Shown here one piece after another: positions 1-32,000 of a stretch of 32,000 nt of DNA (its first letter is position 1; each line of letters starts with the position of its first letter). The translations under genes and the position numbers were made by a program. Under the pieces are notes generated by a model. It did not search any database. It worked only from the letters and a program-made list of their open reading frames with translations, and was not told the origin of the DNA. Where the stretch lies: NCBI RefSeq assembly GCF_000011805.1, contig NC_006841.2. The stretch is one strand, 5' to 3'. The DNA comes from Aliivibrio fischeri ES114. GTDB taxonomy: Bacteria > Pseudomonadota > Gammaproteobacteria > Enterobacterales > Vibrionaceae.

Positions 1-2725
1 TGCAACCGGTGTTGGTTGGGTGTATAGCTATGTATTACAAGATAAAACCGGTCAGCATGACCTTGCTGAACTGCGCAGTTTGCAAGATTGGTTTTTAAAA
101 TATGAATTACAAACGGTTGATGGGGTATCAGAAGTTGCTACGGTAGGCGGAATGGTAAAGCAATATCAGGTTGAAATTGATCCTGATAAGTTAAGAGCTT
201 ACAACTTAACCTTACAACAGGTTAATAAAGCCATTAAAGAGGGAAATCAAGAAACGGGAGCATCCGTTATTGAAGTGGCAGAAGCTGAACATATGGTACG
301 TACATCAGGTTACTTAAGTAGTGTTGAAGATATCCAATCTTTGCCACTAAAAGTAACAGATAAAGGTACGCCTCTGTTATTAGGTGATATTGCTGATATT
401 AATTTAGGCCCACAAATGCGCCGAGGGATCTCTGAGTTTAATGGAGAAGGGGAAGCCGTTGGTGGTGTGATTGTGATGCGATTTGGTGAGAACGCCAGCG
501 AAGTTATTGCTAACGTGAAAGAAAAGTTAGCTCAACTTCAAAAGGGCTTACCAGATGGTGTTGAAATAAAAGCCACTTATGATCGCTCAACATTAATCGA
601 TCACGCCGTGAAGAACCTTTGGGAGAAATTAGCAGAAGAGTTCATTGTTGTTGCTATTGTTTGTGCTCTGTTCTTATTCCACATACGGTCTTCATTGGTC
701 ATCGCATTAAGTTTACCCGTTGGGATCTTGAGTGCTTTTATTGTGATGCATTGGCAAGGTATTAACGCAAACATCATGTCCTTAGGTGGTATTGCGATAG
801 CCATAGGGGCGATGGTTGATGGTGCGATTGTAATGATTGAAAACGTACATAAGCATATAGAAAAAACACCATTAACCGATAAAAACCGTTGGCAAGTGAT
901 TGGTAAAGCGGCAGAAGAAGTCGGGCCTCCATTATTTTTCTCTTTACTTATCATAACGTTAAGCTTTGTTCCTGTATTTGCTCTTGAAGGGCAAGAAGGA
1001 AAAATGTTTTCTCCATTAGCTTTTACTAAAACCTTTGCGATGGCGGCATCTGCTGGCTTAGCTATTACGTTGGTACCCGTATTAATGGGCTATTTTGTGC
1101 GAGGAAAGATCTTACCTGAGCATAAGAACCCAATTAATAAAACACTGGTTTCATTATATCGACCGTTACTTAATGTGAGCTTGCGTTTCCCTAAAACGAT
1201 GTTACTTGTTGCTATGGTACTGATGGGCTCAGCTTATTACCCAATATCTAAGATGGGGAGTGAATTTATTCCTCCGTTAGATGAAGGGGATTTAATGTAT
1301 ATGCCAACGACGTATCCGGGCATCTCTATTGGTAAAGCGCGTGAATTATTACAGCAAACCAATAAGTTAATTAAAACGGTACCAGAGGTAGATACGGTCT
1401 GGGGGAAAATTGGTCGAGCAGAAACAGCGACCGATCCTGCACCATTAACGATGATCGAAACGGTGATTCAGTTCAAACCTAAAGATGAATGGCGTGACGG
1501 TGTCACAACTGAATCAATTAAAAACGAACTAGACCAATTGATTCAATTTCCTGGAATTACAAATGCATGGGTAATGCCGATTAAAACTCGTATCGATATG
1601 TTGGCGACTGGGATTAAAACACCAATAGGAATAAAAATAGCAGGGCCAGATCTTAATGTTATTGAAAAGATAGGGGCGGAGTTAGAACCGATTTTAAATA
1701 ACATCCAAGGAACGACTTCTGTTTACGCAGAGCGTGTTGCTGGTGGTCGCTATGTCACGATTGATATTAAACGCCGTCAAGCTGCTCGATATGGACTAAA
1801 TATTAAAGATATTCAGCAGGTTATATCAACAGCCGTTGGTGGAATGAATGTTGGTGAAACCATTGAGGGCCTAGAGCGTTATCCAATTAACGTTCGATAT
1901 CCGCAATCGTATCGAGACTCAGTCGTTAAATTACAAAACTTGCCTCTTATCACATCAAGTGGTGCTCGAATTGCTCTAGGTGACGTGGCGGAGATCCGTT
2001 ACGAAGATGGGCCACCAATGATCAAAACTGAAAATGCACGTCCTAATGGTTGGGTGTTTGTTGATATTGATGGGCGAGATCTTGGTTCATATGTTCATGA
2101 AGCTCAACAAGCCGTACATGAACAACTGGATCTTCCTGCTGGTTATTCTCTTGGATGGTCAGGGCAATATGAATATATGGAGCGTGCTAAAGCGCGTTTA
2201 ACCACTGTCGTCCCCATTACGATAGGCATCATTATGTTGCTTTTATATTTGAGTTTTAGACGATTTGGTGAGGTGTTAATTATCATGGGGACATTACCGT
2301 TAGCAATGGTTGGTGGTCTTTGGTTAATGCATTTGCTTAATTTTAACTTCTCGATAGCGGTGGGTGTTGGATTTATAGCATTAGCGGGTGTTGCTGTTGA
2401 AATCGGCGTGATCATGCTGGTTTATTTGAATCAGGCATGGCATGAAAAACAGATCACAGCGCAAGAGCAAAACAACGTATTAACTCAACAAGATTTAACT
2501 CATGCGATTGAAGATGGTGCTGGTTTACGTGTGCGTCCTGTGATGATGACGGTACTAACCGTGATTATCGGTTTAATCCCAATTATGTATGGCTCAGGTA
2601 CTGGTTCTGAAGTGATGCAACGAATAGCAGCTCCAATGATTGGAGGTATGGCGTCAGCTTTATTATTAACGCTACTTGTATTGCCCGCGGTATTTAAATT
2701 ATGGAAACAATCGCAGTGTAAATAA
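1..2725 (+). CDS. cusA: Heavy-metal (Cu/Ag) efflux RND inner-membrane pump, CusA/CzcA family; 5' end lies outside the window
   Basis: The reading frame of ORF 20..2725 is open to the window edge, so 901 aa are visible of a family that is about 1040 aa. From memory it is collinear with E. coli CusA, including DLMYMPTT, RIDMLATGIKTPIGIKI and GGMNVGETIEG (the segments carrying the CusA Met triad) and the C-terminal GSEVMQRIAAPMIGGM. A copper cupredoxin gene follows. Confidence 0.85.
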   Translation, partial: ATGVGWVYSYVLQDKTGQHDLAELRSLQDWFLKYELQTVDGVSEVATVGGMVKQYQVEIDPDKLRAYNLTLQQVNKAIKEGNQETGASVIEVAEAEHMVRTSGYLSSVEDIQSLPLKVTDKGTPLLLGDIADINLGPQMRRGISEFNGEGEAVGGVIVMRFGENASEVIANVKEKLAQLQKGLPDGVEIKATYDRSTLIDHAVKNLWEKLAEEFIVVAIVCALFLFHIRSSLVIALSLPVGILSAFIVMHWQGINANIMSLGGIAIAIGAMVDGAIVMIENVHKHIEKTPLTDKNRWQVIGKAAEEVGPPLFFSLLIITLSFVPVFALEGQEGKMFSPLAFTKTFAMAASAGLAITLVPVLMGYFVRGKILPEHKNPINKTLVSLYRPLLNVSLRFPKTMLLVAMVLMGSAYYPISKMGSEFIPPLDEGDLMYMPTTYPGISIGKARELLQQTNKLIKTVPEVDTVWGKIGRAETATDPAPLTMIETVIQFKPKDEWRDGVTTESIKNELDQLIQFPGITNAWVMPIKTRIDMLATGIKTPIGIKIAGPDLNVIEKIGAELEPILNNIQGTTSVYAERVAGGRYVTIDIKRRQAARYGLNIKDIQQVISTAVGGMNVGETIEGLERYPINVRYPQSYRDSVVKLQNLPLITSSGARIALGDVAEIRYEDGPPMIKTENARPNGWVFVDIDGRDLGSYVHEAQQAVHEQLDLPAGYSLGWSGQYEYMERAKARLTTVVPITIGIIMLLLYLSFRRFGEVLIIMGTLPLAMVGGLWLMHLLNFNFSIAVGVGFIALAGVAVEIGVIMLVYLNQAWHEKQITAQEQNNVLTQQDLTHAIEDGAGLRVRPVMMTVLTVIIGLIPIMYGSGTGSEVMQRIAAPMIGGMASALLLTLLVLPAVFKLWKQSQCK

Positions 2726-2822
2726 GGTTTATACCATTTTTATTGGTGATCAAACCTTTATTAATGGCTTACGAAATAGGTAGTAAGCCGTATCTTAGTT
2801 AAGAAATGAAAAGGAAAATAAT

Positions 2823-3329
2823 ATGAAAAAGACAGCATTAGCCATGGGATTAACGCTTGTTGCAAGTTCAGCAATGGCGGAGATGGACCACAGTAAAATG
2901 GATCATGGTTCGATGGATATGAGTAAGATGGACGGTATGTCGATGAAAGACATGAACGCGGTAGGAATGCCAGCGACAGGAATGAAGCCAGATAAAGTAG
3001 TACACGTGATTTTATCTGATGATATGAAGATCTCTTTTACAAAAGAAATGAATATAGAATCAAATGATGTTGTTCAATTCGTGATAATGAATACAGGTGT
3101 GATTGAGCATGAATTTGCGATTGGTAATGAAGCTGAGCAAATAGAACATCGTGAAATGATGAAGAAAATGCCTTCAGGTCATGCGCATGATAGCGGCAGT
3201 GCAGTAACTGTTCAGCCGGGTAAAGCAAAACAAATCACATGGCATTTTCATGGTGATAAGAATGTGGAATTTGCATGTAATATTCCAGGACACGCAGAAG
3301 CGGGTATGGTAAAGAAAATTACATTGTAA
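2823..3329 (+). CDS. Periplasmic Met/His-rich cupredoxin (type-1 copper site) copper-binding/resistance protein
   Basis: Has a signal peptide (MKKTALAMGLTLVASSAMA). A Met/His tract follows (MDHSKMDHGSMDMSKMDGMSMKDM). The C-terminus carries cupredoxin ligands: His in VIEHEF, then C-NIPG-H-AEAG-M. An AGGAAA-type RBS lies upstream, and the gene sits next to cusA. Confidence 0.75.
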   Translation: MKKTALAMGLTLVASSAMAEMDHSKMDHGSMDMSKMDGMSMKDMNAVGMPATGMKPDKVVHVILSDDMKISFTKEMNIESNDVVQFVIMNTGVIEHEFAIGNEAEQIEHREMMKKMPSGHAHDSGSAVTVQPGKAKQITWHFHGDKNVEFACNIPGHAEAGMVKKITL

Positions 3330-3360
3330 TACCAATGTAACCAACTAGATGATATGAAAA

Positions 3361-3394
3361 AGCGCTAAGGAGGGTGGCCTTAGCGCTTTCTTTC
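3361..3394. terminator. Bidirectional rho-independent terminator between the convergent cupredoxin and MCP genes
   Basis: Perfect 10-bp stem: agcgctaagg (3361-3370) pairs with ccttagcgct (3378-3387) around a 7-nt loop. It is flanked by an A-run upstream and ttctttc downstream, so a T-tract follows the stem on both strands. Confidence 0.8.
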
Positions 3395-3407
3395 ATTAAG
3401 AGAACAA

Positions 3408-5036
3408 CTATAATTTAAAGAATGACAGTTGTTGTTTCTGCTCTTCAGCTAATCGAGACAGTTCTGAACTTGCAATGGCACTTTGGCTGATGCCTGTGAC
3501 GTTTTGGTTCACTAATTCAGACATATTAACGACGTTACGGTTAATGTCTTGAGTTACTTGCGATTGTTCTTCTGCAGCCGTAGCAACTTGAGTGTTCATG
3601 TCGTTAATGGCATTGATTGATTCAGTAATACCAATTAATGCATCGCCTGCTTTTGCCGTTAGCTCTTTATTTAACTCCAGCATATCAAGGCTAGTTTGCA
3701 TACTTTCATTAGCCAAACCAGATTGTTCTTGAAGGGCTTCAATAATGGTTTGGATCTCTTGAGTTGAAGATTGCGTACGTGCAGCAAGTAAACGAACTTC
3801 ATCTGCTACCACAGCAAAACCACGACCAGATTCCCCAGCACGTGCCGCTTCGATTGCTGCGTTCAAAGCAAGTAGATTAGTCTGCTCTGAAACACTACGG
3901 ATCACTTCAATAACGTTATTAATTTGCTCTGATTGCTCTTTTAAACGATTTACAACAACTGCAGCATCCGTTAGTGCAACCGCCATTTTTTCACTTGCAT
4001 CAGTACTTTGAGTAAATACATCTAAACCAGCTTTAGCTAAATCACTGGTGTTTTGAGCGGTTTTATCTGCCGCTAATGCATTATCACTTACGTTGTTAGC
4101 GGTACTAGATAGCTCGTTTACAGCAGAAGCAACTTGTTCAATTTCACACAGTTCTTTTTGAGAGTTAAGCTCAGCTTCATTCATTACGGCTGCAAGTTCA
4201 GTCGATGCTGAAGCTACGCTTTGGTTGATGTTGTGAAGCTCTTCAATGGTTGCTTGAAGTTGAATAGCAGTGGTGTTGATGTCTTGGCTTAATTGAGCAA
4301 TTTCGTTCTCGCCATCAATATCAGTACGAACCGTTAAGTTACCTTCTGCTAATTTACGGATAACCAATTGAAGTTTTTGGATTGGGTGAACGATCAAGCC
4401 TGATAGCCACCAAGATGTGACTAATGAAATAACAAAAACAATAAGAACAGTGATAATTGCATTGTGTTGAACTTGCGTGTTTCTTTCTGTGCTTTTGTTT
4501 ATTTCATTGGTAGAGGTATCATTAATTTTTGCAGATAGCGTATTAATTGATTCCGCCATAATATTCCCTAACTTGCTGTATTGAGCAATTAGTGAATGGT
4601 AATCTTCGCCAGTTGTTATTCCTTGCTCTTTTTGTTCTTGAAAGTTAAGAATCTTTTTAGAGAAATCTAAATAGTCATGAACCGCTTTTTTAACTATTGC
4701 AGCGTCAGAGCTGAAGGTTTTATGAGCAGAGATTTCAATAAGAAGTTCGTTTAGGATCTTCTCATTTTGGCTTAAACTCTTTAAGAAATCGATTCTACGT
4801 TCGTGATCATAGATGGCATAAACAGCGCTGATACGCATTGGGTACATATGATCATCAATTTTTGCCAATTGATCTTTGTAGAAAATAAATGAAGTCGTAT
4901 TACTATTTAGAATATCTTGCTCTTTATCAAGGCTTACTGATGTATACCAAAGAGAAAAGAACAAAGCCAATGCTGTAAATAATACTGGCAGTAAAACTTG
5001 AACGCGAATAGACGTATTTTTAAGTGAAAATTGCAT
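3408..5036 (-). CDS. Methyl-accepting chemotaxis protein (two-TM periplasmic sensor, HAMP, signalling domain)
   Basis: Carries the conserved signalling hairpin [35 protein letters not shown] and a HAMP segment ([19 protein letters not shown]), with two hydrophobic spans. The track ORF begins at TTG 5042. ATG 5036 ([11 protein letters not shown]) matches the paralogue's start and has AGAGG 6 nt upstream, so I use 5036. Confidence 0.9.
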
Positions 5037-5088
5037 TTTCAACCTCTGTAATTCGAAAAAATATCGTTAGATATGTCTTATTGTTAGA

Positions 5089-5140
5089 ATTTTCTCGAAA
5101 TATAGACCTTTGTCACATTCTTGTCGATTGAAATTGTAAC
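5089..5140 (-). promoter_or_regulatory. Conserved 52-nt block upstream of the MCP gene (copy 1 of 2), probable shared promoter/operator
   Basis: attttctcgaaatatagacctttgtcacattcttgtcgattgaaattgtaac aligns without gaps to 6934..6985 upstream of the paralogue. My hand count is 44 of 52 identical. The surrounding intergenic DNA does not align. Confidence 0.5.
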
Positions 5141-5200
5141 TAAATGTGTATTTTCAATTGATCTAGATTAATTGAACGTAAATTCATTTTTTATAGATAC

Positions 5201-5232
5201 AAAAAAGCAGCAAGAGATTAACCTTGCTGCTT
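5201..5232 (-). terminator. Rho-independent terminator of the upstream MCP paralogue
   Basis: Stem aagcagcaag (5205-5214) pairs with cttgctgctt (5223-5232). On the minus strand it is followed by a T6 run (the complement of aaaaaa at 5201-5206). It lies 23 nt after the stop at 5255. Confidence 0.8.
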
Positions 5233-5254
5233 TAATTCGCTATGGATACTTACA

Positions 5255-6883
5255 TTACAACTTAAAGAATGATAACTGTTCTTTTTGTTGTTCAGCCAGC
5301 TTTGATAGTTCATTACTTGCACTTGCGCTTTGGCTGATGCCTGTAACATTCTGATTCACTAATTCAGACATGTTTACCACGTTGCGATTAATGTCTTGAG
5401 TTACTTGAGATTGTTCTTCAGCAGCTGTTGCAACTTGCGTATTCATATCATTGATCGATGCAATTGAATTGGTAATTTGAAGTAGGGCATCACCAGCTTT
5501 TGCTGTTAGCTCTTTATTTAATTCCAATTTATCTAAGCTTGACTCCATGCTTGCATTAGCAAGATTAGATTGCTCTTGAAGTGATTCAATAATCGTTTGA
5601 ATTTCTTGGGTTGAATCTTGCGTACGAGCTGCAAGCATACGAACTTCATCAGCAACAACCGCAAAACCTCGACCAGATTCACCAGCACGAGCAGCTTCAA
5701 TTGCCGCATTCAATGCGAGTAGGTTAGTTTGATCAGACACGCCACGAATAACTTCAACGACATTGTTTATCTGCTCAGACTGTTCTTTCAGGCGATTAAC
5801 GACCACTGCCGCGTCTGTTAGCGCTGAACCCATTTCTTCACTTGCTTTATTACTTTGAGTAAAGATATCTAATCCATTATGAGCCAATTCATTTGTTTCA
5901 CGTGCGGTTTTATCTGCCGCTAATGCATTGTCACTCACGTTATTAGCTGTACTTGATAGTTCATTAACAGCAGAAGCGACTTGTTCGATTTCACTTAGTT
6001 CTTGTTGTGAGTTGTTTTCCGCTTCAGTCATTACAGCTGCTAGTTCTGTTGAGGCTGCTGCAACATCTTCACTTATGCGTGATAATGCTTCTACTGTGGT
6101 TTGTAGTTGAGATGCTGTGGTATTAATGTCTTTGCTTAATGTTGCAATCTCATTATCACCATCGGCATTAGCTCGTACCGTTAAATCACCTTCAGCTAAG
6201 CGACGGATAATTAATTGAATTTGTTGAATTGGATTAACAATTAAGCCTGAAAGCCACCATGCAGTGATCATCGAAATAATAAAGACAGCTAAAATAGTTA
6301 GACCTGCTGTGGTTTTAACTTGAGTGTTTTTCTCATAGCTTTCTTTCATTGCAATATCAGAAAACTCATTCACACGTTGAGAAAGAGCATTGATAGAAGA
6401 AACCATGCTATTACCAATATTACGATATTGCGAGATAAGCGCATCGTAACTTTGAGAAACGGCCTGACCACTTTCTTTTTTATTTAGATATTCAATAACC
6501 TTATGGGAAAACTGAACGTAGTTATTGATATTAGTACGAACTAGATTAACTTCCTTAGCGAATGTTTTTCTTGCTTCTAGTTCATCCAATAATACATTGA
6601 TATCATCTACTTTATTTCGTAATTCATTCGTGAAGTTTGCACGACGATCCGTATCATAAATGGCATAAACAGCACTGATACGTAGGGGATAGACTTCATC
6701 ATCAACTTTTGCAAGTTGGTCTTTATAGAAGACGAAAGAATCAGTATTGCTAGCAATAATATCTTGTTCTTCCTCAAGTGTAGAGGCGGTGAAACCTAAA
6801 GAAATGAACAGAGCTAGTGCGGTGAGTACAACGGGTAGTAAAACTTGAATACGTATAGACGTATTTTTTAATGAAAATTGCAT
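5255..6883 (-). CDS. Methyl-accepting chemotaxis protein, tandem paralogue of 3408..5036
   Basis: 542 aa with the same architecture as its neighbour. The C-terminal roughly 290 aa are nearly identical to the neighbour at protein level, while the periplasmic region (about aa 85-190) is diverged. ATG start with AAGAGG RBS. Confidence 0.9.
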
Positions 6884-6933
6884 TAAAGCCTCTTAAATTT
6901 GAGAAAATGATTGTAAATTTACATTTATTTTGC

Positions 6934-6985
6934 ATTTTCTCGAATTTTAGACTTTTGTCACACTTTTGTCGATGGCAAATGTAAC
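6934..6985 (-). promoter_or_regulatory. Conserved 52-nt block upstream of the MCP gene (copy 2 of 2)
   Basis: attttctcgaattttagacttttgtcacacttttgtcgatggcaaatgtaac is the partner of 5089..5140. It sits at a similar distance from its start codon. Confidence 0.5.
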
Positions 6986-7066
6986 AATTTATGGGCTTTT
7001 TTGTCTTTAGGTTAGCTTTTACTGGTTAACCTGCTGTTTAAATAAGAGTTCTTTATTTATATTTAT

Positions 7067-7312
7067 TTAGCTTTCCGCCATTTCAATTTCATATATTTCA
7101 TCAGCAATATCTTGAGTTTTACGTTCAATAATAGCTTGAGCATCGGCTAATCCCTGATTATAAAAGACAGGTCCTGTTTGCTTAATAATGAAATCTAATA
7201 AGAACTCCCCATCAAATTGACCTAATTCATGATCAAGTTCTTGTTCAAAATAGCGCTGAAATTGTTGGATTAATTCGTCACGTTTGTTCTTAGGAATATC
7301 AATCGTTGGCAT
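7067..7312 (-). CDS. Small DUF2164-like conserved hypothetical protein (81 aa)
   Basis: Intact ORF, acidic and helical. Its size and the FDGEFLLDF..YNQGL pattern recall the DUF2164 family. This is a memory-based assignment. Confidence 0.55.
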   Translation of the reverse strand: MPTIDIPKNKRDELIQQFQRYFEQELDHELGQFDGEFLLDFIIKQTGPVFYNQGLADAQAIIERKTQDIADEIYEIEMAES

Positions 7313-7382
7313 TGTACTTCCTTGATTTATTGAATGTATTGATATTGTACTGATAAAAAATGAAGACTCAAATTGGGAAAGA

Positions 7383-7416
7383 ATACCCTTAGAGATAGTA
7401 TTATCTCCAAGGGTAT
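7383..7416 (-). terminator. Hairpin terminator downstream of hutH
   Basis: ataccCttagagata (7383-7397) pairs with ttatctccaagggtat (7401-7416) with one mismatch and a 3-nt loop. It starts 7 nt after the hutH stop and has T-rich flanks. Confidence 0.6.
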
Positions 7417-7422
7417 GAGTTT

Positions 7423-8955
7423 TTATATACTAGGAAGTAAGGTATCGGGCATTAAATGATTATATACGGCTTCTTTTAATAACGAGTTGGCTTTTGCGAT
7501 ATCTGGTGCGAAGTAACGATCTTTATCATAAAAATCAACACGTTCACGTAGCAGTTCTTTTGCTTTTTCTATTCTATTTGAGCTTTTGTTTGGCGCTCTA
7601 AAATCGAGACCTTGAGCTGCGGCTAATAGTTCAACGGCCAAAATACCACGTGTGTTTTCTGCCATATCGCCTAATCGACGTCCTGCAAATGTCGCCATAG
7701 AGACATGATCTTCTTGGTTTGCTGAAGTTGGTAAACTATCAATTGAGGCGGGGTGTGCTAGCGTCTTGTTTTCACTAGCTAATGCTGCAGCGGTTACTTG
7801 TGCAATCATAAAGCCAGAATTTACACCACCATTATCCACCAAAAATGGAGGTAATTTGCTTAATCCACTGTCAATTAAAAGCGCCATTCTACGCTCTGAT
7901 AAACTGCCTATTTCTGAAATGGCTAAAGCAAGATTATCTGCGGCCATGGCGACTGGCTCTGCATGGAAATTACCACCAGAAATAATGTCGCCATCATCCG
8001 CAAAGACAAGCGGATTGTCAGAGACTGAATTGGCTTCAATCTCTAATATATCAGCAGAGTTTCGGATCTGCTGTAAACATGCTCCCATTACCTGTGGTTG
8101 GCATCGAAGTGAATAGGGATCTTGTACTCGTTCACAACATTGGTGAGACAGGCCTATGTCACTGCTTTGAGCTAAAAGGTGTCGATAAGCAAGTGCGGCA
8201 TCCATTTGGCTGCGATGACCACGCACACGATGAATTCGTGGATCAAATGGTTTACGACTACCAAGAGCGGCTTCTACAGACATGGCACCACAAACAGTGG
8301 CTGAAGCGTAAAGGTCTTCAGCCGCAAATAAACCTTCAAGTGCAAATGCTGTAGAGGCTTGGGTGCCATTAAGTAGGGCTAGTCCTTCTTTTGGTGCCAG
8401 TGTTATTGGAGTTAACCCAGCTATTTCTAATGCTGTTTTTCCTGTGATTACTTCACCTCGATAGCGAGCCTCACCTTCTCCTAATAGAACGGTACTCATG
8501 TGAGCTAATGGGGCAAGATCCCCAGAAGCCCCAACAGACCCTTTTTTGGGGATGCACGGATAGACTTCTGAATTGACTAATTGTATTAAAGCGTCAATAA
8601 CTAAAGGGCGAATACCTGAATAACCTCTAGCAAGACTATTTATTTTGAGTACCATCATCAAGCGAACAGTCGCATCATCCATAAACTCACCAATACCAGC
8701 TGCATGAGAAAGTACAATACTTCGCTGTAGTGTTTCTAAATCTTTTTCAGCAATACGCGTATTAGCGAGTAAACCAAACCCTGTATTAATACCGTAAACG
8801 GTTTTACCTTCTTCTATGACTTGAGCGACAACATCTGCACTGATGAGCATATCAGGCAGAGCGTTAGGGTCTAACGACAATTTTGTAGGGTGACGGCTAA
8901 CTTCACGTAATTGTTTTAGTGATAATTTACCTGGAATAATTTCTAATGAATACAT
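7423..8955 (-). CDS. hutH: Histidine ammonia-lyase
   Basis: 510 aa. The MIO-forming Ala-Ser-Gly lies in [14 protein letters not shown]. The gene is full length and sits in a hut cluster. Confidence 0.95.
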
Positions 8956-8996
8956 AGTTTTCTTCTCATTATAGTTTTATTTTTATTAGTATTAAT

Positions 8997-10691
8997 TTAT
9001 TTGTTAGGTATGGATAACATAGGTAAATCTAGGTTTTGTTCTTTTGCACAATTGATCGCTATATCATAACCCGCATCAGCATGTCGCATTACGCCCGTTG
9101 CTGGGTCATTATGTAATACTCGACTGACACGTTCAGTTGCCTCATCAGTTCCATCACATACGATGACCATACCTGAATGTTGTGAGAAACCCATGCCGAC
9201 GCCTCCACCATGGTGTAAGGATACCCACGTTGCTCCTGAGGCGGTATTGAGTAGGGCGTTTAATAGCGGCCAGTCAGACACGGCATCTGAACCATCCATC
9301 ATGTCTTCGGTCTCACGGTTTGGGCTGGCGACAGAGCCGGAGTCAAGATGATCACGACCAATGACGATAGGAGCTTTTAACTCTCCATTTTTTACCATCT
9401 CATTGAATGCTTTACCGAGACGAGCACGATCTTTTAGTCCAACCCAGCAGATACGTGCAGGTAACCCTTGAAATTGAATGCGTTCACGTGCCATGTCTAA
9501 CCAATTGTGAAGGTGTGGATTATCAGGGATCAGTTCTTTTACTTTTTGGTCGGTTTTGTAAATATCTTCAGGATCACCAGATAGAGCTGCCCAGCGAAAT
9601 GGTCCTATACCTTCACAAAATAGAGGACGAATATAAGCTGGAACGAATCCAGGGAAATCAAAGGCATTAGTGATGCCTTCTTCAAAAGCCATTTGTCGAA
9701 TATTGTTGCCATAATCTACCGTTGCTGAGCCTGATTTTTGAAGAGATAGCATTGCCTCTACTTGAACAGCCATTGATTGTTTTGCTGCATTCACTACATT
9801 GATTTCATCTTTTAAGCGCATTTTTGCTGCGCCATCCATTGACCATCCTTGAGGTAAATAACCATTAAGAGGGTCGTGAGCAGATGTTTGGTCAGTAGTA
9901 ATGTCAGGAACAATTCCACGTTTTACAATTTCAGCATAGACATCAGCAGCATTACCTAATAAACCAACAGAAATAGGAGAGCTAGAACGTTTTGCTTCTT
10001 CAATGATAGAGAGGGCTTCACTGAGTGTTGTCGCTTTACGGTCTACATAGCCTGTACGGAGACGGTAATCGATACGAGATTCATCACACTCAACCGCTAG
10101 CATTGAGAAGCCAGCCATGGTTGCAGCAAGAGGTTGAGCACCTCCCATACCGCCAAGCCCACCAGTTAGGATCCAGCGACCTTGTGTATCACCATTAAAA
10201 TGCTGCTTTGCCATTGCAATAAAAGTTTCGTAAGTTCCTTGAACAATACCTTGTGACCCAATGTAGATCCAACTGCCAGCCGTCATTTGACCGTACATCA
10301 TCAAACCTTGCTTATCGAGTTCATTAAAATGTGCCCAATTAGCCCAATGAGGGACTAAATTGGAATTAGCGATTAATACTCGTGGTGCGTTAGTGTGAGT
10401 TTTAAATACTCCAACGGGTTTACCTGATTGCACCATTAAGGTTTCATCATCTTCTAGACGAGTTAACACTTCGATGATTTTATCGTAGCATTGCCAGTTT
10501 CGTGCAGCACGACCAATACCGCCATAAACGACCAAAGCGTGGGGATGTTCTGCGACGTCAGGATGTAAATTATTCATGAGCATTCGAAGTGGGGCTTCTG
10601 TTAACCATGATTTAGCCGTTAACTCGATTCCTGTCGGTGCAATGATAGTACGAGACTCATCCAGTCTAGGGTTAGATGATGTTTGTGTCAT
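8997..10691 (-). CDS. hutU: Urocanate hydratase
   Basis: 564 aa with the NAD-binding segment [29 protein letters not shown] upstream. Flanked by hutH and hutG. Confidence 0.95.
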
Positions 10692-10709
10692 TATTGCTTC
10701 TCCTTGCTA

Positions 10710-11747
10710 TTACATATTTGATTTCATACCGTGAGCGATGGTCCAAACGAGCCGAGCAACTAAACGTGCCGTTTGATTATCAATATCAAAGGTAGGATTA
10801 AACTCAGCGAGATCCGCCAGTAGTAATTTGGATTCACCGTGTTGGTTTTTAGCTTTTAAAATATCGGGTAACAGTGATTCTATAATGTCTAATGAAACAC
10901 CACGCACTGCAGGAGCGCTTACCCCTGGTGCGCATGACGCTGGAAATACGTCGATATCGATAGTGAGATAAAGAAAGTCGTTTTGTTCAATGAATTCGGA
11001 AAGAGCCTGTTTAATTTGAGGTAAATTTAATAGGTTCATTTCAATATCATCAAAATGAAGCACACCTAACTGTTTTGCTTTGTGATAAAGAGCTTGAGTA
11101 TTACTGCCTTTATTTAGACCTAAACAGGCATAGTGGAAAGGCCAATGTTGAACATGACAAAATTCTGATATTTGGTGGAATGGGGTTCCAGAGTTACCGT
11201 ATTGTTTACTTGATTGAGACGCTGAACTTGATGGTGATTGAGATAAGTTCCTCAAATCAAAATGTGCATCGAAATTAATGATACCAATACGTGGTGGAGG
11301 TGTAGGTGATGTTAAAACAGCTCTGCTTTGTAAATAACGAGCAATGCCTTGAAATGATCCCCATGCTACTTCATGACCACCTCCGAGAACAATAACTTGA
11401 TGCCTATTGGCTAAGGCTGATTTTATTTTGATCCCGAGTTGCTTTTGAGCTAATTCAAGGTCGCCATCATTACACTGGATATCTCCTCCATCATAAACAT
11501 CGCTTTGATGGTGCCAAGCTAAATTAGCTAATGCACGGCGAATGACCTGAGGAGCGGCATAAGCTCCCTTACGTCCTTTATTACGAATAACGCCTTCATC
11601 ACAAGCAAAGCCTAATAGCATTATGCCATCTTGGTTTGTACTATTTGTCACTTTTACTTTTTGATGCCATCGCAAACCAAGTTCACCATCTTCATGATCC
11701 ACTCTTCCCATCCAGCTTGTCATATTGACCGATGAATTATTTTTCAT
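10710..11747 (-). CDS. hutG: Formimidoylglutamase (arginase/ureohydrolase fold)
   Basis: Ureohydrolase metal motifs are present: [18 protein letters not shown] and TIDIDVF. The track ORF starts at TTG 11768. ATG 11747 has GGAGAG 7 nt upstream and overlaps the hutI stop (ATGAAAAATAA), so the start is uncertain among 11768, 11762, 11747 and 11723. Confidence 0.85.
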
Positions 11748-12963
11748 GAAAGATCTCTCCATCGACAACCCTAGCTATTAGGTCAGGTACTCCTAATCGA
11801 TAAGAAAGTTCAGCGGGTGACTCCAACTGCCAAATAGCAAAATCTGCCTCCATACCAACCGCTATTTTTCCTCTGAAATGTTGTAACCCAAGTGCTTGAG
11901 CTGCATGACAAGTGACGCCTCGTAATGATTCTTCTGGCGTTAATTTAAATAAGGTACAGGCCATGTTCATTATTGTTCTCAATGATGCAATAGGAGAGGT
12001 TCCGGGGTTAAAATCCGTCGCAATGGCCATTGGTATCTTATATTGCCTTAATAAAGGAATTGGGGGGAGTTTGCTTTCTTTTAGATAATAGAAGGCTCCG
12101 GGAAGTAGAGTTGCTACGGTATTATTCGTTGCTAATGCTTTAACACCATTTTCATCAAGGTATTCGATGTGATCAACAGAGTCAGCTCCCATAGAGGCCG
12201 CTAACGCACTCCCTTCAAGGTTAGATAGTTGCTCTGTATGTCCTTTAATTCGTAATCCATGATTTAGTGCTGCACGGAAAACTCGTTCACATTGTTTGGG
12301 TGAAAATCCAATGCCTTCGCAAAAAACATCAACATGATTGGCAAGATTCAATTTAACCACTTGAGGAATGATGCTTTCGCAAATTAAATCAATATATTCA
12401 TCGGAGCGGTTTTTGTATTCAGGAGGGACAGCATGAGCAGCAAGAAGAGTGGTTGATACCTTCATATCAGGTAATTCTGATATACGTTTAGCTACCTTGA
12501 GCATTTTTATTTCATCATCAAGAGTTAGACCATAACCTGATTTGATCTCAATCGTAGTGACACCGTCACGTTTGAGTCCTTCTAGGCGCTGTACCGCTAG
12601 GTGATAAAGCTCATCTTCACTTGCTTCACGTGTTGCATGAACGGTAGATAAAATTCCGCCACCTTGTTTTGCTATCTCTTCATAAGGTATGCCTAGCAAA
12701 CGTTGTTCGAATTCATTTGCACGATTTCCTGCAAAAATAAGATGTGTATGGCAGTCAATGAAACCGGGAGTAACTAATGCGTGTGCACAATCAATAATAT
12801 CAGGGTGGCCATGTAAAATAGAGGGACAGGGTTCACCAACATATTCAACTTTCCCGTTTCTTACTCCAATCATGGTATCTTTTAGCACTTGATAGCCATC
12901 AGAACCCGTCTGCTGTTTATCTACCATAGAAACAAGATGTAAATTAATAAAAACTCTGTCCAT
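11737..12963 (-). CDS. hutI: Imidazolonepropionase
   Basis: 408 aa amidohydrolase with [11 protein letters not shown] and the downstream His/Asp ligands. First gene of the hutIGUH unit. Confidence 0.93.
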
Positions 12964-13007
12964 ACGTCATGTCCATTTTTATCTGATTATCGTGATAAAA
13001 AACTATA

Positions 13008-13017
13008 TGTATATACA
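13008..13017. promoter_or_regulatory. Candidate HutC operator in the hutC-hutI intergenic region
   Basis: TGTATATACA is a perfect 10-bp palindrome. It contains GT-a-TA-t-AC, the GT-N-TA-N-AC core typical of HutC-subfamily GntR operators. It lies 45 nt upstream of the hutI ATG. Confidence 0.5.
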
Positions 13018-13146
13018 AATAAATAGTCTGTTTTTGATGAAAAGACAAGATGGGATGTAATGAAGTTGTGATCAAAAGTACAATTATTAACCATTGCACT
13101 TTTATAATTGTGAGGAGGGAACTCGATGAAATGTGAGCTTAGAACA

Positions 13147-13848
13147 TTATACTTTACTGCGAGATGTCAGTTTATATCTGTCACCTGGATGATATAAAAG
13201 TGCAATGCTAACTAATTTGTCTTCACTCCAAGTTCGACGGTTCAGTAATAAGCAGGGCGTTTTATTATCCATATGCAAAAGTTCGGAAACGTGTTCATTT
13301 GGAATGATTGCCTCCACAGAATGTTCTATATCACTTAAAGGGCAAATCTGAACCAAATATTCATTCGGTGTTTGCAATGTAAAATCTTGTTTTAGATAAT
13401 CTTTTACAAATAGCGGATTAACCCATCGGTCTTCTAATTGAATGGGAACATCATTTTCGTAATGAACAATTTGAGTGAAATAAATCGAAGTATCATTACG
13501 AACCCCAATTTTTAAAGCAATATCATCTTTAGCTATTACTTCTTCTTTTTTAATTACTTTACTACTGTAATGGTGACCACGTTGGTGTACTTCTGTTGCT
13601 ATATTACGAATTTCCATCAGAGGAGATTCAGCTTTTTTATGACAAACAAAGGTGCCTAAGCGCGGTGTTCGCTCTAATAAGCCTTCATTTACAAGCTCTT
13701 TAATGGCTTTGTTTGCTGTCATACGACTGACTGAAAATTCATTAGCAAGATCTATCTCTGTTGGTATTTTATAGCCAATAGGCCAAGTTCTTGTTTGAAT
13801 TTTTTCGTTCAGATATTGCTTTATCAGTAAGTAACGAGGTTGGCTCAT
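13147..13848 (-). CDS. hutC: Histidine utilisation repressor, GntR/HutC family
   Basis: 233 aa. The N-terminal winged HTH is LANEFSVSRMTANKAIKELVNEGLLER, followed by a UTRA-type effector domain. Adjacent to the hut genes. Confidence 0.9.
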   Translation of the reverse strand: MSQPRYLLIKQYLNEKIQTRTWPIGYKIPTEIDLANEFSVSRMTANKAIKELVNEGLLERTPRLGTFVCHKKAESPLMEIRNIATEVHQRGHHYSSKVIKKEEVIAKDDIALKIGVRNDTSIYFTQIVHYENDVPIQLEDRWVNPLFVKDYLKQDFTLQTPNEYLVQICPLSDIEHSVEAIIPNEHVSELLHMDNKTPCLLLNRRTWSEDKLVSIALLYHPGDRYKLTSRSKV

Positions 13849-13990
13849 AGTGTTCTACTTTTAAATTGACTATACAAATAAAAGCAATTTTTTGAATAAC
13901 TTTCAAGTTAAATTGTTATTTATTAGATCAGAGTAAGTTAGATGAAATCATTTCATACTCAGAGTAAACTGTGCCTGAAACCAATTCAAA

Positions 13991-14629
13991 ATGATTAGAG
14001 CATTATCAATGCATTTATTAGACAGATTAACCATTCGTCTTTTTCATGATGAAAGACAGAAGCAGTTTTCAGGTGATCATGCGAGAAGTTTGGGGTGGAG
14101 TTCTACTGAATCTCAATTTTTGCGTTTTAAAACGATGACGCAAGCAATCAACTTTGAGCAAAAAACGGTGTTGGATTTGGGCTGTGGTTACGGTGATTTT
14201 AAAACATTTTTAGATATGAGTTGTTGTATTAAGAGCTATACCGGTGTTGATCAACAGAGCAGTTTTATCAAGCAGGCGAAATCATTATTTAAGCACCATA
14301 CAAATTGTGAGTTTATTAAAGCCGATTTTTCTGCAACGACTTTACCAAAGGCCGATATCGTTGTTGCAAGTGGATCTTTAAATTATCGAGCTAGAAATAA
14401 AACTTATCATGCAAAAGTGATTAAAGAGATGTATGAGAGAGCAGAAGAGGCCGTTATTTTTAACTTATTGAATAGCGAACACTTTACATCGTCAAGTTTA
14501 TTAGAAGCACATGACCCACAGCAGGTTTTGAAATACTGTTTAAGCTTTTGTCCAGACAGTGAATTAATAACCGATTATGCAAATGAAGATTTCACAATCG
14601 TAATGCGTCATAGCAATAGTAGTAAATAA
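13991..14629 (+). CDS. Class I SAM-dependent methyltransferase, substrate unknown
   Basis: Motif I VLDLGCGYGDF is present, plus an acidic post-I residue pattern. There is no obvious RBS at 13991, and the start could be the downstream Met (MHLLDR). Confidence 0.7.
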   Translation: MIRALSMHLLDRLTIRLFHDERQKQFSGDHARSLGWSSTESQFLRFKTMTQAINFEQKTVLDLGCGYGDFKTFLDMSCCIKSYTGVDQQSSFIKQAKSLFKHHTNCEFIKADFSATTLPKADIVVASGSLNYRARNKTYHAKVIKEMYERAEEAVIFNLLNSEHFTSSSLLEAHDPQQVLKYCLSFCPDSELITDYANEDFTIVMRHSNSSK

Positions 14630-14640
14630 CCAATACAAAA

Positions 14641-14676
14641 ATGGCTAATCGAAGTGATTAGCCATTTTATTTTTAT
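14641..14676. terminator. Bidirectional rho-independent terminator between the convergent methyltransferase and FKBP genes
   Basis: Perfect 10-bp stem: atggctaatc (14641-14650) pairs with gattagccat (14656-14665) around a 5-nt loop. caaaaa lies upstream and tttatttttat downstream. Confidence 0.8.
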
Positions 14677-14696
14677 CTTATTGAGATGAGTTTGGA

Positions 14697-15170
14697 TTAT
14701 TTAAAATCAAGTAACTCAACATCGAAAATAAGTACTGAACCTGGTTGGATAGAGCCAGCTGAGCGATTACCGTAAGCTAAATCGCTAGGGATAAAGAAAC
14801 GCATCTTTTGGCCAACAACCATTAATTGAACACCTTCTGTCCAACCTTTGATCACTTGATTTAAACCGAATTCAATCGGCTCGCCACGCTCAACAGAGCT
14901 ATCAAACACTTTACCGTCAATAGTTGTTCCATGGTAGTGAACTTTCACTTTGCTTTTCGCTGTAGGGTGCTCAGTGCCTGTACCTTCTTCAAGTACAAGA
15001 TATTGAAGACCAGAAGCTGTAGTTTGAACACCTTCTTTCGTCGCATTTTCAGCAAGAAATGCGTTGCCAAGTTCAATATTTGCTTTAGCCGCTTTTGGGT
15101 TATTCACAAAATGTTGAAGCAGCATATAACCTAAAACGATTATAGCTAGTGTGATAATGATTTTAGACAC
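14697..15170 (-). CDS. FKBP-type peptidyl-prolyl cis-trans isomerase with N-terminal membrane anchor/signal
   Basis: FKBP core is present: VHYHGTTIDGKVFDSS, FGLNQVIKGWTEG, IPSDLAYG. The N-terminus is hydrophobic (IIITLAIIVLGYMLL). GTG start with AGGAAA upstream. Confidence 0.88.
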   Translation of the reverse strand: MSKIIITLAIIVLGYMLLQHFVNNPKAAKANIELGNAFLAENATKEGVQTTASGLQYLVLEEGTGTEHPTAKSKVKVHYHGTTIDGKVFDSSVERGEPIEFGLNQVIKGWTEGVQLMVVGQKMRFFIPSDLAYGNRSAGSIQPGSVLIFDVELLDFK

Positions 15171-15194
15171 ATTATTTCCTTATATTTAAATCAA

Positions 15195-15833
<639 letters not shown>

Positions 15834-15881
15834 TTATGATTTCGAATGAAAATAGCATGAAATGAAGAAAGTAGAAATGAA

Positions 15882-15905
15882 ATAGGACAACAAATGTTGT
15901 CCTAT
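15882..15905 (-). terminator. Hairpin terminator downstream of csiV
   Basis: ataggacaac (15882-15891) pairs with gttgtcctat (15896-15905) around a 4-nt loop. It is 32 nt after the stop at 15937, and the trailing sequence on the minus strand is T-rich. Confidence 0.55.
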
Positions 15906-15936
15906 TTTGGTAAATATGTGTAAAGATTTTATATAA

Positions 15937-16827
15937 TTAGACTTTACGCACTTGGATAATCATACCCATAAGAGGGTGGTCGATATAGTGAGTTTCTCCA
16001 CTACGCATCTGACGTTTCTCTTTCATACGGTAAGATTTAAGAAATTCTTTAATCTCTGTATCTGGGGTTACATCTTCAAGGTGACCAAGTTGAATGTTTT
16101 CATTCATTGGTTGAGCTGGTTCTAATTCTGTTGCTGTTACTTCAACGGCTTCTTCGTTGTTTTCATCATTTGTAACAATATCTGTTGATTCTTCAACTAC
16201 AGCTTCTTTTTCCTCAGGCGTATTTACAATAAATTCATGTTTACCTGGAACTTTAAGATCTAGCTCTGTTTTTACGTATAGATAGTGTTGTACGTAAACT
16301 TGCATTGTTCCATCAAGTTCTAGAATTGGACCTGATTGAACCGTTGGCGTTTCTGGTGCTAGGTTTTCATCATCTTCAACGAGTGCAGGTGTCGGTGCTG
16401 GAGCGTCTAAAGGCACTAAAGATAAGTCTGCTTTAGCATCAGCAATGGTTCGGCCATCCGCAACAAAACGATCTGAGAAATCTTGACCTGCTTGAATATG
16501 AAAAATAGGAGAACGAGAAGAGCCTGAATCTCCTTGACGCCAAGCTACATGCACTAATGGTTTAAAACCAGCATGATTCTGAAGTTTTTGATAAACGTCA
16601 TTTAGCTTGTATTGCGAAATTAAAAAAGCACCATTTTTGCTCATCATAGCTTTGTCGCGATATGAGAAAGCGCGATCCAAATTAATTGGATCCAAAACAT
16701 CAGGCCAAGCCTCTTGATAAGATGATGGTTCTACATTGCGTTTAAAAATAATAACTTCAATATCAAATTGGCGAGCAAAAGAAGGCCAACTTGCTAGTAA
16801 AATCAACGCGTAAATTATTTTTTTCAT
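15937..16827 (-). CDS. csiV: Periplasmic CsiV-like peptidoglycan-binding protein
   Basis: Signal peptide, then RQFDIEVIIFKR, and an acidic low-complexity middle. Its position immediately downstream of mfd matches V. cholerae csiV as I recall it. This is a memory-based family call. Confidence 0.6.
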   Translation of the reverse strand: MKKIIYALILLASWPSFARQFDIEVIIFKRNVEPSSYQEAWPDVLDPINLDRAFSYRDKAMMSKNGAFLISQYKLNDVYQKLQNHAGFKPLVHVAWRQGDSGSSRSPIFHIQAGQDFSDRFVADGRTIADAKADLSLVPLDAPAPTPALVEDDENLAPETPTVQSGPILELDGTMQVYVQHYLYVKTELDLKVPGKHEFIVNTPEEKEAVVEESTDIVTNDENNEEAVEVTATELEPAQPMNENIQLGHLEDVTPDTEIKEFLKSYRMKEKRQMRSGETHYIDHPLMGMIIQVRKV

Positions 16828-16916
16828 TCATACTCCGGTGAAAAAGGGCTCTAAAGCTTCAATCATCCATAACTGAAGCTAAAAATTTGGTTTTTCTTAT
16901 AATTTAAACCTAATAA

Positions 16917-19900
16917 CTAGATTCTATTTTCGTTGAACAGTTTGAGCAAGTCCATTACGTATTTAATTCGTGTTTGTCTCTCTGTTAAGTCTTTTATAAA
17001 TTTGACTTTGGTTGGGCCATCTAGAGCAAACCCCGTAGGGTCTTTCTGTAATAATGACACAAGGAACATAGGGTTTATGTCAGCAGTAGGTTCAAATTCA
17101 ATGTAACCACCATTACCATGTGCTTCCAATTTCTTTACTTTTAATGAAGCGGCTAACATTTTCACTTCTGAGCTGATCAACAATGTTTGCGTTGCTTCTG
17201 GTAGAGTGCCGAATCGATCAATGATTTCTACTTTTAGCTCATCTAATTCACCGTTGCTCGATACACTTGCAATACGTTTATATAGAGATAGACGAGTATT
17301 AACATCTGGTATGTAATCTTCTGGAATTAATGATGGCAAACGTAGCTCAACTTCCGTTTGTTCACGTAGTAGATCATCCAAAGATGGCTCTTTACCTTCT
17401 TTTAATGCTTCAACGGCTTGCTCTAACATTTCCATATAAAGCGTAAAGCCAACGGATTGAATTTGACCACTTTGACCGTCACCCAACAATTCACCTGCAC
17501 CACGAATTTCTAAATCGTGTGTTGCTAAGGTAAAGCCTGCACCTAGATCTTCAAGTGAAGCAATAGCATCTAAACGCTTTCTTGCATCTTTGCTTAACGC
17601 TTTAGGGTGCGGTGTTAATAAATAAGCATACGCTTGGTGATGCGAACGACCAACACGGCCTCGTAATTGGTGTAGTTGTGCTAAACCTAGTTTGTCAGCT
17701 CTATCCATAATAATGGTGTTGGCTGTTGGTACATCAATACCGGTTTCAATAATGGTGGTACAAACCAACACATTAAAGCGTTGATGGTAAAAATCTCCCA
17801 TGATTTTTTCTAGCTCGCGTTCACGCATTTGGCCATGAGCTAACGTAACACGAGCTTCTGGGATCAATTTTTCGATCTCTTCTGCTGCGTTTTGAATCGT
17901 ATCTACGTTGTTATGAAGTACATACACTTGGCCACCACGCTTAATTTCACGCAGGATGGCTTCTTTAATCACATCATCGGCTTTTTCACGAACAAACGTT
18001 TTAATAGCTAAGCGTCGAGCCGGTGGTGTAGCAATGATGGAAAGATCACGCATACCGCTCATTGCCATATTCAAAGTTCTTGGAATTGGTGTTGCTGTTA
18101 GCGTTAAAATATCAACGTCGGCACGCATGGCTTTTACTTTCTCTTTCTGACGCACACCAAAGCGGTGTTCTTCATCAACAATAAGTAAGCCTAAATCATC
18201 AAATTTGATGCTGTCTTGCAGCAATTTGTGCGTGCCGATCAGAATATCAACTTTACCTTCAGCGGTTGCTGCTAGGATTTCTTTTTGTTCTTTGGCTGAT
18301 TTAAAGCGAGAAAGCACTTCAACACGAATAGGGAAATTCGCAAAACGATCTCGGAAGTTTTCAAAGTGTTGCTGAGCAAGCAAGGTTGTCGGAACTAATA
18401 CGGCAACTTGTTTTTCATTATGCGTAGCTAAGAAAGCAGCACGCATGGCAACTTCTGTTTTACCAAAGCCTACATCACCACACACAAGGCGATCCATGGC
18501 TTTAGCTTGGCACATATCCGATAATACGGCATTAATCGCAATGTCTTGATCGTGCGTCTCTTCAAATGGGAAGCTCGCTTTAAAATCAGCATAAGCTTCA
18601 CGATCCTGTTTGAAGGCAAAACCGGGCTTAATAGCGCGTTTTGCGTATACATCTAATAGTTCAGCAGCAACATCACGCACTTTTTCTGCGGCTTTGCGAC
18701 GTGCTTTGGTCCACGCTTCCCCACCTAATTTATGAATAGGGGCGGTTTCATCAGCTCCGGCAGAATAGCGACTGATGAGGTTCAATGAAGACACAGGAAC
18801 GTACAATTTGGCTTGGTCTTGGTACTCAAGCATCATGTATTCTGCTGGCATATCACCAACATCTAGAGTTTGAAGCCCCATGTAACGACCAATACCGTGG
18901 TCTAAGTGAACAACAGGTTGTCCAATTTTTAGCTCAGCAAGGTTGCGAATAATGGTGTCGCTGCTAGCAGATTGCTTATCACCACGACGACGGCGTTGTA
19001 TGACACGCTCACCCAATAAATCACTTTCACAGATGAAAGCAACGCACGGATCTTGAAGAATAAAACCACGTTCGGCAGAGCCGATAACCAAGGTCGCTTT
19101 GTTTTTATGCGACATGGCTTCTTTCATGGTTTCACAAATTGCAGGTTTGAGCTTAATGCGAGCTAATAGTTCTAATAACGCTTCACGGCGACCTTCTGAT
19201 TCAACAGAGAAGATAACTTGTCCACTGAATTTCTCGTAAAATTGACGAAATTGAGCAAATGGTTCTTTGTTTTGATGCTGAATTGCAATTTCAGGTAGCT
19301 CAAGCAGATCGGGATTAAAACGACCTGCTTTTTCTTTTTCTGGTTCTTTAGAGAGTTTTACGCGCGGATACTGCTTAAATAAAGCAAACATATCGGCGGT
19401 ATTTAGCCAAAGTTCATTAACAGGAAGAAGAGGGCGAAGCGGGTCAACTCGACGTTGATCATATCGATATTCAGCATCGGCTAAGAAATCGTCGGCTGCC
19501 TTTTCAATGTCACCAATAGTAACCAATAATGTGTTGTCTGGTAGGTAATCAAATAAGGTTTCTGTCTCATCAAAAAATAATGGTTGCCAATATTCGACAC
19601 CAGCAGGCCATGCACCTTTACTGATTTGTTGATATACCGATTCTGGTTCACGTCGAGCATCAAAGCGTTGACGCCAACGAATACGGAAATCTTCTATTGC
19701 TTCATCATCGGTTGGAAATTCATGAGCTGGCAATAGGTTGATCGATTTAACTTCTTCAATCGTGCGTTGATTTTCAGGATCAAATTGACGGATCGAATCA
19801 ATTTCATCATCAAAAAAGTCGATTCTAAATGGGTGACCATTACCCATTGGGAAAAGATCAATAATGGAACCACGGCTTGCATATTCACCATGACTCATTA

Positions 19901-20384
19901 CTTGATCGACATGTAGGTACCCAGACTTTTCCAATTGCAGCTTTAATTTGTCGAATGATAGACGATCGCCAACATTAACCACTAACGCATGTTTGTGTAG
20001 AAATGATTGAGGAGACTGACGTTGCAGTAATGTGCTTACTGGAACGATAAGAGTCCCATTCTTCTGTTGTGGAAGATGATAAAGACGTGATAGACGGTCT
20101 GAAATGATATCCTGATGCGGAGAAAAACTGTCATAAGGCAAAGTCTCCCAATCAGGAAAGACATCAACTGCATTTTGAGAAAATTGGTTAATTTCATTTT
20201 GTAAACGAAATGCCAATTGAGGCTCAGTAACGGCAACGATGATAGGCCCTTGGTGCTGCTGCTCTATCTCGGCAATCGCGAGAGCAAGAGAAGAACCCGT
20301 AAGATTACCAACAGAGCGGGTATCATTTGCTTTTGTTGGTAATGAAAGTGACAGTAAATTTTTAATAGGCATCAGGATATTCAA
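16917..20384 (-). CDS. mfd: Transcription-repair coupling factor
   Basis: About 1150 aa. Walker A is GDVGFGKTEVA and the DEEH box is LLIVDEEHRFG, followed by the helicase C and TRG regions. The track start at 20384 is TTG. ATG 20372 (MPIKNLL) is the alternative. Confidence 0.95.
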   Translation of the reverse strand: MNILMPIKNLLSLSLPTKANDTRSVGNLTGSSLALAIAEIEQQHQGPIIVAVTEPQLAFRLQNEINQFSQNAVDVFPDWETLPYDSFSPHQDIISDRLSRLYHLPQQKNGTLIVPVSTLLQRQSPQSFLHKHALVVNVGDRLSFDKLKLQLEKSGYLHVDQVMSHGEYASRGSIIDLFPMGNGHPFRIDFFDDEIDSIRQFDPENQRTIEEVKSINLLPAHEFPTDDEAIEDFRIRWRQRFDARREPESVYQQISKGAWPAGVEYWQPLFFDETETLFDYLPDNTLLVTIGDIEKAADDFLADAEYRYDQRRVDPLRPLLPVNELWLNTADMFALFKQYPRVKLSKEPEKEKAGRFNPDLLELPEIAIQHQNKEPFAQFRQFYEKFSGQVIFSVESEGRREALLELLARIKLKPAICETMKEAMSHKNKATLVIGSAERGFILQDPCVAFICESDLLGERVIQRRRRGDKQSASSDTIIRNLAELKIGQPVVHLDHGIGRYMGLQTLDVGDMPAEYMMLEYQDQAKLYVPVSSLNLISRYSAGADETAPIHKLGGEAWTKARRKAAEKVRDVAAELLDVYAKRAIKPGFAFKQDREAYADFKASFPFEETHDQDIAINAVLSDMCQAKAMDRLVCGDVGFGKTEVAMRAAFLATHNEKQVAVLVPTTLLAQQHFENFRDRFANFPIRVEVLSRFKSAKEQKEILAATAEGKVDILIGTHKLLQDSIKFDDLGLLIVDEEHRFGVRQKEKVKAMRADVDILTLTATPIPRTLNMAMSGMRDLSIIATPPARRLAIKTFVREKADDVIKEAILREIKRGGQVYVLHNNVDTIQNAAEEIEKLIPEARVTLAHGQMRERELEKIMGDFYHQRFNVLVCTTIIETGIDVPTANTIIMDRADKLGLAQLHQLRGRVGRSHHQAYAYLLTPHPKALSKDARKRLDAIASLEDLGAGFTLATHDLEIRGAGELLGDGQSGQIQSVGFTLYMEMLEQAVEALKEGKEPSLDDLLREQTEVELRLPSLIPEDYIPDVNTRLSLYKRIASVSSNGELDELKVEIIDRFGTLPEATQTLLISSEVKMLAASLKVKKLEAHGNGGYIEFEPTADINPMFLVSLLQKDPTGFALDGPTKVKFIKDLTERQTRIKYVMDLLKLFNENRI

Positions 20385-20387
20385 TTA

Positions 20388-20957
20388 TTAAGTTAAGTTT
20401 CTTTCTTGCGCACGCAGTTTTAATACTTTCTGCTGTTGGAAAAGCGCCGCTTTTATCAATAAGTCTTGATCGATATCACGTAGCAGTTGATACGCCATTT
20501 CAATAATAAAGCCGTTTTCTGTCTCAGTACACTGAGTCACCGTTGCATAGCAATAAATGGCTGAAGGCGGGTGCTCTAAAAACAGTTTAACTTTGGCCAT
20601 TTGACCTATGGTTAACGCGGTATCAGTCTCGTAAGTAAATTTACTTGCACCAAAAGTTAAGGTTTTATGGCGATACATCGCTTCGTCTTGTTGAATTAAC
20701 AAGTAAGAAAGAAGTAGATTAAGTTTTTGATTTTGATTATTTAAATAGTTAGCTAGACGCTTTCCATCGTCTTGTTTTAAAAATGACAATTCACTTTCTG
20801 ATACGTCGTCTAAAGCGCTGCATTCTTGAGCTACACGAAATGGAGCGGGGATTTCTCGCTCAAACGTTTCCATGTTTGGTAGTGGAGTATCAACAGCAAG
20901 TGGTTCTACATTGATGGTTAAATCATAGTGAACCGAAAAATATTCATCGTGCGACAT
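20388..20957 (-). CDS. PilZ-like domain protein (PlzB-like), canonical c-di-GMP motifs not evident
   Basis: 189 aa, ending in TAA TAA 3 nt before the mfd start. The position matches V. cholerae plzB next to mfd as I recall it. I see only a weak TFGASKF resemblance to the D/NxSxxG motif and no clear RxxxR. Confidence 0.5.
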   Translation of the reverse strand: MSHDEYFSVHYDLTINVEPLAVDTPLPNMETFEREIPAPFRVAQECSALDDVSESELSFLKQDDGKRLANYLNNQNQKLNLLLSYLLIQQDEAMYRHKTLTFGASKFTYETDTALTIGQMAKVKLFLEHPPSAIYCYATVTQCTETENGFIIEMAYQLLRDIDQDLLIKAALFQQQKVLKLRAQERNLT

Positions 20958-21124
20958 AAGCGTCCCTCTATTTATTATTCATTAATTATGGCGAAGTCAC
21001 TGAGTATCAGCAAGTGTTTAATCTTTTTGAATGAGAGGAAGAAGTGTAAAAAAGGAATAAATACCAGTATTTTACGTGATAGACTATAGGATTATAGCTT
21101 GTATATGCGCGATTGAGAGAATTT

Positions 21125-22333
21125 ATGTTTCATCCAGTATCAGTATTTATAGGATTACGATATTTAAGAGGTCGTTCTGGCGATAGATTTAGTCGCTTTA
21201 TCTCTTATATGTCCACAGCCGGTATCACCATAGGCGTGCTGTCTTTGGTGACAGTATTGTCTGTGATGAATGGTTTTGAAGGCCAATTAAAAGACCGTAT
21301 TTTAGGAGTATTACCTCAAGCGGTTATCTCTAGTACGGATAATCAAATTACGCCATTAGATGACGAGCGTGAGTATGTAGCAAGTTTGCCTCATGTGACT
21401 CAAGTTACGCCTGTTGTACGTGGTGAAGCCATCATTCAAAGTGCTCGTGGGTTAAGTGCGGGAATGCTGGTTGGTATTGAACCGAATGAATACGATCCTA
21501 TTGCTTATGAATTAATTTCAGGAAATGTTCGTCAACTTGCAGCAGGTGAATATGGTATTTTCTTAGGGTCGAAATTAGCACGAGAGTTAAGTGTGCGTTA
21601 CGGCGACACTGTTCGTATTATGGTGACCAATGCGAGTCAATATACACCGTTAGGGCGTATTCCTAGCCAACGCAATTTTAAAGTTGTTGGGGTATTTAAT
21701 ACCGGTTCTGATGTTGATGGTCAGCTGATGGTTGCTAATATTCAAGATACCGCTCGTTTAATGAAGCTGAAAAAAGGCAATATAACGGGTTGGCGTTTAT
21801 TTTTTGAAGACCCATTTCAAGTGACCGAATTAGCGAAAATGCCATTAGAGCATGAGATGACATGGAGTGATTGGCGTGATCAACGTGGTGAGTTATTCCA
21901 AGCAGTAAAAATGGAAAAAAACATGATGGGATTGATGCTAGGGTTAATCGTCGCTATTGCGGCATTTAATATTATCTCAGCACTGATTATGGTCGTGATG
22001 GAGAAACAAGCAGAAGTCGCTATTTTAAAAACTCAAGGCATGACGAGTAATCAGGTGTTGGTTATTTTTATGGTACAAGGCGCAAGCAGTGGCGTTATTG
22101 GAGCGATTGTTGGCGGTACCTTAGGGGCTCTTTTTGCTAGCAATATTAACGTGATTCTTTCTACTTTAGGTTTGTCATTATTTACCGTAGGTGGCTCATT
22201 ACCAGCAGAAGTTGAACCATTACAGGTCTGTGTAGTCATTATCCTAGCAATTTTATTAAGTTTATTAGCGACCGTATTCCCATCTTATCGAGCGGCAGTC
22301 GTACAACCAGCAGAGGCATTAAGATATGAGTAA
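21125..22333 (+). CDS. lolC: Lipoprotein-releasing ABC transporter permease
   Basis: [17 protein letters not shown] parallels the E. coli LolC N-terminus. It has a MacB/FtsX-type 4-TM topology with a periplasmic loop. The track ORF starts at TTG 21113, and I prefer ATG 21125. Confidence 0.9.
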
Positions 22334-23042
22334 TCCATTATTAGTTTGTCAGGGTATCCGTAAGGTTTACCAAGAAGGCGCGATGGAAACTGAAGTGCTT
22401 AAAGGCGTGGACTTCCAAATTAATGGAAGTGAGTTAGTGGCGATTGTTGGCTCATCAGGTTCTGGTAAAAGTACACTGCTTCATATCTTAGGTGCGTTGG
22501 ATGAACCAACGGCAGGTACGGTGCATTTCCAAGAGAATGAACTGACGAAGTTGAGTGCTAACAAACAAGCTAAAATTCGTAATCAGCATATTGGTTTTGT
22601 TTATCAATTTCACCATCTGCTCGCTGATTTTAGTGCACTAGAAAACGTAGCGATGCCATTACTTATTGGTGGAGTAAATAAGAAAGAAGCTGCGAAACGT
22701 GCCACTGAATTACTGGAAAAAGTAGGGTTAGCGCACCGTATTGAACACCGCCCGTCGGAACTTTCAGGTGGTGAGCGTCAGCGTGTTGCGATTGCTAGAG
22801 CCTTGGTGAATAAACCGGCTTTAGTATTAGCGGATGAACCAACTGGTAACCTAGATCATAAAACGGCATTAGATATTTATAATTTAATGCGTGAGCTTAA
22901 CCAAGAATCAGGTACGGCGTTTTTAGTTGTTACTCACGATAATGAATTAGCCGCAAAATTGGATAAGCAACTAAGTATGCAAGATGGTCGCTTTATCACA
23001 GAAACGGTACGTTCAAGTTTAGCTCAAGAGATGGAGGCGTAA
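22326..23042 (+). CDS. lolD: Lipoprotein-releasing ABC transporter ATP-binding protein
   Basis: Walker [10 protein letters not shown], signature [15 protein letters not shown] and Walker [13 protein letters not shown]. It overlaps lolC by 8 nt. Confidence 0.95.
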
Positions 23043-24286
23043 TGTTTTCACCGCTTTCTCTTTTTATCGGTAGCCGTTTTGCACGGGCGAAGCAACGAAA
23101 CAAAATGGTGTCGTTCATTTCTATCTCGTCTACTTTAGGTATTGCGATTGGCGTAGCCGTAATTATCATTGGTTTATCTGCCATGAATGGCTTTGAGCGT
23201 GAATTGCAAAATCGTGTTTTGTCCGTTATTCCGCATGCAGAGCTTGAGGGCGTAAAAAAACCAGTGACTGATTGGCAATCTATGATGATCCAAGCTAAAA
23301 AACACCCAAAAGTCACAGGGGCGGCACCTTATGTGCGTTTTACCGCTTTATTAGAAAGAGGCAGTAAATTAAAAGCAGTAGAAGTAAGAGGTGTTGAACC
23401 TTTACTTGAAAATTCTGTATCTAAATTACCTGAGTATATTGATAAAGCCGCTTGGAATGCGTTTGAGGCCAATAAACAAAGTGTGATTTTAGGTAAAGGC
23501 GTAGCGGATACACTTAATGTGAAAGTTGGGGATTGGATAACAGCGATGATCCCTGATGAGAATGCAGATAGGCAATTGCGTTCTCCAAAACGCCAGCGTT
23601 TACAAGTGGTGGGTTTACTTTCTCTTGGTGGACAAGTTGATCATGGCTTAGCTATTGTTCCTCTTAAGGATGCACAGCAATACATTAATTTAGGTGACAG
23701 TGTCACTGGTGTATCATTACAAGTAAGCAGTGTACTTAATGCTCAAGATATTGTACGTGAAGTGGGTGGTACATTAAGTGAATACGTGTATTTACGCAGT
23801 TGGATTCAAAAATACGGTTATTTGTATCGTGATATTCAATTAGTACGCTCCATTATGTATTTAGTCATGGTGCTCGTTATTGGGGTGGCGTGTTTTAATA
23901 TTGTATCCACTCTTATGATGGCGGTAAAAGATCGCGCTGGAGATATCGCGATTCTTCGTACCATGGGGGCTAACGATGGCCTGATTAAACGGATATTTGT
24001 TTGCCAAGGGATTTTCTCTGGCGTAACAGGGAGTATCGCAGGTTCTGTTTTAGGATCGGTAGTGGCATTGAATTTGACTCCAATGATTAAAGCGCTTGAA
24101 TCTCTTATTGGTCATCAGTTTTTATCTGGGGATATTTATTTTGTTGATTTTCTGCCGTCGCAATTGGTGTGGAGTGACGTGGCGATTGTCACATGTACTG
24201 CGATTTTATTAAGCAGTATTGCCACTTGGTATCCAGCTCGTAGAGCGAGTCGATTGCAACCAGCTGCAGTATTAAGCTCAAAATAA
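23042..24286 (+). CDS. lolE: Lipoprotein-releasing ABC transporter permease
   Basis: [27 protein letters not shown] parallels the E. coli LolE N-terminus. The ATG overlaps the lolD stop. It is a paralogue of lolC. Confidence 0.92.
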   Translation: MFSPLSLFIGSRFARAKQRNKMVSFISISSTLGIAIGVAVIIIGLSAMNGFERELQNRVLSVIPHAELEGVKKPVTDWQSMMIQAKKHPKVTGAAPYVRFTALLERGSKLKAVEVRGVEPLLENSVSKLPEYIDKAAWNAFEANKQSVILGKGVADTLNVKVGDWITAMIPDENADRQLRSPKRQRLQVVGLLSLGGQVDHGLAIVPLKDAQQYINLGDSVTGVSLQVSSVLNAQDIVREVGGTLSEYVYLRSWIQKYGYLYRDIQLVRSIMYLVMVLVIGVACFNIVSTLMMAVKDRAGDIAILRTMGANDGLIKRIFVCQGIFSGVTGSIAGSVLGSVVALNLTPMIKALESLIGHQFLSGDIYFVDFLPSQLVWSDVAIVTCTAILLSSIATWYPARRASRLQPAAVLSSK

Positions 24287-24308
24287 AATATAAGTTTTTA
24301 GTAAGATA

Positions 24309-24340
24309 AAGCCCTTAGATATATTCTGAGGGCTTTTTTT
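24309..24340 (+). terminator. Rho-independent terminator of lolCDE
   Basis: aagcccttag pairs with ctgagggctt (8 to 10 bp including one G-U pair) around a 7-nt loop, followed by a T7 run (24334-24340). Confidence 0.85.
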
Positions 24341-24450
24341 ATGTGATTTAAAAATTCCTAACTATACTTATAGGATATTAAAACTAGGTATATAAGCAAT
24401 AAGGAAAGGCATTATAGAATTTAGTTAATTCATATTGATAGAGGTTAGAT

Positions 24451-25800
24451 ATGGATATACATGATAATAATCGTATTTCAATGTATGTTATTGGAAATGA
24501 TATTCCAATTAATTGTCAGGACCTTGATTTTATATATGTTAATAATTTAGATGAATTAACATTAGATTCTCCTTCAGTAATAATTTTAGCTTTAGAGCCT
24601 AAAAAACAGAATCAAGCATTACTATCCTTACATCAAGATTTTCCACTTTGGGATAGCCAAGTCTATGTTTTACAAGAGAGTACATTGACTGAATACCTAT
24701 CTGATGGCATTTTTGATCCCTTCAAAATTACAGCGCAATGGAAACAGCATCAAAGTAAATTATCTTTAATTGAAGAAGAACCAACAGACAAACTACTGGC
24801 GTGGTTATGGCTTGGGTTGGATCGACGTTTATTGCCTTTATGCCAAAGTGAGAAAAGAGAACTATATTATTATCCATTATTACATTGTTATTTTGGTGAG
24901 GATTATGAGCCTTATCATTATTTTCAATTAGAGGAAAAAAGAGGGTATTTAGAAAAGCTTAATACCGTAGATAAAATAAGATTATGCTCATCTTGTCATA
25001 GCGGACATTTAAATTACATCGAGACTTGCCCCGACTGTAAGAGTACAAACATCGAAGAGATATTATCTCTGCATTGTTTCACTTGTGGTCATGTGGGTAA
25101 AGAGCAACGTTTTGTTAAACAAGATAAACTGCAGTGCCCAAATTGTTTTACTAAGTTACGTCATATTGGTGTTGATTATGATAGACCGTTGGAGCGCTAT
25201 CAATGTCGAGATTGTCAGTTATCATTTTCAGAATCGGTAGTGAGAGTTCGATGTCTTTCTTGTTTCCATATGAATGAGACCAGTGAGTTAATAGCAAGGC
25301 CAATTAATCAATTTAAAGTGGGTGAGCAGGTTAAAGGTCTTATGATGTATGGTCGTCGACCGATAGAGCAAGAGCTCTCACTTAACGGTTTAATTGACCA
25401 AAATTCATTTCATAATTTGTTGGTATGGATAAATAAGCTAGCAATAAGACATGAACAGCACCATTTATTATTAGGGGTTCAATTATCTGGTATTGATAGC
25501 TACTCAAAAGAGTTTGGTGAGATAAAGCGGATACAGTTAATCGATGAAATATCATCTCATTTTAATGGGTTGCTGAGAGACACAGACATTTGCTGTCAAT
25601 ACAATTCAGAACTGATGTTACTTCTTATGCCAATGACACCAAGAAGTTCGCATAAAATTATGGAAGATAAAATCGCCAATATTGCCAGTGATATTGAGTC
25701 TGAACTGGTGACTCTTCATTTGTACATCTGGGAATTGCCTGACCCTTCATTGAGTAATAGTGCTTCAGTATGGTTAGCTGATTTGCTTAAGGATATATGA
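24451..25800 (+). CDS. Soluble regulator-like protein: N-terminal alpha/beta region, three tandem CxxC..CxxC zinc ribbons, C-terminal degenerate GGDEF domain with intact RxxD I-site
   Basis: AGAGG RBS upstream. There are 12 Cys in three CxxC-N10-16-CxxC units (aa 179-271, nt 24985..25263). The C-terminal RDTDICCQYNSELMLLLMPMT aligns residue-for-residue with PleD RAIDLPCRYGGEEFVVIMPDT. That gives an RxxD at 25576..25587 and NSELM in place of GGEEF at 25603..25617. No TM segment. The stop overlaps the next ATG (ATGA). Confidence 0.7.
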   Translation: MDIHDNNRISMYVIGNDIPINCQDLDFIYVNNLDELTLDSPSVIILALEPKKQNQALLSLHQDFPLWDSQVYVLQESTLTEYLSDGIFDPFKITAQWKQHQSKLSLIEEEPTDKLLAWLWLGLDRRLLPLCQSEKRELYYYPLLHCYFGEDYEPYHYFQLEEKRGYLEKLNTVDKIRLCSSCHSGHLNYIETCPDCKSTNIEEILSLHCFTCGHVGKEQRFVKQDKLQCPNCFTKLRHIGVDYDRPLERYQCRDCQLSFSESVVRVRCLSCFHMNETSELIARPINQFKVGEQVKGLMMYGRRPIEQELSLNGLIDQNSFHNLLVWINKLAIRHEQHHLLLGVQLSGIDSYSKEFGEIKRIQLIDEISSHFNGLLRDTDICCQYNSELMLLLMPMTPRSSHKIMEDKIANIASDIESELVTLHLYIWELPDPSLSNSASVWLADLLKDI

Positions 25801-27112
25801 TGGCTGAATTTCAATATATTCTTTATTTAATAACCGGTACGTTGACGACATATTGGGAGTTAATGCTAACTTTTTTGCCTATATTATTGCTTGTTGAAGT
25901 CCCGCTTTTATTGCTCATTTTTATTGGTATTTTGCATTGGTCATGGGGAGCGAATGAAGTCAGGAAACATGAACATCCATCAATCAGTTTTATTGTTACC
26001 TGTTATGCAGAAGGTAAAGAGATAGAAAAAACCATTGCTACTTTGGTTGAGCAAATCTATCCAAACCACATTGAAATCTTAGTTGTGATTGATGGTGCTA
26101 AAGAGAATAAAGAGACGTATAGAACAGCTATATCTTTGATTAAAAATACAAAAATATACCGAATAAGACCATTAAAATTCTTCCTAAATGGCAACGTGGT
26201 GGACGTGTATCGACTCTTAATGCCGGGCTATCAGAAGCAAAATATGAATTGGTTATCAATGTGGATGGAGACACCTCTTTTGATAACAATATGGCGCTTA
26301 AAATGGCGCGAACATTTGCAAATCCTAATGTTATTGCTTGTGGAGGTGCGTTAAGGGTAAGAAATCGAGAGAGCAGTTTCTGGACAAAAATGCAGTCACT
26401 CGAATATATGATGTCGATGCAGAGCAGTAAAACAGGAATGGCAACATGGGGCTTATTGAATAATATTTCTGGTGCATTTGGTGGTTTTAGACGTTCGGTA
26501 TTGAAACAGGTCGGTGGCTGGAATACACATACAGCAGAAGACCTCGATTTAACGATTCGTTTAAAACAATACAAAAAACGATACCCAGGAACTCGGCTTA
26601 ACTTTTCCCCTAGAGCGATTGGACATACTGATGTACCAGATACATTTAAAGGTTTAATGAGCCAAAGATTACGTTGGGATGGCGATCTTCTGTTTGTGTA
26701 TTTACGAAAACATAAACATGGGTTACGCCCAAAATTGTATGGATGGGGAAGTTTTGGTTACACCTTAGTTTATGGTGTTTTACAAGCTGTATTATTACCG
26801 GTATTAATGACACTGTTTAATTTTTATATATTTATATTTTATCCAACAACAGTGGTTCTCGCAGTCCTAAGCTGTTTATACGTCATTTATTTGGTATTCA
26901 TTGCCATGACCTTTCTTATCTATCTCAGCTTGATTTCCGAACGGATCCAAGAAGACCGTGAAATGCTTTTATGGTTATTGATATATCCATTCTATGCATT
27001 GTTTATGCGGTTTGTTACTGCATTTGCCATGATAAATGAAATTGTTAGACGAAGTCATGAGGAGTCAAGCATGGCTCCATGGTGGGTACTCAAACGTGGT
27101 AAGAGGTTTTAA
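25797..27112 (+). pseudogene. Processive family-2 glycosyltransferase (membrane polysaccharide synthase, PgaC/BcsA/Alg8-like), split by a 1-nt frameshift
   Basis: The GT-A fold is divided between ORFs 25797..26354 and 26249..27112. Frame 0 reads ..VVIDGAKENKETYRTAISLIKNTK and then nonsense. The -1 frame is open from 26144 and reads (K)NIPNKTIKILPKWQRGGRVSTLNAGLSEAKYELVINVDGDT. DGD lies at 26264..26272, TAED follows, and QRLRW lies at 26663..26677. TM helices sit at both ends. The span is 1316 nt, which is 1 nt short of 439 codons. Confidence 0.8.
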
Positions 27113-27117
27113 CGATT

Positions 27118-28164
27118 ATGGATGTTAAATTTCATTTAGAAAAAAAGAATAAACCGACCTCAGACAACGGTATGAAAGTGTTGTATGGAATGGAAAAACG
27201 TGGAGCGTATCGTTTTCGATGGTATCTGATACTGGCTATTATTCTTAGTCCTATATTTTTTATGATTTACACCTTTGCAAAACAACATTTATTTACTGTA
27301 GCTCCTGGAATAATCACCACAGGGCCTGTGATCATCACAGCATCTCAAAATGGAACAGTAAAGTTAATTGATGTGAAAGACAGTGAATTTGTTTTGGAAG
27401 ATCAATTGCTAATGGAATTAGATGCGCCCATTTTAGAGCAAGAAATTGAATTTATAGAAAATGAATTAGAGCAATTATACCAAGAGCAAACGCAAAAAAT
27501 TACAGAAGATTTTGGTCCGTATATTAGTGCGATTGGAGCTGCAAAGCTTAATTTAAAAAAGATAACGAAAATCAAAGTCAATTATGATCAATACGCAAAA
27601 GAGGGGAAAGTATCCCAAGTGGATTATGCCGCAATTGTTGGTATTTATAACACCGCACAAAATAATCTTACTAATGCTTATATCGCATTGAATCAAGCTG
27701 AAATCGCACAAAAGCAACGCCTATTGGCTGGCGGTGTTGCTCAAGTTACTCGTGAATTAAACCAAGCATTAACAACGAAAAAAAATCAACTTGATGCATT
27801 GTCAATTAGAGCTCCGTATATGGGATTGGTGATTGATATTAATGCCTTGAAAGGACAACAAATTAGCATTGGGGATCCACTGGTCACTGTATCACCAGAT
27901 GTTGCTCCTTATGTCATTAGTTATTTAGACCCTAAGCACATTGAAAAAGCAAAACTAGGAGCATTAGTAACGGTTAAACTTCCTAATGGTAAAAAAGTAG
28001 AGGCGAGAGTGTCATCTGCCATAGGTTTAACCTCAAAACTTCCTATTCAGTTAGCAAAACCTTTTGAAGGTGCTAAAGCTTTACTCAAGGTTAAAATTAC
28101 ATTTTTAGGGGGGGTATTAGAAAAAGAGTGGGTAGAAGGCATGCCGGTAGAGGTGTATTTTTAG
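27118..28164 (+). CDS. HlyD-type membrane-fusion (periplasmic adaptor) protein, single N-terminal TM
   Basis: TM helix WYLILAIILSPIFFMIYTF. Lipoyl-like half-motifs are present (GIITTGPVIITASQNGTVKLIDVKDSEFVLEDQLLMELD and IRAPYMGLVIDINALKGQQISIGDPLVTV), separated by a coiled coil. It starts 5 nt after the synthase stop. Confidence 0.8.
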   Translation: MDVKFHLEKKNKPTSDNGMKVLYGMEKRGAYRFRWYLILAIILSPIFFMIYTFAKQHLFTVAPGIITTGPVIITASQNGTVKLIDVKDSEFVLEDQLLMELDAPILEQEIEFIENELEQLYQEQTQKITEDFGPYISAIGAAKLNLKKITKIKVNYDQYAKEGKVSQVDYAAIVGIYNTAQNNLTNAYIALNQAEIAQKQRLLAGGVAQVTRELNQALTTKKNQLDALSIRAPYMGLVIDINALKGQQISIGDPLVTVSPDVAPYVISYLDPKHIEKAKLGALVTVKLPNGKKVEARVSSAIGLTSKLPIQLAKPFEGAKALLKVKITFLGGVLEKEWVEGMPVEVYF

Positions 28165-28301
28165 TATTTTTATTAAGTTAGTATAATTAATGAACAACGT
28201 TAGTTTTTACCTATCAATACAATAACTAAAACTGATTAGTAATAAAGAGAAGTTGTTCTTATTATACAGAGATACTTTGCTGTGTATCGGATAGAAAAAT
28301 A

Positions 28302-29804
28302 ATGACAATTTCGGACAACAATACCATCGTAATTTTTGGCGCTTCGGGCGATCTCACTTATCGAAAGTTGATCCCGGCTTTATATCATTTGTATGCCAGT
28401 AACCAACTTCCTTCTACGTTTTCCATTTTAGGTGTAAGCCGAACTCAATATGATGACGAGTCATATAGAGAAAAAATGAAACAATCATTAAGAGAGTTAG
28501 AGAAAACGGAACCTGAAATTTTAGATGCGTTTTGTCATCATTTGCATTACCAAGCACTGAACACATCAGATGTTGATGAATATTCAAAATTGGTGTGTAA
28601 ATTAGACCAGCTTGCTGATAAATACCAATTAGAACAACAAAATACACTTTTTTACTTGGCAACACCGCCAAGTCTTTATGGTGTGATCCCTTCGTGTTTA
28701 GCCGCTCATGGATTAAATGATGAATCTAATGGCTGGAAACGTTTAATCATCGAAAAACCATTTGGTTATGATTTGGCGTCAGCGCTAGAACTTGGTAAAC
28801 AAATTCATCAATATTTTGAAGAGCATCAAATATATCGTATTGACCATTATCTTGGTAAAGAAACCGTTCAAAACTTATTAGTACTGCGTTTTTCAAATGT
28901 AATGTTTGAACCTCTGTGGAACCGTAATTTTATTGATTATGTCGAGATCACAGGCTCTGAGTTTCTTGGAGTAGAAGAGCGTGGTGGTTACTATGATGGC
29001 TCTGGTGCAATGCGTGATATGTTCCAAAATCATTTGCTACAAGTATTAGCAATGGTTGGAATGGAATCGCCTTCAGCAATTAATGCAGATTCAATGCGTG
29101 ATGAGATTGCTAAAGTATTACAAAGCCTGCAGCCTCTGACAGAGCAAGATCTACGTAATAACCTTGTATTAGGTCAATATACTGAATCTGAAGTAAGAGG
29201 ACAGTTTTTACCAAGTTATCGTGATGAACAGGGTGTTGCTGATGATTCTCGTACTGAAACGTATGTTGGCTTAAAAATGTTTATCAATAACTGGCGATGG
29301 AATGGTGTGCCATTTTATGTCCGTACTGGTAAACGCCTTCCAACTCGAGTGACAGAAGTGGTTGTCCATTTTAAAAAGACGCCACATCCAGCGTTTGCAG
29401 AAAATGCTCCTGAAAATAAATTAGTGATACGCATTCAACCTGACGAAGGTATTCAAATGCGTTTCGGCTTGAAAGAGCCAGGTTCAGGCTTTAATGTGAA
29501 AGATGTATCAATGGACTTCCATTATCAATCACTGGCAGAAACACAAATGCTGACAGCTTATGAACGTTTGCTGTTAGATGCGTTGAATGGTGATGCTACG
29601 TTATTTGCACGAAGTGATGCGGTAAATGCATGTTGGAAATTTGTTCAACCGATACTCGATTTTAAACAAGATCCACAAGCCTTATTTGGCTATGCATGTG
29701 GTACTTGGGGACCAAAAGAAGCCGATCAATTATTGGAACGTGATAATAGAAAATGGCGTTTTCCTTGTAAGAACTTAACAGATACGGATTACTGTGAATT
29801 ATGA
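28302..29804 (+). CDS. zwf: Glucose-6-phosphate 1-dehydrogenase
   Basis: 500 aa with the NADP motif [12 protein letters not shown] and active-site RIDHYLGKE. Confidence 0.95.
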
Positions 29805-30523
29805 TTAACCATAAAATATTTGAAACACCACAAGATGTAGTGACAACGCTAGCGGATGAGCTAAAGCAATTAGGTGAGCAAGGAAAACCTGTTCACATTT
29901 CATTATCCGGTGGTAGCACACCAAAGATGCTTTTTTCACTTTTAGCATCAGAGGCTTATGCTAAAAATATTCAATGGAATAATCTTCATTTTTGGTGGGG
30001 GGATGAGCGTTGCGTTACTCCTACTGATCCTGAAAGTAATTATGGAGAAGCAAATGAATTATTGTTCTCTCGTATTGATATTCCGTTAGAAAATATTCAC
30101 CGTATTGAAGGCGAAAATGAACCTTTGGAAGAAGTGAATCGCTTCTCTAACGAGATGAGAGAATTGATTCCGTTAGAAGATGGGATCCCAGTTTTTGATT
30201 GGATTTTATTAGGCGTAGGAGCAGATGGCCATACTGCATCATTATTTCCTAATAAGACAGATTATAACGATACAAACTTAGCCGTTATTGCGACTCACCC
30301 AGAGTCAGGTCAACAAAGAGTATCGAAGACAGCAAAAGTATTAGAAGCAGCTAAACGTATTAGCTATCTAGTGTTAGGTAGTGGTAAAGCTGAAATTGTT
30401 CAAGAAATTCATACTAAACCAGCAAATGAGTTGCCATACCCGGCAGCAAAAATTCACTCAACATTGGGTGAAACTGAATGGTTTTTAGATATAGATGCAG
30501 CGGCTCGCATTATTAATAAATAG
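29801..30523 (+). CDS. pgl: 6-phosphogluconolactonase
   Basis: 240 aa with [10 protein letters not shown] and [13 protein letters not shown]. The ATGA overlaps the zwf stop. Confidence 0.92.
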
Positions 30524-30559
30524 AAGTTCGAGCATAACGCAAATTTTTGGAGTAAAGAT

Positions 30560-32000
30560 ATGAAAGGCGATATTGGCGTAATTGGTCTTGCAGTAATGGG
30601 CCAGAACCTAATTCTAAATATGAACGATCACGGTTATAAAGTGGTAGCACATAACCGAACTGCTGAAAAAGTAGATGAGTTCTTACAAGGTCCTGCAAAA
30701 GGGACAAATATTGTTGGTGCATATTCGCTTCAAGAGTTAGTTGATAAATTAGAATCACCACGCAAAATTATGTTAATGGTACGAGCTGGTGATGTTGTTG
30801 ATTCATTTATCGACAAGTTGGTTCCTTTATTAGATAAAGGTGACATCATCATTGATGGTGGTAATACAAATTTCCCAGATACTAACCGTCGTGTTGCTGC
30901 GCTGAAAGAGAAAGGAATTCACTTTATTGGTTCTGGTGTTTCTGGTGGTGAAGAAGGTGCTCGTTTTGGTCCTTCAATTATGCCTGGAGGTTCACCTGAA
31001 GCATGGCCATTTGTTAAACCAATTTTCCAAGCTATTTCAGCGAAAACTGAAAATAATGAGCCTTGTTGTGATTGGGTTGGTAACGATGGTGCTGGCCACT
31101 TTGTAAAAATGGTTCATAACGGCATTGAATATGGCGATATGCAGCTTATCACAGAAGCATACCAGTTCATGAAAGACGGCCTTGGTATGACGCACGATGA
31201 AATGCAGTCTGTTTTTATTGAGTGGAATAAAACCGAGCTAAATAGTTATTTAGTAGAAATCACTTCAGATATCTTAGGTTATAAAGATACAGATGGTGAA
31301 CCATTAGTAGAAAAAATTCTTGATACTGCTGGCCAAAAAGGCACAGGTAAGTGGACAGGAATTAATGCATTAGATATGGGTATCCCATTAACGCTAATTA
31401 CAGAATCTGTATTTGCACGCTGTTTATCATCATTAAAAGATCAACGTGTAGAGGCTGAAGAGTTATTTGGTAAGAAAGAATCGATTGTTGAAGGTGATAA
31501 ACAAGTTTGGATAGAAGCATTACGCCAAGCACTTTTAGCATCGAAAATCATCTCATATGCACAAGGCTTTATGTTGATGCGTGAAGCGTCAAACGAGAAT
31601 GGTTGGGATCTAAATTACGGTAACGTGGCATTGATGTGGCGTGGTGGTTGTATTATCCGTTCTGCATTCTTAAGTAATATTCGTGATGCGTACGATATTG
31701 ATCCTGAACTTTCCTTTTTAGGTTCAGATAGCTACTTCAAAGGTATTCTAGAAAATAGTATGTCTGCATGGAGAAAAGTAGCAGCAAAATCAATGGAAGT
31801 AGGGATCCCAATGCCATCAATGACATCAGCATTGACTTTCCTTGATGGTTATACAACAGCTCGTCTTCCTGCAAACTTACTGCAAGCACAACGTGATTAT
31901 TTTGGTGCTCATACTTACGAGCGTGTAGATAAACCAAAAGGTGAGTTTTTCCATACGAATTGGACAGGTAAAGGCGGTGATGTATCATCGACAACGTATA
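30560..32000 (+). CDS. gnd: 6-phosphogluconate dehydrogenase (decarboxylating); the last few codons lie outside the window
   Basis: It is absent from the ORF track because no stop falls in the window. My translation from ATG 30560 (GGAG RBS at 30549) gives MKGDIGVIGLAVMGQNLILNMNDHGYKVVAHNRTAEKVDEF. The frame stays open to 31999 (480 codons), ending ..HTNWTGKGGDVSSTTY. Confidence 0.93.
   Translation, partial: MKGDIGVIGLAVMGQNLILNMNDHGYKVVAHNRTAEKVDEFLQGPAKGTNIVGAYSLQELVDKLESPRKIMLMVRAGDVVDSFIDKLVPLLDKGDIIIDGGNTNFPDTNRRVAALKEKGIHFIGSGVSGGEEGARFGPSIMPGGSPEAWPFVKPIFQAISAKTENNEPCCDWVGNDGAGHFVKMVHNGIEYGDMQLITEAYQFMKDGLGMTHDEMQSVFIEWNKTELNSYLVEITSDILGYKDTDGEPLVEKILDTAGQKGTGKWTGINALDMGIPLTLITESVFARCLSSLKDQRVEAEELFGKKESIVEGDKQVWIEALRQALLASKIISYAQGFMLMREASNENGWDLNYGNVALMWRGGCIIRSAFLSNIRDAYDIDPELSFLGSDSYFKGILENSMSAWRKVAAKSMEVGIPMPSMTSALTFLDGYTTARLPANLLQAQRDYFGAHTYERVDKPKGEFFHTNWTGKGGDVSSTTY

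Follow-up and report, generated by a model that had tools for sequence, protein, structure and literature searches.

An mxdABC-like operon of Aliivibrio fischeri ES114 that probably encodes a c-di-GMP-gated exopolysaccharide synthase

The locus and its conservation

We analysed a window of 32,000 nucleotides from chromosome II of Aliivibrio fischeri ES114. It contains three genes, VF_A0465, VF_A0466 and VF_A0467 (genes 1, 2 and 3; Table 1), that are tightly coupled, as the original prediction had described. Genes 1 and 2 overlap in an ATGA (25797-25800), and a gap of 5 nt (27113-27117) separates genes 2 and 3. An AT-rich leader of their own behind the lolE terminator was also foreseen, and its GC content is 24% (24287-24450) versus 36% in the operon.

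Table 1. Features of the mxd-like locus (positions in the window)
Feature	Position	Strand	Basis or detail
Intrinsic terminator after lolE	24308..24336	+	12-bp stem with 5 GC pairs, then T-run; upstream operon boundary
AT-rich leader	24337..24450	+	AGAGG Shine-Dalgarno-like motif ~8 nt 5′ of ATG
Gene 1, mxdA-like, VF_A0465 (449 aa, soluble)	24451..25800	+	100% identity to VF_A0465
N-terminal domain, residues 1-105, flavodoxin-like	24451..24765	+	AF2 pLDDT 86
TackOD1 domain, residues 106-290	24766..25320	+	PF18551, E 9.7e-70, profile positions 4-188 of 188
Degenerate GGDEF-fold domain, residues ~300-449	25348..25797	+	Foldseek
I-site RxxD, R376-D-T-D379 (RDTD)	25576..25587	+	Aligns with RxxD of SiaD, DgcR and TM1788
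NSELM, residues 385-389, at GG[DE]EF catalytic position	25603..25617	+	Profile alignment to GGEEF/GGDEF
Gene 2, mxdB-like membrane GT2 synthase, VF_A0466 (pseudogene in ES114)	25797..27112	+	Pfam GT2 families
-1 frameshift site	26142..26146	+	A5 here, A6 in intact allele (L001, strain emors.2.1)
Gene 3, mxdC-like HlyD/EmrA-type membrane-fusion (periplasmic adaptor) protein, VF_A0467 (348 aa)	27118..28164	+	HlyD_3, HlyD_D23, EmrA family

A consensus scan found no sigma-70-like site in the leader, so that the promoter was not located; promoter-like matches overall were at chance level (17 found, 18.5 expected). A c-di-GMP riboswitch in the leader was considered and rejected, as an Rfam search detected neither a riboswitch nor any other family there. 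The only matches in that search, to Thr_leader and sroD, were below threshold, and both lie on the lolE terminator.

The genes lolCDE, which encode an ABC transporter, are located directly upstream of the trio, and zwf lies 137 nt 3′ of gene 3. Gene 3 had been predicted to be a HlyD-type adaptor with no ABC partner nearby. The assignment as an adaptor is correct; lolCDE qualifies the statement about its surroundings, but this adjacency is not conserved outside A. fischeri. Because the lolE and zwf flanks are confined to this species, we rejected LolCDE as an ABC partner of the adaptor.

By contrast with its flanks, the trio itself is conserved. A gene-neighbourhood check, which had been suggested along with the prediction, recovered the complete trio with unchanged order and strand at 76 of 80 genome loci, and the other four loci are truncated by contig ends. 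Relatives occur in at least 571 species, and clustering at 50% identity gives 216 clusters with E<=1e-30. The conserved operon is very widespread, the genera that carry it including Vibrio, Aeromonas and Pseudomonas. Our literature search found no functional study of the V. parahaemolyticus homologues, VPA0392-0394.

A degenerate GGDEF protein with a triple zinc ribbon

The protein encoded by gene 1 consists of an N-terminal alpha/beta domain, a triple zinc ribbon and a degenerate GGDEF domain, in this order, and its AF2 model has a mean pLDDT of 90. A sequence scan found no transmembrane or hydrophobic segment, and six CxxC motifs (residues 179, 193, 209, 229, 252 and 268) form the three zinc ribbons, both in agreement with the prediction. 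However, the protein is not the unrecognised receptor that it was taken for, since the zinc-ribbon array corresponds to the Pfam domain TackOD1 and gene 1 encodes a member of the MxdA family. The TackOD1 domain was described previously, and its describers called its function obscure (PMC5847659). Its CxxC cysteines are invariant across 81 homologues. The N-terminal domain is possibly a pseudo-receiver, judging from its modelled structure, but the top Foldseek match, the pseudo-receiver of CikA (E 0.18, TM 0.59), is not significant. The HMM and structure searches that had been proposed identified TackOD1, GT2 and HlyD families as well as a GGDEF fold, but left this domain without a significant match.

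The C-terminal domain of gene 1 resembles the GGDEF domains of DgcB, WspR and PleD (Foldseek E 2e-8, probability 1.00). As predicted, RDTD lies five residues upstream of NSELM, and the family profile aligns both to the corresponding motifs of solved diguanylate cyclases. The I-site residues are well conserved, with R376 kept in 78 of the 81 homologues, D379 in 80, and K407, which aligns to PleD position 390, in at least 90%. Database records name the homologues “diguanylate cyclase”, and the domain has the appropriate fold, but it is extremely improbable that gene 1 is an active cyclase. None of the 81 homologues has GG[DE]EF at the position of NSELM, the score for Pfam GGDEF (PF00990) is below threshold (16.0 bits; gathering cutoff 23.8), and the first metal-binding region, DxxFK, is not conserved. 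Going by these residues, the active site is dead. We also compared gene 1 to CdgG, a degenerate-GGDEF protein of V. cholerae, and rejected this identity: homologues of CdgG have the motif SGEEF, and the two proteins are distinct.

PelD of the Pseudomonas Pel system and PssE of the Listeria Pss system are degenerate-GGDEF receptors that use an I-site to activate a polysaccharide machine. The hallmarks of such receptors, namely a GGDEF fold, loss of GG[DE]EF and an RxxD five residues upstream, are all present in gene 1, which likewise is encoded within an EPS operon and would use the RxxD of its dead GGDEF domain as the c-di-GMP site. Unlike gene 1, PelD has transmembrane helices and a GAF domain before its GGDEF domain; compared to PelD and PssE, gene 1 has the alpha/beta domain and TackOD1 in their place. 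The partner of gene 1 also differs, as it is a PgaC-like GT2, while its counterpart in Pel is the GT4 PelF. Gene 1 is a probable c-di-GMP gate that would act through the I-site of its degenerate GGDEF domain.

The synthase and the route across the envelope

Gene 2 is split by a frameshift into two reading frames, 25797-26354 and 26249-27112. The original prediction mentioned the frameshift, but underplayed its weight: VF_A0466 is a published -1 frameshift pseudogene that was confirmed by resequencing (PMC2330054), and this copy is non-functional in ES114. Given that its mxdB is frameshifted, the first copy in ES114 is unable to make a polymer.

The repaired protein is a membrane GT2, as expected, with DGD at residue 157, ED at 248 and QRLRW at 290. 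Its N-terminal part contains one strong hydrophobic span, and QRLRW is followed by a transmembrane bundle at the C-terminal end. Its C-terminus lies about 25 residues past the last transmembrane segment, which leaves no room for an extra domain.

The closest curated GT2 family is PgaC/IcaA, the poly-beta-1,6-GlcNAc synthase (TIGR03937), whose topology is similar. The intact orthologue of gene 2 aligns to profile positions 38-402 of 407, but its score of 159.8 bits does not reach the equivalog cutoff of 422.3, and the locus does not encode the partners PgaD, PgaB or PgaA. On this profile evidence, gene 2 is not a PgaC orthologue. Solved homologues of the GT2 are only distant (6YV7 and hyaluronan synthase, E ~1e-6 to 1e-5); the polymer is not predictable.

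The adaptor encoded by gene 3 has a single N-terminal transmembrane segment (residues 36-54). A GT2 paired with a single-pass HlyD-type adaptor is also found in Alg8/Alg44 (alginate) and BgsA/BgsB (mixed-linkage beta-glucan). These systems differ in the location of the sensor, which is a PilZ domain on the adaptor in Alg44 and the C-terminus of the synthase in BgsA, whereas the putative c-di-GMP sensor here is a separate soluble protein. A PilZ domain on the adaptor or synthase, as in Alg44- or BcsA-type synthases, was not found: with a limit of E<=0.1, a Pfam search gave no PilZ match for either of the two proteins.

The operon encodes no porin, modifying enzyme or hydrolase among its ORFs, as anticipated, and the same is true of the Vibrio and Shewanella operons. 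The loci of these two groups also lack a gene for an outer-membrane component. A gap of about 2 kb lies between the GT2 and HlyD genes at 21 loci, which belong to Pseudomonas, Stutzerimonas, Vreelandella, Paucimonas and related metagenome-assembled genomes. At the one such locus that we looked into (L048), the gap encodes a 704-aa protein with an OEP/TolC-like domain, whose C-terminal half has no match in Pfam or PDB. From the size of the gap, we infer that the remaining Pseudomonas-type mxd loci carry an OEP/TolC-like gene as well.

A tripartite system of this kind, with a GT2 synthase, a HlyD-like protein and a TolC-like protein, makes cellulose in cyanobacteria, where the synthase has its own PilZ domain. 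The resemblance consists in a GT2 synthase whose product would cross the envelope via a membrane-fusion protein and a TolC-type channel; for the TolC part it is based on the OEP-domain gene of L048 and, at the other Pseudomonas-type loci, on gap size. Unlike the cyanobacterial system, the A. fischeri trio has a sensor that is separate from the synthase.

The product could instead be a short oligosaccharide, or a glycan that stays in the periplasm or with the cell, comparable to the chito-oligosaccharide of NodC or an osmoregulated glucan, and the adaptor would then lead to an efflux-type exit. In line with this idea, the intact GT2 orthologue matches NodC (83 bits) in addition to PgaC, both far below the family cutoffs, the Vibrio and Shewanella operons lack the accessory genes listed above, and the adaptor most resembles EmrA-type proteins, which function in the efflux of small molecules. 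We nevertheless consider such a product unlikely. The transmembrane bundle that follows QRLRW is as in processive synthases that form a channel, and the phenotype of Shewanella mutants (see below) fits a matrix polymer.

Relationship to Shewanella Mxd and its implications

Shewanella oneidensis MR-1 has an operon, mxdABCD (SO_4180-4177), whose first three proteins and their order are as in the A. fischeri trio. Gene 1 is 34% identical to MxdA (BLASTP, E ~2e-80, residues 26-446), gene 2 is 50% identical to MxdB (E 3e-162) and gene 3 is 32% identical to MxdC (E 1e-55). MxdA of MR-1 (AAN57153) falls into the 90% cluster of one of the matches to gene 1 (P0112). Like gene 1, MxdA combines TackOD1 with a degenerate GGDEF domain that contains RxxD, while MxdB and MxdC are a GT2 and a HlyD-like adaptor. 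We counted the identity of only 34% to MxdA against an Mxd-type assignment. Another difference is MxdD, the small fourth gene product of Shewanella (118 aa), which is absent from the A. fischeri locus. Since tblastn found MxdD only at Shewanella loci (L029, L081 and L082), it looks like a genus-specific accessory and not a core feature. Also unlike Shewanella, A. fischeri has two paralogous trios, the GT2 of the first being frameshifted in ES114.

The part that mxd plays in biofilm formation by S. oneidensis has been characterised genetically (PMC3691769); its mutants form flat biofilms and lose three-dimensional structure and cell-cell aggregation (PMC3691769, PMC7666153). Membership in an already characterised EPS locus, which the original prediction had named as a finding against it, is largely borne out by this homology to mxdABC. 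MxdA is reported to be a c-di-GMP-binding effector (PMC7666153, PMC11395469), which, together with the conservation of the trio, supports the predicted compact GT2 and membrane-fusion glycan system with a probable c-di-GMP gate. The term “exopolysaccharide” for mxd is an inference in the source literature, because the Shewanella polymer was never chemically identified. Mxd is missing from a 2021 review on how c-di-GMP controls exopolysaccharides.

Our observations on homology, domain folds, motifs and gene order, taken with the c-di-GMP binding and biofilm role known from Shewanella, make it probable that the locus is the ES114 copy of the S. oneidensis mxdABC exopolysaccharide operon and encodes a c-di-GMP-gated synthase. 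In the mechanism that we propose, c-di-GMP would occupy the I-site (R376, D379 and K407) in the dead GGDEF domain of the MxdA-like protein, which is soluble and, in the bound state, would switch on the MxdB-like synthase. MxdB, as an inner-membrane processive GT2 related to PgaC and NodC, would polymerise a beta-linked sugar and thread the polymer through its own transmembrane bundle. The MxdC-like adaptor would then guide the chain through the periplasm, and its probable destination is a TolC-like channel in the outer membrane. Such a channel appears to be encoded within the operon only in the Pseudomonas-type versions.

The first step could be understood differently. In an earlier Shewanella study, as cited in PMC3691769 and PMC3672883, MxdA indirectly modulates c-di-GMP levels, and MxdA may therefore be a hub and not a direct allosteric activator. 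Gene 1 would then mainly be a signalling hub or sink that binds c-di-GMP, docks diguanylate cyclases and CheY, and tunes local pools, and co-transcription would merely co-localise it with the machinery. Reported interaction partners of MxdA are CheY3 and the diguanylate cyclase PdgA (PMC7666153), and the conserved N-terminal domain and TackOD1 could be protein-docking modules. By contrast, the strict translational coupling to the GT2 and the gene order kept at 76 of 80 loci are typical of subunits of one machine, and mxdA and mxdB deletion mutants of Shewanella have an identical aggregation defect (PMC3691769). A role mainly as a hub is accordingly a rather improbable one, though less so than an oligosaccharide product, and we retain the reading of gene 1 as a gate of the synthase.

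An intact paralogous trio, VF_A0477-0479, lies about 14 kb downstream of the first. It is directly 3′ of VF_A0475 (EAL-GGDEF) and VF_A0476 (CHASE-GGDEF), two c-di-GMP enzymes, and is likely the working system in ES114. We rejected VF_A0476 itself as the paralogue, since the primer published for it lies in the CHASE-GGDEF gene that precedes the second trio.

The trio is a further member of a known, poorly characterised system, and it does not overturn current understanding. Tentatively, and with clear reservations, Mxd-type trios might be seen as a class of synthase-dependent glycan secretion systems that has been under-recognised and that occurs in more than 500 species, most of them Gammaproteobacteria. 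Its soluble three-domain effector (pseudo-receiver-like, TackOD1 and I-site GGDEF) would integrate c-di-GMP with another input, for example CheY~P, or a redox or metal signal for which the cysteine array would be the sensor, and would drive an envelope-spanning GT2-MFP-TolC machine whose polymer is chemically unlike cellulose, PNAG, alginate and Pel. Our analysis connects Shewanella Mxd, the Pfam domain TackOD1 and a widespread conserved operon, a link that is not made in the literature we consulted.

For A. fischeri, the sequences add two probable c-di-GMP effectors, VF_A0465 and VF_A0477, neither of which appears in the lists that we consulted from a functional census of 50 c-di-GMP proteins (PMC11575326). 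If the class is real, this species carries two such systems that the census does not list. Only the second copy can work in ES114. Each effector is attached to a putative glycan-export machine, which could be an unexamined matrix component in the squid symbiosis.

The operon and its relatives

Judged by sequence, the three-gene operon (VF_A0465, VF_A0466 and VF_A0467; genes 1, 2 and 3) belongs to the Mxd family by all core features tested. Gene 1 is 34% identical to Shewanella MxdA (residues 26-446, E 1e-80). Genes 2 and 3 match MxdB (50%, E 3e-162) and MxdC (32%, E 1e-55), respectively, the comparison being with a Shewanella locus >90% identical to that of MR-1. The locus thus proves to be largely part of an already characterized exopolysaccharide system, as an Mxd homologue, an outcome that the original prediction had named as telling against it.

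Positions of the three genes in the window
Feature	Position	Strand	Remarks
Gene 1	24451-25800	same strand as genes 2, 3	ORF listing and raw sequence; 449 aa
Gene 2	25797-27112	same strand as genes 1, 3	split into ORFs 25797-26354 and 26249-27112
Gene 3	27118-28164	same strand as genes 1, 2	ORF listing and raw sequence; 348 aa

The sequence observations in that prediction were confirmed as a whole. On the raw sequence, genes 1 and 2 share an ATGA overlap (25797-25800), genes 2 and 3 are separated by 5 nt (27113-27117), and the operon (36% GC) has an AT-rich leader (24% GC) after a strong terminator 3′ of lolE (24308-24336, a 12-bp stem plus T-run). The number of matches in a promoter scan was at chance level, with none inside the leader. 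Sub-threshold Rfam matches to Thr_leader (23.5 bits) and sroD (22.9 bits) in window 24254-24342 both fall on the lolE terminator hairpin, and we treat them as chance stem-loop matches. The lolE and zwf flanks of the trio are peculiar to A. fischeri, which argues that LolCDE does not work with the gene 3 adaptor.

The family is large and uniform. A homology search with gene 1 retrieved 605 proteins, from Vibrio, Photobacterium, Plesiomonas, Aeromonas, Psychromonas, Shewanella and others, and at least 571 loci encode a gene 1 relative when each species is represented by one genome. In a library clustered at 50% identity, 216 clusters matched at E≤1e-30, nearly all of them 440-480 aa long and nearly all matching over the TackOD1 and C-terminal domains. 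The trio co-occurs as the original prediction expected: GT2 and HlyD genes lie downstream in the same order and on the same strand in 76 of 80 fetched loci, and the other four end at contig ends. Shewanella loci alone yielded a fourth gene, mxdD, and its product therefore probably does not belong to the core machinery. MxdD (L081:10951-11307; 118 aa) has a signal or anchor sequence and a low-complexity region rich in Ser, Glu and Pro.

In 21 loci, from Pseudomonas, Stutzerimonas, Vreelandella, Paucimonas and related metagenome-assembled genomes, a gap of ~2 kb separates the GT2 and HlyD genes. The gap that was examined (L048:9596-11710) encodes a 704-aa secreted protein whose N-terminal half carries an outer-membrane-efflux OEP domain (TolC-like, PF02321); its C-terminal ~270 residues have no Pfam or PDB match. 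This TolC-like protein points to an envelope-spanning arrangement of GT2, MFP and OMF. The same OEP gene presumably fills the other 20 gaps (L043-45, 47, 49, 50, 52-54, 56, 58-61, 65, 69, 70, 73, 79, 80).

A TackOD1 protein with a degenerate GGDEF domain

The gene 1 product is 100% identical to VF_A0465 of A. fischeri ES114, which places the window on chromosome II of that strain. It has six CxxC motifs, and no transmembrane segment was found in it. Its triple zinc-ribbon array corresponds to TackOD1 in Pfam (PF18551; E 9.7e-70, match over the full length). Together with the homology to MxdA, this overturns the earlier description of an unrecognized receptor, while the class of mechanism proposed at the same time was right. 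TackOD1 was defined in 2018 by Galperin and colleagues as an output domain of archaeal response regulators that also occurs “in some bacteria”, and its function was termed “obscure” (PMC5847659).

The AlphaFold2 model, for which 81 homologues were used, reaches a mean pLDDT of 90. Residues 1-105 (window 24451-24765) form a small alpha/beta domain that is confidently folded (pLDDT 86). Its top match in Foldseek, the CikA pseudo-receiver, is not significant (E 0.18, TM 0.59). In view of the archaeal REC-TackOD1 fusions, the match hints at a possible pseudo-receiver-like domain. Shewanella MxdA binds CheY3.

The modeled C-terminal domain resembles solved GGDEF domains (DgcB, TM1788, WspR and PleD) in Foldseek (E 2e-8, probability 1.00). 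RDTD (376-379) lies five residues ahead of NSELM (385-389). When a profile of the domain is aligned to solved cyclases, ‘lrdtDiccqyrsdll’ pairs with LREYDLCGRWGGEEF in SiaD and FRKSDIISRFGGEEF in DgcR, which identifies RDTD as the RxxD of an I-site and NSELM as the replacement of GG[DE]EF. Profile positions 53-114 fall on PleD 331-392, and R376, D379 and K407 on PleD 359, 362 and 390, which we take to be the three I-site residues of that protein. Of 81 gene 1 homologues, 78 have R376, 80 have D379 and at least 90% have K407, and none has GG[DE]EF. Given this conservation, the geometry originally read from one protein, an RxxD five residues upstream of a dead active site, is correct for the family.

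S. oneidensis MxdA contains NVDEF at about residues 349-353. Reportedly, an early paper treated this as the degenerate GGDEF motif of MxdA. Our alignment places NVDEF in the DxxFK region near the beginning of the GGDEF domain and not on the GG[DE]EF hairpin, which reads TRDGL in MxdA. If NVDEF was so assigned, the assignment is probably misplaced.

The synthase, its frameshift and a paralogous trio

Genes 2 and 3 are a membrane GT2 and a HlyD-type adaptor, as predicted. Gene 2 has Pfam GT2 matches, and the repaired protein carries DGD (157), ED (248) and QRLRW (290) before a C-terminal transmembrane bundle. Orthology to PgaC can be dismissed; the PgaC_IcaA profile gives an intact orthologue of gene 2 160 bits (cutoff 422). 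The cytoplasmic C-terminal tail reads E-E/T-S-S-M-A-P-W-W-V-L-K/R-R/K-G/A-K-R-F (window 27040-27109; L048:9560-9626). It is near-identical between Aliivibrio and Stutzerimonas, whose whole proteins are only ~45% identical, and is a candidate docking site. For gene 3 the matches are to HlyD_3, HlyD_D23 and the EmrA family; a single transmembrane segment lies at the N-terminus of its product.

The suspected frameshift in gene 2 is real and reflects the loss of one A (A5 at 26142-26146, compared with A6 in another A. fischeri strain). Mandel et al. (2008) resequenced VF_A0466, named “N-acetylglucosaminyltransferase”, and listed it as a true pseudogene; compared with strain MJ11 it carries a -1 frameshift, and it has two paralogues that appear functional (PMC2330054). 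As read from the genome, the first trio in ES114 is dead at the synthase step. In some A. fischeri strains gene 1 alleles are also truncated: a 279-aa allele, found on 10 contigs, stops after TackOD1, and a 322-aa allele lacks the N-terminus. Taken with the frameshift, these alleles suggest that the first trio of A. fischeri may be decaying.

An intact second trio (L004:7001-10715 in A. fischeri emors.2.1, with the gene 1 paralogue at 7001-8353) lies ~14 kb downstream of gene 1, past the window end. Its proteins are 56%, 63% and 54% identical to those of the first, and by adjacency it corresponds to VF_A0477-0479 in ES114. VF_A0475 (EAL-GGDEF) and VF_A0476 (CHASE-GGDEF) directly precede it on the same strand, which gives c-di-GMP control good contextual support; an MCP gene follows. 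VF_A0465 and VF_A0477 are both missing from the text passages and the lists of strains and plasmids consulted in a 50-protein V. fischeri c-di-GMP census, whose VF_A04xx constructs there run from VF_A0476 to VF_A0506 (PMC11575326). Their GGDEF domain falls short of the Pfam threshold, which probably explains the omission.

Proposed mechanism and related systems

According to the literature, Shewanella mxd is needed for three-dimensional biofilm and aggregation, with mxdA and mxdB deletion mutants behaving alike (PMC3691769). MxdA is described as a c-di-GMP-binding protein that has CheY3 and a cyclase, PdgA, as interaction partners and “probably activates the Mxd machinery” (PMC7666153, PMC11395469). 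For both c-di-GMP binding and the biofilm phenotype, the evidence comes from Shewanella. Combining this literature with the locus anatomy, where the homology, folds, motifs and synteny of the trio are observed directly, we infer direct gating of the synthase, an export route and a polymer. c-di-GMP would occupy the I-site in the catalytically inactive GGDEF domain, and the soluble gene 1 effector would then switch on the PgaC-like processive GT2. The glycan chain would cross through the synthase transmembrane bundle, and the HlyD/EmrA-type adaptor would hand it to a TolC-type exit.

Of the Mxd components compared, only the accessory MxdD is absent from the ES114 locus. Gene 1 may work like the I-site receptors PelD and PssE. 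However, it belongs to neither family, since it lacks both a transmembrane segment and a GAF domain and is paired with another kind of synthase. Alg8/Alg44 and BgsA/BgsB share the GT2 and MFP pairing, but the ES114 locus has a separate sensor and no PilZ domain.

A review from 2021 that covers c-di-GMP and exopolysaccharides leaves Mxd unmentioned. Mildly new are the connection of MxdA, TackOD1 and Vibrionaceae, the extent of the Mxd family and its uniformity, the TolC-like gene inside the operon at the Pseudomonas-type locus examined, and the absence of VF_A0465 and VF_A0477 from the consulted parts of the V. fischeri census.

Follow-up and report, generated by a model that had tools for sequence, protein, structure and literature searches.

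VF_A0465 of Aliivibrio fischeri ES114, a probable MxdA-type c-di-GMP receptor combining a TackOD1 domain with a degenerate GGDEF domain

The mxd-like locus and its conservation

The stretch of DNA analyzed here (the window) comprises 32,000 nucleotides of contig NC_006841.2 of A. fischeri ES114 (NCBI RefSeq assembly GCF_000011805.1). An open reading frame (ORF) at 24451..25800 on the + strand begins with ATG, with AGAGG located 8 nt upstream of the start, and its product, a 449-aa soluble protein, is 100% identical to ES114 VF_A0465. The protein consists of an N-terminal alpha/beta domain, a TackOD1 domain and a degenerate GGDEF domain. BLASTP aligned it with MxdA of Shewanella oneidensis (E=1e-80, 34% identity over about 428 of the 449 residues, 26–446), this homologue, SO_4180, being recognized by its accession and name, and we refer to the gene as mxdA-like. 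Upstream, lolE is followed by a terminator-like hairpin and T-run (24308..24336, + strand; 12-bp stem, 5 GC pairs, T-rich tail), a predicted boundary that separates lolCDE from the mxd-like operon. No match to a c-di-GMP riboswitch or any other RNA element reached the Rfam gathering score anywhere in the window, including the 164-nt leader. Sub-threshold Rfam matches overlap the hairpin behind lolE.

The mxdA-like gene heads a closely packed cluster, the start of the second gene, VF_A0466 (25797..27112, + strand), overlapping its stop codon in the sequence ATGA. VF_A0466 corresponds to an mxdB-like family-2 glycosyltransferase (GT2) of the PgaC/IcaA-like type and appears as two ORFs in the window; the intact 438-aa mxdB-like GT2 from locus L001 matched PgaC_IcaA with E=9.8e-47. 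A run of five A residues in VF_A0466 (26142..26146, + strand) corresponds to six in strain emors.2.1, and this 1-nt deletion frameshifts the glycosyltransferase. Resequencing of ES114 confirmed the −1 frameshift and the assignment of VF_A0466 as a pseudogene (PMC2330054). The conserved third gene (27118..28164, + strand) encodes an mxdC-like, 348-aa periplasmic adaptor of the HlyD membrane-fusion family, with HlyD_3 and EmrA/EmrK-type matches. No mxdD follows mxdC in this window, where zwf is next and begins 138 nt past mxdC.

This gene order is shared across the family. Of 80 loci, 78 have a GT2 gene directly after the mxdA-like gene and 76 have both the GT2 and a HlyD adaptor, the other loci ending too early; the order mxdA-like gene, PgaC-like GT2 (MxdB) and HlyD-type adaptor (MxdC) was thus found in all of the approximately 76–77 loci with enough downstream DNA. 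Syntenic loci occur in Vibrionaceae, Aeromonas, Shewanella, Pseudoalteromonas, Rheinheimera, Pseudomonas, Halomonas and Methylococcales, the versions in Pseudomonas and Halomonas having an inserted TolC-like gene. The Shewanella loci carry an ORF of 146–175 aa without a Pfam match after mxdC. Because most genera have no mxdD, this gene is probably not family-defining.

Comparison of ES114 with strain emors.2.1 yielded dN/dS values of 0.04 for mxdA, 0.02 for mxdB and 0.03 for mxdC, indicating purifying selection, and no lesion other than the A5/A6 difference was found in mxdB or mxdC. The frameshift of VF_A0466 is therefore recent. Strain emors.2.1 also has a paralogous mxdABC operon about 14 kb away, immediately following the GGDEF/EAL genes VF_A0475 and VF_A0476. 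Identification of the second A. fischeri copy (P0010) with VF_A0476, which belongs to a functional census of 50 V. fischeri c-di-GMP proteins, was rejected, as the gene to which the published primers map is the one upstream of P0010. Some other A. fischeri strains have truncated versions of VF_A0465 (279 and 322 aa), and the locus may therefore be decaying.

These observations bear on whether VF_A0465 of ES114 is a functionless remnant, with a dead partner synthase and no receptor output in this strain. The confirmed frameshift and the truncated variants are consistent with such a state, as is the absence of VF_A0465 from the census, on account of which no phenotype is on record for it. A search of the literature for VF_A0465, VF_A0466 and VF_A0467 by name returned the 2008 resequencing paper only. 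On the other hand, the VF_A0465 ORF is intact, its dN/dS value and the otherwise undamaged mxdB and mxdC do not suggest decay, and there are possible targets, namely the paralogous mxdABC operon seen in emors.2.1 or the two apparently functional GT2 paralogues reported in ES114 (PMC2330054). We regard the loss of function as unlikely, although far from negligible, and it concerns the strain only, leaving the function of the family unaffected. Since the cognate synthase is frameshifted, the receptor would be either idle in ES114 or acting on the paralogous mxd operon.

The TackOD1 cysteine array and the alpha/beta domain

Residues 106–290 (24766..25320, + strand) match the Pfam domain TackOD1 (PF18551) with E=9.7e-70 and 234.4 bits (cut-off 32) over profile positions 4–188 of 188, and comprise a helical sub-domain followed by a zinc-ribbon array. 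The three serial four-cysteine ribbons that the earlier note had described are matched exactly by the translation: CSSC-N10-CPDC (C179, C182, C193, C196; 24985..25038), CFTC-N16-CPNC (C209, C212, C229, C232; 25075..25146) and CRDC-N12-CLSC (C252, C255, C268, C271; 25204..25263), all on the + strand. In an alignment of 80 homologues (29–58% identity), which underlies all conservation counts given here, each of the 12 Cys is kept in 79–80 sequences (all 80 for the second unit), and H208, just before the second unit, and H238 are present in all. As a sequence pattern, the six CxxC pairs lie far beyond chance. Conservation is highest in the loop H238-IGVDYDRPL-E248 between the second and third units (25162..25194, + strand), in which 9 of 11 positions (H, I, G, D, Y, D, R, P and E) are each invariant in 80/80 homologues; model confidence is low there, with pLDDT <50 at residues 240–244. 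In the AF2 model, short strands flank every CxxC knuckle, and residues 114–178 form three helices and a hairpin. The pairing of the cysteines and the identity of the bound metal are predicted from the sequence.

CPxC and CxxCG knuckles are common to zinc ribbons and rubredoxins, and the Cys-rich module might accordingly be a sensor rather than a scaffold, being redox-active or binding iron in the manner of rubredoxin, with its oxidation or metal status gating the response to c-di-GMP. The twelve near-invariant Cys together with the invariant H208 and H238 would suit such a sensor, as would the link of Shewanella mxd expression to ArcS/ArcA and starvation (PMC3691769). However, rubredoxins gave no significant structural match in the Foldseek search of PDB. 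Archaeal TackOD1 proteins moreover share the Cys pattern; TackOD1 has been likened to zinc-binding proteins (YfgJ and the PriA insert), the HHpred similarity to zinc-bound YfgJ being given in the supplement, and the predicted metal binding might stabilize the structure (Galperin 2018). We judge a sensory role to be improbable, and consider that the Cys4 units would most likely be structural zinc sites forming a rigid surface for protein–protein interaction, with the invariant HIGVDYDRPxE loop as the best candidate contact site.

Zinc ribbons often bind nucleic acids, and the helical sub-domain and ribbons could in principle bind DNA or RNA, c-di-GMP then modulating transcription of the operon. 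The helices and hairpin of residues 114–178 and the existence of an archaeal REC-wHTH-TackOD1 architecture are compatible with a regulator of this kind, and the weak Foldseek matches include zinc-ribbon subunits of RNA polymerase I and RPA. Nevertheless, DNA-binding families in Pfam, NCBIfam and PDB gave no significant match, the translational coupling to the synthase and the strict synteny are more in keeping with a stoichiometric partner than with a transcription factor, and transcription of Shewanella mxd has been attributed to ArcA and UvrY (PMC3691769). A nucleic-acid-binding function is thus very improbable.

The alpha/beta domain in front of TackOD1 (residues 1–105; 24451..24765, + strand) was modeled with AF2 pLDDT of 83–96 and is weakly receiver-like. 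The Ala of ILALEP, noted earlier as occupying the place of the phospho-Asp, is residue 47 and does align with Asp57 of CheY. In the 80 homologues, this column contains N (24), D (22), A (13) and S (10), N or D together accounting for 46 of 80, and the family alignment has no conserved acidic pair after strand 1. The best receiver (REC) structure by Foldseek was 2qxy, a weak match (TM 0.48, prob 0.44, E=0.65); a search of PDB with an N-terminal profile (hmmsearch) reached REC at a non-significant E=1.6, and hhalign against REC gave a probability of 11.7%, the 40 aligned columns being in the correct register. No Pfam match was present in this region in 31 family members. A receiver-like nature of residues 1–105 is weakly suggested by these data.

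The degenerate GGDEF domain and its I-site

Residues 309–449 (25375..25797, + strand) form a catalytically degenerate GGDEF-fold domain, as identified by Foldseek and phmmer. The GGDEF fold proposed for the C-terminus was borne out by the predicted structure, for which Foldseek returned 88 PDB matches at E<=0.001 (best 2.2e-8, prob 1.0), with TM of 0.65–0.71 over about 145 columns against isolated GGDEF domains. At the sequence level, phmmer aligned the C-terminus with WspR at E~0.01, and Pfam GGDEF (PF00990) scored 16.0 bits (E=0.011), under the gathering cut-off of 23.8, a cut-off that some homologues of VF_A0465 do exceed in precomputed Pfam.

The motif pairs proposed earlier hold in the WspR alignment: LNGL with LTGL, GEIKRI with GHVAGD, VQLS with the segment containing D209 and D211, and RDTD-ICCQY-NSELM with RSSD-LAARY-GGEEF. 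The assertion that the catalytic residues are lost was right for most of them: NSELM (25603..25617, + strand) replaces GG by NS, Q344 and S346 stand where WspR has D209 and D211 of the DxD pair, and Asn/Asp of the guanine-binding helix are replaced by S and K. The acidic residue at position 3 of the signature, however, is kept as E387, which aligns with WspR E253, and this position is Asp or Glu in 74 of 80 family members. None of the 80 homologues has GG at the signature. CdgG, a degenerate GGDEF protein with RxxD from V. cholerae and V. fischeri, was considered as the identity of VF_A0465 and rejected, CdgG having SGEEF and VF_A0465 NSELM.

The RxxD motif is retained, as had been noted. RDTD (R376–D379; 25576..25587, + strand) lies five residues before the signature and corresponds to R242xxD245 of WspR, and R376 and D379 are conserved in 78 and 80 of the 80 homologues, respectively. 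In the register of this alignment, R333 (25447..25449, + strand; 78/80 conserved) is the counterpart of R198 in WspR, described as the secondary I-site arginine (PMC2270323), which places it with the helix 1 arginines of the WspR R198 and PleD R390 type. Judged by alignment, the I-site of VF_A0465 is complete, all three residues being kept while the residues needed for catalysis are gone. Diguanylate cyclase activity of VF_A0465 through a non-canonical site can hardly be credited. In its favor are the kept Glu387 and the name 'diguanylate cyclase' given to orthologues from V. parahaemolyticus, V. alginolyticus, V. mimicus and elsewhere. Against it, GG and the metal-binding Asp pair are replaced, as is the guanine-binding Asn/Asp, the Pfam GGDEF score is sub-threshold, and MxdA is reported to affect c-di-GMP indirectly only (PMC3691769).

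The combination of ribbons and GGDEF domain, which the earlier note did not recognize and took to be unusual, proved to be neither new nor rare. The ribbon array is Pfam TackOD1, and TackOD1–GGDEF fusions have been known since 2018, when bacterial TackOD1 was described as frequently carrying them (Galperin 2018). As for the distribution of the full-length architecture, it is widespread: a profile of the TackOD1 region retrieved 1648 clusters (50% identity) at E<=1e-10, and nearly all of the best 150 of these 1648 have an approximately 450-aa layout like that of VF_A0465. No GT2 domain, and hence no receptor–synthase fusion, was found in the longer TackOD1 proteins (971, 752, 526 and 502 aa). 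The architecture of zinc ribbons and dead GGDEF domain is therefore real, but is part of a large, previously described family.

Related systems and the proposed role of VF_A0465

The closest known counterpart is MxdA (SO_4180) of S. oneidensis MR-1, the product of the first gene of mxdABCD, which shares with VF_A0465 the three-domain layout, the conserved Cys, the I-site and the degenerate signature, and whose locus has the same order of receptor, GT2 and HlyD adaptor. On the side of VF_A0465, the differences are an identity of only 34%, the absence of mxdD (zwf being next) and the frameshifted synthase of ES114. PelD of Pseudomonas aeruginosa and PssE of Listeria likewise read c-di-GMP through a dead GGDEF domain with RxxD and are encoded beside the polysaccharide machinery that they control. 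However, PelD is anchored in the membrane and contains a GAF domain, zinc ribbons are absent from PssE, TackOD1 occurs in neither, and their partner enzymes belong to other families. BcsE of the Escherichia coli cellulose system, which is soluble and regulates a GT2 synthase, resembles VF_A0465 in its GIL module, in which a degenerate REC is combined with a degenerate GGDEF retaining the I-site. BcsE chains were among the weak, non-significant fold matches to residues 1–300 (E about 1), but the N-terminal domain of BcsE is NTPase-like, and a Cys-rich module is absent. In the alginate (Alg44–Alg8) and mixed-linkage glucan (BgsA–BgsB) systems, a processive GT2 and a HlyD-type periplasmic adaptor are activated post-translationally by c-di-GMP, which is read by the PilZ domain of the adaptor or by the tail of the synthase, whereas in the A. 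fischeri locus the site is carried by a separate soluble candidate receptor. Archaeal REC-TackOD1 regulators, such as Nitrosopumilus NKOR_04565, have the same PF18551 domain preceded by an alpha/beta domain, but differ from VF_A0465 in that their receiver is a true one, a GGDEF domain is absent, HxxC replaces one CxxC, and they are located in type IV pilus loci; 11 conserved Cys were described for archaeal TackOD1 (Galperin 2018).

In two reports that cite Gambari 2019, MxdA is described as a c-di-GMP-binding effector (PMC7666153; PMC11395469). In addition, MxdA has CheY3 and the cyclase PdgA as interaction partners, the MxdA–MxdA pair has served as a two-hybrid positive control, and the three-dimensional Shewanella biofilm requires mxdABCD (PMC7666153; PMC11395469; PMC3691769). 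As a whole, sequence and synteny make VF_A0465 the full-length A. fischeri homologue, and probably the orthologue, of MxdA, and we consider it likely that the protein serves in the cytoplasm as the c-di-GMP receptor for a synthase-dependent exopolysaccharide system of the mxd type. An intercalated c-di-GMP dimer would bind R376 and D379, and R333 from a second protomer would complete the I-site, as in WspR and PleD. Ligand binding would then shift the oligomeric or conformational state of the MxdA protein, and TackOD1 and the N-terminal module are predicted to contact and activate the membrane synthase. The adaptor together with TolC would move a GlcNAc-type polymer across the envelope, a dedicated outer-membrane factor taking the place of TolC in Pseudomonas and Halomonas.

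A broader version of this scheme, which we hold to be rather improbable, is that the pseudo-receiver and TackOD1 constitute an ancient output unit for surface behavior, common to the REC-TackOD1 regulators that archaea encode in type IV pilus loci and fused to an I-site GGDEF in Gammaproteobacteria. The triple Cys4 array and its invariant HIGVDYDRPxE loop would in that case form a docking surface at which a second input (binding of CheY-P, or metal/redox state) is integrated with c-di-GMP, both being needed to switch on the synthase–adaptor(–TolC) exporter. If true, MxdA-type proteins would be two-input logic gates and not simple c-di-GMP receptors.

The main value of the identification of VF_A0465 as a probable MxdA is corrective. 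VF_A0465 and the second A. fischeri copy are candidates for c-di-GMP receptors, VF_A0465 being unmentioned in the V. fischeri census and scoring under the Pfam GGDEF threshold, and the annotation of orthologues across Vibrio as 'diguanylate cyclase' is without sequence support. In the literature searched, the work on Shewanella Mxd and the description of the TackOD1 domain were found to be unconnected. Joining the two accounts presents MxdA as a candidate combination in which a pseudo-receiver and a triple zinc ribbon are joined to an I-site GGDEF domain, and in which the invariant loop and the three I-site residues stand out.

The VF_A0465 locus and its relation to mxd operons

VF_A0465 is encoded by an ORF at 24451..25800 (+ strand, 449 aa), with an ATG start preceded by the sequence AGAGG 8 nt upstream. 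Comparison of the encoded protein with the Aliivibrio fischeri ES114 protein VF_A0465, annotated as "hypothetical protein", gave 100% identity. A terminator-like hairpin (24308–24336) lies at the end of the upstream lolCDE genes. The VF_A0465 stop codon lies in an ATGA overlap with the start of the next gene, encoding a family-2 glycosyltransferase; this gene is followed, after a gap of 5 nt, by a gene for an HlyD-type membrane-fusion protein and then by zwf. The same order (receptor, GT2, HlyD adaptor) is found in mxdABC(D) of Shewanella oneidensis, and S. oneidensis MxdA matched the window protein with 34% identity (E = 1e-80) in an alignment spanning residues 26–446. Judged from sequence, VF_A0465 is a member of the MxdA family. 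The mxd genes are required for aggregation and three-dimensional biofilm formation in Shewanella (PMC3691769), and the literature describes MxdA as a degenerate-GGDEF protein whose effect on c-di-GMP is solely indirect. In papers citing Gambari et al. 2019 (PMC7666153; PMC11395469), MxdA is reported to bind c-di-GMP, the cyclase PdgA and CheY3 are named as its partners, and the MxdA–MxdA pair serves as a two-hybrid positive control.

The intact glycosyltransferase (438 aa) best matched PgaC/IcaA over its full length (E = 9.8e-47), far below the equivalog cut-off; by this comparison, the VF_A0466-type glycosyltransferase is a distinct PgaC-like processive synthase. Among 80 related loci, which span Vibrionaceae, Aeromonas, Shewanella, Pseudoalteromonas, Rheinheimera, Pseudomonas/Stutzerimonas, Halomonas-group bacteria and Methylococcales, the glycosyltransferase gene was directly downstream in 78, and was accompanied by the HlyD adaptor gene in 76; the remaining loci ended too early. 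The Pseudomonas, Stutzerimonas and Halomonas-group loci carry a 705-aa TolC-like outer-membrane factor (PF02321) between the synthase and the adaptor (for example, at 9596–11707 of locus L049 and 9643–11772 of locus L062), and these versions resemble a tripartite efflux pump with a glycosyltransferase at its core. The G+C content of the three-gene cluster was 0.33–0.37, compared with 0.40–0.42 for lolCDE (window 24287–28300 versus flanks), and lolE and zwf flanked the cluster in A. fischeri only (0 of 79 other loci). The low G+C content and the A. fischeri-specific flanks suggest that the mxd-like cluster was acquired as an inserted cassette.

In ES114, loss of 1 nt from an A-run (26142–26146), which is left with five A residues, breaks the glycosyltransferase gene VF_A0466 into two ORFs. 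The run has six in A. fischeri strain emors.2.1, a contig of which is collinear with the window at 94% nucleotide identity. Resequencing by Mandel et al. 2008 (PMC2330054) showed that the −1 frameshift is genuine and that VF_A0466 is a pseudogene in ES114; the cognate synthase is dead in this strain. VF_A0466 was otherwise free of lesions. In the comparison of the window with emors.2.1, dN/dS was 0.04, 0.02 and 0.03 for the mxdA-, mxdB- and mxdC-like genes, respectively, indicating that the lesion is recent. It is plausible that VF_A0465 has itself lost its function in ES114 specifically, but such a loss would leave its family identity unchanged. Truncated forms of VF_A0465 were observed in some A. 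fischeri strains (279 aa in 10 contigs and 322 aa in 2 contigs). In parts of the species, this locus may be undergoing decay.

Strain ES114 has been reported to carry two apparently functional glycosyltransferase paralogues (PMC2330054). Strain emors.2.1 has another copy of the mxdABC-like operon, 56% identical to the first (L004:3847–12681), which lies beyond the window, approximately 14 kb downstream of the locus described here. It lies immediately downstream of VF_A0475 (EAL-GGDEF) and VF_A0476 (sensor GGDEF), which were identified by published primers, and is followed by a methyl-accepting chemotaxis protein gene. The proximity to VF_A0475 and VF_A0476 provides circumstantial support for control by c-di-GMP. 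Deletion of VF_A0476 caused an unexplained motility phenotype in the V. fischeri c-di-GMP census paper.

The degenerate GGDEF domain

The C-terminal region scored below the Pfam GGDEF threshold (16 versus 23.8 bits), and WspR was retrieved from the PDB by sequence with an E of about 0.01. We built an AlphaFold2 model of VF_A0465 on 26 homologues (mean pLDDT 85), the C-terminal domain of which matched solved GGDEF domains in Foldseek (E = 2.2e-8, probability 1.0, TM 0.65–0.71, ~145 columns). There were 88 matches at E ≤ 0.001, and all 50 of the matches listed were GGDEF-domain proteins, bearing out the fold that the earlier note had proposed. In the alignment with WspR, the primary I-site R242-S-S-D245 corresponded to R376-D-T-D379 of VF_A0465, and R198, the arginine given to the I-site by a second GGDEF domain in WspR (PMC2270323), corresponded to R333. 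Among 80 homologues from one-per-species genomes (29–58% identity to VF_A0465), R376, D379 and R333 were conserved in 78, 80 and 78, respectively, in agreement with the previous reading of a domain in which only the I-site is retained. The metal-binding residues D209 and D211 of WspR were replaced by Q344 and S346, G251-G-E-E-F255 was replaced by NSELM, and GG was found at the signature position in none of the 80 homologues. Together with the sub-threshold Pfam score, these substitutions make it very unlikely that VF_A0465 is an active, non-canonical diguanylate cyclase. Of the losses listed in the earlier note, those of the GG and the Asp pair held, but the acid at signature position 3 is retained as E387 (74 of the 80 homologues have D or E here).

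Residues 347–351 (GIDSY; 25489–25503) aligned with the NVDEF sequence of S. oneidensis MxdA, which was reportedly taken by Rakshe in 2011 as a degenerate GGDEF motif. This stretch corresponds to Y212–Y216 of WspR, in the helix after strand 1, and not to the GGEEF hairpin; the aligned signature position of MxdA is TRDGL.

The TackOD1 and N-terminal domains

The translated ORF contained exactly the six CxxC pairs and spacings described in the earlier note, namely C179/C182-N10-C193/C196, C209/C212-N16-C229/C232 and C252/C255-N12-C268/C271. Each of the 12 Cys residues was conserved in 79 or 80 of the 80 homologues, and H208 and H238 in all 80, indicating that the pattern is a conserved feature and not due to chance. 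Residues 106–290 matched Pfam TackOD1 (PF18551) end to end (E = 9.7e-70, 234 bits, cut-off 32). In its description by Galperin et al. 2018 (PMC5847659), TackOD1 is defined as an output domain of thaumarchaeal response regulators, with 11 conserved Cys residues, a likeness to double zinc ribbons and an "obscure" function; Table S5 of that work lists it as [quoted passage not shown]. When a TackOD1-region profile was searched against 1.84 billion representative proteins, 2175 clusters matched at E ≤ 0.001, of which 1648 also passed a threshold of 1e-10 and 582 one of 1e-30. Almost all of the 150 best-scoring matches were 440–480 aa in length with TackOD1 at ~105–300, a layout as in VF_A0465, and database names such as "TackOD1 domain-containing metal-binding protein" already carry the fusion. 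The combination, unrecognised when the sequence was first read, is therefore common and already catalogued in view of Table S5, the 1648 clusters and these names. The Cys4 units are most simply predicted to be structural zinc sites; a redox or iron sensor in this module and a role for VF_A0465 as a DNA-binding regulator are less likely alternatives, for which the Pfam, NCBIfam and PDB searches gave no positive support.

Between Cys4 units 2 and 3 lies the loop HIGVDYDRPLE (H238–E248; 25162–25194), the most conserved stretch of the protein, with 9 of its 11 positions invariant across all 80 homologues. It was also the only internal segment with a pLDDT below 50 in the AlphaFold2 model; such conservation paired with low model confidence typifies elements that bind a partner. 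The loop matches no known motif.

Residues 1–105 form a confidently modelled alpha/beta domain. A separate model of residues 1–300 (pLDDT 88) had no Foldseek match in the PDB at E ≤ 0.001, and its best receiver match, 2qxy, was weak (TM 0.48, probability 0.44, E = 0.65). A profile of 31 N-termini matched a receiver in the PDB at E = 1.6 only, and no family in Pfam. Using hhalign with a small receiver alignment, we obtained 11.7% probability over 40 columns, in the register expected for a receiver, which placed Ala47 (24589–24591) at the position of CheY Asp57. Column 47 was Asn or Asp in 46 of 80 homologues; Asp (LLLDLPG) occurred in 17/17 Pseudomonas and Stutzerimonas homologues and in five others, and the acidic pair after strand 1 was absent from these Asp-containing proteins. 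The N-terminal domain is possibly a pseudo-receiver.

Proposed mechanism and significance

VF_A0465 combines a GGDEF fold and an intact I-site with loss of catalytic residues, and its gene keeps a strict, translationally coupled arrangement with those for a synthase and an adaptor. We propose that c-di-GMP would bind at R376/D379, the I-site probably being completed by R333 of a second protomer, as in WspR and PleD, and that binding would alter how the receptor assembles. The membrane synthase would then be engaged and activated through the N-terminal and TackOD1 part, while a GlcNAc-type polymer would be exported by the adaptor together with either TolC or a dedicated outer-membrane factor.

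A functional census covering 50 c-di-GMP proteins of V. fischeri makes no mention of VF_A0465, and in the searchable papers we found nothing that connects work on Mxd with the account of TackOD1. Orthologues from V. parahaemolyticus, V. alginolyticus, V. mimicus, V. cholerae, Photobacterium and Plesiomonas (P0020, P0023, P0024 and other homologues) are annotated as "diguanylate cyclase", and those so named all lack both the GG(D/E)EF signature and the metal-binding Asp pair. While the TackOD1–GGDEF fusion itself is already known, the new or useful points are the omission of VF_A0465 from the census, the misnaming of many MxdA-family orthologues as cyclases, and the two literatures, Mxd and TackOD1, that stood unjoined in the papers searched.
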